From Candidatus Dadabacteria bacterium (lineage in GTDB: Bacteria; Desulfobacterota_D; UBA1144; Nemesobacterales; UBA2774), in assembly GCA_020849425.1 (NCBI GenBank), contig JADLGH010000084.1, forward strand, positions 1-61,963: 61,963 nucleotides of DNA, read 5' to 3'. Each line of letters starts with the position of its first letter. The first letter of the stretch is position 1. Below are positions 1 to 61,963 of this stretch, one piece after another. The position numbers and the translations under genes were made by a program. A model generated the notes under the pieces. The model saw nothing but the letters and a program-made list of their open reading frames with translations, was not told the origin of the DNA and made no database searches.

Positions 1-1
1 C

Positions 2-118
2 AAACGTGGGAAGTACGAGCTCGGAGACCGCATCGATCACGCTTGCAGGTGGTTATTCCCGCTGGGATATTTCGTGCTGCTTTTCATCATATTCGGCGTA
101 GCGATGATCTTTTACTAG
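2..118 (+). CDS. 3' end of a CDS cut by the window edge; hydrophobic C-terminus (...WLFPLGYFVLLFIIFGVAMIFY*)
   Basis: Frame 2 is open from the window start to TAG at 116-118. The last ~22 aa look like a TM helix. No family can be assigned. Confidence 0.3.
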   Translation, partial: KRGKYELGDRIDHACRWLFPLGYFVLLFIIFGVAMIFY

Positions 119-205
119 TATTCCGGGGCCGGGGCCCGGGTTCTCTAATGCCGGCCATATCGATAGCCATAATTTCTTCCAGTTGAACCGGAAGAGGAGG
201 CGGTT

Positions 206-1183
206 TTAGAATGGTGCCTTGTCGGCCTTGTGGAATTTGTCCGTTACGTCGCCGGTGAGGTAGATGTCGTCGGGATCGAGGAGCATCACCGGCGCGCCGG
301 CGCCAAAATCCAGCCCCGACAGCTCCACCCATATCAGGTTGGGCGCGGTCGTAAGCTCGAAGAAGTAGCGGAGGTTCGTGAGGTCGATAGCCGTCCGGTA
401 CTCGGTGTTGTAAAGCGTGCCCGGGGCATTGTTCGGCGCGCCGAAGGGCACCGAGGCGTTGCGGGCGATGGAGAGTATGCTCGCAATCGCCTCGCGCTCG
501 GTTTTGGGCTCGGGGAGCTTCTGGAGGAAATAAGACGCGCGGATGAAGCGCTGCACAGGATCGACGTTGCCGGGAAGCGGCGTCTGCCGCGTCGAGTTGG
601 CAAAGTCGTAGCGGGCGAGGTTCTCGAGCTGCTCGTCGTAAGCGGGATCGTTCGTCAACAGCCGATATTCACGGCCGTGATGCACCACCGGCCGGCCCTC
701 GATGTATTCGACGATGGCGGAATCGCCGGACGCGTCCTCGATGGCGAGGTGGACCGTCGATTTCACGCCGTGCGCCGTAACCATGATGGGCTGAATCCCC
801 TTCATCAGCTCGACGGCCTCGGCCGCCGTCGCGGCGTTATCGAGGAAGTACTGCCCCCAGAGCCCCGCGTGCACGCCGGGTTTTGTGATGTCGCGGGGGC
901 CGTAATCCGTCGCCGTCAGGTAGAGCATGTGGATCGCGAGCCCCTTTTCGTTTACGCCGTCCGCCGTGCCGATGCCGTAAACAGTCGTGACGAGGCTGCC
1001 ATATTTTGACGTCCAGCGAGCCGGGTTCTGGACGACGACGCTTTCCTGCCCGAGCAGGCCGCCGTCGCGCTCCATGCCGCGGGGAAGTACCGTGAGCACG
1101 GGCTCGGTCGATTCCGGCCAGTCCATCGTCCGGCCTACGACGACCGCGAGTTTATTGTTGTTCCAAAGGATGCGTGTGCACAT
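206..1183 (-). CDS. Linear amide C-N hydrolase, choloylglycine hydrolase / penicillin V acylase family (Ntn hydrolase)
   Basis: 325-aa ORF beginning MCTRILW. Cys2 is the N-terminal nucleophile typical of this family, and length and overall sequence fit. Confidence 0.8.
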   Translation of the reverse strand: MCTRILWNNNKLAVVVGRTMDWPESTEPVLTVLPRGMERDGGLLGQESVVVQNPARWTSKYGSLVTTVYGIGTADGVNEKGLAIHMLYLTATDYGPRDITKPGVHAGLWGQYFLDNAATAAEAVELMKGIQPIMVTAHGVKSTVHLAIEDASGDSAIVEYIEGRPVVHHGREYRLLTNDPAYDEQLENLARYDFANSTRQTPLPGNVDPVQRFIRASYFLQKLPEPKTEREAIASILSIARNASVPFGAPNNAPGTLYNTEYRTAIDLTNLRYFFELTTAPNLIWVELSGLDFGAGAPVMLLDPDDIYLTGDVTDKFHKADKAPF

Positions 1184-1431
1184 GGGCGCTCACCATTATA
1201 CATTTATAAACCGATTGGCGCTAATCGATACCGGCGGCCGGCCGTGTAGCCCCGGAACCGAGGCCCGGGATAGCGGAAGCCCTCGAAATCAGGGCCGGGG
1301 GATCGAATCCCTTAAGGTTCGTAGCGCGCAACCCCCTCTGCCTCCTTCGCTTTTTTTATTAATTGAAGGATTAATACGAATGCGTGCATCCAAATGGGCC
1401 GTTCGTGTGTCTAATTCAGCAGGAGATAAGA

Positions 1432-1746
1432 GTGAAAACGTTGATCACATTAGCATTGATAATGTTCGCCGCGGCGTCAGGCTCGTTCGCTCAAGGCAGT
1501 GAACCGGACTCCATGCTCTTGGCAAAGGCCGATACGGAAACCCGGACGGTCCGGAATATTATCACGAAGAGAAAAGTGCCGGGCGATGCTTTCGAGAGCG
1601 AATTCGCCCACGGAGTGAATACCGGGCGGACTTACGAATCGGACACGTTGAATGTAGAAGACCTCCCGCTCGTCATGTCCAGTGCGGATAAGAAGACGGT
1701 GAGCATAGTATTGCCGCCCTTCCTATATTTCAAAACGCAGTTTTAG
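1432..1746 (+). CDS. Small secreted hypothetical protein
   Basis: GTG at 1432 lies 6 nt after AGGAG (1421-1425). N-terminus VKTLITLALIMFAAASGSFAQ looks like a signal peptide. No recognisable domain. Confidence 0.45.
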   Translation: MKTLITLALIMFAAASGSFAQGSEPDSMLLAKADTETRTVRNIITKRKVPGDAFESEFAHGVNTGRTYESDTLNVEDLPLVMSSADKKTVSIVLPPFLYFKTQF

Positions 1747-1975
1747 TGAATGGACCCCTCGGCCCGGCGTGTCCGGCGCCGTTATCACCTCGACTCGCCT
1801 TCGGTAAGTCATATCATACCGGCGATTGAAACCGTAGCGTCCCGCTGCGTCATCCTTAAAAAACTTTCCCTTTGTGTTTAATTTCCAACTGCTTTAGAAT
1901 ATCGGGAGACCGGCCTTCATGGCGTAGCTATGAATGGGGGCGGGAATTTAACATGTAAGTGCAAGCGAGGTTCGC

Positions 1976-2935
1976 ATGGTGCTGGCTAAAAACGGTGAAA
2001 TTAAAATCGAGCACCTCATTAAAAGGGCCCGGCCGTTCTCGGAGCCGTTCCGTGTTACGAGCGGCAAGGGTTTCAGGCTGAAGGACATAGACCCGGGCGA
2101 TACGCTTCATCTGCAATCGGAGGACAAGCCCCGCGCTAAAGAGGCGCTTGCCGTGGGAGTACATCTCCTGGCGGAGCTCCAGGAAATGCTCTACGCACAG
2201 GATCGCTGGTCGGTGCTTATAGTACTCCAGGCAATGGACGCCGCCGGAAAGGACGGCACGATAAAGCATATAATGTCGGGCGTGAATCCGCAGGGGTGCC
2301 AGGTGCATTCGTTCAAGGCGCCGTCGGACGAGGAGCTCGACCACGATTATCTCTGGCGGTCGATGAGGTGTCTGCCCAACCGCGGCAACATGGGCATATT
2401 CAACCGTTCGTATTACGAGGAGACGCTGGTCGTGCGCGTGCATCAGGAGTTCCTGGCAAAGCAGAAGCTCCCGCAAAAGCTGGTCACCAAGAATATCTGG
2501 AAGGAACGCTTCGAGGACATACGCAACTTCGAAAGCTATCTGGCGCGGAACGGGATAGTCGTGAGAAAGTTCTTCCTGCACGTGTCGAAGGAAGAGCAGG
2601 AAAAGCGTTTTATCGAGCGCATAGAGAATCCCGAAAAGAACTGGAAGTTTTCCGCAAGCGATATAAAGGAGCGCGCATACTGGGACGATTACATGGAAGC
2701 CTACGAGGACATGATCCGGAACACCGCTACGAAAGAGGCCCCCTGGTACGTCGTGCCCGCGGACAATAAATGGTTCACGCGCCTGGTAGTGGCGGCGGCC
2801 ATTATAGACGCCCTCGACTCTTTGGACCTCCACTATCCGAAAGTGAATAAGCGAAAGCTGGAAGAGCTGGAAGAGGCCAGAAAGACGCTTTTAAACGAGA
2901 AGGAACGCGGAAAGAAGTCGAAGAACAAGTCCTGA
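1976..2935 (+). CDS. ppk2: Polyphosphate kinase 2 family protein (polyphosphate:nucleotide phosphotransferase)
   Basis: 319 aa. The stretch VLIVLQAMDAAGKDGTIKHIMSGVNPQG (P-loop-like) ... YLWR ... NRSYYE is characteristic of single-domain PPK2. Confidence 0.9.
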   Translation: MVLAKNGEIKIEHLIKRARPFSEPFRVTSGKGFRLKDIDPGDTLHLQSEDKPRAKEALAVGVHLLAELQEMLYAQDRWSVLIVLQAMDAAGKDGTIKHIMSGVNPQGCQVHSFKAPSDEELDHDYLWRSMRCLPNRGNMGIFNRSYYEETLVVRVHQEFLAKQKLPQKLVTKNIWKERFEDIRNFESYLARNGIVVRKFFLHVSKEEQEKRFIERIENPEKNWKFSASDIKERAYWDDYMEAYEDMIRNTATKEAPWYVVPADNKWFTRLVVAAAIIDALDSLDLHYPKVNKRKLEELEEARKTLLNEKERGKKSKNKS

Positions 2936-2951
2936 TACAGAGAGGCGAACG

Positions 2952-3446
2952 ATGTCCGACGATACAGGTGAAAAGGGCGTTTCCGGGGGCGGGGAAAGGC
3001 AGGAAATGAGAACCATAGTCCAGGATCACAAGATCTTCTGGACAACGATGCCCATAGATATTCCCGTCGGGGAACAGGGACTGGTAAGGGCCGGGGTGAC
3101 CGTAGCCCTCGCGGGGACCGAGGCGGAGGGGCAGCCTCCAAAGAACGAATCCGCAAAAGCAGCCACCTTCGATTGCCTGAACAGGCTGGCGAAATGGCTT
3201 ATTTCGGAGCCCCGGCAGGGGGTACGGTTCGACATCAGAAGGCACTATAATGTCGTCTTCTTCCTTCCGGACGATCTGAGAACGAACAGAAACAATTACG
3301 TGATCAGCATAAGAATTCTCCACAGCGAGCAATTCGATACGCCGATAGGCGCGGCGCAGATAGAAGCGTTCCAGGACCTGCAAAAAAAGCTCAAGGATAT
3401 CGGTTCACCCAAGGAGCATTGGAAAGAGCATTATACGACGCTCTGA
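2952..3446 (+). CDS. Hypothetical protein
   Basis: 164-aa ORF whose codon usage resembles its neighbours (ATA, AGA, AGG). No motif recognised. An alternative start is M19. Confidence 0.4.
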   Translation: MSDDTGEKGVSGGGERQEMRTIVQDHKIFWTTMPIDIPVGEQGLVRAGVTVALAGTEAEGQPPKNESAKAATFDCLNRLAKWLISEPRQGVRFDIRRHYNVVFFLPDDLRTNRNNYVISIRILHSEQFDTPIGAAQIEAFQDLQKKLKDIGSPKEHWKEHYTTL

Positions 3447-3585
3447 GTGTTTTATCATCGGGCCGATACGCCGTCCGCCGGCTTGACAAGCGTCTCACCC
3501 GTAATGTATATACAAACGTTCAGTCGGTACAGGGGGAATGAACGGCCGGGGCCGCGGACCGGGGCCATTATCCCTTGCCCGGAAT

Positions 3586-6171
3586 CTACAATCCTGCCTT
3601 CCTTTTCATCCCGGCCGTTATGGACTGGCGTGTGGTGAAGAAGTCTTTCCACGGGTCTTCTTTTAGGGAAGAGAGCCGCGCACGCAAATTGGCGACGTTG
3701 TATTTATTCGGTGCGAGGTCGGGCGAGAGCTCGTCCCACGTTATCGGGGCGGAGACGGGGGCGCCTTTCCGCGCGCGCGTGGAATAAGCGGCGACGGCGG
3801 TGGCGTCGCGGTTATTCCGTAGATAGTCGATGAATATCTTCCCCTTCCGCTTTGCCTTGCTCATGGTGGCGATATACTTTGCGGGTTCGAGCTCTACCAT
3901 CTTATCCGCGACGGCCTTAGAGAACGATTTCATCTCGTCCCAGCCCGAGCGGCGCTGGAGCGGCACGACGACGTGAAGCCCCTTCCCTCCGGAGGTCTTG
4001 ACGAAGCTCCGGAGCCCGAGACCGTCGAGGATGTCCCTTATCTTAAACGCCGCCCCGACGACGTCCGGATAAGAGACTCCCTCGCCCGGGTCGAGGTCGA
4101 ATACCATGCGGTCCGGCCTTTCGAGCTTGTCTATACGGCTGCCCCACGGATGGATTTCGAGGACCCCTATCTGCACGAGGGAAATGAGTCCTTTTAAATC
4201 CTTTATGGTGATATAGGTCCTGTCGGCTTCCTTGCCCTCTATGAAGACGCCGTGGATCGCCTCGGGAAGGCCCTCGCCGACGTTCTTCTGATAGAAGCAC
4301 TGGCCCTGGCTCCCGCCGGGGCAGCGGACTATAGTGAGGGGGCGGTTCACAACGTGGGGCAGTATCCAGTCGGCGATGTCGGCGTAGAACCGGGCGAGCT
4401 CGGCCTTGGTGAGCCCCTGGTCGGGATAGAGAACCCTGTCGGGATGCGTGAGATGAACGCCGGCGACCGTATCCGCGGCGGGCGGGCCGTTTTTGTTGCC
4501 ATTGTTTTCTGTCATGGATCCCTCCACAGTGCTTTGCTCGCGTACTATTTCCCTTGCGGGTTTGTCTTCGCGAAGGCCCTTGAACGACGGGTGGCGAAGG
4601 ATATTGTCGTCGGTCCATTCGGTGAATTCCACCTCGGTGACGAGCTCGGGGCGGACCCAGCGTACGCCGCGGGCGTCGGCCCCGGGGGGCGGATTCACGA
4701 ACGGCGAACTTTTTCGCGGTATGGCGTCGAGCTCCTTTCTTATGTCCCTTAAAGACTTCGAATCGAATCCGGTCCCGACGCCGCCCGAGTAGACGAGATC
4801 GCCGTCGCCGTCGTAGTAGCCGAGGAGGAGAGAGCGGAAGCCCGCGCGTGAGGCCTTCGTGCTGAGCTTGTAGCCGCCGATGACGAATTCCTGGCGCTTG
4901 TGGCACTTGACCTTGAGCCAGTCGCGCGTGCGGCGCTGCACGTAAGTCGAGGCGGCGCGCTTCGAGACGATGCCTTCGAGGGACATCCTGCACGCGTCCT
5001 CGAACACGGCGGAGCCCTTGCCGAGGGTATGGTCGCTGTAGCGGATCATGCCGGGTTCGAGAGGGCCCAGAACCTTTTGGAGAAAGGTTTTACGATCGAT
5101 GAGAGGGACGCGCGTGAGGTCGAAGCCGCCGCAGTAGAGGATGTCGAAGACGAAAAAGTGGAGAGCGTTTTTCCGGGAGCCATTGAGCGCGTTCTGGAGC
5201 GCCTGGAAGTCGGAGATACCGTCCTTGCCGAGAACGACGGCCTCGCCGTCTAAAACCGCCGACTTTACGGGGAGGGCCTCCAGCGCGCGGGTGATGCCGC
5301 CGAATTTGGCCGTCCAGTCCTTGCCCTTACGGGTCAGTATCCTGACTTTGCCGCCGGCGAGTATCGAGATAAGGCGGTATCCGTCGAACTTGACCTCGTG
5401 GAGCCAGCCGTCCCCCGGGGGCGGGCTGTCCACGAGGGTTGCGAGCTCGGGGCTAATCTCCTCCGGGAGCTTTGACTTCCGTGCTCCTGAGAGCGCGGCA
5501 GGGTCGGGCAAATCGCTGCCCGGGCCATGTCCGGCAGGCTTTACTTTTTTCCGTGACGCCCGGGCGCGTTTGGACCTATCGCTCTGCCAAACCTTTCCCC
5601 CGGCAGCCGCAATCTCTTTCATTGTGCGCCCGCTCGCGACGCTCAGCGGATATTCGTCGAGGACGCTTTTTCCGCCCCTCCGTGAATAGTCGTCATTCAT
5701 TTTAATGAGGAGCCAGTTGTTTTTATCCTCGTCCACACGCCCGGCCATCCTGACGAGCGCCCATTTGCCCTTGAGCTTCTCACCGCGAAGACGGAATTCG
5801 AGCCTGCCGTTTCGAAGCCCTGCACGAGGGTCCTTTAGAGGCTCCCACGTGCCGCGGTCCCAGAGCATCACCGTGCCCGCGCCGTAGCTGCCCTCGGGGA
5901 TTATCCCCTCGAAGGAGCCGTAGCCTACGGGGTGGTCCTCGACCTCGACTGCGAGCCGTTTGTCCGACGGGTCGAGGCTCGGCCCCCTGGGCACCGCCCA
6001 GCTCTTGAGGACGCCGTCCAGCTCGAGGCGGAAGTCGTAGTGAAGCCGGCCGGCGGCGTGCTTCTGAATCACGTAGAGATGCCCTGCGCGGGACTTCCCG
6101 ACCCTGCCTTCGGGCTCGGGGGTGAGCTCGAAACGCCGCTTCTTTTTATATTCGCCGAGTCCGCCGCCCAT
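3586..6171 (-). CDS. ligD: ATP-dependent DNA ligase D (phosphoesterase - ligase - primase/polymerase order)
   Basis: 861 aa. N-terminal PE domain (HLYVIQKHAAGRLHYDFRLE), central adenylation motif EVKFDGYR, and a C-terminal LigD polymerase domain (HPDRVLYPD...). It lies 6 nt downstream of ku. Confidence 0.95.
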   Translation of the reverse strand: MGGGLGEYKKKRRFELTPEPEGRVGKSRAGHLYVIQKHAAGRLHYDFRLELDGVLKSWAVPRGPSLDPSDKRLAVEVEDHPVGYGSFEGIIPEGSYGAGTVMLWDRGTWEPLKDPRAGLRNGRLEFRLRGEKLKGKWALVRMAGRVDEDKNNWLLIKMNDDYSRRGGKSVLDEYPLSVASGRTMKEIAAAGGKVWQSDRSKRARASRKKVKPAGHGPGSDLPDPAALSGARKSKLPEEISPELATLVDSPPPGDGWLHEVKFDGYRLISILAGGKVRILTRKGKDWTAKFGGITRALEALPVKSAVLDGEAVVLGKDGISDFQALQNALNGSRKNALHFFVFDILYCGGFDLTRVPLIDRKTFLQKVLGPLEPGMIRYSDHTLGKGSAVFEDACRMSLEGIVSKRAASTYVQRRTRDWLKVKCHKRQEFVIGGYKLSTKASRAGFRSLLLGYYDGDGDLVYSGGVGTGFDSKSLRDIRKELDAIPRKSSPFVNPPPGADARGVRWVRPELVTEVEFTEWTDDNILRHPSFKGLREDKPAREIVREQSTVEGSMTENNGNKNGPPAADTVAGVHLTHPDRVLYPDQGLTKAELARFYADIADWILPHVVNRPLTIVRCPGGSQGQCFYQKNVGEGLPEAIHGVFIEGKEADRTYITIKDLKGLISLVQIGVLEIHPWGSRIDKLERPDRMVFDLDPGEGVSYPDVVGAAFKIRDILDGLGLRSFVKTSGGKGLHVVVPLQRRSGWDEMKSFSKAVADKMVELEPAKYIATMSKAKRKGKIFIDYLRNNRDATAVAAYSTRARKGAPVSAPITWDELSPDLAPNKYNVANLRARLSSLKEDPWKDFFTTRQSITAGMKRKAGL

Positions 6172-6177
6172 GGTGCG

Positions 6178-7056
6178 TCACCCGGTTTTCTTTCCGGCGC
6201 CGGAAGTCTTTTTCTTTCTGGAGGCCGTAGTTTTCGCACGGGATTTGCCGCCACCGCCGCCCTTGCCCTCTACGCTTTTCTTAAGGAGCTCCATCATGTC
6301 TATGACCTTGCCGCCCTCCTCTTCCCCGGGCTCTTCGCCGCTTTCGGGCGGCGCTTCGAGCCCCCCTGCCCCGGCCTTCTTCTGTATCCATTCCATGAGC
6401 TCGGAGCGGTATTGGTCCTGATATTTTTCGGGCTGCCATTTTACGGTCATGGCCTCGACGAGCTTCTCGGCAAGCTCGACTTCCTTCTTCGTGACCTTGT
6501 AATCGGAGAGGCTGCCCCCGGGGAGCTCGAATTCTTCGGGGTTTCGGATCTCCTGCTCGAAGCGGAGAAGCTCGAGGACCATGACGTCGCCCATTACGAA
6601 GAGGGCCGAGAGGTATTCCCGCGTGTGGATCACCACCCTGGCGATACCGACCTTGCCGCTCTTTCGAAGGACCTCGCGGAGGAGGACGTAGCCCTTCCGG
6701 CTCTTCTTGTCGGGCACCACGAAATAGGGCTTGTCGAAGTAGACGTGATCAATCGAATCGTTATCGACGAAATCCTCTATCTCTATAGTGCGAGTGGCCT
6801 CGACCGCGACTTTTTTGAATTCCTCGTCGTCGATGAGGACGTATTTGTCGTCGTCGTATTCGTAGCCCTTGACTATCCGGTCCCAGGGGACCTCTTCGCC
6901 CGTGACTTCGTTAATGCGTGAATAGCGTATTTTCGCTTTGTCACGGCTGTCGAGGAGCTTGAAATGAAGATCGAACCTTTTTTCGGCGGAGTAAAGGGTT
7001 ATGGGAATGCTTACGAGACCGAACGATATGTGCCCTTTCCATATGGGACGCGCCAT
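6178..7056 (-). CDS. ku: Non-homologous end joining protein Ku
   Basis: 292 aa, starting MARPIWKGHISFGLVSIPITLYSA, with a Lys/Gly-rich basic C-terminal tail. Forms an operon with ligD. Confidence 0.95.
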   Translation of the reverse strand: MARPIWKGHISFGLVSIPITLYSAEKRFDLHFKLLDSRDKAKIRYSRINEVTGEEVPWDRIVKGYEYDDDKYVLIDDEEFKKVAVEATRTIEIEDFVDNDSIDHVYFDKPYFVVPDKKSRKGYVLLREVLRKSGKVGIARVVIHTREYLSALFVMGDVMVLELLRFEQEIRNPEEFELPGGSLSDYKVTKKEVELAEKLVEAMTVKWQPEKYQDQYRSELMEWIQKKAGAGGLEAPPESGEEPGEEEGGKVIDMMELLKKSVEGKGGGGGKSRAKTTASRKKKTSGAGKKTG

Positions 7057-7294
7057 TTTCGTCTCCCCCCTGAAAGCCCGAGGGCTTTCGGCCGGCCGGG
7101 AAAAGCTGCCTGCATGCCCCGGCCCCTTTGACTAATTCTACTCCATATAGCGCCGGAACACAGGAAAAATTAGAGACGGTTACTTACATGCGCTCGAGGG
7201 CGCAGAAAGAGAGACGGGCACGCGGAGACGGACCGCGCCCCTTCCGTGAGAAAAAAGCGGGCGTCCCCGCCGTCCGGAGCCCGTACCTGCGCGT

Positions 7295-7720
7295 TCAGCT
7301 TTCGAGGACGGCGGCGAGGGTGATGTCCGCGTTAAGGAGCTTCGATATCGGACAGCCCTTTTTCGCATTATCCGCCGCCTTCCGGAACGTATCGTTATCT
7401 GCGCCGGGTATCTTCGCCCTGAGATCGAGGTGCACCTTCGTGACAGTGAAACCCTGGTCGGCTTTTTCGAGCGTTACCGCGGCCGTCGTTTTAATGCTGT
7501 CGGCCGTGAGGTTGAAACCGGCGAGCTCGAGCGAAAGAGCCATCGAGAAGCAGCCCGCGTGAGCGGCCGCTATGAGCTCTTCGGGGTTGGTACCCTTACC
7601 ATCTTCGAAGCGGGTTTTAAAGGAATACGGGGAACTGGACAGGACCCCGCTTTCGGTCGATATCGTACCCTCCCCGTTTTTAAGGTCTCCCTTCCATTCG
7701 GCAGATGCGCTTCTTTTCAT
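7295..7720 (-). CDS. osmC: OsmC family peroxiredoxin
   Basis: The true start is the internal ATG at 7720, preceded by GGGAGG. It reads [13 protein letters not shown]...[18 protein letters not shown]...KKGCPIS, with the two conserved Cys. Confidence 0.9.
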
Positions 7721-7771
7721 GATTCCTCCCGCCCGGAACGTTTTCCGGAATTTTATCTGGTATATATTTCT

Positions 7772-7780
7772 ATTATACCA
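7772..7780 (-). promoter_or_regulatory. Candidate extended -10 element (TGgTATAAT) for osmC
   Basis: The minus strand reads cttGGTATAATag about 55 nt upstream of the osmC ATG. The -35 is poor. Confidence 0.3.
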
Positions 7781-7887
7781 AGCGCGCGGATTTACGCCCG
7801 TGGGATCTGGAGGGCTTTCGATGCTACGGGCGCATGCGCAGGGCGCACGGGGGCCTGACACGCATGATTCATACCCGCAGGCACGGC

Positions 7888-7937
7888 TTTACAAACCCGT
7901 CGAAACGAGTATGATAATGAGTGAGCACTCACTCATT
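7888..7937 (+). promoter_or_regulatory. Candidate nnrS promoter TTTACA-16-TATGAT followed immediately by a perfect palindrome AATGAGTGAG-ca-CTCACTCATT
   Basis: -35 at 7888-7893, -10 at 7910-7915, palindrome at 7916-7937, SD AAGGAG at 7939-7944, TTG start at 7952. Confidence 0.45.
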
Positions 7938-7951
7938 CAAGGAGCACGGCG

Positions 7952-9190
7952 TTGAAGAAGATAAACAAGGAAAACAGGGATACGATTTTCGACCCGGCGA
8001 TGAGGACTTTCTTCATCCTGGCTACGATCGCCTCCATATATTATCTGGTCCTCTGGACGGCGTATTACACGTTCAAGCTCAAGTTGAACTTCACCAGCAT
8101 GTCGCCGCTCATGTGGCATGCGCACGAGATGCTGTTCGGCTATACAGTGGCCGTCATAGCCGGGTTCCTCCTGACCATAGAAAGATACTGGTCGGGGCTC
8201 GTGATAAACAAGAAATCCGCGCTCGTTTCGCTTCTCGTGCTCTGGATCCTCGCCAGGGTGTTCTTATCGCTTACGCTGGTGACGGACATTTCGTATAAGA
8301 TCGGCGCCGTGTTCGACTGCCTCTTCCTTATAGTCCTTACATTCAGGGTGCTCTACCCCGTAATCAAAACGCGGGACCGGGAAAAAACCGCGCTTACGGC
8401 GCACCTGGCCATCATAGCGGCGAGTAACGTGCTCTTTTACCTCGGGGTAGCCGGTGTGCTGCCGAACGGGCAGCGATGGGGCATTTATTCGGCCCTCTAC
8501 GTCGTCATATCCATCATAATCCTGATGGGGAGGAGGATGATCCCTATATTCATCAGGAACGGCCTTCAGTTTACATTCGAGCCCAAGAACCGAAGGAGCA
8601 TAGATATACTGAGCGTCATCTTCTTCCTCCTGTTTTATTTTCTCGAGGTCTTTTTCGCAAACGCGAGGCTGGCGTCGATGACAGCCGGGGTGCTGGCCGT
8701 CATTTACTCGGTAAGGCTCTACGGGTGGTATTCGAACCAGATCTGGGGGAAGCCCATGCTGTGGGTCCTTTTCGTGGCGTACTCGTGGATAGTCGTCGGA
8801 TTCGCGCTCAAGTTCCTTTCGCTTTACGTCGCGATCCCCCAAATGCCGGCCCTCCACAGCTTCGTTTACGGCGGCATAGGGATGATGACGATAGGCTTCA
8901 TGACGCGTGCGACTCTCGGACACACGGGAAGGAACGTATTCGAGCCGCCCGCAATAGTGCTCTGGATATTCTCCATATTGTTACTGGGGTCGGTGGTAAG
9001 GGTGTTCTTCCCGATCGTGGACATGGGTCATTACATAGTATGGATAGCCGCGGCGCAGGTGTTGTGGATACTGGCGTTCTCGATATTCGCGGTTGTATTC
9101 CTGCCGATGCTGTGGAATCCGCCGCTCGATAACGGGATGGAGGTATCACACGCGCACAACCGGATGCGCCAGGAAGTGGCGCGGAGCTAG
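7952..9190 (+). CDS. nnrS: NnrS family membrane protein (haem/copper protein linked to NO stress)
   Basis: 412 aa and polytopic. [21 protein letters not shown] is the NnrS signature. TTG start with SD. Confidence 0.85.
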
Positions 9191-9212
9191 GGGAGCTTGT
9201 CGCGCCGAGCGC
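9187..9212. repeat. Left copy of a 26-27-bp direct repeat flanking ada
   Basis: ctaggggagcttgtcgcgccgagcgc matches 10396-10422 (ctagggaagcttgtcgcgctcgagcgc) with 1 mismatch and 1 indel. Confidence 0.8.
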
Positions 9213-9230
9213 GGCGCGCGGCTCTACGCT

Positions 9231-10316
9231 TCATGAAATTAACCGCGCCGTGCCGGGTTCCGGATTGGCTCTACGGTTACGAGATTCGAAATCGAGCAGC
9301 CATTTTTTTCTGAAAAGACCGCCGCCGTACCCGGCCAATTGACCGTCGGAGCCGACCACCCTGTGACAGGGGATAACGATGGATATGCGATTCTGGCCGT
9401 TTGCCGAAGCGGCTGCCCTGACCCCTTTCGGATTGCCTATCGCCAGGGCCTGCTGTTTATAAGACCTCGTCTCTCCGTAAGGTATTTCCCGGAGAGCTTT
9501 CCAGGCCGACTGCTGAAAGTCGGTGCCGGGCGTATGCAGAGCGACCGTGAATTGCCGCCTTTTCCCCTCGAAATACTCGGCCAGCTCGGACTGAACCCGG
9601 ACCAGGTGATCGTTTTCCCCGGGCAGGATGACCGCGCAGAGTCTTTTACGCAGGTCTTTGAATTCCGTTTCAAGCATTTTTCTATCCGTAAATTCCAGGA
9701 GACATACGCCCTTTTTCGTGGCGCAGGCGAACATGGCACCGAGCGGCGTCGTAAAACGGACTATATTGATTATTGTCTTGTCCCTGCTTTCGGAGGCGGG
9801 CCCGCCGAATACAGAGCGGTAGCTGTCGTTAAAACCGCTCAGTGACTTGTACCCGTTACCGAACGCCGAATTCGTAATAGTCTCTCCCTCTTCGATCTCG
9901 TTGTATGCGCTGTTGATTCGCAGCATTCGCTGATAAGCATGGAAAGTCATATTGTGATATTTTTTGAACCATCGCCTGATCTGACTGGGCTCGATGCCCC
10001 TCTTTTGTAAATCGAAGTCCCTGATTCGGAGGTAAGGGCTTTCATTAAGCTCGGCTATGACAGATTTGATATAGGCGGGGGTTTCGTCCATATTTTCCAT
10101 GGGCTTACATATCTTGCAGGGCCTGAACCCGTGCTGAAGCGCTTCCCTGACCGTATCGAAAAAGACGACGTTTTCGGGTTTCGGCTTTCTCGCGCGGCAC
10201 GAAGGCCGACAGAAAATTCCGGTTGTTTTGACTGCCGTAATGAATACGCCTTCGAACAATTTGCTCTGTTTGCCGATGGCGTCGTACTTATCCTGAAAGG
10301 TCAGCTCGTTTTTCAT
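9231..10316 (-). CDS. ada: Bifunctional Ada: methylphosphotriester-DNA methyltransferase / AraC-type regulator / O6-methylguanine-DNA methyltransferase
   Basis: N-terminal Cys4 motif (FCRPSCRARKP...RPCKICKP), central AraC HTH, and C-terminal active site IPCHRVV. Confidence 0.9.
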   Translation of the reverse strand: MKNELTFQDKYDAIGKQSKLFEGVFITAVKTTGIFCRPSCRARKPKPENVVFFDTVREALQHGFRPCKICKPMENMDETPAYIKSVIAELNESPYLRIRDFDLQKRGIEPSQIRRWFKKYHNMTFHAYQRMLRINSAYNEIEEGETITNSAFGNGYKSLSGFNDSYRSVFGGPASESRDKTIINIVRFTTPLGAMFACATKKGVCLLEFTDRKMLETEFKDLRKRLCAVILPGENDHLVRVQSELAEYFEGKRRQFTVALHTPGTDFQQSAWKALREIPYGETRSYKQQALAIGNPKGVRAAASANGQNRISIVIPCHRVVGSDGQLAGYGGGLFRKKWLLDFESRNRRANPEPGTARLIS

Positions 10317-10395
10317 ATTATAAATATTAAACGGGGCGGCCCGGTTCAGCTACCGAAAAATCGACAAGTAAATTCCGGATGAGACGGCGTTTTTC

Positions 10396-10422
10396 CTAGG
10401 GAAGCTTGTCGCGCTCGAGCGC
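10396..10422. repeat. Right copy of the direct repeat flanking ada (lies within the last 9 codons of the DUF5996-like gene)
   Basis: See 9187-9212. On the minus strand it encodes ...ALERDKLP*. Confidence 0.8.
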
Positions 10423-11331
10423 CGTGCGGTCCCATTTGGCGAGGTCGGCGGCCGCTTCGTAGGTGCTCTGGAGGAAGTCGAGAAGGGCGGCGTCGGGGTC
10501 GTCGGACGTCCTGACATCGTCGTAGGGCAGCAGAAACTCGCCGAGGTCGTTACTGTAAAACGCTCCCCCCGGCTTTATTTTATAGTCCTTGAAGCCCTCG
10601 GGGGCCGGGTACGCGTAGGCGTAGTAAGCCGGGTAATCGATCGCTCCGCCGCCCGGCCAAAAGCCGCAGCTCGACACTTCGTGGGAATAGGCCTCGCGGG
10701 CGACGACGTCGGGCATGTGGGGAACGCCGCCCGGATGCGGCGGGGCGGTGCGGCCGGAAAAGCGCGTGACGGCGAGGTCGAAGCTCCCCCAGAAAAAGTG
10801 GACCGGGCTGCATTTTCCTATGAAACGCGCCCTGAACTCCTTGAATATGCGGTCCGACTGAACGAGCACGCGCCAGAAGCGGTTGGCATAGTCGGCGTCG
10901 TACGAGGCGTGCTGATGGTCTTCCTCGAAAGGTATGGGATCGGGGACTTCGTTCGGCGTCGTGTGAATGGCGACGTCGATGCCGACGCTCTTTAGCGAGG
11001 ACATCACCTGGCCGTAGAAATCGGCCACGGTCCGGGGACGGAGGTCGAGGAGCCGGACGTTGCCGTCGCTGGTTTCGATGACGAGCTTGTGATCGACGAA
11101 ATCGAAATCTATCTGAAAGGTTTTTAGTCCGCAGGGTATGGGAGATGTCGTGAGGCCACGGGACGTGACGTAGAGGGTGACGTGCCAGGAATGATTTACC
11201 CACGGGGTTTGAGACAGCCTGATTTTGCCGACGATCTGCGTCCACATATGAAGCGTGGCGGCGGTGTCTTGCCATTCGCCCAGGGAAAGGGACGGCCAGG
11301 GATCGATATTACCGGGATATACGGGGGTCAT
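10396..11331 (-). CDS. Conserved hypothetical protein, DUF5996-like
   Basis: 311 aa. WQDTAATLHMWTQIVGKIRLSQTPWVNHSWHVTLYVTSRGLTTSPIP matches my recollection of the DUF5996 family. G+C is visibly high. Confidence 0.7.
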   Translation of the reverse strand: MTPVYPGNIDPWPSLSLGEWQDTAATLHMWTQIVGKIRLSQTPWVNHSWHVTLYVTSRGLTTSPIPCGLKTFQIDFDFVDHKLVIETSDGNVRLLDLRPRTVADFYGQVMSSLKSVGIDVAIHTTPNEVPDPIPFEEDHQHASYDADYANRFWRVLVQSDRIFKEFRARFIGKCSPVHFFWGSFDLAVTRFSGRTAPPHPGGVPHMPDVVAREAYSHEVSSCGFWPGGGAIDYPAYYAYAYPAPEGFKDYKIKPGGAFYSNDLGEFLLPYDDVRTSDDPDAALLDFLQSTYEAAADLAKWDRTALERDKLP

Positions 11332-11441
11332 GGGCTATCTCTCCTTCGAAACTGCGTTTACCTACCCCAAATTATAGCACATATCCGAACGGCGGCGGGG
11401 GCCGGAAAAGAACTGCTCTCATTGCCGGCCGCAGGGCGCGG

Positions 11442-11891
11442 CTAATTGTCGAAAGGGCTTTTCTCTTTACCGAGGTCCCTGGTCGGAACCGTGACGATAG
11501 CGTTCCTTGCGTTCTCGAACTTGAGGAAGAGCTCTATACCGTCGATATCCGCAATTGAGGCTTTGAGACCTTCGAGCAGTATGTATGGTCCGCCGGGTTT
11601 GAGCGAAGCGCTTCCGCCGGCCGGAACGGTAAGGGAATCCGCTTTTACTACCTCGCCTTTGCCGCCGGGTTTCGGAACGTAGAGCACTACCTTGTCCGCC
11701 ATCACGCTCGATACGTGGACGAGCTTCGCATCGCTCTCGCCGGGGTTTCCTATATCGAGATAAACGGGGATGGAGCTCGACCCGGAAGGGGCCTCGCCTA
11801 TACGCATATCCGACACGTAGACCTTGTTTTGAGCATAAGAGAGTGAGGTGAGGATAAAAAGAAGGGGCAAGGCAAAAATATACTTTCTCAT
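11442..11891 (-). CDS. Secreted PCu(A)C (DUF461)-fold protein lacking the canonical Cu(I) ligands
   Basis: Signal peptide present. ...LTVPAGGSASLKPGGPYILLEGLK... aligns with the PCuAC core ...PGGxHxMLxGLK..., but the His and Met positions are replaced. Confidence 0.65.
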   Translation of the reverse strand: MRKYIFALPLLFILTSLSYAQNKVYVSDMRIGEAPSGSSSIPVYLDIGNPGESDAKLVHVSSVMADKVVLYVPKPGGKGEVVKADSLTVPAGGSASLKPGGPYILLEGLKASIADIDGIELFLKFENARNAIVTVPTRDLGKEKSPFDN

Positions 11892-11941
11892 CGAATCTCC
11901 TTGTCGCGCCGACGGCGCGGATATCTAAAATATTAGCATAA

Positions 11942-12454
11942 CTATCTGGAAGGTCCCGGGTGTTTATACGACAGCCATATAAGTATAATGCCGACAACAG
12001 GGATGATTATGTCGGACGGGAGGACGAGGCCGACGTTGCCGGGTGAGTAATTATCCGCCGCTATCATCTCGTATACGTGTCCGCCGGCCGCGCCCAGCAT
12101 AAATACCGCCGGGGGGATGAGGGCCGCGAAACGAAACGGCAGGCCGGCGCGGAAAGCGAGCACCCCCGCGATGCCCATGCCGAGGCTCGCGAAGCCGACT
12201 TCCCTTTGAAAGGGGCTGTCCGCCCAGCCGATGAACCGCGCAGTCATCTCTCCGAAGAAGACGTGAAAGACGAAATTTATCAGGTTACTTATGCCTATGG
12301 GAAGCAGCATGTACCAGGAGAGGAACGCCTCGACCCTGACGCCGGGCGTGTGGGGGCGGGGCCGCCGCGAGAGCGATATCCACCCCAAAAGAAGGCCGAT
12401 GAGGAACGTCATGAAGAAGTAGTTTCCAATGACAAAAGCTATTATGTCTCTCAT
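11942..12454 (-). CDS. Hypothetical integral membrane protein
   Basis: 170 aa with about 5 hydrophobic segments. No named family recognised. Confidence 0.65.
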   Translation of the reverse strand: MRDIIAFVIGNYFFMTFLIGLLLGWISLSRRPRPHTPGVRVEAFLSWYMLLPIGISNLINFVFHVFFGEMTARFIGWADSPFQREVGFASLGMGIAGVLAFRAGLPFRFAALIPPAVFMLGAAGGHVYEMIAADNYSPGNVGLVLPSDIIIPVVGIILIWLSYKHPGPSR

Positions 12455-12521
12455 TGCGATTGTCGTGACGGCCGAATTTATACAATTACGATGCGCGTGT
12501 GCAGGACATTCAACCGCTCGC

Positions 12522-13118
12522 TCACGGGGTTTTGCGCCATTCGAGGAGCCTGTTGTTGACGGGCATCTCGTAGTCTTTTACGAGCGTGAATCCCGCCCGC
12601 TCGGCGAGTGAGTTAACCCATTCGAAATCCTTTATGCCGCTCTCGGGGTCCCTGCCCTTGAGCCACTCGTCGAATTTTGCGTTGCTCTCGCTCGTATAGT
12701 CCCCGCCGTAGTTGAAGGGCCCGTATATGCAGAGCGCGCCGCCCCCTCTCATGACGACCTCTATGCCGTCGAAAAGACATCCGACGCGGGACTCGCTCAT
12801 GATGTGGAGGGTGTTCGCCGAAAAGACGGCGTCGGCCTTTTCGACCGGCCAGAGCGCGTCGGCGACGTTAAGGACTATGGGGTCTTTAAGATTCGGGAGC
12901 CCGGCCTCGTCCACCCATAACTTGATGCCGGGGAGATTTTCGGGGAGGTCCGTGGGCTGCCAGACGAGGTGCGGGAAACCGGCCGCGAAGAAGGCCGCGT
13001 GCTGACCCGTGCCGCTGCCGATTTCGAGGACGAAAGACGCGTCCTTGAACGCCTCTTTAAGGACGGTGAGTATCGGCTCTTTATTATTTTCGCTCGACTG
13101 GCTGTACGGCTTTTCCAC
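12522..13118 (-). CDS. DUF938-type class I SAM-dependent methyltransferase
   Basis: NKEPILTVLKEAF...VLEIGSGTGQHAAFFAAGFPHLVWQPTD is typical of DUF938. Confidence 0.85.
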   Translation of the reverse strand: MEKPYSQSSENNKEPILTVLKEAFKDASFVLEIGSGTGQHAAFFAAGFPHLVWQPTDLPENLPGIKLWVDEAGLPNLKDPIVLNVADALWPVEKADAVFSANTLHIMSESRVGCLFDGIEVVMRGGGALCIYGPFNYGGDYTSESNAKFDEWLKGRDPESGIKDFEWVNSLAERAGFTLVKDYEMPVNNRLLEWRKTP

Positions 13119-13130
13119 AATATCCCTCCC

Positions 13131-14960
13131 TTACTGGTTAAGTTTCTTTTCGCGCTTTATTTCTATCTCGCGCTTGGTGGAGCTGAGCTCGAATTTACGG
13201 AGCCTCTGGCTCGAAGGGGTTATCTCGACGAGCTCGTCCTCGGCCATGAACTCTATGGCCTGGTCGAGCGAAAGGGGCCTCGGGGGCCTGAGCACGACCG
13301 TGGTTTCGGCCGTCGAGCTCCGCATGTTGGTGAGCTTCTTTTCTTTGGTAATGTTGACGTTGAGGTCGCCGCTCCGGTTCCTTTCGCCGACTATCATGCC
13401 CTCGAAGACATCCGTCCCTACGTCTACGAAGAGCTCGCCCCTGTCGGCCATGGATAGGCAGGCGTAGGCCGTGACCTTCCCCGACCTGTCGGAAACGAGC
13501 GCGCCCGTAGACCGCTGGGGTATCGGCCCGTACCAGGGCTCGTAGCCCTCGAAGAGGGTGTTTATGACGCCCGAGCCCTTGGTGATTATCTGGAACTGGC
13601 TCCTGAACCCTATGAGGGCGCGGGAGGGGATGAGGAACTCTATATCCACCCTGCCGTTGCCGTTGTTGCGGAGGTTTTCCATGCGGCCTTTACGGGACGA
13701 GATGGCCTCGGTGACCGCGCCGACGTAGGCCTCGGGGACGTCGACGAATATGCGCTCTACGGGCTCGGTGACCTTGCCGTTTTCCTGGCGTGTGAGGACC
13801 CTCGGCTTTGACACCATGAACTCGTAGCCCTCGCGGCGCATCATTTCGATGAGGACCACCATCTGGAGCTCGCCGCGGCCGGAGACCTCGTAGGCGTCGG
13901 CCCTGTCCGTCTCCTTTACGTCTATGGCGACGTTGCCGAGCTTTTCACGGAGGAGCCTGTCGCGTATGTGCCGGGAGGTGAGGAACTTCCCCTCCTTGCC
14001 CGCGAAGGGGCCGTTGTTAACGTAGAAGATCATGGATATTGTGGGCTCGTCTACCTTTATGCGTTCGAGCGGGACCGGGTTTTCGAGGTCGGAAACGGTG
14101 TCTCCTATCTTGACCTTGTCCTCGCCGGCTATGGCCGCGATGTCGCCCGCCTCGAGTTTATCGACCTGGGTTTTCCGGAGGCCGTCGAACGTGTACAGCA
14201 CCGAGATCTTTACGGGCGTATTCGCGCCGGCCTCGCCGCAGAGGGCGTAGGAGCGGTTGGCTTCGAGGACGCCGTTCGTGAGGCGGCCTATGGCTATCCT
14301 GCCGACGTAGTTGTCGTAGTCGAGGTTCGTGATGAGGAACTGGGTTACGTCGCCGTCACCGACTTCGGGCCCGGGTATAGAGGATATTATCGTCTCGAAA
14401 AGCGGGACGAGGTTGTTCGAGGATTCGGCGAGGCTCATCTGGGCCTTGCCGGCCTTGCCGTTCGTGTACACGATGGGGAATTCTATCTGCTCCTCGTTGG
14501 CGTCGAGCTCTATGAAGAGGTCGTAGACCTCGTTTATGACCTCTTCGGGGCGCGCGTCGCTCCTGTCGATCTTGTTTATGACCAGGATTATCGGGAGCTC
14601 TTTCTGGAGCGCCTTCTTTACGACGAAGCGCGTCTGAGGAAGCGGGCCCTCGCTCGCATCCACCAGGAGCACAGCGCCGTCGACCATGTTGAGGCTGCGC
14701 TCGACCTCTCCCCCGAAATCGGCGTGCCCCGGGGTATCCACGATGTTGATCTTGATGCCTTTATAATGGACCGCGGTGTTCTTCGCCATTATCGTGATCC
14801 CGCGCTCCCTTTCGAGGTCCATCGAGTCCATGACCCTTTCCTCGACCACCTGGTGCTCGCGGAACACCCCCCCTTGCCTCAGCATGGCGTCGACGAGTGT
14901 GGTCTTCCCGTGATCGACGTGAGCGATAATCGCGATGTTACGTATGTCGTCTCTTCTCAT
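13131..14960 (-). CDS. typA: Translational GTPase TypA/BipA
   Basis: Start at ATG 14960 with SD GGAG (the ORF track extends 57 aa further upstream). [40 protein letters not shown]. Confidence 0.95.
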
Positions 14961-15199
14961 ATAACTCCTTTGAAATCGGATAAACCGGACGACTTGTTCC
15001 CCGGCAGACATTAAATATACACTACCGGTCAACGGGCGACAGAAGGGCCGCGCAGATTCGCGCCGCGGGGCCCGGCGGGCGGTCATGGGGGTTCGGAATA
15101 CTTTTATTTCGGAGACTTTATATTTAGCCAAAAGTCTTAAAAGATATATGGACTAAAGTCCGATTGTAAGAACAGTTTTTTTAGTATATTTTGTTAATT

Positions 15200-15619
15200 A
15201 TGAAGAATGGGGGATATACGAAAAATGAGCTCAATCTCGGGGAGATAGCCGAGGGAAAGGGGGATACGATAAGGGTACTCAGGCGCTCGACCAGGGTTCC
15301 CTATTACAAGAAACTGAGGTACGGCCTTCTGGGCAGCCGCGCCGCGAACGAGGGCGACAACCTGAAGTTCACCGGGTTTACGTTCAACCTGTCCGAGCAT
15401 GGCGTGGGGCTCGAAGGAAGCAAGGGATTCCCCCCTAATTTCAGGATCCGCGCCGCATTGTTCACGGGCGAAGATACCGTCAAATTCGAAGGAACGATAA
15501 GGTGGCTCTATCACACGCACTCGGAGAAATGGTTCATGGGAATAGAAATCACGAGCCATACCGATGAATTAAAAAAGATATACGCCCTACTCTTCAAGAC
15601 CCGGGGTGCGGGCCTCTAG
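15200..15619 (+). CDS. PilZ domain protein (putative c-di-GMP receptor)
   Basis: RRSTR (RxxxR) and NLSEHG (D/NxSxxG) motifs at the right spacing. The ATG at 15200 is preferred over the TTG at 15191. Confidence 0.75.
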   Translation: MKNGGYTKNELNLGEIAEGKGDTIRVLRRSTRVPYYKKLRYGLLGSRAANEGDNLKFTGFTFNLSEHGVGLEGSKGFPPNFRIRAALFTGEDTVKFEGTIRWLYHTHSEKWFMGIEITSHTDELKKIYALLFKTRGAGL

Positions 15620-15671
15620 ATACAGGGAAGTAACGGGGCTTTCTTTCGGGCGTCCGCCCGGACCCCCCGCT

Positions 15672-17378
15672 TTAATTCACGCTCTTGTTAATCTCTTCGA
15701 GCTTTAGTTTCAGCCCTTCTATACGCGACCGCGAGGCCGTCAGCTTCTCACGCTCCATCCTGTAGAAATTCTTGAGCGGCATCAGGGAATCCATCGCCTG
15801 AAGCCTTATGCCGTCGAAGTCCCTTTCGAGCTGGGAGCGGATCGAGGATATCATTTCTTCTATGAGGGCGTCCACCTTCTGGCTGAATTCCTTCATGGCG
15901 TCCCGGCGTTTTTTGGGGAGTATCATGAACGCCGTGGCCACGACGGCTATGGTGGCGAGGATGCCGGTTATGTCGACGAGGAGAGAGGAGAACGCCGTGA
16001 CGACTGCCGCGCCGAGGGCGAGCCCGCCCACCTGGACCCCGAGGACGGAGGCGACGGCGGCGCGCGCGGAATCGACGAGATTCCCGCCGAGCGCCCCGGG
16101 ATCTATCGCCCTTCTCTTGGTTTCGAGCTCGGAGCGGACGGTGTCGAGAAGGCGCGTCCTGTCGTACATGAAGCCCGTAGTGCCGGATGAAGATTCGGGC
16201 CTTATGGACCTGTTGTAAAAATCGACGGTGGAGTCGAGAAGGCTCCTCGCGGATTTTTCGGTCCAGACGACCATCGCGTCGAGGTCCTTTTCGAGCTCGT
16301 TCACCGTCTGGCGCGAGACTTTGTACTCGAACTCCTTCGCTATCTTCTGCTTGCTTATGAGCTTTGGGATGTTGCCGAACCGCATGAATTCGTCTATGAA
16401 TTCTATGCCGCGCGTTTTGAATTCGAGGAGCCTGCTCCTTATCCTTTCCGTGAATTGCGCCGAGTTCTGGAGCATCTCGGCTTCGAGCGATTCGAGCTTC
16501 TTTTCGAAATCGCCGAGCTTCTCGACGTCGTCGGCCATTTTTCTCATGTCCTCGTCGAGGGCCCTTTCGGCCTCTGCAGCGAGGCTGAGCGCAATGCCCG
16601 TCGTGCTCCGTATCTTCATCTTTACGCGCTCTTCTTCGCTGAGCGTGCGGAAGATGTACTCTTCGAGCTGCCCGAAGCCGCTCTTTTCGGCGAGCGCCGG
16701 GTCGCCCGAAAGCTTTGCTTCCCTTGCGAGGCGTGCGGAGACGGGGATGATGTGCGGCTTTATGCCGAAGGCCTTTTCGAGCTCGCGGGAAGTGTGCCGG
16801 AGAAGCTTTTCGAGCTCGTCGCCGTCCCTGGCTATGTCTATTTTATTAAGGAGAAAGACTATGTTCTTGAGCCATTCGTCCTTTACGAACTGGATCAGCT
16901 TCGCCTCGCTGCCCGTTACGGCGCGCTCGGCCCCGATGACGAAAAAGACTATGTCCGCCTTGGGGATAAACTCGCGCGTGATCTTTTCGTGCTGCTCTAT
17001 CGTGACGTTCGTCCCCGGCGTGTCGACTATGAAAATCCCCTTCAGCCTGTCCTGGGGGACGGAGATGTAGCGCACCCCGTTTTCGACGCTTTCGCCGCCA
17101 GTGTCGTCGTGCCGTATTATGGTGATTTCGTCCGTCGTCGGCGTTATGCCCTCGGGAAGCACGTCCTCGCCGAGGAGGGAATTTATTACCGAGGATTTAC
17201 CCGTGCTGAATTCGCCTATGAAAACGAGGGAAAAGAGGTTGTCGAGGCTTTCTTCCACGGACCGGAGCCTTTCGGTAAGCTCTTTGCCCGAGACTTCGCT
17301 TATCTCCCCGAGGAGGGATTTGAGAAGGAGCTTCTCTTCGAGGATTATTTTCGAGTATTTGTCGTCGAGTATCTGCAT
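15672..17378 (-). CDS. Dynamin family GTPase (bacterial dynamin-like protein)
   Basis: Internal ATG at 17378 (MQILDDKY...). P-loop GEFSTGKSSVINSLLG, DTPG, NKID. Long helical stalk and a C-terminal hydrophobic paddle (GGLALGAAVVTAFSSLLVDITGILATIAVVATAFMIL). Confidence 0.85.
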   Translation of the reverse strand: MQILDDKYSKIILEEKLLLKSLLGEISEVSGKELTERLRSVEESLDNLFSLVFIGEFSTGKSSVINSLLGEDVLPEGITPTTDEITIIRHDDTGGESVENGVRYISVPQDRLKGIFIVDTPGTNVTIEQHEKITREFIPKADIVFFVIGAERAVTGSEAKLIQFVKDEWLKNIVFLLNKIDIARDGDELEKLLRHTSRELEKAFGIKPHIIPVSARLAREAKLSGDPALAEKSGFGQLEEYIFRTLSEEERVKMKIRSTTGIALSLAAEAERALDEDMRKMADDVEKLGDFEKKLESLEAEMLQNSAQFTERIRSRLLEFKTRGIEFIDEFMRFGNIPKLISKQKIAKEFEYKVSRQTVNELEKDLDAMVVWTEKSARSLLDSTVDFYNRSIRPESSSGTTGFMYDRTRLLDTVRSELETKRRAIDPGALGGNLVDSARAAVASVLGVQVGGLALGAAVVTAFSSLLVDITGILATIAVVATAFMILPKKRRDAMKEFSQKVDALIEEMISSIRSQLERDFDGIRLQAMDSLMPLKNFYRMEREKLTASRSRIEGLKLKLEEINKSVN

Positions 17379-17622
17379 GTCGAAAAGTACCTCAATTATA
17401 ACCAAGAAAAGGCCGGGTGAGTATCCGCAGGGCACGGCGCCCGGAAGCGGCTGCCCGGCCGGAATAATCGTTTGGTAAACGGGGTGCCGGTATGTAAACT
17501 CAACTATAAACCGAATATACGAGCGGCCGGCGGCCGGCCGGGGGCCCGAAACAGCGGCCTTCCCGAATATCCCCGGCGCCGCGGCCGTGATCCAGGCCGC
17601 CGTTCGCATATAACCCACCCAT

Positions 17623-19725
17623 ATGACAGAGCTCAACAGACTTGCAAACGAAAAGAGTCCCTACCTGCTGCAGCATGCCGGAAACCCCGTGGACTGGTAT
17701 CCGTGGGGAGAAGAGGCGTTCGAGAAGGCGGCCAGGGAAGATAAGCCGATACTGCTTTCTATCGGGTATTCGACGTGTCACTGGTGCCACGTGATGGAGC
17801 ACGAGTCGTTCGAGGACCCGGAGGTCGCGCGGCTGATGAACGAGGCGTTCGTGTCCATAAAGGTCGACCGCGAGGAGAGGCCCGACATAGACGCCATATA
17901 CATGACGGTGTGCCAGATACTTTCGAAGGGCGGGTGCGGATGGCCCTTGAATATCGTGATGACGCCCGACAGGAAGCCCTTTTTCGCCGCTACGTACATA
18001 CCGAGGGAGGCCCGGTTCGGAAGGGCGGGCATGGTGGACCTCGTGCCGAAGATAAAAGAGATATGGGACACGCAGAGGGACGAGGTGGTAAGGTCGGCGG
18101 AGAGCATAACGGCGGCCATGAGAAAGGCGGCCGACGAGCCGGCCGGCGCCGGGGGAGCCCCGGGGATGAGCGCGCTGACGACGGGATACAACCAGCTCTT
18201 GGAAAGATTCGACGAGATAAACGGCGGGTTCGGCACGGCCCCGAAGTTCCCGACGCCTCATAACCTCGTCTTTCTTTTGAGGTACTGGAAACGGACGGGG
18301 GACGAAGAGGCGCTCCACATGGCGGAGAAGACTCTCACCGAAATGCGGCTCGGCGGTATATACGACCACGCCGGGTTCGGGTTTCACAGGTACTCGACCG
18401 ACGCCGGGTGGCTCCTGCCGCACTTCGAGAAGATGCTCTACGACCAGGCGCTACTGGTCATGGCCTACACGGAGGCGTACCTGGCGACGGGGAAGGAAGA
18501 CTACGAGAAAACTGCGAGAGAGATAATCGAGTACGTCCTCCGGGACATGACTTCGCCGGAAGGAGGGTTTTATTCGGCGGAGGATGCGGACAGCGAAGGG
18601 GTCGAGGGGAAGTTTTACGTATGGACGACGGAGGAGCTGGAAGCCGTCCTCGGGAAAGAGGACGGCGGGCTCATCGCACGGCTGTACAATGCGCTCCCCG
18701 GGGGGAACTACAGCGAGGAGGCGTCGGGCGAGAGCTCGGGCGGGAACATACTGTATTTGAGGGCGCCGCTCGACGAGCTCGCGGCGTCGTTCGGGGGGGA
18801 TGCGGGCGCGGTTTTGGAGAGGGTCGAGAGGGCACGGCGGAAGCTGTTCGAGGCCCGCGAGGGGCGCATACACCCGCACAAGGACGACAAGATACTGACG
18901 GACTGGAACGGGCTCATGATCGCGGCGCTGTCGAAGGCGGCTTCGGCGTTCGGGGAGCCCCCGTATGCAGACGCCGCGAAGAAGGCGGCGGATTTCATAC
19001 TGGCCGCTATGCGCGGCGAAGACGGGAGACTGCTCCACCGCTACAGGACGGGGGAGGCCGGCATAACCGCGCACGCGGACGATTACGCGTTTCTGATATG
19101 GGGGCTTTTAGAGCTTTACGAGGCCTCGTTCGACGCCGAATATTTGAGGACGGCGATAGCACTCCAGAAGGATATGAACGAGCACTATCTCGACGAGGAA
19201 AGGGGAGGATACTACTTCACGGCCAACGACGCCGAGGAGATGATAATAAGGCACAAGGAGGTTTACGACGGCGCTGTGCCGTCGGCGAACTCCGCCGCGC
19301 TTTTAAATCTCCTCAGGATAGGAAGGATAACCGGGGACGCGTCTTACGAAGAGACGGCGGAGAACCTGGGGAAGGCGTTTTCGGCCGCGGTCGAGCAGGC
19401 CCCGAGCGCGTACACGCAGCTTTTGTCCGGGCTCGATTTCGCCGTAGGGCCTTCGTACGAGATAGTGATCTCCGGCGAGCGCGGAGGAGAGGATACGGAG
19501 AGGATGCTGGAGGCGCTCCGCGGACTTTACGTTCCGAACAAGATAGTGCTCTTGAGGGAGCCCGGACCGGGCATCCGGGACATTGCGCCGTTTACGAAAG
19601 AGCAGGACATGATAGGCGGGAAGGCGGCGGCGTACGTGTGCATGAATTACGAATGCGAGATGCCTGTAACGGAGCCTGAGAAAATCCGCGGGCTTCTGTC
19701 GAAACAGATAATTCGCGAGCGGTGA
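17623..19725 (+). CDS. Thioredoxin-domain protein, DUF255/YyaL family (thioredoxin-like N-domain plus six-hairpin domain)
   Basis: [29 protein letters not shown]...[20 protein letters not shown] is the family hallmark. 700 aa. Confidence 0.9.
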
Positions 19726-19753
19726 TTCGAGAGATAAAACGGCCGCATTTTTC

Positions 19754-19772
19754 AAACCGCAGGCGGCGGTTT
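19754..19772 (+). terminator. Weak stem-loop after the YyaL-like gene
   Basis: aaaccgc-aggcg-gcggttt forms a 7-bp stem. Only a short T run follows. Confidence 0.3.
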
Positions 19773-19925
19773 CACCGAAAAAATGTATGTTGCTTTTCGT
19801 CGTCCGGACCTTATACTTCATCAACCTTAAAGTTTCCCCGAAGGTATGGAAACGGAGAAAAAAGTCTGTGTTATAGTATTAATTCAGATTGCCGGGCGGG
19901 AGACGACGGCGTGGAGGAAAGGCGT

Positions 19926-20087
19926 ATGAACAAGAGAGGGAAGAAGAAGATAAAGGACCTCGTGGATATGCTCGAAGACCCGGAGAACTCGGGCTACATC
20001 GGCGGAGATTACGAGGACATGATGGAGCTTTTGGAGCAGGAGCTGGCCGAATCCGAGGAAGACGAAGATCAGGAAGAAAACGACTGA
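19926..20087 (+). CDS. Small highly acidic hypothetical protein (53 aa)
   Basis: ATG lies 8 nt after GGAGG. MNKRGKKKIKDLVDMLEDPENSG...ESEEDEDQEEND. Its 3' end overlaps the mnmG 3' end convergently. Confidence 0.4.
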   Translation: MNKRGKKKIKDLVDMLEDPENSGYIGGDYEDMMELLEQELAESEEDEDQEEND

Positions 20088-21982
20088 TCGGGCGTCTCTC
20101 TTTCCATATCACCCCGTTTTAAATAAACCATAAGAACAGAAATCGCGGCGGGCGTTATGCCGGAAATCCTGCTCGCCTGGCCGAGGGAGCCGGGACGCAC
20201 CCTTGAGAGCTTCTGTATTATTTCTTTCGAGAGGCCGGGGATATCGTCGTAAGAGAAGTCTTCGGGTATGCCGAGGTTTTCGACCTTCCTGAACTTCTCG
20301 ATCTGCTCGGTTTGCCGCTTGATATAGCCCTCGTATTTGACTTCCATCTCGATCTGCGTGAGGACGTCTTCCGAAAGCCGGGGGGCGGATTCGCCGCCGG
20401 GAAGGAGGGCGAGCGAGGAATAGGAAATCTCGGGGCGCCGGAGTATCTCTTTTAAGGACTGGGGCTTTTTTATTGTAGAAGAGCCGAGCGAAAGGAGTAT
20501 TTCGTTCGCGCGCGTGTCGGGCGTTATCTTTACGCTTTCGAGCCTCAGGAGCTCTTCTTCTGCCGCTGTCTTTTTGGCCCTCACTTTTTCGTAGCGCTCT
20601 CCGGAGAGAAGGCCGATGGCGTATCCCTTTTCGGAAAGCCTCATGTCGGCATTGTCTTCCCGGAGTAGGAGCCTGTATTCGGCCCTCGACGTGAACATCC
20701 TGTAGGGCTCGTCTACGCCCTTCGTGACGAGGTCGTCGATGAGTATGCCGAGGTAGGCCTCGGAGCGGTCGAGCACGAAGGGGTCCTCGCCCCTGACCCG
20801 GAGCGCGGCGTTGACGCCGGCCATGAGCCCCTGGCTCGCGGCCTCTTCGTATCCCGTGGTGCCGTTTACCTGCCCCGCGAAGTAGAGGTTGTCTACGAGC
20901 TTCGTTTCGAGAGTGGGCCTTAGCTGCGTCGGATCGACGTAGTCGTATTCTACCGCGTAGCCCGGCCTCATTATCTCGACGCCGGAAAGCCCGTCTATAG
21001 TCCTCACCAGCTCGTACTGGACTTCGAGCGGGAGGCTCGTCGATATGCCGTTCGGATAAATTTCGTACGTCGAGAGTCCTTCGGGCTCGAGGAATATCTG
21101 GTGCCTTTCCTTGTCCCGGAACTTAACCACTTTGTCTTCGATGGATGGACAGTAGCGCGGGCCGACGCCCTTTATCTCGCCGGAGTAGAGAGGGGATTTG
21201 TGGAGGTTATCGGTTATGACCCTGTGCGTTTTTTCGTTGGTGTACGTGATGTAGCAGGGGAGCTGTTCGCGCTCTATCGAATCCGTCCAGAAGGAAAAGG
21301 GCTTCGGGTTCTCGTCGCCGGGCTGGGGCTCGAGGGCACTCCAGTCTATTGTCCTGCCGTCGAACCTCGGCGGGGTGCCGGTTTTGAGACGGCCCATTTT
21401 GAATCCGAGGCTGCCGAAGGAGTCGGATATGCCGACCGCCGCGGCCTCGCCGGCCCTGCCGGAGGATATCTTAGTCGGCCCGATGTGTATGAGGCCGTTA
21501 GGGAACGTGCCGGGGGTGACAACGACGGCGGCTGAATAGAAATGCTCGCCGAGCGTCGTCTTGACGCCGCATACCGCGCCGCCCTTCACGAGAAAGCCCT
21601 CGGCCATGCGCTGCTTTATGTCGAGGTTCTTTTGCGCTTCGAGGGCTGATTTCATGTAGGCCCTGTAGAGCTGCCTGTCGGCCTGTATACGGGTCGCCTG
21701 GACTGCCGCCCCCTTACGGGTATTGAGCCTTCGGAACTGTATAGCCGAATGGTCGGCGGCAAGCGCCATCTCGCCGCCCAGGGCGTCGATCTCCTTAACG
21801 AGGTGTCCCTTGCCGACTCCACCAACGGAGGGGTTACACGACATGAGGCCGATAGTGTCTATATTAGCCGTGAGGACGAGCGTCCTGCAGCCCATACGCG
21901 CGCACGCGAGCGCAGCCTCGCAGCCGGCGTGACCGGCCCCTATGACGATGACGTCGTAATTCCGCGGATAATCGATGCTCAA
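20069..21982 (-). CDS. mnmG: tRNA uridine 5-carboxymethylaminomethyl modification enzyme MnmG (GidA)
   Basis: 637 aa. YDVIVIGAGHAGCEAALACARMG and full-length MnmG similarity. TTG start. Confidence 0.97.
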   Translation of the reverse strand: MSIDYPRNYDVIVIGAGHAGCEAALACARMGCRTLVLTANIDTIGLMSCNPSVGGVGKGHLVKEIDALGGEMALAADHSAIQFRRLNTRKGAAVQATRIQADRQLYRAYMKSALEAQKNLDIKQRMAEGFLVKGGAVCGVKTTLGEHFYSAAVVVTPGTFPNGLIHIGPTKISSGRAGEAAAVGISDSFGSLGFKMGRLKTGTPPRFDGRTIDWSALEPQPGDENPKPFSFWTDSIEREQLPCYITYTNEKTHRVITDNLHKSPLYSGEIKGVGPRYCPSIEDKVVKFRDKERHQIFLEPEGLSTYEIYPNGISTSLPLEVQYELVRTIDGLSGVEIMRPGYAVEYDYVDPTQLRPTLETKLVDNLYFAGQVNGTTGYEEAASQGLMAGVNAALRVRGEDPFVLDRSEAYLGILIDDLVTKGVDEPYRMFTSRAEYRLLLREDNADMRLSEKGYAIGLLSGERYEKVRAKKTAAEEELLRLESVKITPDTRANEILLSLGSSTIKKPQSLKEILRRPEISYSSLALLPGGESAPRLSEDVLTQIEMEVKYEGYIKRQTEQIEKFRKVENLGIPEDFSYDDIPGLSKEIIQKLSRVRPGSLGQASRISGITPAAISVLMVYLKRGDMERETPDQSFSS

Positions 21983-22065
21983 GATTCAAGACCCCCGAAA
22001 GGAGAGAAGTGTAAATACTGAGCGGGCGGGCGTCAATCGGAGGGAGGGGGGAGAGATTAAATATA

Positions 22066-22093
22066 GATTTCTCGCGATGCTCGAAATGACAAA
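22066..22093. repeat. Short dispersed motif gatttctcgcgatgctcgaaatgacaaa
   Basis: A second, interrupted copy lies at 22181-22217 (gattcctcgctcgctcgaaa[tcgttggg]aatgacaaa). Confidence 0.5.
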
Positions 22094-22180
22094 TTATAAA
22101 GACGAGATCCTGAATATTTTGATTTGATACGCTATGGAGCCGTACTATATGAGCTTCCGTGCAGTCGGTCCGTGGCGTCC

Positions 22181-22217
22181 GATTCCTCGCTCGCTCGAAA
22201 TCGTTGGGAATGACAAA
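22181..22217. repeat. Second copy of the gattyctcgc...gctcgaaatgacaaa motif
   Basis: See 22066-22093. Confidence 0.5.
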
Positions 22218-22279
22218 CTAAAAAAGTTAAATCCCCCCTATGCTCCCCCCTTTTTCTAAGGGGGGATGAAAAAATCAAA

Positions 22280-22560
22280 GGCAATGGCGCCCCTATGTCG
22301 TGTTCCTGCACGCGTGGCGGACACGTGGTGTCTTCTTAGACGTAGCGTGTTCGGAGGTTACAGGGCGGTGGACGCGCGGAGGGCGATAGAGGCAACGATG
22401 CCGATGCCGCTATGCCTGATTCCTGCACGCGTGGCGGACGCGTGGTGTCTTTTTAGACATAGCGCGTTAGGAGGTTACAGGGCGCGGACGCGCGGAGAGG
22501 AATAAGGGCAATGGCGCTGCTACGTCGTTTGTCAGCGCACACGGTGCGTCGGGTGTGGTA
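22280..22560. repeat. Tandem repeat, ~111-116-bp unit, about 2.5 copies
   Basis: Units start at 22280, 22391 and 22507 (ggcaatggcgc...). The core cctgcacgcgtggcggacrcgtggtgtctty ttagacrtagcg is conserved between copies 1 and 2. Copy 3 is degenerate. Confidence 0.8.
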
Positions 22561-22592
22561 GAATGCTAGTCCATTCTAAAAGGAGAGAGCCG

Positions 22593-22922
22593 TTGTCGAG
22601 AACGAGAGAGATATTCGAAAAGGTGGACAGGAAATTAAAGGAGAGGGCGGACGAGTACAGGGACGTCGGGGCTCTCTATAAAATCGTTCTCGGCGGCGCG
22701 GACGGGGGAACGTGGCTCATAGATCTCAGGCCCGGGTCGATAGGGGTGAGGGAAGAGGGAGGCGAAGCGGAATGCACCATAGAGACCAGGGACGAGCACT
22801 TCGTAAACCTCTTCGACGGCAAGCTCTCGCCGGAGAACGCGCTCCTTACGGGGAAGGTGAAAATTTCGGGCGACATGCTCCTGGCGATGCGGTTCGGGGA
22901 GCTTTTGAAGAAGAGCAGGTAA
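22593..22922 (+). CDS. SCP2 sterol-binding domain protein
   Basis: TTG at 22593 lies 6 nt after AGGAGA. GALYKIVLGGADGGTWLIDL...FVNLFDGKLSPENALLTGKVKISGDMLLAMRF is SCP2-like. Confidence 0.75.
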   Translation: MSRTREIFEKVDRKLKERADEYRDVGALYKIVLGGADGGTWLIDLRPGSIGVREEGGEAECTIETRDEHFVNLFDGKLSPENALLTGKVKISGDMLLAMRFGELLKKSR

Positions 22923-22941
22923 GCCCCGGCGGTCCGGGCGC

Positions 22942-23811
22942 CTAGTAGCCGTAAGCCTTCAGCCTGTCGGAAATCCGTATCGAATATTCCTTGAGCTCGG
23001 GGTCCTTGAGGAACGCGAGGCGGCGTGTTTCGTTTACGCCCCCGGCGGTCTTTTCTATCGACATGGGGGCGGGACAGAGCCCGCAGAAATCGGACAGCGA
23101 TTTAAGGACGGGGACCGGGCCCGCGAGAAAGTCTTCGTACCTGACCTCGATGGCCCTGTCGCCGAGCCCGGAGACGTGTCTGCGGGCTTCGGCCATGTAT
23201 TCCTCCCACATCAGCATCCCCTCTTCGAGCGAGGCGCCCCGAAGGTCCGTAAAGACCCTTCCCGTACCCATGTGGCGGCGTACCAGGAAATATTTGTAGA
23301 GCGTTCCGGACAAGCCGCCCTTTTCCTTGAGCCGCGATAGCCCCTTTCTTCGCCTCGTCCTGAGGCTGTTTACAATGTCGAGGGGGTGCCTGTATATGTG
23401 GATTATCCTCGCGCCGGGGAAGCGGTCGAGCCAGACGGGCAGGGTGAATGTGTTACGCGGGTCTTTCCACCCCCAGGGTACGTCGAGCGCGGCCGGGGTG
23501 CGGTATTTGAGGTAATCGGCGAGTCCGAGGAAAGAAATCGCCCCGGGTGTTTTCATGGTGAATTCAACGAACCCGCCGTAGAGGGCCCTGGCCTCGGGGT
23601 CTTCGAGGAGGTACCTGATAACGCCCGGGTTTTCGAGGCCGCCGCTGCACTGCGTCAGGAGCCAGTCGTTTATCTTCCTGAAGAATACGGCTTCGTGGTT
23701 GTCGGTGAGTTTCTTGCCCGAGTAGAGACCGAGCTCGTCCAGCATCTTCGTGAGCATGGTCGTTCCTGAACGGCTCATCCCGATTACTATGACGGGGGGG
23801 ACGGGTTTCAT
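22942..23811 (-). CDS. Sulfotransferase family protein
   Basis: N-terminal PAPS-binding loop VIVIGMSRSGTTML. 289 aa. Confidence 0.8.
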   Translation of the reverse strand: MKPVPPVIVIGMSRSGTTMLTKMLDELGLYSGKKLTDNHEAVFFRKINDWLLTQCSGGLENPGVIRYLLEDPEARALYGGFVEFTMKTPGAISFLGLADYLKYRTPAALDVPWGWKDPRNTFTLPVWLDRFPGARIIHIYRHPLDIVNSLRTRRRKGLSRLKEKGGLSGTLYKYFLVRRHMGTGRVFTDLRGASLEEGMLMWEEYMAEARRHVSGLGDRAIEVRYEDFLAGPVPVLKSLSDFCGLCPAPMSIEKTAGGVNETRRLAFLKDPELKEYSIRISDRLKAYGY

Positions 23812-23945
23812 TTCAATAGGGAAATTACACTATACGGCGCGCAAACACAATCGGCCGGGGGCGGGTTTCCACTGCCCGCCGGGCCTCGTACGCAAGCTTT
23901 CGAGCGTGATGGTCCGGCGCAGCCCCGGACCGTTTACCTGGGGCG

Positions 23946-25136
23946 TCAGCGCGCGAGGAAGCTTCTCAGTACCTCGCCCATTTCGGACGTGGCCAGCTTT
24001 TCGAGCGCCCTCTTTTCTATCTGCCTGATGCGTTCCCTCGTGAGATCGAACCTGCGGCCTATCTCGTCGAGGGTGTACGTACAGTCCTGGTCGATGCCGA
24101 ACCTGAGCCTGATTATCTCTTCTTCCCTGGGCGTCAGGATGTTGAGCGCGTCCCTTATTTCGTGGGTGAGCGCGGTGCTCGCCATTATGGAATCGGGCGC
24201 CGGGGATTTGTCGTCGGATATGAAATCGAGGAGGGTCGTCTTCTCGCCGTCGAGTATGGGGGTATCGAGCCTTGCGGCGTCGTTCGTGGATTCGAGAATC
24301 CTCTTTACGCCCTCGACCGATATGCCCGCCACCTCGGCTACCTCTTCGGGAAGGGGCTTTCTGCCCATTTCCTTATGAAGCATGGAGCTTATCCTGTAGA
24401 CCTTGCTGGCCTGTTCGAGAACGTAGACGGGGACCCTGATGGTCCTGGTCTGGTCGAGAAGGGCCCTCGAGATCGCCTGGTGTATCCACCACGAGGCATA
24501 GGTGGAGAACTTGTATCCCTTGGTGTGGTCGAACCTTTCCACCGCGCGCATGAGGCCGACGTTGCCCTCCTGTATGAGGTCGGTGAGGGGAAGGCCCCTT
24601 CCCATGTACCTCTTGGAGATGCTGACGACGAGCCTGAGGTTGGCCTTGACGAACCTTTCCTTGAGCTCGCAGGCGCGCTCGGAGAAAACCTTTATGAAAG
24701 CCATGAAGCTCTCGATGCGTTTCGTGAGCTCATTCTCGTCGACCGCTCCCCTGGCGGGTTTTCCGGCCGAAATAGCGCTTCTCTTCTTGGCGAGCTTTTC
24801 GATGTTGAGGGTGAGCTCTTTTGCCTTGGCTTCGCACTTTTTAATCTGTGCGGAGACTTCTATCTCTTCCTTGGCGGTGAGAAGGGATTCTACGGCCATA
24901 TCCTTGAAATAGACGTAAAGGAGCCTGAACTGCTCGTCGGGCGTCCATTCTTCTTCGTGGTCGTCTTCGGCGGAGGTGTCCTCCACCTCGAAGCTAAAGT
25001 CCGATTCTTCACTTTCTAGGTCGTTATCACCGAATCCCAGTGACGAATATGATTCTTCTTCCTGCTCGTTGAAGTCGCTCATGTTATCCATTTCGGACGC
25101 AACATGGTCTACCTCTCTGAATTTAGCCGATTTCAT
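23946..25136 (-). CDS. rpoD: RNA polymerase sigma factor, RpoD/SigA family
   Basis: Regions 1.2, 2, 3 and 4 are present ([41 protein letters not shown]; [24 protein letters not shown]). Acidic N-terminus. The ATG at 25136 lies 8 nt after GAAGG. Confidence 0.9.
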
Positions 25137-25202
25137 CTCACACACCTTCAGTCGTGGTTTTAGTTTGAGTCGTATAAATGCAACCCGGAGCCCAACTCTA
25201 TT

Positions 25203-25231
25203 ACTATAAGTTTAGCATATGTGCTTGTCAA
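25203..25231 (-). promoter_or_regulatory. Candidate sigma70-type promoter TTGACA-17-TATAGT for the sigma factor gene
   Basis: Minus strand: TTGACA (25231-25226), 17-nt spacer, TATAGT (25208-25203). Confidence 0.4.
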
Positions 25232-25337
25232 GTATTTTCTTCGCAAACGCAAAAAAAACCGGCGGACAGAAATTTTATAATAATCAGGGCGCATAAAACA
25301 CACTTTTGTCGGTTTCTATAGGCAGAAGGCAGTGATT

Positions 25338-26153
25338 TTAGTTTGCATTTTGTGTATCGGATCCCTTATTGGAACCGGGTGATTTTTGCCAGGATTCGTT
25401 GACGGCCGTCTTCTGGCCGAGGGTTTCTACAAAGGCTTCGGCGCCTTCCCTCTTTTTGAATACGGCAGCCTGGCTCCACGCCTGCTCGATGCTTCCATAT
25501 TTGCCGATTTTAACCAGGGTCCACTTTTCGCCCCGGGAGTTTTCTATCTCGACCGTGTACGCGTTGTATCCCTTCCCCCTGTATTCGTTAACTAATTTCC
25601 GGGCCTCGCCGGGGGTGGCGAAGGCCGCGACCTGGAGCGTATAACTTTCACCGGCGGAAGGCTTTTTTTCGGCCTCCCCCGGGGCCGCTTCCCCTTCGGG
25701 CGCTGCCGTATCGGGCGAAAGGACAGTGACTTCTTCCGAGCCCTCCGTTGTCGGGGAAAGCCTTTCGGGGCTTATGGAGGTGAGGCCGACTTCGGCCGTA
25801 TCCGCCGCTTCTCCTTCCCCGGCGGCCGTGCTCCCGCCGCCTTCGACTATTGTTACGGCCTCGTAGGGGCTATTTTCCCCGTCGCCGGAGGAAGCCGCCA
25901 TCCTTCCGGCAAAGCCCGGGGATGTGTCGCCGGGCCCGGCCGCGCTCCGCGATATCGTTTCCCGGGTTTCGGTAACGGCCGCAACCGGCTCGGCAGCCTC
26001 TTTTTCTCCCCAAAGCCCGGTATCATCGAGCTTCGTGCCGACGTATACGCCGGCGGCGAACACGATGAGCAGCAGGAGCAAAGACCCGCCCCCCGAACCC
26101 CGTCTTCTCCTGCTCGAATCGGCAAGGATAAGTTTTGGCCTGATCTCTCCCAT
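25338..26153 (-). CDS. SPOR domain protein (membrane-anchored, peptidoglycan-binding)
   Basis: Start at ATG 26153; the longer ORF would run into the tRNA gene. One TM segment, an Ala/Glu/Pro-rich linker, and a C-terminal SPOR fold (YTLQVAAFATPGEARKLVNEYRGKGYNAYTV). Confidence 0.8.
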   Translation of the reverse strand: MGEIRPKLILADSSRRRRGSGGGSLLLLLIVFAAGVYVGTKLDDTGLWGEKEAAEPVAAVTETRETISRSAAGPGDTSPGFAGRMAASSGDGENSPYEAVTIVEGGGSTAAGEGEAADTAEVGLTSISPERLSPTTEGSEEVTVLSPDTAAPEGEAAPGEAEKKPSAGESYTLQVAAFATPGEARKLVNEYRGKGYNAYTVEIENSRGEKWTLVKIGKYGSIEQAWSQAAVFKKREGAEAFVETLGQKTAVNESWQKSPGSNKGSDTQNAN

Positions 26154-26172
26154 CGGCTTATCCGCTATGCTC

Positions 26173-26257
26173 TGCCGAAGGGGGGATTTGAACCCCCACG
26201 AGCTTTCACCCACTGGATCCTGAATCCAGCGCGTCTACCAAGTTCCGCCACTTCGGC
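26173..26257 (-). tRNA. tRNA-Leu (anticodon CAG)
   Basis: Folded by hand. Acceptor GCCGAAG/CTTCGGC, D arm GCG-GAACTTGGTAGA-CGC, anticodon arm CTGGA-TTCAGGA-TCCAG, long variable arm, T arm GGGGG-TTCAAAT-CCCCC, discriminator A. CCA is not encoded. Confidence 0.9.
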
Positions 26258-26401
26258 TTTATAGCTGTTATTTATTAAAACCCAGACGGCTTAATGTTAT
26301 CACACATCTCCCCGGCCTTCCATAGTATAGGGGGAAATATGGGGAAGCCGTGTGCGAATGCAGGCTCCCGACATTACAATATTAAGGTGTCCGCGCGGGA
26401 A

Positions 26402-26914
26402 TCAGGGGTTACCCCAGGAAATTATACGAACGGGGGTTATGCGGATCACCGGAAGCCCGGCGTCTTCGAGGCCCATTTCCTTATATTGAGGGTATTTCGC
26501 GGAAAGGGCGCGGAGGGACGCCTCGTATTCGCTCCCACCGGATATAACCTCGGCGCGGCCGTTGATTATAAGGTAGTAGAGATTCCGCCAGTCTTCCGAA
26601 TATTCGTCTATAACCAGGGATATACAGGGGTTGGCCGAGATGTTTTTTACGCGCCGGAGTCTTTTCCATTCCGCTTTTTTGGGCTTTTTGTCGAGGGGGG
26701 TGTATATAAAAGGCCGGGCATACACGAAACAGACCGGAACGGCCAGAGGCTCCCCGGCAGGGGTCGCGGTCGCCATCCTCGCGACCCTCGCTGAAAGCAA
26801 TATTTCGATTTCCGAAGCCGAGGGCGTTATGTGCAACTTAAACTTGAATTCTCCACGTTCTATTTTATAATACCTTGTTTTCCGGTCGGAAGAATATGCT
26901 CTTTTAGGCTTCAT
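26402..26914 (-). CDS. Pyridoxamine 5'-phosphate oxidase family protein (possibly an F420/FMN-binding split-barrel)
   Basis: 170 aa. ...ARMATATPAGEPLAVPVCFVY...ISLVIDEYSEDWRNLYYLIINGRAEV resembles the PPOX split-barrel family. Confidence 0.7.
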   Translation of the reverse strand: MKPKRAYSSDRKTRYYKIERGEFKFKLHITPSASEIEILLSARVARMATATPAGEPLAVPVCFVYARPFIYTPLDKKPKKAEWKRLRRVKNISANPCISLVIDEYSEDWRNLYYLIINGRAEVISGGSEYEASLRALSAKYPQYKEMGLEDAGLPVIRITPVRIISWGNP

Positions 26915-26924
26915 GTGAGCTCAA

Positions 26925-27866
26925 ATGGACAATGCAAAGATTTTCTGCGGGACTTCTAACGTCCCCCTGGCTAAGGCTGTCTGCGAGTACCTGGACGTAC
27001 CGCTCGGACAGGCGGAGCTCAGGCGTTTCAGCGACGGCGAGATATTCGCCGAGATATCGGAAAGCGTGAGGGGCTCGCACGTATTCGTCATACAATCGAC
27101 GTGCCCGCCCGTAAACGAGCATATAATGGAGCTCCTTATAATAACGGACGCGCTCAAGAGGGCTTCGGCCAGGGCGATAACGGCCGTTATCCCGTATTAC
27201 GGCTACGCGCGGCAGGACAGGAAAGTCCAGCCGAGGGCCCCGATATCGGCTAAATTAGTCGCGGACCTCGTCACGACGGCAGGTATCAGCAGGGTCGTGA
27301 CGGTGGACGTTCACGCCGGGCAGATACAGGGGTTCTTCAACATCCCCGTCGACCACATATTCGCGGCCCCTATATTCATACGTCACATAAAAGAGAAGTA
27401 CGCCGGGGAGGATATCGTCATCGTTTCACCCGACGCCGGCGGCATGGAAAGGGCCAGGTCCTATGCGAAGATGCTCGATGCCGCCCTGGCCATGACCGAC
27501 AAGAGACGGCCCAACCCGAACGTTGCGGAAATCATGAACGTGATCGGGGACGTCGAGGGGAAGACGGCCATACTCGTGGACGACCTCGTGGACACGGCAG
27601 GGACGGCGATCCAGGCGGGAAAGGCCATTTTGAGAGAGGGGGCGAAGCGGGTTTCGCTCTGCAGCACGCACGGGGTTCTTTCAGGCAACGCGATACAGCG
27701 AATAACCGAATCCTCGCTCGAAGAAATCATACTTACAGATACCATTCCACAGACGCAGCATGCTGCCGATTGTGATAAAATCAGGGTAATAAGCATTGCA
27801 AATCTCCTCGGGGAGGCTATAAAGAGGATAGCCACCGGGGAATCCATAAGCAGTCTTTTCAACTAA
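26925..27866 (+). CDS. prs: Ribose-phosphate pyrophosphokinase
   Basis: 313 aa. FSDGEI...YYGYARQDRK...DLHA-type motifs and the PRPP loop VDDLVDTAGT. Confidence 0.97.
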   Translation: MDNAKIFCGTSNVPLAKAVCEYLDVPLGQAELRRFSDGEIFAEISESVRGSHVFVIQSTCPPVNEHIMELLIITDALKRASARAITAVIPYYGYARQDRKVQPRAPISAKLVADLVTTAGISRVVTVDVHAGQIQGFFNIPVDHIFAAPIFIRHIKEKYAGEDIVIVSPDAGGMERARSYAKMLDAALAMTDKRRPNPNVAEIMNVIGDVEGKTAILVDDLVDTAGTAIQAGKAILREGAKRVSLCSTHGVLSGNAIQRITESSLEEIILTDTIPQTQHAADCDKIRVISIANLLGEAIKRIATGESISSLFN

Positions 27867-27888
27867 AGAACCGGAGGGGTGCTAAGAC

Positions 27889-28554
27889 ATGGCACAGAGC
27901 ACATTAGAGGTAACGCTGAGAGAAAAAGCCGGCAAAAGCGGCGCAAGAAGAACCAGGAAGGAGGGCAATGTGCCCGGAGTGCTTTACGGGAAGGGAATCG
28001 AGTCCGTATCGATTACGGTGAACCCCGGGGCGCTGAGGCAGGCCCTTTCGACCGAGGCGGGCGAGAACACGCTCCTCGACATCAATTACAAGGACGGCGA
28101 AAAGAGCGTATCCAGGCTGTCCATTTTGAGCGCCACGCAGTACGACTTTCTTACTAACAAGCCGCTTCACTTCGACTTTCACGCCCTGGACGTAAACAAG
28201 AAGATAACCGTGAACGTGCCGGTGAGGATTTCGGGAAAGGCCAAAGGCGTCAAGGAAGGGGGAATACTCGAAGAAATTTTAAGGGAAATACCGGTCGAGT
28301 GTCTGCCGAAGGACATACCGAACTCGTTCGAAGTGGACGTGACCGACCTCGAAGTCGGGAACTCCGTACATGTCGGAATCCTGAAGACCTCGGACGCAAT
28401 AACGCTGCTGAAAGACGATTCCGAGGCGATAGTCACGGTTCTCGCTCCGAAGCTCGACGCCAGGACGGAGGAAGAGGTCGCAGCGGAGGCTGCTGCAGCG
28501 GAAGAGGAAGGCGAGGAAGAGGCCGAGGGCAAGGACGAAGGTCAGTCGGAATAA
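27889..28554 (+). CDS. rplY: 50S ribosomal protein L25 / general stress protein Ctc
   Basis: RKEGNVPGVLYGKG..., a long Ctc form with an acidic tail. Conserved prs-ctc-pth order. Confidence 0.92.
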   Translation: MAQSTLEVTLREKAGKSGARRTRKEGNVPGVLYGKGIESVSITVNPGALRQALSTEAGENTLLDINYKDGEKSVSRLSILSATQYDFLTNKPLHFDFHALDVNKKITVNVPVRISGKAKGVKEGGILEEILREIPVECLPKDIPNSFEVDVTDLEVGNSVHVGILKTSDAITLLKDDSEAIVTVLAPKLDARTEEEVAAEAAAAEEEGEEEAEGKDEGQSE

Positions 28555-29130
28555 ATGAAATTAGTTGCGGGCCTCGGCAACCCTGGGAAAGAGTACGCTT
28601 CCACGAAGCATAACCTCGGTTTCCTTGCAGTCGATGAAATTGCACGCAGGGCGGGCATCGACCTTACGAAAAAGAAGTTCAGGGGCAGTTACGGTGAAGG
28701 GTTTTTATCGGGGGAGAAGCTGATCCTCCTCAAGCCGGAAACCTATATGAACAGGAGCGGCGAGGCGGTGTCGGAGGCTGCGGTTTTCTATAACGTATCT
28801 CCACCGGACATTATCGTCATTCACGACGAAATGGACCTCCCGTCAGGCACAGTGAGGGTTAAGGCGGGGGGGGGGAGCGCGGGGCATAACGGCATAAGGT
28901 CGATAATTGACAGGCTCGGAAGCCACGAATTCATAAGGGTGAGAATGGGGATAGGCAAGCCGGGGGAAAAATCGAAGGGGGTTTCACACGTGCTTTCGAA
29001 GTTCGGCGGCGGTGAGAGCGACGCAGTGAAGACGTCGGTCGAAACGGCCGCCGACGCGGTATTTGAATTAATCGAGAGCGGGCTCGAACGGACTATGAAC
29101 AAGTTCAACGTCAGGTCCGCCGAGAACTAA
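28555..29130 (+). CDS. pth: Peptidyl-tRNA hydrolase
   Basis: MKLVAGLGNPGKEYASTKHNLGF...GHNGIRSI. The ATG directly follows the rplY TAA stop (28552-28554). Confidence 0.95.
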   Translation: MKLVAGLGNPGKEYASTKHNLGFLAVDEIARRAGIDLTKKKFRGSYGEGFLSGEKLILLKPETYMNRSGEAVSEAAVFYNVSPPDIIVIHDEMDLPSGTVRVKAGGGSAGHNGIRSIIDRLGSHEFIRVRMGIGKPGEKSKGVSHVLSKFGGGESDAVKTSVETAADAVFELIESGLERTMNKFNVRSAEN

Positions 29131-29176
29131 TTGTTCAGAAGTAAAATCCTATTACTCGATAAAGGAGGTATAATCG

Positions 29177-31219
29177 ATGGGCGAAGTTATAGCTGCATTT
29201 TTCGGTACGATATTCGGCGTAGCCGTTCTGGTCTACGCGTTTATCGTCTACAGGGAGATAACCATACTCCCCGAAGGGAGTGACAAGATGAAGGAAATTG
29301 CCTCCGCAATACACGAAGGGGCGATGGTCTTTCTCAAGAGAGAGTACAGAATCATAGGCATATTCGTGGCAGTCGTATTTGTGCTTCTCGGTTTATTTAT
29401 AGGCTGGGGTGCAGCAATAGCGTACATAGTCGGAGCATTTTCTTCCATGACGGCCGGCTTCTTCGGCATGAAGGCCGCCACAAAGGCAAACGTGAGGACC
29501 GCCCATGCAGCATCCAGCGAAGGACAGGGCAAGGCGCTTACGGTGGCCTTCAAGGGCGGTAACGTAATGGGACTTTCGGTCGCGGGCATCGGTCTCCTCG
29601 GGCTTTCCGTCGCGTTTTTACTGGGCATCGGCCTTCCCGAAAATCCGGCCGACGCACAGGGACTCGCAGCTTTCGCGATAAAGTTCGGCGATGTGCTGGG
29701 CGGGTTCGCCATGGGCGCGAGCTCGGTCGCACTCTTCGCCAGGATAGGCGGCGGTATCTACACCAAGGGAGCGGACGTCGGAGCCGACCTCGTGGGAAAG
29801 GTAGAGGCCGGTATACCGGAAGACGACCCGAGGAACCCGGCGACGATCGCCGACAACGTCGGAGACAACGTCGGAGACGTAGCCGGCATGGGCGCCGACC
29901 TTTTCGAGTCTTATGTGGGCGCGGTAGTCGCGACGATAGTCATCGCGGCTTCGAGCGGACATAACGAGATCGCTCTCATGGCCATACCGATAGTATTAAT
30001 CGCCATAGGGAGCCTCGCATCCGTAGTCGGCTCGAAGAGCGTCGAATGGATGAAGGACCTCGAGCCGCAGCTCGTTTTAAGGAGGGCGACCTTCTACTCA
30101 GGCGGCATATATATAGCCTTGTCCCTGATCGTGCTTCTTGCGGTGGGGCTTGTAGACGGAGTACAGAACATACTCTGGATATGGCTCGCTTCCGTGCTGG
30201 GGCTACTCGCAGGCATAGCGATAGGGCTTCTGACGGAGTACTACACGTCGAGCACCCCGGTCAGGAAAATAGCCGAAGCCTCGCAGACGGGCGTGGCGAC
30301 GAACATCATCGAGGGGCTTTCGGTCGGCATGTTTAGCACCACGCTTCCGGTTATCACCGGTGCGCTCGCGATAGGGCTTTCGTACTACTTCGCCGGACTT
30401 TACGGCATAGGTATCGCGTCCGTCAGCATGCTCGCGACTATAGGCATAACGATGTCGGTCGACGCCTACGGGCCCGTGGCCGATAACGCGGGCGGCATCT
30501 CGGAAATGTCGGGACTCGGACCCGAGACGAGGAAGATCACCGACAAGCTGGACTCGCTCGGAAACACCACGGCCGCCATCGGAAAGGGCTTTGCGATCGG
30601 CTCGGCCGCGCTCGCCGCTCTCGCCCTTTTCGCGGCGTACACGAAGGCAGTCGGACTCACCTCCATCGACCTCACGAACAGCCACGTTGTTACGGGCCTC
30701 CTCATAGGCGGCACGGTGCCGTTCCTCCTCGGAGCGCTCACGATGGGCGCCGTCGGCAGGACGGCCCAGAAGATGGTCGCGGAGGTAAGGAGGCAGTTCA
30801 GGGAGATCACCGGACTCCTCGAGGGTGACGGAAAACCGGACTATGCATCGTGCGTCGGCATAAGCACGGACGCTGCGCTCAGGGAGATGGTTATCCCGGG
30901 CGTGATCGCCGTTGTGGCGCCTATAATTATCGGCCTTATACTCGGGGCGGACGGCCTCGGCGGATTCCTCGCGGGCGCGATCGTCACGGGCGTTATGCTT
31001 GCCCTCATGATGGCCAACGCGGGCGGAGCATGGGACAACGCCAAGAAATACATCGAAGAGGGCAACCTCGGCGGTAAGGGCTCGGACGCCCACAAGGCGG
31101 CTGTCGTCGGCGATACCATCGGCGACCCGTTCAAGGACACGTCCGGACCGGCGATGAACATCCTGATCAAGCTCATGTCGATCGTTGCCGTCGTTATAGC
31201 ACCGCTGTTGATATCTTAA
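29177..31219 (+). CDS. hppA: Membrane-bound K+-insensitive/sensitive H+(Na+)-translocating pyrophosphatase
   Basis: 680 aa and polytopic. [52 protein letters not shown]. Confidence 0.97.
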
Positions 31220-31227
31220 ACAAAACC

Positions 31228-31266
31228 GGGCGGGGGACCGTAAAGGACCCCCGCCCTTCTCTTTCT
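31228..31266 (+). terminator. Rho-independent-type terminator after hppA
   Basis: gggcggggg (31228-31236) pairs with cccccgccc (31248-31256), followed by the pyrimidine/T-rich ttctctttct. Confidence 0.55.
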
Positions 31267-31301
31267 ACGCCCCATGTTACATTCCGCGAGTATCCGAAGT
31301 A

Positions 31302-31329
31302 TTCACAAATCGATATTTCCGGGTAGAAT
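31302..31329 (+). promoter_or_regulatory. Candidate promoter TTCACA-16-TAGAAT for rpsF-rpsR-rplI
   Basis: Read directly from the sequence. Leaves a leader of about 70 nt before the rpsF SD AGGAGG. Confidence 0.3.
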
Positions 31330-31405
31330 AACCCGGATTAGGTTTTATCTGTCGCTCCGCCGATTCGGGCGGGGCCTCAAAGACCATGACAGGAGGTTTT
31401 AAGCT

Positions 31406-31960
31406 ATGGCTGTAAAGCCGAAGTATTACGAGACTTTATACATTATAAGGCCCGACATTAAAGAAGAGGAGCTCGCCAAGATAGAGCAGAGGCTCCGCGA
31501 CGCCCTCGCGGCCCATGAGGGAGAGATAATAAGGTTCGACAAGTGGGCGCAGAGGGAGCTCGCATACGAGATACAGAACTACAACCGGGGAACATATTAC
31601 ATAATTATCTTCAAATCGCTCCCCGGCGCCGTAGCCGAGCTCGAAAGACATCTCCGTTTTTACAACACCGACGTCCTCAGGTTCATGACCGTATCCATCA
31701 CGGAAGCGGCGGCCAACAAGGAAAAGGCCGCGCAGGAGAATAAGGCGGCGGAAGAGAGCAGTCCCGCAGCAGAGGCAGCGCCCGCAGAGGCGGCACCGGC
31801 AGAGGCAGCGCCCACAGAGGCGGCACCCACAGAGGCGGCGCCTGCAGAGACCGCACCCGCGGAGGCAGCACCGGCCGAGGCAGCACCCGAGCCCGCGGAG
31901 GAAACCAAGACAGAAAGCGAGCCGGCAACGGCCGAACCCACGGAAGGAGGAGCCAACTAA
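31406..31960 (+). CDS. rpsF: 30S ribosomal protein S6 with an ~80-aa Ala/Pro/Glu-rich C-terminal extension
   Basis: YETLYIIRPDIKEEELAKI...WAQRELAYEI core, then (A/T)EAAP-type repeats. Confidence 0.93.
   Translation: MAVKPKYYETLYIIRPDIKEEELAKIEQRLRDALAAHEGEIIRFDKWAQRELAYEIQNYNRGTYYIIIFKSLPGAVAELERHLRFYNTDVLRFMTVSITEAAANKEKAAQENKAAEESSPAAEAAPAEAAPAEAAPTEAAPTEAAPAETAPAEAAPAEAAPEPAEETKTESEPATAEPTEGGAN
31763..31897 (+). repeat. In-frame ~15-nt tandem repeats encoding (P-A/T-E-A-A)n in the S6 tail
   Basis: gcagaggc(a/g)gc(g/a)cc(c/g)... is repeated about 9 times. The protein reads PAAEAAPAEAAPAEAAPTEAAPTEAAPAETAPAEAAPAEAAPEPAE. Confidence 0.85.
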
Positions 31961-32196
31961 TGGAATCACCGAGAGACAGAAAGTACTTCGCAAGAAAGAA
32001 GGTTTGCAGGTTCTGCACCGAATCGTTAGAGATGAACTACAAGAACATCGACACGCTGTCGAGGTACATAACCGACAGGAAGAAGATAGTTCCCAAGAGA
32101 AACTCCGGGCTCTGTGCGCGCTGCCAGAGGCAGCTCGCAACGGAAATAAAGAGGGCGCGTTTCATGGCGCTTCTCCCCTACACCGTGCTCCACTGA
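31960..32196 (+). CDS. rpsR: 30S ribosomal protein S18
   Basis: KKVCRFCTE...YITDRKKIVPKRNSGLCARCQRQLATEIKRARFMALLPY. TAATG overlap with rpsF. Confidence 0.95.
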   Translation: MESPRDRKYFARKKVCRFCTESLEMNYKNIDTLSRYITDRKKIVPKRNSGLCARCQRQLATEIKRARFMALLPYTVLH

Positions 32197-32260
32197 GCGG
32201 CGGCGGGGGATTTCCGCATAAAGACGTTAACGTATAAAAATTCCGGGGGTTCAGGCAAAT

Positions 32261-32707
32261 ATGAAAGTCATACTGATTTCCGATGTTGAATCGATAGGCA
32301 AGAGGGGCGACCTGATGGACGTGAAGGACGGGCTTGCCACCAACTTCCTCATCCCGAAGAAGCTCGCCGTAAAGGCCACGCCAGGGAATATAAAGGCGTG
32401 GGAGCAGAAGAATGCGTCCCTCAAAAAGAAAGAAGACAAGGCAAAGTCGGACGCCGAGGCGCACGCGTCCAGGCTCGAGGGGACGAAGCTCACCATAGCG
32501 GTCAAGGTGGGCGAGGAAGAGAAGATATTCGGCTCGGTTACGTCCCAGAGCATATCCGATGCGCTCAAGGAAAAGGGATTCGAGATATCGAGGAAGCAGA
32601 TAGACCTCGAAAATCCGATAAAATCGCTCGGCGCCCACGAAGTACCTGTAAAGATCTATCACGAGGTGACGGCTACCATAACCGTCGAAGTGGTGGAAGA
32701 AAGCTAG
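32261..32707 (+). CDS. rplI: 50S ribosomal protein L9
   Basis: MKVILISDVESIGKRGDLMDVKDGLATNFLIPKKLAV... Confidence 0.95.
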   Translation: MKVILISDVESIGKRGDLMDVKDGLATNFLIPKKLAVKATPGNIKAWEQKNASLKKKEDKAKSDAEAHASRLEGTKLTIAVKVGEEEKIFGSVTSQSISDALKEKGFEISRKQIDLENPIKSLGAHEVPVKIYHEVTATITVEVVEES

Positions 32708-32721
32708 GACGAAACTCGACA

Positions 32722-32754
32722 CGCATAAGCCCGGGGCCCGGGCTTATGCGCTTT
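32722..32754. terminator. 12-bp perfect hairpin between convergent rplI and the DUF4412-like gene
   Basis: cgcataagcccg-gggcc-cgggcttatgcg. The flanking T runs are short. Confidence 0.5.
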
Positions 32755-32778
32755 CCCCCGGATACACAATCCGAATAG

Positions 32779-33531
32779 TTACTGCTGGTTCAGTATGTCC
32801 TGGTAGGTGATCTTCTCGTAGCCGGCCGGCGGAAGAAATTCAGTGGCGGGTATATCTTCTTTTTTAACGGAGATTATCTCTTCCGTGACAGAGCCCTTAC
32901 CGTCCGGGGCGTAGTACACGGTTTTCATCGGATAGCCTTCCTCGTAGATTTCCTGAATTACCTTGTATTCGTTGTCGGAAATGGACGCGGAGCCGCCGAT
33001 GTTCTGGCTTATCTTCTTTACCTCGTTCATCAGCTTGGACATCTTGTCGAGGTCGATCTCTTCGGAAAACCCGGGCTCCTTGCTGACCCAGTATTCCGTC
33101 TGGAGCTTGTCGTTGTCGTATATCTCGAGCTTCTTCGAAGAGTAGCCGGCAAAGCTCCCGGTTTCACCGGTTTTCTTCAGCTTGACGTCCCTCTTTTCCT
33201 GGGGCGCATTCTTGTTCTCGGACATGAAGGACTCTATGTATTTGAGGTACTCGTCCCTGTTCAGGGTTATATAGAGCTTCTTCTCGTCGTTGACGAATAT
33301 AATGTTTCCGGAATTGAGATCGAATATCACCGCGGGGGAGAACTGACCGGCGTTTTCGACCTGCTTCAGCTTGTTGTCCTGTATGTAGAGCGTTACCTGC
33401 TGTTTCGAGGGGGAGCCTTCCTCGTAGACGACCTGCTGCATGACGAGCCCCGAATACGCCCTCTCGGACAGAGCGCCCAGGGCGCACATCACCGCCAGGA
33501 AAAAAAGGAAAAAGCTTGTACGACGAAGCAT
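32779..33531 (-). CDS. Secreted hypothetical protein (DUF4412-like)
   Basis: Signal peptide MLRRTSFFLFFLAVMCALGA and a beta-rich sequence. The family call is from memory only. Confidence 0.6.
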   Translation of the reverse strand: MLRRTSFFLFFLAVMCALGALSERAYSGLVMQQVVYEEGSPSKQQVTLYIQDNKLKQVENAGQFSPAVIFDLNSGNIIFVNDEKKLYITLNRDEYLKYIESFMSENKNAPQEKRDVKLKKTGETGSFAGYSSKKLEIYDNDKLQTEYWVSKEPGFSEEIDLDKMSKLMNEVKKISQNIGGSASISDNEYKVIQEIYEEGYPMKTVYYAPDGKGSVTEEIISVKKEDIPATEFLPPAGYEKITYQDILNQQ

Positions 33532-33752
33532 GTACGTTACCTCCGTAAGTTTCTGAATGTCGCCGCCACGGGCAGATTGTAAGATAACCTATAATTGCCC
33601 GCGCCGCCACAGAGAAGCCGGGCCGGAAAGGCCCTCCTGGGCATATATGGGGGTATATCGTGTATAATAGTTTCTATTGACGCTAACCCATTCTGTGATA
33701 GATTAAACGGGTTAAACAAGCGACCGCAATATTCAGGGAGGTAGACAATTTT

Positions 33753-34568
33753 ATGTCCGATTTTAAGGTGAAGTTCGCACCGGTAGGAGAGAAAGAAGTT
33801 ACAAAAGCCATAGTAGAGGGCTTTGCCAACGAATTCAACGAGTACATCACGAGCGACGTGATAGTCGTGGGGGCGGGGCCGAGCGGTCTCGTGGCTGCAA
33901 AGGACATAGCAAAGCAGAAATACAAGGTTCTCCTCGTGGAGAGGATGAACTATCTCGGGGGCGGTTTCTGGATAGGCGGTTATCTCATGAACAAGGTCAC
34001 CGTGAGGGAGCCCGGGAACGAGGTGCTCGACGAAATCGAGGTGCCCTATGAAGAAGTAGAAAAGGGGCTCTACGTCGCCGACGGGCCCTACGCGTGCTCG
34101 AAGCTCATCGCGATGACCTGCGAGGCGGGGGCGAGAATAAGGAACATGACCATGTTCGACGACCTCGTATACAGGGAGAACGGCAGGGTGGCCGGCATAG
34201 TTATAAACTGGACCCCCATAGCCAACATGCCGAAGGAGATCACGTGTCTCGACCCGATCGCAATAGAGTCGAAGCTCGTAATCGACGCCACTGGGCACGA
34301 TGCATACTGCGTTTCGAGGCTCTCGCAGCAGGGTCTTTACAAGAAGCTCCCCGGACACGGCTCGATGTGGGTCGAAAAATCGGAAGAAGCGCTCGTCGAG
34401 TACACGGGCGAGGTCCACCCGGGGCTCATAGCATGCGGCATGTCTGTAAACAGCGTATACGGGCTTCCGAGGATGGGGCCGACGTTCGGCGGAATGCTGC
34501 TTTCGGGCAAAAAGGCCGCCAAGGTTGCCATCGACATTTTAGAAAAGCAGGAGCAGGCAAGGGCCTGA
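33753..34568 (+). CDS. thi4: Thiazole synthase, Thi4 family (ADP-thiazole synthase)
   Basis: DVIVVGAGPSGLVAAKDIAK...LVERMNYLGGGFWIGG...VIDATGHDA and a C-terminal GMLLSGKKAA. Confidence 0.9.
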   Translation: MSDFKVKFAPVGEKEVTKAIVEGFANEFNEYITSDVIVVGAGPSGLVAAKDIAKQKYKVLLVERMNYLGGGFWIGGYLMNKVTVREPGNEVLDEIEVPYEEVEKGLYVADGPYACSKLIAMTCEAGARIRNMTMFDDLVYRENGRVAGIVINWTPIANMPKEITCLDPIAIESKLVIDATGHDAYCVSRLSQQGLYKKLPGHGSMWVEKSEEALVEYTGEVHPGLIACGMSVNSVYGLPRMGPTFGGMLLSGKKAAKVAIDILEKQEQARA

Positions 34569-34599
34569 GCCTGATTTATTAACAAAACAGAAAATCAGA

Positions 34600-34630
34600 G
34601 GGGGAAGGCCGCCGGCTTTCCCCCTTTTTT
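34600..34630. terminator. Bidirectional Rho-independent terminator
   Basis: 11-bp stem (gggggaaggcc / ggctttccccc, with one G-U pair), 3-nt loop, T6 at 34625-34630, and an A/T-rich run on the other side. Confidence 0.7.
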
Positions 34631-34653
34631 CTTCCCGTTTTATCCCAGCCGTT

Positions 34654-35430
34654 TTATCCCAGGATTTCGAGGCAGCGGGCGCAGGGCTTTCCCTCGTACT
34701 GAACCTTGAGCACGTCTTCCTGCCAATGCGAGTTGAAGAGGCAGCATTCCGGGTTCTCGCAGAAGGCCTCGCCCGAGAGCTCGTAAAAGAGGGCCTGAAG
34801 GGCGTAAGAAGTGATAGCGGAGGTCGTCTTAGGGTCGTCGTAGTCTATGAACCTCCCCCTGTACATCTCGTCGAGCTCGCGTGTGTCCCTTCCGCTGTTT
34901 ATCAGGCCGCCCTTTATGAAGTAGTATTCGCGCGGCCTCGCGGGAGCTTCAACGAGTCCGGAGGTGGAGATTATGGAAGGGCTGCCCAGGAGTACGACTC
35001 GGGCGTGGTAGCGCCTGCCTTCGAACGTTCCAATGAGCCGGCCGGTGAATATAATGTGTAAAAAATCACTACCTGATTCTTCCGGGAGGGAGTCGCAGAT
35101 GAGCTTTCTAAGCGCCCTCTGGACCCAGAGCCCGTCGTAAAGAACGCCCCTACCCTTCTCTTCGCCCGAAAGCATTCTCCTTTCGAATGCGGCTTCGGAA
35201 GGACCCGCGGGGAGGATTTCGTCGAGTGGGGATTCGATGCCCGAAACCCTGGCGGAGGCGAGCCTGCGGGCTATTTCGCCGAGGGCTTCGTCCCCCGCCC
35301 GGAGGTATTCGAGGAGGCTCCCGCGGTTTTCCGCGCGGACGCCGTAACCCTCGAGCGAGGCGGCCACGGCCCCAACGTCGAGCGATTCCGACGGGTGATC
35401 CGTATACAAACAGACGGTGAGTCGGGACAT
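34654..35430 (-). CDS. Archaemetzincin-like protein with a degenerate catalytic motif (hypothetical)
   Basis: The C-terminus FYELSGEAFCENPECCLFNSHWQEDV...GKPCARC parallels the archaemetzincin HELGHxxGLxHCxNPxCVMxFSNS...CxxC. The Cys4 is kept and the His ligands are lost. Confidence 0.55.
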   Translation of the reverse strand: MSRLTVCLYTDHPSESLDVGAVAASLEGYGVRAENRGSLLEYLRAGDEALGEIARRLASARVSGIESPLDEILPAGPSEAAFERRMLSGEEKGRGVLYDGLWVQRALRKLICDSLPEESGSDFLHIIFTGRLIGTFEGRRYHARVVLLGSPSIISTSGLVEAPARPREYYFIKGGLINSGRDTRELDEMYRGRFIDYDDPKTTSAITSYALQALFYELSGEAFCENPECCLFNSHWQEDVLKVQYEGKPCARCLEILG

Positions 35431-35472
35431 GTGAAGATTTAGTTTACCGGAAAGCGTCGCCGGGCCGGGCGG

Positions 35473-35931
35473 CTATATTATCTCGGCCACGATTTCTACC
35501 TCGACGGGGGCGTTTAACGGAAGCTCGGAGACGCCTACGGCCGCGCGCGCGTGGCGGCCCTCCTCGCCGAATACGTCGAAGAAAAGGTCGGACGCGCCGT
35601 TAATAACGCCGGCCTGCCCCGTAAAGCCGGGGGCGCTCGCGACGTAGCCCGTGACCTTCACGATCTTCTTTACGTTGTCGAGTGCGCCGAGCTCCTTTTT
35701 CAACACGGCGAGGACGTTTATCGCCGACTGCCGCGCCGCGCGGGCGGCGTCCTCCGGAGAGACGTCCGCCCCGACTTTACCCTCGAACACGAGCTTTCCG
35801 CCCGACAGCGGGAGCTGGCCGGATACGAAGAGAAGGCTGCCCGCCACCGACGCGGGCTTATAGGAGCCGAGCGGCGACGCAACGTCGGGCAAATCTATGC
35901 CGAGCTCCTTTAACCTGTCAGCCCTTGTCAT
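35473..35931 (-). CDS. RidA/YjgF family protein
   Basis: 152 aa. LLFVSGQLPL...VKVTGYV...ARAAVGVSELPLNAPVEVE. Confidence 0.9.
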   Translation of the reverse strand: MTRADRLKELGIDLPDVASPLGSYKPASVAGSLLFVSGQLPLSGGKLVFEGKVGADVSPEDAARAARQSAINVLAVLKKELGALDNVKKIVKVTGYVASAPGFTGQAGVINGASDLFFDVFGEEGRHARAAVGVSELPLNAPVEVEIVAEII

Positions 35932-37351
35932 TATGCCCCTCCGGTTTTAAGGCGACGTAGATCGTGTTCGTGCCCCTTTGAACTAAAAAGAGGATGTTCT
36001 GACCGGACTCTACGGAATCCATGGACTTGCCGTAATTATCGAGGTTCGTGATTTCCTTCTTGTTTATTTCTAAGATGACGTCGCCCGGCGCAAGACCCGA
36101 ATTAGCCGCTACGCTCCCGGGCTGGACGTTCGTGATAACGACGCCCTCGGACCTGCCCGTGCCGAACATGCTCTGGACTTCGGGGGTTATCTCCTGGACG
36201 ACGAGGCCGAGGTCCTGCTCGACGGCCTTGCCCTTTACCCTTCTCGACTCCTGGGCCACTTCGTCGGGGAGCTGTCCGAGCTCGACCTTAAGGGTTTTTA
36301 CCTGGCCGTTCCTGATTACCTTCATTTCGGATTTCGTTCCCGGGGGATTGGCCGCGACCGACTTCGGCAGCTCGGGCATGTTTTCGATGCCGGCGCCGTC
36401 GAACTCCACTATGATGTCGCCCCTTTTAAGCCCGGCCTTGTCCGCGGGGCCGCCCGGCGCAACGTCCGCAACGAGGGCGCCTTTATGGTCCTTCAGGTTC
36501 ATGCTATCCGCTATATCGGGCGTTACCTCCTGAACGTAGACCCCTATCCAGCCCCTGACGACCTTGCCGTTATTCCTGAGCTGTGCGACGACGTCCTTGG
36601 CCATGTTTACCGGAATGGCGAAGCCTATGCCCTGGCCCCCTGCTATGATCGCGGTGTTCACGCCCACGAGCTCGCCGCTGAAGTTAAAGAGAGGGCCGCC
36701 GCTGTTGCCGGGGTTGATGGCGGCGTCGGTCTGTATGAAATCGTCGTAGGAGCCGAGGCCGAGGGACCTGCCCTTGGCGCTTATTATTCCCGCCGTGACA
36801 GTATGTCCGAGCCCGAACGGGTTACCGATCGCGAGCACCCAGTCGCCTATTTCGAGGCTGTCGGAATTGCCGAACCTGACCGCGGGGAGCTTCTCCTTGG
36901 GCTCTATCTTGAGGAGGGCAAGGTCCGTTTTCGGGTCCGTCCCTATGACTTCGGCGCTGTATATATCGCCGTTCTGGAGTATCACTTTTATGTCGGTCGC
37001 CTTTTCGACGACGTGGTTGTTAGTGACTATGTATCCGTCCTCGCTGAATATGAATCCCGAGCCGAGGCCCCTGCCCCTGAATTCTCTTTCGGGCTGCTGG
37101 CCGAAGAACTTATCGAAGAACTCGTTGAACGGATCGTTCTCCCGGTCCTTGAAAGGCGATTCGTAAGAGAAGGTCCTTCCCTTGGAGACATTCGTGGTGC
37201 TGATGTTGACTACGGAAGGACTGAGCCTTTTAACGAGCGGGGAAAGTGAATTGTATCCCCCTACCTCCTGTGCGCCGGCCTGTATAACCTGTCCCAGGGA
37301 GATTAAAGAAACGACGAGAGATAAAACGAATATTCTTGCCAGCCTTGACAT
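35918..37351 (-). CDS. htrA: Periplasmic serine endoprotease DegP/HtrA (Do family, two PDZ domains)
   Basis: ATG at 37351 lies 10 nt after GGAGG. Signal peptide, catalytic TNNHV ... D ... GNSGGPL, and two PDZ repeats. Confidence 0.93.
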   Translation of the reverse strand: MSRLARIFVLSLVVSLISLGQVIQAGAQEVGGYNSLSPLVKRLSPSVVNISTTNVSKGRTFSYESPFKDRENDPFNEFFDKFFGQQPEREFRGRGLGSGFIFSEDGYIVTNNHVVEKATDIKVILQNGDIYSAEVIGTDPKTDLALLKIEPKEKLPAVRFGNSDSLEIGDWVLAIGNPFGLGHTVTAGIISAKGRSLGLGSYDDFIQTDAAINPGNSGGPLFNFSGELVGVNTAIIAGGQGIGFAIPVNMAKDVVAQLRNNGKVVRGWIGVYVQEVTPDIADSMNLKDHKGALVADVAPGGPADKAGLKRGDIIVEFDGAGIENMPELPKSVAANPPGTKSEMKVIRNGQVKTLKVELGQLPDEVAQESRRVKGKAVEQDLGLVVQEITPEVQSMFGTGRSEGVVITNVQPGSVAANSGLAPGDVILEINKKEITNLDNYGKSMDSVESGQNILFLVQRGTNTIYVALKPEGHNDKG

Positions 37352-37578
37352 GGCCTGAATACCTCCGGATTTCATGTTAGATGATTGAAAATAGTCAGGA
37401 GCACGCACCGCGCCGCTCGTAGTGTTCGAGGAAGACGCGTCTTCGCGCCCTCTGCGCGTATGGATTAAAAGTATACTCATTGGACCCTGAATGCCATTAG
37501 AAATTATAACTGATGAATTATTTCCTGCGTTTTCGAGTAGCGGATGGGAGCAAAGTAAGGTGGAAAGCCGCCGGCTGT

Positions 37579-38808
37579 TTATATGGGTTCTTTAAGGAGA
37601 TCGTCCCAGTATTTGAGGTGGAGGCGGCTGGAGTAAAACCGCATTACGAGGTTCCTCAGGATGGATACGGCGCGGCTGTCGGCGAAGGCGACCTTGCCCA
37701 TCATGCGGGACTGGTCCTGGACCTTGTTGACGCGGGGACGCCGCCTTACGACGTAGGCCTCGAGAGCATGCGAGATGTATTTCGAGTCGGCCCGCGAGAG
37801 CTCGTCCGCGAGAACCGCGGCCGATTCTATGGCCATCGACACGCCGCCGCCGGCCGTGGGAAGGACGGCGTGGGCCGAATCGCCGACGAGGACGACGCGG
37901 CCCTTGTACCATTCGTCCATCCTGAGATCGCAGTACTCGTCGTGGAATATATCGCCCGGGTCTTCGAGCCCGGCGAGGACTTCGGGAACTATGCCGCCGA
38001 ATTCGCTGAAATGCTGCCTTATATGATCGAGGCGGTTCTCGACGGGGTCGGGCGCACCCCTGGGGCTCCGTATGCATGTGAACACGGAAAGCCTGTTTCG
38101 GGTCGGCCAGATCCCGAGGAACTTGCCCGTGCCCCAGTACTCGGCTATCTGGGCCGATTTGGAGATGCCGGATTTGAGCCAGAAGCTCCAGCCCCTCATG
38201 CCGCTGTAGGAAAGGGGGACGTCGCCGAATACGAGGCTCCGAGTTCTGGAGCGGACGCCGTCGCAGCCGACGACGAGGTCGAAGGACTCTTCGGTCCCGT
38301 CGCTGAACGTGACTATGGCTTCGTCGGGCGTCTGGTGAATCTTCTCGACCGTTACGCCCATCGTGAGGCTTTCCGAATTTATGTTCTTTCTGAGGATGCT
38401 TATGAGCTCGGACCTGTATATGCTTATCATCGGCCCGTATTTTTCGGATACTTCGTCGACGGAGTAGGATCTCAGCATCTCGCCCTTTTCGTTCCATACG
38501 TTGTAGGTGGAAAAGGGGAGCCCCGTTTCGATAAGGTCTCTGTAAAGGCCGAGCCCCTTAAGAACCCGGCCACCGGAGGGCCAGAGGACGATGATGTATC
38601 CGACCTTGCCGTATTCGGGTATGCGCTCGACCACGCGCGGCTTAAACCCCCTTTGCTGGAGGAGCCCCGCCAGTGTAAGCCCGGCTATGCCGCCGCCGAT
38701 TATGAGGACGCGCATTTCCGGACCGAACCTCACGGGCAGTGCATAGCCCTCGGCTTCGACTTCGGCCTTATTTCCGCCGGGCTTCTTTTTTCTCTTTAAA
38801 ATCGACAT
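37579..38808 (-). CDS. FAD-dependent monooxygenase (aromatic-ring hydroxylase-like)
   Basis: MRVLIIGGGIAGLTLAGLL Rossmann motif and the GDSAH motif (VVLVGDSAHAVLP). The start is ambiguous (38808 or 38715). Confidence 0.85.
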   Translation of the reverse strand: MSILKRKKKPGGNKAEVEAEGYALPVRFGPEMRVLIIGGGIAGLTLAGLLQQRGFKPRVVERIPEYGKVGYIIVLWPSGGRVLKGLGLYRDLIETGLPFSTYNVWNEKGEMLRSYSVDEVSEKYGPMISIYRSELISILRKNINSESLTMGVTVEKIHQTPDEAIVTFSDGTEESFDLVVGCDGVRSRTRSLVFGDVPLSYSGMRGWSFWLKSGISKSAQIAEYWGTGKFLGIWPTRNRLSVFTCIRSPRGAPDPVENRLDHIRQHFSEFGGIVPEVLAGLEDPGDIFHDEYCDLRMDEWYKGRVVLVGDSAHAVLPTAGGGVSMAIESAAVLADELSRADSKYISHALEAYVVRRRPRVNKVQDQSRMMGKVAFADSRAVSILRNLVMRFYSSRLHLKYWDDLLKEPI

Positions 38809-38897
38809 TTGTCGGTAGTTCGATACGAGATTAATAATTATTTTACATGGGTTAAGTATACACTGCAAAGCCTTCTGAAAAGAAATCCCGAGGAATT

Positions 38898-39323
38898 TCA
38901 GTACTGGGGAACCTGGTTAGGTGCAGGAGCGCATATCTCGAGCTCGAGGCCGTCGGGGTCTAAAAAATGATATGCGATCGTCTCGCCGCCGGGACCGGTT
39001 TTCTCTTCTGTGAATGTAATACCGGCGGCTTTTAACCTTTTTGCCGCTGCCTCTACATCGCCTACCTTAAAGGCAATGTGGTTGACCGGCCCTCCGGAGG
39101 GCCGGCGCTTATCCTCCGTCGCGGCGAGAAAGACGCCGTTTTTGTTCCCGAGAAATGTTTTTTTGTCGCCGCCCCCGGGTCGGCCGTCCCGAATAATTTC
39201 AAGCCCGAGCAGGCCGGAATAAAAGCCTATGGCCCTATCCATGTCGGTAACCACTATGGCTGCGTGGTCAATTCCGTCTACGCCGTCCTCTCCGCCTCGA
39301 AATATGCTTCGGAGCCACTTCAT
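38898..39323 (-). CDS. VOC family protein (glyoxalase/bleomycin resistance/dioxygenase fold)
   Basis: IDHAAIVVTDMDRAIGFYSGLLGLE...NHIAFKV...HFLDPDGLELE. Confidence 0.85.
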   Translation of the reverse strand: MKWLRSIFRGGEDGVDGIDHAAIVVTDMDRAIGFYSGLLGLEIIRDGRPGGGDKKTFLGNKNGVFLAATEDKRRPSGGPVNHIAFKVGDVEAAAKRLKAAGITFTEEKTGPGGETIAYHFLDPDGLELEICAPAPNQVPQY

Positions 39324-39344
39324 GTAGGGGCCCTCCCGGGTGCG

Positions 39345-40568
39345 TCAGCCGAGCTTGAGCTTTTTTATCAACGCCCATCCCACGGCGGCGACGGCAATTA
39401 TTATAATGACGGCCATGAGAAGGTAGCTTTTCGATATGGAGTGAAAGAAGCTTGGCTTTACCTGGACCACCTTTTCGAAAACGGGTGATTCGGCGAGGAT
39501 TTCCCTTAAGTGCTCGTCCTCGACCGCGACCTCGACGGAAAGAAGGAGCGTTTGAAACCCGCTCTTTTCGGGTTTTACGCTCCATTCCCAGCTCGCCGTG
39601 GCGTCCTCGGCTATCGTCTTTACGTCCTCGGTGTCGTCGATGGGGAACTCCGGCTCTCCGCCCGTAGCGGAATCGGAAACGGGGGTTATATCGAAACCGC
39701 TCCCCTTGAGATGAAGCGTGATGTTATCGCCGAGTTTCAGGCTGCCGTCCGCGCCGTCCTCGGCGAGGCTTTGTGAAAGGTCTTTCAGGAATCTATGTGT
39801 AACCGCGGCCTCTATAGTATACGATTCGCCGACGCTCATTTCCCCCGGCGTATCGAACACTACCCTGCCGGCGGTAAGGCGGCGCATGTTTTTTCCGAGT
39901 ATCTCGGAAACCGCGGGGCTGACGACGCCGGGCCCGGAGGCCGTTTCGGGGGCGGATTCCGGCGCGGGGACCGGGGCCGGTTCGGGACCGGGCCCTTCTT
40001 CCTCGATGGTTATGGCGTCTATCATCTCTTTGGGGGGAGCTTCGGACCCAGGCCCGGATTCAGATTCGGGGGCGGGGGCCGGGGCTTCCTGCGCGGCGGG
40101 TGCGGGCGCCGATTCAGGCGCAGTGCCGGACTCGAGCCGGATCGTCACCCTCCGGTTGAGCCTGAGGGAGCTCTCGTCGCTGCCGGACGCGAACCTGCTG
40201 GTCTTGCCCTTGCCGCTGACCGTTATTTTCGCCGGGGCGACGCCTTCCGCCACGTAGAACCGCCTTACGGCTTCGGCCCTCCTCCGGGAGAGGTTGAGGT
40301 TGTACTCGTCGTCGCCCGTGACGTCGGAGTAGCCTTCGATGACGAGGACGGCTCCCGGATTATTCTTCAGAGTTTCGGCTAATTCCTTTAAGGCGGCCTC
40401 GCCGCCGGGGCCGAACGCGAATTCGTTCAGCTTGAAGAAGACGTCGGCCTCGCCCGAGGCGGTTTGCGCGAAGGCTACCTGAGCGACCGAACGCAGGCCG
40501 GGGAACGAAACGCAGGTGAGCGCCGTGAAAAGCGCCGGAATAAGCAGCGCGGCAAAGTGTTTATACAT
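39345..40568 (-). CDS. OmpA-family peptidoglycan-binding protein with Pro/Glu/Ala linkers, an uncharacterised domain and a C-terminal TM anchor
   Basis: Signal peptide. OmpA_C core VLVIEGYSDVTGDDEYNLNLSRRRAEAV...NRRVTIRL. C-terminal LLMAVIIIIAVAAVGWALI. Confidence 0.85.
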   Translation of the reverse strand: MYKHFAALLIPALFTALTCVSFPGLRSVAQVAFAQTASGEADVFFKLNEFAFGPGGEAALKELAETLKNNPGAVLVIEGYSDVTGDDEYNLNLSRRRAEAVRRFYVAEGVAPAKITVSGKGKTSRFASGSDESSLRLNRRVTIRLESGTAPESAPAPAAQEAPAPAPESESGPGSEAPPKEMIDAITIEEEGPGPEPAPVPAPESAPETASGPGVVSPAVSEILGKNMRRLTAGRVVFDTPGEMSVGESYTIEAAVTHRFLKDLSQSLAEDGADGSLKLGDNITLHLKGSGFDITPVSDSATGGEPEFPIDDTEDVKTIAEDATASWEWSVKPEKSGFQTLLLSVEVAVEDEHLREILAESPVFEKVVQVKPSFFHSISKSYLLMAVIIIIAVAAVGWALIKKLKLG

Positions 40569-40607
40569 CTTCAGCCTCGAGAAGGAGCTTTAACGCGGAT
40601 GACTACC

Positions 40608-40637
40608 ATTATCCCACCTTCGGTCTTCCCTTGTCAA
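40608..40637 (-). promoter_or_regulatory. Candidate promoter TTGACA-18-GATAAT for the OmpA-family gene
   Basis: Minus strand: TTGACA (40637-40632) and GATAAT (40613-40608). Confidence 0.3.
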
Positions 40638-40755
40638 TAAGCCCGGGAGGAGCCGGCAGAGCTCCGAAGGCGCTATTCGGGCGCCGCCGCCCGTTACAGG
40701 TGCTATACTAAACCTTATTCGGGAAATTACCCCGCAGGCCACAGGGGACGAACGC

Positions 40756-41910
40756 ATGAGCAGGGATTACACGCTTTCGGTATACGATTCCATCGGGGCA
40801 CTCGACAGGGAGGAGTATAACGCGCTCATAGACCGGGAAAATCCGTTCCTCGAATACGAATTTTTAGAGGCGATGGAGGGGTCGGGCTGCGTCGGGCCGC
40901 ATACGACATGGGTTCCGAGATACCTGGTGCTGAGGGACGGGGGCGCAATGGCCGGGGCGGTGGCGGCTTATATAAAGCTCGATTCTTACGGCGAGTACAT
41001 ATTCGACTGGGAGTGGGCGCGGGCGTTCGAGAACGCACGACTCAGATACTATCCCAAGCTCGTCGCGGCGGTGCCGTTCACACCGGCCACCGGCACGCGC
41101 ATATCCGTTCATCCCGAATACCCGTTCGAGGAGTGCGCAGGTATCCTGGCGAGGGGGCTCACCGAGCTCGCGGTGAGGGAGGAGTGCTCGTCCGCGCACG
41201 TGCTGTTCCTTACGGAGAGGGAATGCTCGCTCCTGGGGAGGCTCGGGTTCCTGACGCGGGTCACACATCAATATCACTGGAAGAACAGAAATTACGGGAG
41301 CTTCGACGACTTTTTAGGGGACCTTCGCTCGGGAAGGAGGAAGCAGATAAAGAAGGAGAGGAAATCGCTCGAAGGAACGGGCCTCGAAATAAGGATCGTC
41401 GAAAAGGACGACATAAGGGAAGAGCACATCGACGCCGTATGGGACTTTTACACGGACACCCATTCGAGGAAATGGGGAAGCGCTTATCTCAACAGGGAAT
41501 TCTTCGATCTGATGTGGGAGAAGTACAGGCGCCGGATTGTCCTGGTTATGGCGGGTGACGGGAAGAGATGGGTCGGGGGGAGCTTTAACATCGTCAAGAA
41601 CAACAGGCTTTTCGGCCGCTACTGGGGGGCGCTGGAATCATACAGCAACCTCCATTTCGAGTGTTGTTTCTACAGCTTGATAAATTATTCTATAAATAAC
41701 GGAATCGATATTTTCGAGGCCGGGGCTCAGGGCGAGCATAAATTCCTCCGGGGATTCGGGGCGGTTCCCACGTATAGCTCACACCTGATTCTGAACGAGG
41801 ACGCAGGAAGCGCCATCGGCAAGTTCCTCGACCGGGAGCGCGGGTATACGGAGCGCCTCATAGAGCAGTACAATTTGCAGTCGCCTCTTAAATATTTGCA
41901 CGGGCAGTAG
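40756..41910 (+). CDS. GNAT-fold protein of the FemAB-like / DUF482 family
   Basis: FLEYEFLEAMEGSGCVGPHTTWVPRYLV...YYPKLVAAVPFTPATGTRI...EAGAQGEHK. Confidence 0.8.
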   Translation: MSRDYTLSVYDSIGALDREEYNALIDRENPFLEYEFLEAMEGSGCVGPHTTWVPRYLVLRDGGAMAGAVAAYIKLDSYGEYIFDWEWARAFENARLRYYPKLVAAVPFTPATGTRISVHPEYPFEECAGILARGLTELAVREECSSAHVLFLTERECSLLGRLGFLTRVTHQYHWKNRNYGSFDDFLGDLRSGRRKQIKKERKSLEGTGLEIRIVEKDDIREEHIDAVWDFYTDTHSRKWGSAYLNREFFDLMWEKYRRRIVLVMAGDGKRWVGGSFNIVKNNRLFGRYWGALESYSNLHFECCFYSLINYSINNGIDIFEAGAQGEHKFLRGFGAVPTYSSHLILNEDAGSAIGKFLDRERGYTERLIEQYNLQSPLKYLHGQ

Positions 41911-41989
41911 AAAAACGAGGGGAGGATGATTAAATTTTTTAAATAGTAAGCGGCGAGGGAAGCCCCGGCGCCGCCGAGAGACTTTGGTT

Positions 41990-42331
41990 ATGGCTGAAAG
42001 AGATATTAAACGGAGCGATCGCGAAGGGGAGCTCCTCACCGAAAAACGGACCAGGCTCAAACGGCCCGACATGTACAGGATAGTGCTATTAAACGACGAC
42101 TACACCCCGAGGGAATTCGTGGTGTGGGTGCTCATGAGGATTTTTTACAAGGGGCAGGAGGAATCGACCAGGATAATGCTCGAAGCGCATACGGCGGGCA
42201 GAAGCACCGTGGGCGTTTATACTTATGATGTGGCTACAACCAAGATAGCGCATGTGGACAAGCTGGCGAAGGAGTACGAGCACCCGCTCAAATGTATACT
42301 GGAAGTGGAGGGGGGAGGCGAATATCAATGA
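41990..42331 (+). CDS. clpS: ATP-dependent Clp protease adaptor ClpS
   Basis: MYRIVLLNDDYTPREFVVWVLMRIF...EAHTAGRSTVGVYTYDVA. Confidence 0.93.
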   Translation: MAERDIKRSDREGELLTEKRTRLKRPDMYRIVLLNDDYTPREFVVWVLMRIFYKGQEESTRIMLEAHTAGRSTVGVYTYDVATTKIAHVDKLAKEYEHPLKCILEVEGGGEYQ

Positions 42332-44565
42332 CACTCTCAAGGGAACTGCAGGAAACACTTAAAAGGTCTTACGAGCAGGCAAAGGCCAGGCGGCACGAGT
42401 TCATAACGCTCGAGCACATATTGCTGGAGCTGACATACGACCCGAACGCGTCGGAGGTTCTTACGGGATGCGGCGTAGACCTCGAACGGCTGAGAACGAG
42501 CCTCGAGGACTTTATCGACGAGAACATGCCCCCTATAGACTCCGAGTACCTGCCGGAGCCCCAGTACTCGGCCGGGAGCCATTACGTTCTGAGGCTCGCC
42601 GCCATGCACGCGGAGTCGGCCGACAAGCAGCAGATAGACGGGGGGAACATACTCATCGCCATGTTCAGGGTGGACGAGTCTCACGCCGTGTATCTTCTGA
42701 GCGAGCAGGGCGTAAACAGGTACGACCTCGTGAGATACATATCGCACGGCAGCTCGGGTTACGGGCAGCAGGAAAAATCCACCAGTATAGCAAAGACGGA
42801 CACGCAGGCACAGGAAGGGGCGAAGGACCCGCTATCGGAGTTCTGCACGAACCTCGTAAAGAAGGCGCGCGACGGAAAGCTGGACCCGCTCATCGGCCGT
42901 GAATCCGAGATAGACCGCACGATACACATACTCGCCCGGAGGCGGAAGAATAACCCGATATTCGTCGGGGACGCCGGCGTCGGCAAGACTGCGATAGCCG
43001 AGGGGCTCGCCCTAAGGATCGCGGAAAATGAGGTTCCGAAGGCGCTCAGGAACACCGCCATCTACGCCCTCGACATGGGCTCGCTCACCGCCGGGACGCG
43101 GTACAGGGGGGATTTCGAGGAGAGGCTCAAGTCCATCATAGACAACGTAAAAGGGGACGACAAAAAGATACTTTTCATCGACGAGATACATACCGTCATC
43201 GGAGCGGGGGCCGTTTCGGGAGGGACGCTCGACGCGTCCAACATGCTGAAGCCCGCGCTCGCCAACGGCGAGATAAGGTGTATCGGGACGACGACGCTCA
43301 AGGAATACAGGAGCGTTTTCGAGAAGGACCACGCGCTCGCCCGGAGGTTCCAGAGGGTTGACGTTTACGAGCCCGGCGAAGAGGAATGCGTGAAGATACT
43401 CCAGGGGCTCAAGAGGCACTACGAGGAGTTTCACGGCGTAAGGTATTCGACGCCGGCCCTGAAGGCGGCCGTGGAGCTTTCGGCGAAGTACATGAACGAC
43501 AGGAGGCTCCCGGACAAGGCCATCGACCTCATCGACGAGGCCGGGGCGGCCGCGAAGCTCCGGAATTTCGACACGGGCGTGAGGCAGGTGACCGTGAAGG
43601 ACATAGAGGCGCTCGTATCGAAGATAGCCAAGGTGCCGAGCCGGACCGTCAAGGCCGACGACAGGAACAGGCTCATGACGCTGGCCGCGGACCTGAAGAA
43701 GGTCATATTCGGGCAGGACGAGGCGGTCGAAAAGCTCGTGACGGCGATACAGATGTCGCGCTCGGGGCTGAGCGAGCCGGATAAGCCCGTCGGCAACTTC
43801 ATGTTCGCCGGGCCGACCGGCGTCGGAAAGACTGAGCTCGCAAAGCAGCTCGCAGAGGCGCTCGGCATCGGGTTCATACGTTTCGACATGAGCGAGTACA
43901 TGGAGAAGCATACTGTGTCGAGGCTCATAGGATCGCCCCCGGGATACGTCGGATACGACGAGGGCGGGCAGCTCACGGAGGCCGTTCACAAGAACCCGCA
44001 CGCGGTGCTTCTGCTGGACGAGATAGAGAAGGCGCACGAAGACATCTATAACGTACTTTTGCAGGTGATGGACCACGCGACGCTTACGGATTCGAACGGG
44101 AGGAAGGTCGATTTCAGGCAGATAGTGTTGATACTGACGACGAACACGGGCTCCCGCGAGAGCGGCCAGAGAACGCTCGGCTTCGAGAAGGACGAGTTCG
44201 AGGACAAGAGCGTCCAGGCCATAGAGAAGTACTTCAGCCCCGAGTTCAGGAACAGGCTTAACGCCGTGCTCCATTTCAGCTCTCTCAGCAGGGAAGTCGT
44301 CGAAAAGATAGTAGACAAGATGTTCGGACAGCTCGCCGACAGGCTAAGGGTGAAGAAGGTGTCCGTAGAGCTCACGCCCGGGGCCAGGTCGTACATAGCC
44401 GAGAAGGGCTACGACAAGCTCTTAGGGGCGAGGCCCATACAGAGATTCATCGACAGCGAGATCACGGAGAAGCTGACCCAGGAGATACTCTTCGGGAACC
44501 TTGCGTCCGGCGGGAGCGTCAAGGTGGTAGCCGGGGACGGCCGGCTCGGATTCGAGTTCGAATAG
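42328..44565 (+). CDS. clpA: ATP-dependent Clp protease ATP-binding subunit ClpA
   Basis: ATGA overlap with clpS. Two AAA+ modules ([15 protein letters not shown]; [15 protein letters not shown]) and no ClpB middle domain. Confidence 0.97.
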
Positions 44566-44656
44566 AAGAAAACCCCTCGGAAACAGGGGATTCCTGCAAT
44601 ATAATTAAGCAGGCAGACAGAATCCCAATATCTCGATACCCGGGAGGTTCGCGTAA

Positions 44657-45019
44657 ATGCCGCGACTGGATTATTTGCTTAAGAGGTTCCTGCTCTTATC
44701 TTTGGCGCCCGTATTTACGATAATGTTACTTTTATCGGGCTCCATCGCGGAAAGCGCGCCGATAGAGATCGCAGAGGGGTCGAAATCGAGCGGGAACGAG
44801 GTAATGAAATCCATAGAGGCCGGGAAGGATTACAAGGGCATGACGAAGGAAGAGGTCGCCGCCGGTATAGGGGAGCCGTGGCGCAGGGACACGACGCCCG
44901 TCAAGGCGCGCTACGACGAGAAATGGGTATACAGCTGCCAGACGAAGAATGGCATCACGTACGACTGCGTGTATCTTTACTTTATGGGCGGCCGCGTGGT
45001 GAACGTCGAAGTACTCTGA
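44657..45019 (+). CDS. Small secreted hypothetical protein (BamE/SmpA-like flavour)
   Basis: Hydrophobic N-terminus. GMTKEEVAAGIGEP...VYLYFMGGRVVNVE resembles the SmpA_OmlA fold. Weak call. Confidence 0.5.
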   Translation: MPRLDYLLKRFLLLSLAPVFTIMLLLSGSIAESAPIEIAEGSKSSGNEVMKSIEAGKDYKGMTKEEVAAGIGEPWRRDTTPVKARYDEKWVYSCQTKNGITYDCVYLYFMGGRVVNVEVL

Positions 45020-45038
45020 TTCCGGGGAGAAACGAGAT

Positions 45039-45587
45039 ATGAAGAAGTGCCCGAAGTGCGGTGTTGAGCTTAAGACCAAGGTGCTCGGATCTATAGAGGT
45101 AGACGAGTGCGAGTCGTGTAAGGGGGTCTGGCTCGAAAAGGGGGAGCTCGAAGAGGTGAAGGAAGAGACGGACCCCAACCTCGACTGGCTCGATTTCGAG
45201 ATATGGAAGCACCCCGAAAAATTTAAATCGGGCCCGGACGGCGTCGATTGCCCCGTGTGCGGAACCCCGGCCGCGAGCCTCGAATACGGGGATACAGGGG
45301 TCGAGATAAATTACTGCGCCACCTGCCAGGGCATATGGCTCGAAAAGGACGAGCTTCCGAAGATAATAGAATCCCTCGAAGACGAGATAGCCCGGAAGAC
45401 CCTCTCCGATTACTTTAAGGAGAGCGTAGAGGAGGCCAAGGAGATAGTAACCGGGCACGAATCCTTCATGTCGGAGTGGAAGGATTTCTCGTCCGTGCTG
45501 AAGCTTATGCAGTACAGGCTATTCGTCGAGAAGCCGAAGCTCGTCGAAACCCTGACCGAGCTCAATACGCTCAACCCTTTTAAATAA
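45039..45587 (+). CDS. Zn-ribbon protein with two TFIIB-type CxxC...CxxC modules
   Basis: CPKCGVEL...CESCKGVWLEKGEL and CPVCGTP...CATCQGIWLEKDEL. Confidence 0.75.
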   Translation: MKKCPKCGVELKTKVLGSIEVDECESCKGVWLEKGELEEVKEETDPNLDWLDFEIWKHPEKFKSGPDGVDCPVCGTPAASLEYGDTGVEINYCATCQGIWLEKDELPKIIESLEDEIARKTLSDYFKESVEEAKEIVTGHESFMSEWKDFSSVLKLMQYRLFVEKPKLVETLTELNTLNPFK

Positions 45588-45784
45588 CCCCGGTTAAATA
45601 ACCCCGGGCGCGGGATTCCCGAATCCGTCCCGCCCCGATGTCCGGGCCGTTACTAAACCCCAATCGATCATAAAAGGAAAACGCCCCGGAGCGCCGCGAA
45701 AAAACATGGGCATTCCGGCGCGAAATCACGGTTATAATTAATCGATACTGCTTTAATCCCATAATATCCGGAGGAGCCCGACAC

Positions 45785-46735
45785 ATGAATAAGAAAGGAA
45801 TATCGAAAATCCCGTATATGATTCTGTTACTGATTTTTGCGTGCGGATTCGCGGTGTCGTGCGACGGGGAGAACGTGCTTACAGGGCCGGAAGCTCCGGG
45901 GCCTGAAGAGCCGGGACCGGGGGAGCCGGGCGGCGGCGAATTCAGCGCCGAGACGGCTGCGGAGCTCATGTACCTCTGCCTCCAGTCGTACCAGATGCTG
46001 ATAGACAACGACAACGGCAGGGAATTCACCCTGCCTTCGCCGTACGAGCTGAAGGAGATACTGCTCACTCCCGAAAGCTTCTTCGGGGAATCCTTGCCGA
46101 CGGAGGTGCCGATAGCGTTCGTCGCCACGAGCGGCTCCAACATTTACGTCGTGTTCAGGGGGACCAAGACTGTAGACGAGTGGATAAGCGACGCCGATTT
46201 CCCGCTCGTGAGCTACACTTACGGGGGGAAGACGGAAGAGGGATTTACGGACATATATAACACGCTTGCCGTTACGAGCGCGGTTGCCAGCGCGGCGGAG
46301 TCGGGAAATTACAACAATGTTTATATAACAGGCCACAGCCTGGGCGCGGCGCTCGCGGTACTGGCGGTTCCCGACATCATAGAGAACACCGATTTTAAGA
46401 ACCCGGTCATGTACAACTTCGCCGGGCCGAGGGTCGGCGACGCCGACTTCAAGAGCCTCTACGAAGGGTACGAGATAGACAGCCGGCGGATCTATAACAC
46501 GAACGACATCGTTCCCACGCTGCCTCCGACGGAGTTTTCCTACGTACACGTGGATACGGGATACCCTGTAACGTTCGGGGCGCCGATTACGGGACCGACG
46601 GACTTTCGCCAGATAGCGATAAACCACAGCTCATGTAATTACTATTCCACTGTATGCGGCTTGACCTCGGACCGGGAAAGCTGCGAGGCGCTGGGCGAGG
46701 GGCTCGACGAATGCACGTTCGGCGGCGGGCAATAA
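45785..46735 (+). CDS. Class 3 lipase family lipoprotein
   Basis: Lipobox LLIFACG/VSC, VVFRGTKTVDEWISD, and the nucleophile elbow ITGHSLGAALA. Confidence 0.85.
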   Translation: MNKKGISKIPYMILLLIFACGFAVSCDGENVLTGPEAPGPEEPGPGEPGGGEFSAETAAELMYLCLQSYQMLIDNDNGREFTLPSPYELKEILLTPESFFGESLPTEVPIAFVATSGSNIYVVFRGTKTVDEWISDADFPLVSYTYGGKTEEGFTDIYNTLAVTSAVASAAESGNYNNVYITGHSLGAALAVLAVPDIIENTDFKNPVMYNFAGPRVGDADFKSLYEGYEIDSRRIYNTNDIVPTLPPTEFSYVHVDTGYPVTFGAPITGPTDFRQIAINHSSCNYYSTVCGLTSDRESCEALGEGLDECTFGGGQ

Positions 46736-46848
46736 TAAAATCCGGGCTCCCGGGGCGGTGTGATATAACCCCGCTCTTTGTGTTAATATATTGGTTCGTT
46801 TCGCAAGGCGCGTACCATGAATCAAAGAGAAACCGGGAATTATTCCGC

Positions 46849-47472
46849 ATGCCCGACCCGAAGAGCCTGATAGCATCCAACATCAAGGACAAGGAGCTCG
46901 TAAGCGTAAGGCGCCAGGAGCTCGTGAACGCCGCCGTCGAGCTCTTCGTCCGGAAGGGTTTCCACAAGACCACCGTCCGCGAGATCGCCCGCGAGTTCGG
47001 CATGAGCATGGGCACGCTCTACGATTACATAAGGACGAAGGAGGACATACTCTTTTTAGTCTGCGATCATATATCGAAGAGCGTCAGCGACAAGCTCCAG
47101 AGCACGCTAACGGGAAAGAAGGACCCCGCCGAGAACCTGAGAAACGCGATACGCGACTATTTCACTATAATCGACGAGATCGAGGACTATACCCTCCTCC
47201 TCTACCAGGAGACAAAATCGCTCAACAGGGAAGAGAGGAAATACGTGCTCGACGCCGAGAACGGCCTGGTGGACATCTTCGAAGGCATTATCACTCAGGG
47301 GATCAAGGAAAAGATTTTTCATATAGATAAGGAAACGGCCCGGCTTTTAGCGCATAATATTATGGTAGAGGGGCAGATGTGGGCTTTCAGGCGCTGGGCG
47401 CTCAGAAAGAACTTCACGCTCAAACAGTACATCAAGCTTCAGACGGACCTCATAACGAAAGCCCTCCGCTAA
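46849..47472 (+). CDS. TetR/AcrR family transcriptional regulator (FadR-like by context)
   Basis: Internal ATG at 46849. The HTH reads FHKTTVREIAREFGMSMGTLYDYIRTKEDILF. Confidence 0.9.
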   Translation: MPDPKSLIASNIKDKELVSVRRQELVNAAVELFVRKGFHKTTVREIAREFGMSMGTLYDYIRTKEDILFLVCDHISKSVSDKLQSTLTGKKDPAENLRNAIRDYFTIIDEIEDYTLLLYQETKSLNREERKYVLDAENGLVDIFEGIITQGIKEKIFHIDKETARLLAHNIMVEGQMWAFRRWALRKNFTLKQYIKLQTDLITKALR

Positions 47473-47480
47473 AAAAGTCG

Positions 47481-47532
47481 TTGACACGAAAAGGGAATGG
47501 TTTTAGAATTGATTACCGAGCGAGCGCTCGGT
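47481..47532 (+). promoter_or_regulatory. Promoter TTGACA-17-TAGAAT plus perfect 8-2-8 palindrome ACCGAGCG-ag-CGCTCGGT
   Basis: -35 at 47481-47486, -10 at 47504-47509, palindrome at 47515-47532, SD GGAGG at 47545-47549. Confidence 0.5.
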
Positions 47533-47557
47533 TGCCAAAAGAACGGAGGTGTCAGGC

Positions 47558-48709
47558 ATGTCCATTATAACGCTGACGGAAGAGCAGGAGCTTATAAAAA
47601 TGACGGCAAAGGATTTCGCCGCCAGGGAAGTCAGGCCGGAGGCCGCCCGAAACGACAGGGAGGGAAAGTTCCCGAAAAGGCTCGTGGACAAGATGAGCGA
47701 GCTCGGGTTCATGGGGATGATGGTGCCGGAGGAATACGGCGGCAGCGGGCTCGACTGCGTCTCCTACGTGATCGCGCTCGAAGAGATATGCGCTGCCTGC
47801 GCCTCGACGGGGATAATCATGTCCGTTAACAACTCGCTCGTTTGCAATCCGATACTGGCTTTCGGCTCGGAGAAGCAGAAGCAGGCGTATCTTCCCGACC
47901 TCGCGAGCGGGAAGAAGCTCGGATGCTTCTCACTGAGCGAGCCGGACGCGGGATCGGACCCAGCGAGCATGAGGACCATCGCGCTGAGGAAGAACGATTC
48001 TTACGTTATAAACGGGGCAAAGGCGTGGATTACGAACGGGGCCGAGGCCGACGTGATGGTGCTGATAGCGGCCACCGACCCTTCCAAGGGACACCACGGG
48101 ATTTCGGCGTTTATAATCGACATGGATACCCCCGGGGTCAATGTCGCGAAACTGGAGCACAAGCTCGGCATAAAGGCGACGAGCACGGCGCAGATATACT
48201 TCGAGGACTGCAAGGTGCCCAGGTCCGCCATGATCGGGCATGAAGGGGACGGCTTCAAGATCGCCATGACGACGCTCGACGGCGGGAGGATAGGCGTCGC
48301 TACCCAGGCCGTGGGCATAGCGCGTGCCGCGCTGGAGGAAGCCGTGAGATATTCGAAGGAGCGGCAGGCGTTCGGCAGGACCATATCGTCGTTCCAGGGG
48401 CTTCAGTTCATGATGGCCGACATGGCCACGCGCCTTGAGGCGTCGAGGCTCCTGACCCTTCAGGCGGCCGTTATGAAAGACAAGCACATGAACTATTCCA
48501 AGGAATCCGCAATGGCCAAGCTCTATGCCGCCGAGACCGCGATGTGGGTGACGACGAAGGCCATCCAGATACACGGAGGTTACGGATACACGGTGGATTA
48601 CCCGGTGGAGAGTTTATTCAGGGACGCCAAGATAACGGAGATATACGAGGGGACGTCCGAGATACAAAGGGTCGTCATAGCGAGGGAAGTCCTGAGGGAA
48701 ATCGTATAA
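47558..48709 (+). CDS. Acyl-CoA dehydrogenase (short/medium-chain type)
   Basis: 383 aa. Classic ACAD N-terminal, middle and C-terminal regions, with YEGTSEIQRVVIAR near the C-terminus. Confidence 0.95.
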   Translation: MSIITLTEEQELIKMTAKDFAAREVRPEAARNDREGKFPKRLVDKMSELGFMGMMVPEEYGGSGLDCVSYVIALEEICAACASTGIIMSVNNSLVCNPILAFGSEKQKQAYLPDLASGKKLGCFSLSEPDAGSDPASMRTIALRKNDSYVINGAKAWITNGAEADVMVLIAATDPSKGHHGISAFIIDMDTPGVNVAKLEHKLGIKATSTAQIYFEDCKVPRSAMIGHEGDGFKIAMTTLDGGRIGVATQAVGIARAALEEAVRYSKERQAFGRTISSFQGLQFMMADMATRLEASRLLTLQAAVMKDKHMNYSKESAMAKLYAAETAMWVTTKAIQIHGGYGYTVDYPVESLFRDAKITEIYEGTSEIQRVVIAREVLREIV

Positions 48710-48714
48710 AAAAA

Positions 48715-48747
48715 GAAGCCCTTAAACTTAAAGGGCTTCTTTCCTCT
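48715..48747 (+). terminator. Rho-independent-type terminator
   Basis: gaagccctt-aaactta-aagggcttc forms a 9-bp stem, followed by tttcctct. Confidence 0.6.
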
Positions 48748-48857
48748 GGAGGATGGTGGTATAGGATGTGCTTTTTAATTCGACTGTCGCTTCCTGTATC
48801 ATTAGATACTGTGCGTGAGAAATGGATTCACCTTAATGAAACAATTGAATTACGCTC

Positions 48858-49800
48858 TTACAGAGGGGAACCGTCGGCGCGCCCGGGCTTGAGCCAGACG
48901 GAGAGGTCTCTTTCGAGGAGCGCCGCGAGGTTCTCGATATCCCCGGCGTAGAATGGATAGAGATACCATTTGTTCCAGGGGTATTCCGACGGGCTTCATA
49001 TTCAACATGTACGCCTTGTGTTTCATTCTTTTTCTGACAGTCATGGGAATAACGGCCATTAGAAAGTCCTTGAGCAGCGAAGATTTATTGATAATTTCGT
49101 TAAGCAGCTCGAATTTCGGAACGCCCGACTTGTTTAATCTTTCGAGCTTCACGTCCTCCCTATAATCGACCGACAGGAATTCGCAGATCTCCCGGAGCGT
49201 CTTTCCGGGATTTTGCGCCAGGTCCTCGTAAAGTAGGACCTTCACATGAGGGAACCCCTCGATGTAGGCCTTTACCTGCTCGTAATATAATCCGCACCGC
49301 ATCCCGTGTAGTCGTAGAATATATCCCAGTTGTCGCGGCGCCGCGCCGCTATGGTGCCCGGCTCGATCGCCTTTTCGAAATCGAGGGGCTCTTTATATCC
49401 CCTCTTGTGCAGCATAAAATGGGAATAGGCCCTTTCGGCCGGGTTCCGGAGGATTATTATTATCCTGAGCTTTTCGTAGAGCCCGCCGTATATTCCATAT
49501 CGCTGTATCGTGCGTGAAGAGGTAGGAAGGCGAGGCCTCGCCAATTATCTGATCGGGGCGGGCGGCCTTGAAGAGGGCCGCGTAGTCCTCGAGCCTGGAA
49601 ACGACGTCGTAGGCCCCGGGGCTCGAGTAATCGGGCGGATTGTCGGCGTAGCTGAAAAACCAGGGCTCCTTCCGGGCGGGCATGTATATTTCGCCGTAAT
49701 TTTTCAGGTAGTAAAAAAGAGGCGTCGTCGCGCTCCTGGCGGCTCCGACGATCAGGAAGTCAGGCAGTCTGGATTCTTCCGAACCTGTTTGTACTATCAT
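48858..49800 (-). pseudogene. Sulfotransferase family gene disrupted by three frameshifts
   Basis: The reading frame hops 0-2-0-2. It reads LPDFLIVGAARSATTPLF...GEASPSYLF | TIQRYGIYGGLYEKLRIIIILRNPAERAYSHF...YDYTGCG | LYYEQVKAYIEGFPHVKVLLYEDL... | WYLYPFYAGDIENLAALLERDLSVWL*. Shifts lie at cgtgcgtg (49509-49516), ccgcaccgca (49292-49301), and near the C4 run at about 48975. Confidence 0.75.
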
Positions 49801-49902
49801 CCCCCTCTCCGGCACAATCGATTTTATCACAACGTCTCTACATGATTCAACGGGCCGGATCTAGTATCTAAAAGCGGGGAGAGGAATGCAATAGCCGATG
49901 CC

Positions 49903-50412
49903 CTATTTCCTTGTAACCGACTGGGCCCAGCCCTGAAAGACCTTGGCGATCACGTGGTCGCCTACCTTTATCCCCGTAATTTTATCGTTAGACGCCGCGA
50001 CGTTGAAAACGGTGCCGCCCTGCATCTTTACGCTGAGGAGGCTGTCCGTAGGGCCCCTCTCTATCGAGACGACCTCGCCCGGGACCCACTGAACGCCCGC
50101 GTCCTTCTTTTCGGGCGCAGGTGTGGAGGGGGCCGCCTTCTCCGCGATTCGGAGGAGCGTCGCCTGTCCTTCGACGACCTGTACCGTAACGACGTCGCCG
50201 GCCTGAATTCCTTCGAGAAGCCCCGGGGCGGAAGGGACGCTGAAGAGCTCGCCCCCGGGCAGCTCCATGCTGAGGAGGCTTCCGCCGCTTCCCTTAACTA
50301 TGGACACGACCTTGCCCGTCACCCACTGGGGGGAGCCGTTCGCATGGGAATGCGCCCCGGCTGCAAAAACCGCCAGCCCCAGAATGAAAGCGAAGACTAT
50401 GATTTTTCTCAT
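49903..50412 (-). CDS. Secreted hypothetical protein made of two tandem ~55-aa repeats
   Basis: Signal peptide. QWVTGKVVSIVKGSGGSLLSMELPGGELFSV...GDVVTVQVVEGQA and QWVPGEVVSIERGPTDSLLSVKMQGGTVFNV...GDHVIAKVFQGWA. Confidence 0.65.
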   Translation of the reverse strand: MRKIIVFAFILGLAVFAAGAHSHANGSPQWVTGKVVSIVKGSGGSLLSMELPGGELFSVPSAPGLLEGIQAGDVVTVQVVEGQATLLRIAEKAAPSTPAPEKKDAGVQWVPGEVVSIERGPTDSLLSVKMQGGTVFNVAASNDKITGIKVGDHVIAKVFQGWAQSVTRK

Positions 50413-50606
50413 GAAATTTCCCCTCCGTTTACGCCGATCCGTGGTACCCGGGTTTCGAGTGCCTACAGATTTTAAGTGTAAAATTCCCCGCGCCAGAACA
50501 CAATCGGAAATTTTCGGGCCGGCCGGTTTTGTCCTTGCCAGCGGGGGGCGGCTTATTTATATTCAGTACTGAGTTTCAGGATTCGACTGATACATACGGA
50601 GAACCT

Positions 50607-50966
50607 ATGCCTACACTTATCGAAGGGCCGTCTATAATCGAGGCGGCGGGCAACAAGCCCAAGATAATAGAGGAATTCGCGGGGAGGGTAAATTCCGGGG
50701 GCGATGTGGCCAGCGTCGCCAGGATGACGTCGCCCGCGGGATGGGAGGAGCCGGGGCAGAGGCCGGAGTTCCAGGAGATTACCGTCGTCCTCGAAGGCGC
50801 GCTCAGGGTCGAGCACGAAGGCGGTGCGATGGAGGTCGGGGCGGGGCAGGCCGTGATAACGCATCCCGGGGAGTGGGTGAGGTACAGCACGCCGAATGGT
50901 GCGAAGTACATTGCCGTGTGCCTCCCGGCGTTTTCACCCGAGACGGTACACAGGGACCCCGAATAA
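50607..50966 (+). CDS. Cupin domain protein
   Basis: ATG at 50607 follows GGAGA. EFQEITVVLEGALRVEHEGGAMEVGAGQAVITHPGEWVRYS. Confidence 0.75.
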   Translation: MPTLIEGPSIIEAAGNKPKIIEEFAGRVNSGGDVASVARMTSPAGWEEPGQRPEFQEITVVLEGALRVEHEGGAMEVGAGQAVITHPGEWVRYSTPNGAKYIAVCLPAFSPETVHRDPE

Positions 50967-50984
50967 CCCGGAGGGAGAGCAGGC

Positions 50985-51569
50985 TTGAAGAAAAGATGCG
51001 GATGGCACGGGGAAGACCCGCTTTACGTCGATTACCACGACACTGAATGGGGCGTCCCGGTTCACGACGACAGGACGCTATTCGAGATGGTGGTCCTCGA
51101 CGGGGCGCAGGCGGGATTGAGCTGGATTACGATACTAAAGCGCAGGGATTCCTACAGGGAGGCGTTCGACAACTTCGACGCGTGGAAGGTGGCCGCATAC
51201 GACGAAAGGAAGATTGCGGAGCTTCTCGAAAACCACGGCATCATAAGGAACAGACTCAAGGTGAATTCCGCCGTAAAGAACGCGAGGGCGTTTTTAGAGG
51301 TGAGCGAAGAATTCGGTACGTTCGATAAATACATATGGCAGTTCGTCGGGGGAAGACCCATAGACAATTCGAGGAAGGGCCTCGCCGATATTCCCGCCAG
51401 GTCGAAGGAATCCGACGCGATGAGCAAGGACATGAAGAAAAGGGGGTTCAGCTTCGTCGGCTCGACTATATGCTACGCCTTCATGCAGGCCGCCGGGATG
51501 GTGAACGATCACGTCGTCGATTGCTTCAGGTATGAAGAGGTAAAGAGGATGTCCCGGAAAAGTGAATAA
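50985..51569 (+). CDS. tag: DNA-3-methyladenine glycosylase I
   Basis: CGWHGEDPLYVDYHDTEWGVPVHDDRTLFEMVVLDGAQAGLSWITILKRR. TTG start after GGAGGGA. Confidence 0.93.
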   Translation: MKKRCGWHGEDPLYVDYHDTEWGVPVHDDRTLFEMVVLDGAQAGLSWITILKRRDSYREAFDNFDAWKVAAYDERKIAELLENHGIIRNRLKVNSAVKNARAFLEVSEEFGTFDKYIWQFVGGRPIDNSRKGLADIPARSKESDAMSKDMKKRGFSFVGSTICYAFMQAAGMVNDHVVDCFRYEEVKRMSRKSE

Positions 51570-52202
51570 TGAGCGCGGGTATTCTGGAGAGAATAATATT
51601 CCGCCAGGCGGGAAGGGACGAGAGCAGGAGCATAGCCGGGCTTTTCGGCATGGCGTCCGACGGCGTGGCGGACTACGTATGGACGAAGTCCCTGAAGCCC
51701 GGTGAAGCCATATTGGACGCGGGGGAAAGACGGTACTCCTACGAAAGCTCGCCGTTCGGCTACAAGAATTGCACGGTCGCGGAATCAGGCGGAATGATCG
51801 CCGGAATGATGGCCGCTTTCCCCATGGACCATGCTGACGACCCCGGGACGAGCGGGGAGACCGATCCGGTCCTCGTTCCCTATAGCAGATTCGAACAGCA
51901 CGGCAGCTACTACATTTCCGGAATGGCCCTTTTCCCGGGTATCGGGGCATGGGCATAGGGACGAAATTCCTCGAAATCGCGGAGGAGAAGGCGGCCCTAT
52001 ACAACCTCCCCCGGTTGAGTCTCATATCATAGTCTTCGGGGAGAGCGAAGGCGCAGCGAGGCTATACAAGCGCCGCGGATTTTACGAGATCATGCGTGAG
52101 CCGGTAATACCGCACCCGCTTATAAAGCATTCCGGCATGGCCCTTCCGATTGTAAAAAACGTCATTCCGACCTGCGGGACTTTTCCTTCTTCGCCATCGT
52201 GA
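51569..52202 (+). pseudogene. GNAT family N-acetyltransferase disrupted by two frameshifts
   Basis: The frame changes 2-1-0. It reads ...SYYISGMALFPG | YRGMGIGTKFLEIAEEKAALYNLPRLSLI | VFGESEGAARLYKRRGFYEIM.... The second shift coincides with the tandem tcatatcata at 52022-52031. Confidence 0.65.
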
Positions 52203-53745
52203 TAAACAGCCCCGAGCCCTCTTTTTTGTCCTTGAAGAGCGCGAGCAAAACCTCGGCCTCGTGGAAGGGCATCGTCAGGAACGAGAATTTCTGGTGTATC
52301 TGGATGTCCGTTATGTTGTCCGGCGATATCCCGCTCTTCTCTTTTATGTAGCCGAGGAGCTTCTTCTTCGTAAGGCCGTCGCGCTTCCCGTGGGCGACGT
52401 AGAGGCGGGTCGTCCCCTTGTCGTCTATCTCGGCCGTGTCGCCGTCGCCGTTTTTCCTGTCGTCCCGGCCGAACGTGTGCTGGAGTAAGGACGCCACGAC
52501 GTCTTCGGCGTTCTTCTTCTTGAGGAGCTCTTTCGATAGCTCGAGGTAGTTGCCGTTACGCGCCGGCGCGTTTACGATTTTGTCTACCTCTTTCTTCGTG
52601 CGCTTACGCTCCTGAAGAACGGTGTCGGACTTAAGGGGGAGCTTGGCCTTCCGGATGTCCGTCTTGGCCTCTTTGGTTATGAATTTGAGCTTCCTGTATT
52701 CTTCGGGCGTTACGAACGTGACGGCGTTCCCCCCCTTGCCGGCCCTTCCGGTCCTTCCTATCCTGTGGATGTAGGCCTTGGGATCCTGCGGCAGCGCGTA
52801 GTTTATGACGTGCGTAAGGTCGTGCACGTCGAGCCCTCTCGCCGCGACGTCCGTCGCAACTAGGATGTTCACGCGCTTCTTCCTGAAGAGCGTGAGCATG
52901 CGCTCCCTCTGGATCTGGGACATGTTGCCGTGAAGGGCGCCCGCGTCGTACCCGCGCCGGCTGAGCTTGTTGGCGATTTTGTCGGCGTCGTGCTTCGTCC
53001 GGCAGAATACGAGGCCGTAAAAGTCGTCTTCCATGTCTATCAGGCGGCAGAGGGCCTCGAATTTATCGGAGTGCTTTACCTCGAAGTAGATCTGATCCGT
53101 GAGGCTCACCGTGAGCTGCTCGGACTCGACCTTGAGCTCGTCGTATTCGCGCATGTGGTTCTTGGCTATATCGACGATCTCGCGGGGCATCGTTGCCGAG
53201 AAAAGCATCGTTCTCTTGTCTTCGGGCGTATGGCTGAGTATTTCTTTCACGTCGTCTATGAACCCCATGTTGAGCATCTCGTCCGCCTCGTCCAGAATGA
53301 AATAGGAGAGCTTTCCGAGCGAGAGCGCGCCGCTCCAGATGTGGTCGAGCACCCTGCCCGGGGTTCCGACTACGATGTCGATGCCGTTCCGGAGGCTCCG
53401 CAATTGGAGGCTCATCGACTGCCCGCCGTATATGGGCACGATAGAGAGCTCCTTGTCGCCCTTGAGCGAGTTTATCTCCTCGGCGACCTGTATCGCGAGC
53501 TCCCTCGTGGGGGCGAGAATGAGCACCTGGACCTGGCCTGCGTTTTCCTTGATGAGCTCTATGAGCGGAACGCCGAACGCCGCCGTCTTGCCCGTGCCGG
53601 TTTGCGCCTGCGCCACGAGGTCCTTCGTGCTTCCGAGTAGTCCCGGTATTGTAAGTTCCTGGATTGGAGTCGGGGCTTCGAAGCCCTTCTTCTTGAGGGC
53701 GTTCAGCATGCCCTCGGATAAACCTAAATTGTCAAACGATTTCAT
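52162..53745 (-). CDS. DEAD-box ATP-dependent RNA helicase with a DbpA-type C-terminal RNA-binding domain
   Basis: Q motif, AQTGTGKT, DEAD, SAT and HRIGRTGRAG. The C-terminus reads TRLYVAHGKRDGLTKKKLLGYI. Confidence 0.95.
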   Translation of the reverse strand: MKSFDNLGLSEGMLNALKKKGFEAPTPIQELTIPGLLGSTKDLVAQAQTGTGKTAAFGVPLIELIKENAGQVQVLILAPTRELAIQVAEEINSLKGDKELSIVPIYGGQSMSLQLRSLRNGIDIVVGTPGRVLDHIWSGALSLGKLSYFILDEADEMLNMGFIDDVKEILSHTPEDKRTMLFSATMPREIVDIAKNHMREYDELKVESEQLTVSLTDQIYFEVKHSDKFEALCRLIDMEDDFYGLVFCRTKHDADKIANKLSRRGYDAGALHGNMSQIQRERMLTLFRKKRVNILVATDVAARGLDVHDLTHVINYALPQDPKAYIHRIGRTGRAGKGGNAVTFVTPEEYRKLKFITKEAKTDIRKAKLPLKSDTVLQERKRTKKEVDKIVNAPARNGNYLELSKELLKKKNAEDVVASLLQHTFGRDDRKNGDGDTAEIDDKGTTRLYVAHGKRDGLTKKKLLGYIKEKSGISPDNITDIQIHQKFSFLTMPFHEAEVLLALFKDKKEGSGLFITMAKKEKSRRSE

Positions 53746-53853
53746 ATAACCTTCCTCTGTGATTTTACAATTCTCCCCTCAAGCAGTAAAAACTCAATCA
53801 AGTACCAACAATTTATGCGGAATCCTGTGGATAGTGACTAAGTGTTTCTCTCT

Positions 53854-53884
53854 CAAGTTACAAAAGTTACTTTAATTGTACTTG
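53854..53884. other. Inverted repeat in the helicase leader / divergent intergenic region
   Basis: CAAGT(T)ACAA-12 nt-TTGTACTTG. Confidence 0.4.
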
Positions 53885-53971
53885 AATTAACGGGGTTTCG
53901 CTAGAGGGAGTTTCCTGATAATGGAGAGATTCAAGAGATGGCAGAGCAAGCCGGGCGCGCCGGGGCGGATT

Positions 53972-54015
53972 TGACAGCCGACGATTTGGCGAATACAATT
54001 GAGAATCTTTCTCAT
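53972..54015 (+). promoter_or_regulatory. Promoter TTGACA-17-TACAAT followed directly by the Fur-family-type palindrome TGAGAAtctTTCTCA
   Basis: -35 at 53972-53977, -10 at 53995-54000, palindrome at 54001-54015 (7-1-7 reading: TGAGAAT c TTTCTCA). It lies about 45 nt upstream of the regulator ATG. Confidence 0.55.
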
Positions 54016-54057
54016 TTGAGTCGGGGCGGGTTACATAACAGCGGGTTACCATAGCAT

Positions 54058-54498
54058 ATGAAGGATAAAGTGTTTGCCAAGGGCCAGGACGGCATAAGGG
54101 ATATTTTTCACGCCCGGAAGCTGAAGTGTACGCCGCAGAGGCTTTCTGTATTCAAGGTCCTGGAAGAGAGCGAAACCTACCTTTCCATAAACAGCATACA
54201 CGCGAAGGTGAAGGCGCTATTGCCGGGTACGGGGCTTGCGACCGTGTACAGGTCGCTCGATACGCTTATAGACCTCGGCCTGGTAGTGAAAGTGCATCTG
54301 GAGGACGGGTGCCACAGCTACGCCGTCGCACCCGAGGGGCACAGGCACCCTATCGTGTGCACCGAGTGCAACAGGGTCATAGAGTTCGCCGAATGCCCGC
54401 TGGACAAGATATCGGAGAAGCTCTCGAAGGACACGGGAATAGAGATACAAAACCACTTCCTTCAACTATTCGGCAAGTGCAGGGGATGCAGCGCGTGA
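54058..54498 (+). CDS. Fur family transcriptional regulator (Zur/Nur/Fur-like; metal not assignable)
   Basis: 146 aa. Winged helix (TPQRLSVFKVLEE...LSINSIH), HxH region (PEGHRHPIVC), and two CxxC pairs (CTEC, CRGC). Confidence 0.9.
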   Translation: MKDKVFAKGQDGIRDIFHARKLKCTPQRLSVFKVLEESETYLSINSIHAKVKALLPGTGLATVYRSLDTLIDLGLVVKVHLEDGCHSYAVAPEGHRHPIVCTECNRVIEFAECPLDKISEKLSKDTGIEIQNHFLQLFGKCRGCSA

Positions 54499-54515
54499 AA
54501 AGGGGATCTTGACAC

Positions 54516-55226
54516 ATGTCTCACATACACATACCTGACGGTGTTCTCCCTTTATGGATAGTGGCCGCGGGATGGGTGGTCACCGCCCTCCTTCTCGCGC
54601 TTTGCATCCGGAGAGTGGATTCCGGGGACGTGAAGAGGAAGCTTCCCCTTATAGGGATAGTGTCGGCGCTGATGATAGCGGGCATGACGCTCGAAATAGT
54701 TCCGATCGCGTATCACATAAACCTGAGCATAATCGCCGGCATACTTCTCGGCCCGGCGCTCGCTTTCGTATCCGTATTTATCGTAGACCTCATAATATCG
54801 ATGTTCGGGCACGGGGGGATTACCGTCGTCGGGCTCAATACTATGGTAATCGGCGCGGAGGCCGTGCTCGGCTACTATCTTTTCCAGGCCTTCAGGACGG
54901 TCATGGCGGGGCGGCGGGCGGGATGGGCTTCGGCGCTCGCGGCCGTTATGAGCCTCTTTCTGAGCACTTCCATAATGCTGGGGGTAGTATACGTTTCGCA
55001 TATAAACCCTGCTGCGGCGCTCCACACGGAAGAGGCGGCCCACGATACCCACGGCGGGCCGGCCGGGGACGTGGAAACGGAGGGAGGCCTCGACTTCGGA
55101 AGGTTCGTAAAGACCATTTTTCTGCTTGCGCCGCTCGGATGGGCGCTCGAAGCCGCCGTCACGGGGCTCGTCGTGTCGTATCTCTACAGGGTGAGGCCCG
55201 ATCTCGTGGCCTCGGAGAAGACGTAA
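54516..55226 (+). CDS. cbiM: ECF transporter substrate-capture component, CbiM/NikM family
   Basis: HIPDG near the N-terminus (MSHIHIPDGVLP). 236 aa and polytopic. Sits next to cbiQ and cbiO. Confidence 0.85.
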   Translation: MSHIHIPDGVLPLWIVAAGWVVTALLLALCIRRVDSGDVKRKLPLIGIVSALMIAGMTLEIVPIAYHINLSIIAGILLGPALAFVSVFIVDLIISMFGHGGITVVGLNTMVIGAEAVLGYYLFQAFRTVMAGRRAGWASALAAVMSLFLSTSIMLGVVYVSHINPAAALHTEEAAHDTHGGPAGDVETEGGLDFGRFVKTIFLLAPLGWALEAAVTGLVVSYLYRVRPDLVASEKT

Positions 55227-55235
55227 GGAAATCGC

Positions 55236-56063
55236 ATGGACGTTTCGGCAATAGATTATTACGCAAATCACGGCGGGAGCTTCCTCCACAGGGCGTCCGC
55301 GCCGCCCAAGCTCGTCTTCGCCGGGCTCGTCATAGCATCCGTCGTCGTAACGAGGGATTTTTATTTCCTCCTCGGGGCGTACATCACGCTCGCGGCCCTC
55401 GTCTTCAGGACCGGCCTTCCGGCGCCGAGGGTCATAACGATCGCGGCTTACCCCGCGATATTCGCACTCATATTCGCAGCCGCAGGATGGAACGGCGACT
55501 GGATCGGCGCCGGGGTGATAATCTTGAAGGCGCTCACGGCCGCCCTCGCTTCGGTGATCGTAATAGTCACGACGCCGTACCCGGACGTGTTCGCGTCGCT
55601 CCGGCCGTTCTTGCCGAAGATCATAGCCGAGGGGCTTTTCCTTACTTACAGATCGCTCTTCCTGCTCCTTGACCTCATGGACAATCTACTTAAGGCGCTC
55701 AGGGTCAGGGGTGGTATCTCGCGGGGAAAGATCGTACGCAACGTCGTGAATTTTTCGTCCGGCATAGGGCTCCTGCTTGTGCGGGGGCTCGACATCTCGG
55801 AGAAGTTTTACGGCGTCATGAGGGTAAGGGGATATGACGGGAAATTATCCGGCGGCTACGTAAGGGGCGGAAGCCCGGCGTGCGGCGCAGGGGCGGTTTT
55901 GACAGGCGCGGCGATACTCGCGCTCGCGCTATCGATACGATACGAACCCGGGCTGGAATCGCTCGGAGTATACTTCGTCTACGCCGCCCTGCCCGCGCTG
56001 GCCCTGTCGGCCGCGTGGGGCCTTTATCCTAAATGGGAGGCCGAAGCATGGAAGAAATCGTAA
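55236..56063 (+). CDS. cbiQ: ECF transporter transmembrane (T) component, CbiQ/EcfT family
   Basis: 275 aa and polytopic. Two Arg-Gly coupling motifs (ALRVRGG, MRVRGY). Confidence 0.8.
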   Translation: MDVSAIDYYANHGGSFLHRASAPPKLVFAGLVIASVVVTRDFYFLLGAYITLAALVFRTGLPAPRVITIAAYPAIFALIFAAAGWNGDWIGAGVIILKALTAALASVIVIVTTPYPDVFASLRPFLPKIIAEGLFLTYRSLFLLLDLMDNLLKALRVRGGISRGKIVRNVVNFSSGIGLLLVRGLDISEKFYGVMRVRGYDGKLSGGYVRGGSPACGAGAVLTGAAILALALSIRYEPGLESLGVYFVYAALPALALSAAWGLYPKWEAEAWKKS

Positions 56064-56905
56064 GGATAAAGGACCTCGGCTTCAGATACCCGGACGGCAC
56101 CTCGCTCAGGTTCGAGGGCGAGGATTTTACTGTCCATAAGGGTGAGCGCGTGGTCATGCTCGGCCCGAACGGGAGCGGGAAGTCCACCCTGCTCTCTCTC
56201 TTGCTGGGTCTCCTCAGGGCTTCGGGCGGCGAGGTGGACGTCATGGGCGTAGACCCGGGAAAGGATTACGAGAAGGTGAGGGAGAGGATCGGCGCGCTGC
56301 TCCAGAACCCGGACCTTCAGATAATAGCGCCCAGGGTATGGGACGACGTGTCGTTCTCGGCGAGGAATTACGGGTACGGGAAGCAAAAGACCGACGAGCT
56401 CGTCGGCGACGTGCTGAAGCGGCTCGAGATCGAGCACCTTAAGGACAAGGTGCCGCATTACCTGAGCGGCGGCGAAAAGACGAAGGTCGCCCTCGCCGGG
56501 GCCCTGGTCACGAAGCCCGAGCTGCTGATACTGGACGAGCCGTTCGAGCACATAGACCCCATGTGCAGGACCGAGATGATAAGGCTCCTTAATTCGGTGA
56601 ACCGCGAGAACGGGACGGCTATAATATTATCGACGCACAACATGAACACCGTACCCCTCATCGCCGACACGGTTTATCTGATGGCGGTCGGGGGGAGGAT
56701 TGTTGGGAAGGGGACGCCGAAAGAGGTGTTCTCGATGACAGGCGCGCTCGCCGAATGTCACATAGAGCCGCCCGTCCTCGGGGAACTATTCGCCGAGCTG
56801 AAGAAGCTCGGGGTAGACCTCGACCCTTCGCTGAATATAAAGGACGCGGCTCTTACTATCGCGAATCATATGTTATCCTCTGAGGACAAGGCCGGGCACG
56901 GATAA
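56048..56905 (+). CDS. cbiO: ECF transporter ATPase, CbiO/EcfA family
   Basis: ATG at 56048 lies 7 nt after GGGAGG. GPNGSGKST, LSGGEKTKVAL and LLILDEP. Confidence 0.9.
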   Translation: MEEIVRIKDLGFRYPDGTSLRFEGEDFTVHKGERVVMLGPNGSGKSTLLSLLLGLLRASGGEVDVMGVDPGKDYEKVRERIGALLQNPDLQIIAPRVWDDVSFSARNYGYGKQKTDELVGDVLKRLEIEHLKDKVPHYLSGGEKTKVALAGALVTKPELLILDEPFEHIDPMCRTEMIRLLNSVNRENGTAIILSTHNMNTVPLIADTVYLMAVGGRIVGKGTPKEVFSMTGALAECHIEPPVLGELFAELKKLGVDLDPSLNIKDAALTIANHMLSSEDKAGHG

Positions 56906-57234
56906 TGGGCGCAACGAAGGCAAAGACAAAGAGAGTAAGCGCATTTTTCGCGGCGGCGTTCGCCCTCGTCTTCGTTTTATCCCTGAGCGTCCACAACCAC
57001 GGCTTCGGCCCCGAGACCGGCGTACGCATAACGAAGTCCGCCGGGCACATGGGGCATTCCGTAGAGCAGTGCTCCGCGTGCAGGCTCCACGGAAACCTGG
57101 AGCTTCCCGAAAGGGAAAACTTACCCGTCCTTATAGATTCACCAGTATTAATTTCTTTCAGCACAGACGCACCTTTGGTCCCGGCGTCTTTCCTGACGCT
57201 TTACAAATCGACGCGCTCACCTCCGCCCGCCTGA
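56905..57234 (+). CDS. Small membrane-anchored protein with His and CxxC motifs (DUF2946-like flavour), putative metal-handling accessory
   Basis: TAATG overlap with cbiO. One TM segment (VSAFFAAAFALVFVLSLSV), then HNHGF...HMGHSVEQCSACRLHG. Confidence 0.5.
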   Translation: MGATKAKTKRVSAFFAAAFALVFVLSLSVHNHGFGPETGVRITKSAGHMGHSVEQCSACRLHGNLELPERENLPVLIDSPVLISFSTDAPLVPASFLTLYKSTRSPPPA

Positions 57235-57428
57235 GCCGTATCGGCTGAGGAATCAAGCGGGCGAAAACTCGTAAGCATATCCGTATAGAAGGCGCCGTTC
57301 CGTCCGATCGGGACCGGCCCTCCGCTGCATATTCATACCGCGCGGGCTCGTACCGCCCGCACTCGCCCCTCTACCGATGCCGACGCGGCGCTCCGGAATT
57401 CATTCACAAAAAAATCTGGAGGTGAATA

Positions 57429-58811
57429 ATGAGCGTTGGAAGGATTGTAGCTGTGCTCGTGATTTCCCTGATCGCCTGCCATGCGTGGCCCCACACCGAG
57501 GCTTTCGCGCAGGGCGGCGAGGATATTCAGAAGGAGCTCGGCGAGCTTAAGCAGATGATGGAGAAGATGCAGAAGAGGATCGACGACCTCGAAGAGAAGA
57601 ACAGGGCGCTCGAGGCCGAGGTCGAGAGCCGCGAGTCAGAAGAAGAGGTCGTCGTAAAAGAGGAGACGGTTACGGTGCCCGCTTCGCCGTCGCCGGGCGA
57701 GCCGCAGGGCTTTCTGAGCAAGGTCGTCCAGTCGCTGAACCCGGAAATAAGCGTCGTGGCCATGATAACCCCTACGTGGTATTCGCTTAACGACCCCGTC
57801 GTATTCGCGCACAACGACCCCGAGAATACCGGCGTCAACATGCAGGAGGTAGAGGTCGGGTTTCAGAGCGTCGTCGATCCTTATTTCAGGTTCGATTCGT
57901 TCTTTTCGTTCAGCACGGAAGGCGTGGAGATGGAAGAGGCGTACGGCACAACACTCTTCAGCATGCCGCTTAACTCGCAGCTCAGGATCGGGCGTGCGAG
58001 GGCGAAATTCGGCAGGATCAACCAGATACACAGGCACGCGCAGAACTTCGTGACGCTGCCGATAGTCGTCGCGGAGTTCCTGGGAGAGCACCTTAACCCG
58101 ACGAGCGTCGAGGCGAGCTTCCTCGTCCCCGCGCCGTGGTACCTCGAGCTCAGCGCATCCGGCGGAAGCCCGGACGTCGAGACGCCGACGTTCGGCAGGA
58201 GCCCGGACGCCAACAACCTCGGGAACCTCCTCTACATATTCCACGTGGCCAACTTCTTCGACGTCGGCGAATCGCTCGGCGTGAGCCTCGGGGCGTCTTT
58301 CGCCACGGGCAGTAACGAGTCGGGGCCGGACGAGAGGTCCAGCCTTTACGGCGTCGATTTCTTCGCCAAGTACAGGCCGCTTAAAAATAACCCCTACCAG
58401 GAAGTATCTCTACAGTCGGAGTTCATGTGGAGACAGGCCGAGACACCGGAGGAGGAGCTGGAGGATTACGGGTTTTACGTCGAGGGGATGTACAGGTTCG
58501 CCAAGAGGTGGAACACCGGGCTCAGGTTCGATTTCACGGACACCCGGACGCCTATAGAGGAGCACGAAGACGAAGACCATGACCACGAGCACGAGGAGGA
58601 GGAAGACGAGCACGGACATTCGCACGACGATATTCTCGGGCTCATGGGAAGGGCGTACCGCATATCGCCCATGCTGACCTTCAGGCCGACGGAATTTTCG
58701 AGCATACGGCTCCAGTACGATTATCTGAACCAGGACTACGGGCCGAATCAGCATGCGGTATTCCTTCAGTTCCAGTACGCGATCGGGGCGCACGGGGCGC
58801 ACCCGTTTTAA
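57429..58811 (+). CDS. Putative outer-membrane beta-barrel (porin-like) protein with an N-terminal coiled coil and a His/Asp/Glu-rich loop
   Basis: Signal peptide, heptad-like aa 31-66, alternating amphipathic strands, the loop EEHEDEDHDHEHEEEEDEHGHSHDD (nt 58557-58631), and a terminal ...FLQFQYAIGAHGAHPF ending in Phe. Confidence 0.7.
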   Translation: MSVGRIVAVLVISLIACHAWPHTEAFAQGGEDIQKELGELKQMMEKMQKRIDDLEEKNRALEAEVESRESEEEVVVKEETVTVPASPSPGEPQGFLSKVVQSLNPEISVVAMITPTWYSLNDPVVFAHNDPENTGVNMQEVEVGFQSVVDPYFRFDSFFSFSTEGVEMEEAYGTTLFSMPLNSQLRIGRARAKFGRINQIHRHAQNFVTLPIVVAEFLGEHLNPTSVEASFLVPAPWYLELSASGGSPDVETPTFGRSPDANNLGNLLYIFHVANFFDVGESLGVSLGASFATGSNESGPDERSSLYGVDFFAKYRPLKNNPYQEVSLQSEFMWRQAETPEEELEDYGFYVEGMYRFAKRWNTGLRFDFTDTRTPIEEHEDEDHDHEHEEEEDEHGHSHDDILGLMGRAYRISPMLTFRPTEFSSIRLQYDYLNQDYGPNQHAVFLQFQYAIGAHGAHPF

Positions 58812-58835
58812 ATAATCGAGGAAAGGAGACGAACG

Positions 58836-59816
58836 ATGAAAATGTTTAAATCATTTCCCGGCCTCTTGTTTTTCATAGCGGCGGCGGCAGTAATGCTGCT
58901 CGCGGGCGGAAGCGCAGAGGCGAAGGTAAGGGTGGTCACGTCCACGCCGGACTTCGCGGCGATCGCGAGGGAGATAGGCGGTGACAGGGTAGACGTCGAG
59001 AGCCTATCCAAGGGTTACCAGGACCCTCACTTCGTAGACGCGAAGCCGATATATATAACGAGGCTCAACAGGGCGGACATTCTCGTATATAACGGCCTCG
59101 ATCTCGAGATCGGGTGGCTGCCCATACTCGTCACGGGCGCGAGGAATTCGGACATAGCCACTCTTAACTCCCCCGGGAACGTGGACGCTTCGAGGTTCCT
59201 GACATTCGTCCTCGACGTGCCTACCGGCCCTGTGGACAGGTCGATGGGCGACGTTCATCCGAGGGGGAATCCGCATTACATGCTCGACCCGCGAAACGGC
59301 CTCCTTGTAGCGAAGGGCATCACGGAGAAGCTCTCCGGGATAGACCCCGAGAACGCCGCGTATTACGAGGAGAATTACAGGAATTTCGAGAAGCTGCTAG
59401 AGACCAGGATTAGCGAATGGTCGAAGGAGCTGGCGCCGTACAAGGGGACCAAGGTCGTATCCTACCACAAGAATCTCGACTACTTCACGAGGTGGGCGGG
59501 ATTCGTGGACGCGGGATACGTAGAGCCCAAGCCCGGCATACCGCCGACGCCGTCCCACGTGGCGGCGCTCATAAAGAAGATGGAGGCAGAGGACGTGAAG
59601 CTCGTCCTGGCTTCGAACTTCTATCCGCAAAAGACCCCGAGGATAATTTCGGAGAAGACGGGAGCGGTGTTCCTGTCCATCCCGACGAGCGTCGGGGGTG
59701 AAGAGGGGATAAATACGTATTTCGACCTCTTCGACGCGATCGTCGGGCAGATAACCTCGGCCCTCGGGAGCGGGTCCGGGGCGGCGGGAAGTGGGAGCTC
59801 CATGCGGAACGGATAG
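58836..59816 (+). CDS. znuA: Metal ABC transporter substrate-binding protein, ZnuA/TroA (cluster 9) family
   Basis: Signal peptide. VVTSTPDFAAIAREIGGDRV...DPHF...HPRGNPHYMLDP. There is no long His-rich loop. Confidence 0.88.
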   Translation: MKMFKSFPGLLFFIAAAAVMLLAGGSAEAKVRVVTSTPDFAAIAREIGGDRVDVESLSKGYQDPHFVDAKPIYITRLNRADILVYNGLDLEIGWLPILVTGARNSDIATLNSPGNVDASRFLTFVLDVPTGPVDRSMGDVHPRGNPHYMLDPRNGLLVAKGITEKLSGIDPENAAYYEENYRNFEKLLETRISEWSKELAPYKGTKVVSYHKNLDYFTRWAGFVDAGYVEPKPGIPPTPSHVAALIKKMEAEDVKLVLASNFYPQKTPRIISEKTGAVFLSIPTSVGGEEGINTYFDLFDAIVGQITSALGSGSGAAGSGSSMRNG

Positions 59817-59828
59817 GGCATTATTCGC

Positions 59829-59872
59829 GGCGGCCCCCGGGATTCTTACCTCCCTACACTCCCGGGGCCGCC
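59829..59872 (+). promoter_or_regulatory. Intercistronic GC-rich stem-loop between znuA and znuC
   Basis: ggcggcccccggg pairs with cccggggccgcc (12 bp with one bulged C). The loop is 19 nt and no T run follows. Confidence 0.45.
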
Positions 59873-59888
59873 CGTTTCAAGGTGGAAA

Positions 59889-60641
59889 ATGAAGAAGCTT
59901 ATAAGACTGAAGGACGTTACGATAGGGTACGACGGGAAGGCCATCCTGGGCCCGGTCGAGCTTACCATCCGAAGAGGGGAATTCACCGGCATACTAGGGC
60001 CCAACGGCGGCGGGAAGTCTACCCTCCTTAAAACAATGCTCGGCCTCGTCCCCCCCGTTTCGGGCAGCGTGGACAGGGAGCAGGACATCGTTTTCGGATA
60101 CGTCCCGCAGAACGGGCATTTCGACCCGCTCTTCCCTGTGTCCGTCGAGGAAGTCGTTTCGATGGGCCGCTACGCGAGGGCGCCCGCCGGAAGGACGCTG
60201 TCGAAGGCGGACAGGGAATGCGTGGCCCGCTCGATGGAAATGGCCGGCGTGAGCCGCCTCGCAAGGAGGACGTTCCGGTCGCTCTCGGGCGGGGAGAAGC
60301 AGAGGACCCTCATAGCCCGCGCCGTCGCGGGTGAGCCGGACGCGCTCGTCCTCGACGAGCCGACGGCCGCCGTCGACGTCAGGGGCGAGGCCGCGATAAT
60401 GGAGCTCGTCGAATCGATAAGAAAGGAGAGCGGCGCGGCCGTGATAATGGTGAGCCACTTCCTGAGGACGGCTGCAAAGTACGCAGAGCGGATAATACTC
60501 GTAGACGCGGATAAAGGCGTCTTCCGGGAAGGCGCGAAGCCTGAGCTGATGACGAGCGGCGTCCTCGCCGATTTCTTCGGGTTTAACTTCGAAAGCGACC
60601 TCGACCCGCAAACAACCGGGCCCGGCGGAGGCGGCGCATGA
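59889..60641 (+). CDS. znuC: Metal ABC transporter ATP-binding protein (ZnuC-like)
   Basis: GPNGGGKSTLL, LSGGEKQRTLIARA and LVLDEPTAAVD. Confidence 0.92.
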   Translation: MKKLIRLKDVTIGYDGKAILGPVELTIRRGEFTGILGPNGGGKSTLLKTMLGLVPPVSGSVDREQDIVFGYVPQNGHFDPLFPVSVEEVVSMGRYARAPAGRTLSKADRECVARSMEMAGVSRLARRTFRSLSGGEKQRTLIARAVAGEPDALVLDEPTAAVDVRGEAAIMELVESIRKESGAAVIMVSHFLRTAAKYAERIILVDADKGVFREGAKPELMTSGVLADFFGFNFESDLDPQTTGPGGGGA

Positions 60642-61489
60642 TAACGTTCGGAGAATTCCTCCACAGCTATTTCCTCTGGCGGGACCCGATGCTGGTCGGC
60701 GCGGCCGCGGGCGCGATATGCGGACTCCTCGGCGTCTACGTCGTCTTAAGGCGAATAATTTTCGTGAGCGCCGCGCTTACGCAGGTGTCGAGCTTCGGTG
60801 TCGCGCTAACCTTTTACATTGAAGGGCTAGGCCTCGGGGCGCTTTCGGCGGCCGTGCATCCGTTCGCGCTGTCGATAGGGCTTACCGTAGCGGCGGCCGT
60901 ATTCTTCGCGCTTAAGAAGGACTACTCCCGCATAAGCAGGGAGGGGATCATCGGTTTCGGATTCCTCGTCGCCTCGGCGGCGGTCGTCATACTGGGGGAC
61001 CGCATAACGAAGGGCTCTCACGACATCGCGAGCATACTGTTCGGGAGCGCCGTCGTCGTCGCCCCCGAGGACGTATACATCATTCCTTCCATCGCCATAG
61101 CCGTCGGGGCCATACTGCTCATCTACATGAAGGACTTCGTATTCGTCTCGTTCGACGAGGAATCGGCGCGGCTTTTTAAATACCCGGTGCGGGCGCTTAA
61201 CGCGGGGCTCATGGTGATGATAGCCGTCGTCGCCGCAGCGGCGACAAGGGCCCTGGGCGCCTTGCCGGTCTTCGCGTTCCTGGCGCTGCCGCCGCTCGCG
61301 GCGCTTTATTTCACAGAGAGATTAAAGCTTGTATTCATACTCTCGGCGGCGATGGGGGTTCTGTCCGCCGTGCTCGGATACTTTTTTTCGTTCGTGCTGT
61401 CGTTACCCACGGGCGCATCGATGGCGATGTGTGCGTGCGTATTTTTCATCGCGGGGCTCTCGTGGCGCGAGGTGCGTAAACGCGTCTGA
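60638..61489 (+). CDS. znuB: Metal ABC transporter permease (ZnuB-like, ABC-3 family)
   Basis: 283 aa and polytopic. ATGA overlap with znuC. Confidence 0.92.
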   Translation: MITFGEFLHSYFLWRDPMLVGAAAGAICGLLGVYVVLRRIIFVSAALTQVSSFGVALTFYIEGLGLGALSAAVHPFALSIGLTVAAAVFFALKKDYSRISREGIIGFGFLVASAAVVILGDRITKGSHDIASILFGSAVVVAPEDVYIIPSIAIAVGAILLIYMKDFVFVSFDEESARLFKYPVRALNAGLMVMIAVVAAAATRALGALPVFAFLALPPLAALYFTERLKLVFILSAAMGVLSAVLGYFFSFVLSLPTGASMAMCACVFFIAGLSWREVRKRV

Positions 61490-61505
61490 GCCGTGGAGGC
61501 AAAAA

Positions 61506-61963
61506 TTGAAAGGAATAATCCTGAATGGAAAGCGCGCCGGTGTCCTGTTCGCGGCGATCACGGCGGCGGTGCTCGCGGCCGGGTGCGGCGGGAAATACGA
61601 AGAGGCGGCGCGCGCCCTCGACTTCCTCAAATACGAATATTTCACGTGCACTGTCGTGAGGGTCGAGAGCGGGGACAGCTTCTTCTGCGAGCCGCCCGAC
61701 ATGAGCATGCTGAAAATAAGGCTCGCGGGGGTAGACATACCCCCGGACGAGGAAAGCGGGGCGAAGAAGTTCTCGGAATCGATCTTAAGGAGGGGGACGC
61801 TCGTTAAGGTGGAGACGGGAGAGTCGGTGGACGAGAGCGGAGGGCCGCTTAGCTACGTCTTCGTGCCGGGCGGAAAGATGCTGAACGTGCTGCTCGTCGA
61901 GAACGGCTACGCCGGGCCCGTGGCGGGAGAGCTCGACGAAAAATATAAAGACATATTCGTCGG
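61506..61963 (+). CDS. Thermonuclease (staphylococcal nuclease-like) lipoprotein, 3'-truncated by the window
   Basis: TTG lies 6 nt after GGAGG. Lipobox LAAGC. VVRVESGDSFF...IRLAGVDIPP...LSYVFVPGGKMLNVLLVENGYA. Not in the ORF track because no stop falls inside the window. Confidence 0.75.
   Translation, partial: MKGIILNGKRAGVLFAAITAAVLAAGCGGKYEEAARALDFLKYEYFTCTVVRVESGDSFFCEPPDMSMLKIRLAGVDIPPDEESGAKKFSESILRRGTLVKVETGESVDESGGPLSYVFVPGGKMLNVLLVENGYAGPVAGELDEKYKDIFV

Follow-up and report, generated by a model that had tools for sequence, protein, structure and literature searches.

The hallmarks of translation-arrest leader peptides of the CruR/CutF type (DUF2946-like), as described for CruR (PMC9426467), are an export signal, a CXXC motif, an RAPP motif three residues from the end, 45 intervening residues (±1–2) and a long intergenic region. 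For CutF, there is experimental precedent for the unmasking of a Shine-Dalgarno (SD) sequence by stalling. The related motif RSPP is partially permissive for arrest and is strongly avoided in proteomes (PMC12992588), but it is a weaker arrest motif than RAPP or RGPP. Among metal importers, characterised CbiM/NikM proteins of ECF systems carry only Co or Ni, and Ni-type ECF systems contain small extra membrane components such as NikL and NikK. ZnuA-family binding proteins serve zinc uptake but also carry Mn or Fe in some organisms. The locus analysed here combines elements of these systems in an arrangement that, as a whole, matches no described system. It is most likely a zinc-scavenging operon, in which a 109-aa ORF looks like a metal-sensing, ribosome-stalling leader peptide that gates an uncharacterised porin-like channel.

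Organization of the gene array

The analysed window is the whole 61,963-nucleotide stretch of contig JADLGH010000084.1 from a Candidatus Dadabacteria bacterium (assembly GCA_020849425.1). The initial annotation described ten same-strand genes behind one strong promoter/operator, and this observation was confirmed, including the gaps and overlaps between genes and every family assignment. The features are as follows (all on the + strand, except for the operator, which was not assigned a strand).

53971–53999 (+), sigma-70-type promoter: TTGACA (53971–53976), 17-nt spacer, TACAAT (53994–53999), matching 11 of 12 positions.
53997–54017, operator: 9-3-9 inverted repeat AATTGAGAA-TCT-TTCTCATTT, overlapping the -10 hexamer and the likely transcription start.
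54058–54498 (+), Fur-family metalloregulator (146 aa), probably Zur-like and autoregulated; PF01475 at 7.6e-29; followed by a 17-nt gap.
54516–55226 (+), CbiM-family ECF substrate-capture component (236 aa); PF01891 at 6e-36; 9-nt gap.
55236–56063 (+), CbiQ, the ECF T (transmembrane coupling) component (275 aa); PF02361 at 4.6e-19 and TIGR02454 at 2.7e-21.
56048–56905 (+), CbiO-type ECF ATPase (285 aa); TIGR04520 at 6e-63 and PF00005 at 7.5e-30; a 16-nt overlap with cbiQ if the ATG at 56048 is the start, and a TAATG overlap onto the next gene.
56905–57234 (+), 109-aa CruR/CutF-like leader (arrest) peptide.
57217–57225 (+), anti-SD sequence UCACCUCCG, formed by the Ser-Pro-Pro arrest codons.
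57235–57428 (+), 194-nt leader between the upstream ORF (uORF) and the barrel gene.
57416–57425 (+), SD region CUGGAGGUGA of the barrel gene (GGAGG at 57418–57422).
57429–58811 (+), 460-aa outer-membrane porin-like barrel; 24-nt gap.
58836–59816 (+), ZnuA-family periplasmic metal-binding protein (326 aa); PF01297 at 2e-50; 72-nt gap.
59828–59873 (+), GC-rich hairpin in the znuA–znuC gap.
59889–60641 (+), ZnuC/AztA-like ABC ATPase (250 aa); NF040873 (AztA) at 4e-55 and PF00005; ATGA overlap onto znuB.
60638–61489 (+), ZnuB-type ABC-3 permease (283 aa); PF00950 at 7.9e-40; 16-nt gap.
61506–61963 (+), TTG-started SNase-like lipoprotein (lipobox LAAGC, weak thermonuclease matches), cut off by the window end.

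The 109-aa and 460-aa proteins matched no Pfam or NCBIfam family. The array is not a chance juxtaposition, as the same nine-gene order is kept in related loci, here denoted L001, L003, L004 and L006, at 51–92% protein identity and with different flanking genes. The cbiO start at 56048 gives the same protein length as in L001. The palindrome TGAGAATCTTTCTCA at 54000–54014 is the only exact copy in the window, and the motif AATTGAGAA-N3-TTCTCAATT is conserved upstream of the fur-family gene in L001, L003, L004 and L006, while the surrounding DNA diverges. With the window, this makes five loci, each with one copy. Neither a second operator copy nor a convincing internal promoter was found, and the only internal sigma-70-like hit (57403–57430) overlaps the start codon of the 460-aa gene.

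The regulator contains two CxxC pairs, which form the structural Zn site, and D68/E82, C85, H95 and H97 are candidates for an N2OS sensory site, although this is an inference and sequence alone does not assign the protein to Zur, Fur or PerR. The CbiM protein is not accompanied by CbiN and has the unusual N-terminus MSHIHIPDG (MSHxHIPDG); about 90 of 120 homologues start with MSH[LMIF]H[IVL]PDG. Residues H3, H5, H67 and H99 are invariant or nearly so, and alignment to TtNikM2 (4M58) places I4 at M1 and H5 at H2, with FGDGG becoming FGHGG.

A porin-like family linked to ZnuA

The 460-aa protein belongs to a large, unannotated porin-like family with 2625 representatives. It has a signal peptide, a periplasmic coiled-coil helix (residues 30–71), ∼16 strands, a conserved FGRxNxxHxH motif in the long loop between strands 5 and 6 (residues ∼186–211), a His/Asp/Glu-rich loop between strands 13 and 14 (residues 379–401, nt 58563–58631) and the C-terminal motif GAHGAHPF. 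The AF2 model has a pLDDT of 69.9, and Foldseek matched it to MOMP, VhChiP, OprP/OprO, DcaP and AlgE at a probability of 1.0 and TM-scores of 0.4–0.65. The His/Asp-rich stretch, by which the initial annotation had characterized the barrel, is lineage-specific and present in 14 of 150 distant representatives, and the family-wide conserved histidines lie elsewhere.

An absence of conserved linkage between homologues of the 109-aa and 460-aa genes and metal transporters had been named in advance as an outcome that would speak against the array, but the linkage proved to be very strong. ZnuA lies immediately downstream of the barrel gene on the same strand in 79 of 80 loci from many phyla (out of at least 581 loci), at a median distance of about 7 nt, and a Fur-family gene is adjacent in several other phyla. 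The barrel with ZnuABC is therefore not peculiar to this locus but is a widespread conserved module. The unit uORF–porin–ZnuA–ZnuCB is an old module, to which this Thermodesulfobacteriota clade added Fur–CbiMQO.

A candidate arrest peptide and its pairing with a Shine-Dalgarno sequence

The initial annotation treated the 109-aa ORF as an unassigned accessory protein with a transmembrane segment, histidines and a CxxC motif. Its architecture is instead that of CruR/CutF-type arrest peptides, with a TM anchor at residues ∼14–29, H30-N-H32, H48, H51, C56-S-A-C59 (nt 57070–57081) and R104-S-P-P107 (nt 57214–57225), followed by two more codons and the stop. The spacing between CxxC and RxPP is 44 residues here (the family hallmark is 45±2), and in about 20 loci from Thermodesulfobacteriota, Binatia, Nitrospirota, Aquificota, Planctomycetota and others the CxxC-to-R[ASG]PP spacing is 44–46 residues, with 1–7 residues after the motif. 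In other phyla the peptide travels with the barrel and ZnuABC rather than with CbiMQO, and it sits directly upstream of the barrel in loci that lack CbiMQO. Four of these peptides gave full-length sub-threshold hits to PF11162. However, the window peptide itself does not match PF11162, and a profile–profile comparison between the window clade and the distant leader peptides was not significant, so kinship rests on architecture and not on detectable homology. The 194-nt leader that follows contains a C-rich, G-poor stretch (∼57305–57385), and a C>G bubble is also seen in the 3′ half of the uORF (57105–57205). The same bias appears in L003, L004, L006 and a further locus, L007, and resembles the rut region of cruR. 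No Rfam family matched the leader.

The arrest codons (UCACCUCCG) are complementary to the SD sequence of the barrel gene and form a 9-bp duplex with 57417–57425 at -15.8 kcal/mol. This pairing closes the minimum-free-energy fold of the whole gap here and in 10 of 17 loci, whose leaders range from 44 to 198 nt, and it recurs with compensatory changes in distant phyla. The observed duplexes are more stable than synonymously recoded ones (Fisher p = 4.6e-6 over 17 loci). In the anchored alignment, 63% of cells are paired, compared with 54±1.9% in shuffles (0 of 500 reach the observed value), the covariation score is 0.21 against 0.10, and slid registers give 38–48%. On the other hand, 7 of 17 loci show no pairing between arrest codons and the SD sequence, and the fold of the window leader as a whole is not more stable than shuffles (z = -1.47). 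Pro-Pro codons are intrinsically CCN-CCN, so some complementarity to GGAGG comes for free; the recoding test addresses this only partly, and the loci are not phylogenetically independent. The pairing nevertheless extends beyond CCUCC into flanking positions that covary, namely CCUCCAAU/AUUGGAGG, GCACCUCCUGU/ACAGGAGGUGU and GCUCGCCUCCG/CGGAGGUGAGC.

Proposed two-layer control and alternative readings

With moderate confidence, we favor a zinc-starvation operon with two layers of control. In the first, a Zur-like Fur-family repressor encoded by the first gene would bind the 9-3-9 palindrome overlapping the -10 hexamer of the only promoter and shut off the whole array when cytoplasmic metal is sufficient. 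In the second, the 109-aa leader peptide, translationally coupled to cbiO, would be inserted into the membrane co-translationally, and the ribosome would stall on R-S-P-P two codons before the stop. It would thus cover the Ser-Pro-Pro codons, which otherwise pair across the 194-nt leader with the SD sequence of the barrel gene, so that stalling frees the ribosome-binding site and probably also blocks Rho from loading on the C-rich leader, allowing the porin and ZnuABC to be made. Binding of metal to the nascent His/Cys cluster (HxH, H48, H51 and CxxC), held at a fixed 44-residue distance from the arrest site, would relieve stalling; the ribosome would terminate, the anti-SD:SD helix would re-form and the distal half of the operon would be silenced. 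In this view, the products form a complete envelope-spanning route, comprising a porin-like channel with conserved histidines in its constriction-type loop and at its periplasmic C-terminus, ZnuA with a 3-His zinc site, the ZnuBC importer and, in this clade, a second inner-membrane importer, the CbiN-less ECF CbiMQO, whose capture subunit has extra invariant histidines (H3 and H99). Our analysis establishes the gene content, the conservation of gene order, the operator footprint, the motif architecture and spacing, and the complementarity with its covariation, while the transcriptional layer, stalling itself, zinc as the metal, the direction of the metal effect and the substrate of CbiMQO are inferred, and no experimental data exist for any member of this barrel family or for these leader peptides. 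The zinc assignment rests on the ZnuA 3-His site, the Fur-family context and the candidate N2OS site. The interpretation in the initial annotation is thus partly supported: a single regulator-headed metal-acquisition array joining an ECF CbiMQO module, a porin-like barrel and ZnuABC, without a second operator and without a described counterpart, was correctly recognized, and of the two alternatives it offered, one long transcript or regulation by unrecognised elements, the latter is the better reading.

Among the alternatives, the one that survives best, although we consider it unlikely, is that the array serves another metal, either as a Mn/Fe or Ni/Co starvation operon under a Fur/Mur/Nur-like regulator or in a mixed form, with CbiMQO importing Ni or Co and the barrel and ZnuABC importing Zn. 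Besides the known substrates of CbiM/NikM, this is suggested by the regulator, which by sequence is closest to Fur and PerR and not to characterised Zur proteins (its best NCBIfam and PDB matches are PerR, Fur and Nur) and whose box resembles no published Zur box, and by ZnuA, whose best PDB matches by score are the Mn proteins PsaA and MntC and which lacks a long His-rich loop. However, in the alignment to PsaA, His67 aligns with His, His139 with His, Glu205 with His and Asp280 with Ser, which gives the ZnuA-type 3-His set in place of the Glu and Asp of the Mn-binding protein. The regulator has a Cys in the hinge β-hairpin where V. cholerae Fur has Lys, lacks most of the Fur His/Asp ligands, and its candidate N2OS site contains Cys, the Zur hallmark. 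No B12 riboswitch was found, and the CbiM N-terminus differs from the MH- motif that Ni/Co coordination requires. CbiM-family genes also recur beside ZnuA-barrel modules together with a COG0523 GTPase; in Bradymonadales, a COG0523 GTPase and a His-rich permease sit next to a CbiM gene in a related cluster.

A somewhat less likely possibility is that the 109-aa protein is a stable, membrane-anchored periplasmic metallochaperone or accessory subunit, either standing in for CbiN/NikL with the ECF module or acting as a partner of the barrel, which would bind metal through its His/Cys residues and hand it to a transporter, with no regulatory role for RSPP. Its overlap with the cbiO stop codon, which couples it translationally to the ECF genes, its TM anchor and conserved His/Cys residues, the extra components of Ni-type ECF systems and the absence of CbiN are consistent with this. 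However, the same kind of peptide precedes the barrel in phyla with no CbiMQO, and only the motifs and their spacing are conserved between phyla, a pattern typical of arrest peptides and not of folded chaperones. In addition, the R[ASG]PP motif always lies 1–7 residues from the stop and 44–46 residues from CxxC, and codon choice at the motif is biased toward pairing with the downstream SD sequence.

The least likely reading is that of two or three independent transcription units, with an unrecognised promoter in the long 194-nt gap (non-sigma-70 promoters would not have been detected), perhaps termination at the znuA hairpin, and a codon–SD complementarity that is a by-product of CCN codons, a view compatible with the leader's lack of significant fold stability and the seven loci without pairing but opposed by the absence of a second operator or a sigma-70 match with usable geometry, by the covarying flanking positions and recoding test, and by long gaps after the leader gene being a family trait of CruR-type systems. 

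The hairpin in the znuA–znuC gap has no U tract and an energy of -31.9 kcal/mol but a z-score of only -1.15, and may be an mRNA stabiliser or partial attenuator. It is lineage-specific, being conserved with a compensatory G-C to A-U change in L001 and absent in L003 and L004. The terminal SNase-like lipoprotein gene is present in L001 and L003 but absent in L004, and is not part of the conserved core.

Gene array, operator and flanking genes

The ten ORFs of the array, their common strand, and every gap and overlap recorded in the initial annotation are present, so the observation itself held. The interpretation was supported only in part, as the 109-aa product, listed there as an unassigned accessory protein, is read here as a leader peptide, and the barrel gene proved to be linked to ZnuA in many phyla. 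Profile searches, which had been proposed as a check, confirmed FUR, CbiM, CbiQ, an ECF-type ATPase, ZnuA, an AztA/ZnuC-like ATPase and an ABC-3 permease, and the 109-aa and 460-aa products match no curated family. The ZnuA-family binding protein, permease and ATPase of the ZnuABC importer are encoded together (PF01297 at 2e-50, PF00950 at 7.9e-40, PF00005 at 2.2e-25 and an AztA-like match at 4e-55), as are the CbiM, CbiQ and CbiO components of the ECF module (PF01891, PF02361/TIGR02454 and TIGR04520). Homologues come from Thermodesulfobacteriota metagenome-assembled genomes. The features with positions in the window that are discussed below are:

26173-26257, minus strand: tRNA gene
52162-53745, minus strand: DEAD-box helicase with a DbpA-type C-terminal domain
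53971-53999: promoter TTGACA-17-TACAAT
54516-55226: gene of the CbiM-family capture component
57217-57225: Ser-Pro-Pro codons of the 109-aa ORF, UCACCUCCG
57416-57425: ribosome-binding site of the barrel gene, CUGGAGGUGA
59828-59873: GC-rich hairpin between znuA and znuC
61506-61963: TTG-started lipoprotein with weak thermonuclease/SNase similarity

The promoter is the best sigma-70 match in the region, and the palindrome next to it is unique in the window. A search of the window and of 84 loci with up to 3 or 2 mismatches found no second operator, and no usable internal promoter was found, as the only internal hit overlaps the start codon of the barrel gene. No terminator-like site lies in the two gaps. 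There are no Rfam matches in the cluster, even at E ≤ 1, and the tRNA gene is the only Rfam family reaching its gathering score anywhere in the 62-kb window.

The order Fur-CbiM-CbiQ-CbiO-small ORF-barrel-ZnuA-ZnuC-ZnuB is kept in relatives whose proteins are 51-92% identical, and at least one of them, the locus L004, has entirely different flanking genes. Upstream of the regulator gene, all of these loci carry AATTGAGAA-N3-TTCTCAATT (9-3-9) overlapping the -10 hexamer, in one copy per locus, while the surrounding DNA has diverged. This is a phylogenetic footprint of an autoregulated operator. Its position, at the promoter of an operon that contains znuABC, is that of a Zur operator, but its sequence is unlike published Zur boxes. 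The arrangement resembles the classical Zur-ZnuABC operons, for example zur-znuABC of Geobacter sulfurreducens and znuABC-zur of Desulfovibrio (PMC545781), in which a Fur-family regulator shares an operon with ZnuA, ZnuC and ZnuB, a palindromic operator sits at the promoter and ZnuA has a 3-His site. It differs from them in the operator sequence, in the extra porin-like outer-membrane gene, leader peptide and ECF module, and in a ZnuA without a His-rich loop.

The lipoprotein (lipobox LAAGC) follows znuB after 16 nt. It is present in L001 (the closest relative, GCA_964618635.1) and in the relative L003 but missing in L004, so it is not core, and why a nuclease would ride on a metal-uptake operon is unexplained. 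In L001 the same-strand array continues past the SNase-like gene (L001:14608-19971; beyond the window end at 61963) with an ABC ATPase, a MacB_PCD/FtsX permease, a 149-aa protein and a DUF3299 protein, followed by a second Fur-family gene on the opposite strand. This resembles the Zur-regulated PA4063-PA4066 operon of P. aeruginosa (PMC8561739), and the window may be cut in the middle of a larger zinc island. A few kb downstream of the cluster, L003 (16888-17127) and L004 (20314-20553), with otherwise different flanks, both carry a gene for ribosomal protein L28. Zur regulons often include zinc-free ribosomal-protein paralogues, although whether this copy lacks the zinc ribbon or carries an operator was not examined. 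On the other side of the array, the DEAD-box helicase is divergently transcribed from the same 312-nt intergenic region, a synteny kept in L001 and L003 but not in L004. Several genes with IPTL-CTERM sorting signals flank the cluster in L003 (1114-2917 and 19794-20990).

The hairpin between znuA and znuC is real but no more stable than shuffles, and it has no U tract. It is conserved only in the closest relative, L001, with one compensatory G-C to A-U change, whereas L003 and L004 have only 39- and 27-nt gaps without it. We treat it as peripheral. Its 17-nt loop contains ACCUCC, another anti-SD-like string.

Predicted outer-membrane barrel and its linkage to ZnuA

An exhaustive phmmer search with the 460-aa protein found 2,625 representative clusters, 192 of them below 1e-30, and all named members are "hypothetical protein". 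No significant match to a known porin family (Porin_O_P, OMP_b-brl, general porins) was obtained, as the Pfam hits reach only E ≈ 0.008-0.01, far below the gathering scores, and NCBIfam gave nothing relevant. The features conserved across the family are an FGRxNxxHxH motif and a C-terminal GAHGAHxF. The His/Asp/Glu-rich stretch highlighted in the initial annotation (residues 379-401) occurs in only 14 of 150 distant representatives, and it was not used as evidence for zinc.

The AlphaFold model, whose confidence is only moderate (pLDDT 69.9), comprises a signal peptide, a long N-terminal helix (residues 30-71) and 16 strands. The conserved HxH motif is located in the long loop between strands 5 and 6, which, as inferred from strand order, is the position of the constriction loop in classical porins, and the acidic/His stretch is located in a disordered loop between strands 13 and 14. 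In agreement with a 16-18-strand β-barrel fold, Foldseek matched specific and general porins (MOMP, the chitoporin VhChiP, OprP, OprO, DcaP and AlgE) at probability 1.0 but with modest TM-scores of 0.4-0.65. The fold and size resemble 16-18-strand specific porins such as OprP/OprO and DcaP, and the N-terminal coiled coil resembles that of DcaP. Like ZnuD, the protein would be a dedicated outer-membrane component co-regulated with zinc import. However, in contrast to ZnuD, ZnuK and other TonB-dependent receptors, it is not TonB-dependent, as there is no plug domain and it has ~16 strands in 460 aa, and it has its own signature motifs. ZepA, a Zur-regulated exoprotein that was also considered, has a different fold and family and is unrelated.

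Absence of conserved linkage between homologues of the 109-aa and 460-aa genes and metal transporters had been named beforehand as grounds for refuting the array, and this test did not refute it, as the linkage is very strong. An alignment of 49 barrel sequences was too divergent for locus retrieval, so a narrower one was used. A scan of one genome per species found at least 581 loci. In the best 80 of these, a ZnuA homologue lies on the same strand directly downstream of the barrel in 79, at a median distance of about 7 nt, and ZnuC and ZnuB usually follow. The phyla include Myxococcota (with cultured Corallococcus, Myxococcus and Pyxidicoccus), Sericytochromatia, Binatia, Aquificota, Nitrospirota, Planctomycetota and Methylomirabilota. 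The barrel is therefore the conserved outer-membrane partner of a ZnuABC-type importer, a functional linkage in which we have high confidence, and CbiMQO is an addition specific to the Thermodesulfobacteriota clade. Many Myxococcota loci insert an extra gene of about 286 aa between znuA and znuC (L013:10145-11005 in Corallococcus coralloides and equivalent positions), which encodes a lipoprotein with a CHNGHCH motif, matches no Pfam family and may be another periplasmic metal-handling component.

How zinc crosses the outer membrane is well described only for TonB-dependent receptors in a few pathogens, and for most Gram-negative bacteria the route to ZnuA is simply assumed to be general porins. 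A dedicated porin-like family attached to znuA in many phyla, including cultivable Myxococcus and Corallococcus and Sulfurihydrogenibium, would fill that gap and is directly testable.

The 109-aa ORF as a candidate arrest peptide

A sequence search with the 109-aa protein found only 11 close homologues, all of 109-110 aa, and the equivalent 112-113-aa genes in L003 and L004 align with it. Invariant features are an N-terminal hydrophobic anchor, HxH immediately after the anchor, H-S-x-E-x-C-S-x-C, and a C-terminal K-x-[ST]-R-S-P-P followed by two residues. The anchor consists of a Lys/Arg-rich N-terminus followed by ~16 hydrophobic residues (AFFAAAFALVFVLSLSV); it was read directly from the sequence, without a topology predictor, and is conserved in the alignments. 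The CxxC motif, C56-S-A-C59, is invariant in 12 close and 3 more distant homologues, and RSPP occupies residues 104-107 of 109. Similar small ORFs lie directly upstream of the barrel in loci without CbiMQO, including Binatia, Nitrospirota, Desulfarculus, Aquificota and Planctomycetota. CxxC is present in all ~20 leader peptides from other phyla, and these loci have RAPP, RGPP or RSPP 1-7 residues from the stop. The distance from CxxC to R[ASG]PP is 44 residues in the window and 44-46 in nearly all loci, with one at 48.

These are the defining features of the DUF2946 protein CruR (Bp2923) of Bordetella pertussis, a copper-responsive upstream ORF that controls the TonB-dependent transporter BfrG (PMC9426467). 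CruR also has a 162-nt intergenic region, and it exerts copper-dependent control of the downstream outer-membrane transporter through relief of translation arrest and Rho-dependent termination. Shared with CruR are a small exported or anchored peptide, a CxxC motif, an RAPP-type motif 2-3 residues before the stop, about 45 residues (±1-2) between the two motifs, a long intergenic region before an outer-membrane uptake gene, C>G-biased RNA near the 3' end and, in our model, the logic by which uptake genes are off when metal is present. However, the motif here is RSPP rather than RAPP, a His-rich segment precedes CxxC, and the downstream genes are a porin-like barrel plus zinc-type ZnuABC rather than a copper TonB-dependent transporter. 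RSPP is reported as partially permissive for arrest, not optimal, and is among the most avoided tetrapeptides in bacterial proteomes. CruR-type peptides are also the first gene of their operon, followed by a long intergenic region and a same-strand metal-homeostasis gene. The long gap (194 nt) and the downstream metal-uptake genes are found here, but in this clade the peptide is the fifth gene and is translationally coupled to cbiO, which it overlaps, whereas in other phyla it heads barrel-ZnuA-ZnuCB, so that gene position speaks neither clearly for nor clearly against the assignment.

CutF of Rhodobacter capsulatus (cutFOG; PMC9973294) belongs to the same family as CruR, and there, as more generally in SecM, MifM and VemP, stalling unmasks a Shine-Dalgarno sequence that is otherwise shielded by RNA pairing. 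In CutF the anti-SD lies in a local stem-loop between the genes, the motif is CxxxC rather than CxxC, and a detoxification enzyme is switched on when copper is present, whereas here an uptake system should be switched off by metal. At the sequence level, the window peptide has no hit to the Pfam model PF11162 even at E ≤ 10. Four of the distant leader peptides give full-length but sub-threshold matches of 17-21 bits against a cut-off of 23.7, and a profile-profile comparison (hhalign) of the window clade with the distant peptides is not significant. We therefore claim likeness of architecture and mechanism, not proven homology, and hold the leader-peptide reading with fairly high confidence. 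Eleven of 17 peptides have at least three histidines in the 30 residues before CxxC. His plus Cys suits zinc, although this is an inference.

The Ser-Pro-Pro codons UCACCUCCG are complementary to CUGGAGGUGA, and this helix closes the minimum-free-energy fold of the whole 194-nt leader. The same long-range pairing appears in the minimum-free-energy folds of 10 of 17 loci, whose leaders range from 44 to 198 nt. Flanking positions change in a compensatory way, for example CCUCCAAU/AUUGGAGG in L004 and L006, GCACCUCCUGU/ACAGGAGGUGU in Sulfurihydrogenibium, and GCUCGCCUCCG/CGGAGGUGAGC in L007 (L006 and L007 are further barrel loci). Two tests support selection for the pairing. When synonymous codons were resampled with each locus's own usage, the observed duplex was more stable in nearly all loci (Fisher p = 4.6e-6), although the loci are not independent and this overstates significance. 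In a pseudo-alignment anchored on the Pro codons and on GGAG, 63% of cells pair against 54±1.9% in shuffles (0 of 500 reach the observed value), the covariation score is 0.21 against 0.10, and slid registers give 38-48%.

A ribosome arrested with the two Pro codons in its P and A sites would cover this anti-SD and free the ribosome-binding site, which is the SecM/MifM/CutF logic, the difference being that here the arrest site and the anti-SD are the same nucleotides. Such pairing was not described for CruR, whose mechanism is Rho-dependent. We have moderate confidence in the anti-SD mechanism, for which complementarity and covariation give indirect support; stalling at the motif and metal-dependent control of the downstream gene were not measured here. 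The 3' half of the uORF and part of the leader are C-rich and G-poor, here and in four relatives, in a genome whose coding strand is otherwise G-rich, as described for the rut region of cruR (PMC9426467), and Rho-dependent termination may therefore contribute as well.

Metal-sensing arrest peptides (CruR, CutF) are a recent discovery and are so far tied to copper, and neither the CruR paper, the CutF paper nor the RAPP survey mentions zinc, ZnuA or porins. A zinc-linked branch with a different RNA read-out would show that nascent-chain metal sensing is a general regulatory principle, and it would offer a compact, portable metal switch.

Metal assignment and the ECF module

In the alignment to PsaA, the binding protein keeps both histidines (His67 and His139), has His in place of Glu205, the Glu of Mn proteins, and has Ser in place of Asp280, which gives the ZnuA-type three-His set, although metal preference itself was not assayed. 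The regulator has the FUR domain and the structural Cys4 site, made of two CxxC pairs. It has a Cys (C85) where V. cholerae Fur has Lys, and it lacks most Fur ligands. Characterized Zur sensory sites are N2OS with one Cys, and C85, H95, H97 and D68/E82 are candidate ligands, based on position and on the alignment to V. cholerae Fur. However, no alignment to a Zur structure was obtained, and NCBIfam and PDB searches were not decisive, with higher scores for Fur and PerR, so these features leave the placement of the regulator in the Zur branch undecided. Fur-family genes flank the barrel-ZnuABC module in several other phyla. None of this proves zinc, and all characterized CbiM proteins carry Ni or Co, but we consider zinc the metal of the system with reasonable confidence.

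The module shares with the group I ECF metal transporters CbiMNQO and NikMNQO the CbiM, CbiQ and CbiO families, their gene order, and the PDG motif and His67-equivalent residue of the capture subunit. However, no CbiN, NikN, NikK or NikL gene is present in the window cluster or in L001, L003 or L004, and control is by a Fur-family operator rather than by a B12 riboswitch or NikR. The Met1-His2 N-terminus (MHIxEG/MHIPDG) that supplies the metal ligands is also absent. The N-terminus is MSHIHIPDG, and the variant MSH[LMIF]H[IVL]PDG is conserved in about 90 of 120 homologues, while the 27 that start MHIPDG may be short gene calls. When CbiM is aligned to TtNikM2 (4M58), Ile4 takes the place of Met1 and His5 that of His2, the His67 equivalent is kept, and FGDGG becomes FGHGG, with H99 invariant. 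In NikM2 the free amine of Met1 and His2 bind nickel. Two or three extra N-terminal residues with an added invariant His therefore imply a different coordination sphere. A zinc substrate for CbiMQO is plausible but untested, and we give it at best an even chance.

Taken as a composite, the explanation is held with moderate confidence. What is new relative to the described systems is a CruR/CutF-like arrest peptide in a zinc-type uptake operon with a distinctive RNA read-out, an unannotated porin family tightly coupled to ZnuABC, and a CbiM variant under Fur-family control. A literature search for a zinc porin or a Zur-regulated CbiM/ECF zinc transporter found none in the collection examined. 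A CbiM variant under Zur-like control would extend ECF transporters beyond nickel and cobalt. In a more far-reaching reading, which is possible but which we do not favor, the 109-aa ORF would be the first zinc-sensing translation-arrest peptide, with an unusually economical design in which the arrest codons themselves are the anti-Shine-Dalgarno sequence. It would gate a previously unrecognized, phylogenetically widespread family of zinc-specific porins that act as the outer-membrane partner of ZnuABC, and the co-operonic CbiN-less CbiMQO, with its MSHxH N-terminus, would be the first zinc-specific ECF transporter.

CbiM-family genes recur beside the barrel-ZnuA module in two other groups. In a Bradymonadales MAG (L047:9094-17000), a differently organized cluster has the order barrel, unknown lipoprotein, ZnuA, ArsP_1 permease with a His-rich tail (DHDHHHNGHCDHEHNDHSHH), Fur-family gene, MerC-like protein, CbiM with canonical MH- start, further ECF genes and COG0523 (CobW-type) GTPase. 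In a Thermodesulfovibrionales MAG (L062:2196-6936), a CbiM-PDGLE fusion protein (349 aa) lies directly upstream of a leader peptide (RAPP, 44-residue spacing), the barrel, ZnuA and ZnuB, with no CbiQ or CbiO nearby, and in this locus the arrest codons are not predicted to pair with the Shine-Dalgarno sequence. Within the window CbiM, the loop before the last transmembrane helix (residues 166-200) is acidic/His-rich (HTEEAAHDTHGG). This loop is not conserved and was not used as evidence for zinc. It is hypervariable in length and sequence across the subfamily, in which other members carry 8-residue insertions, and no function is evident.
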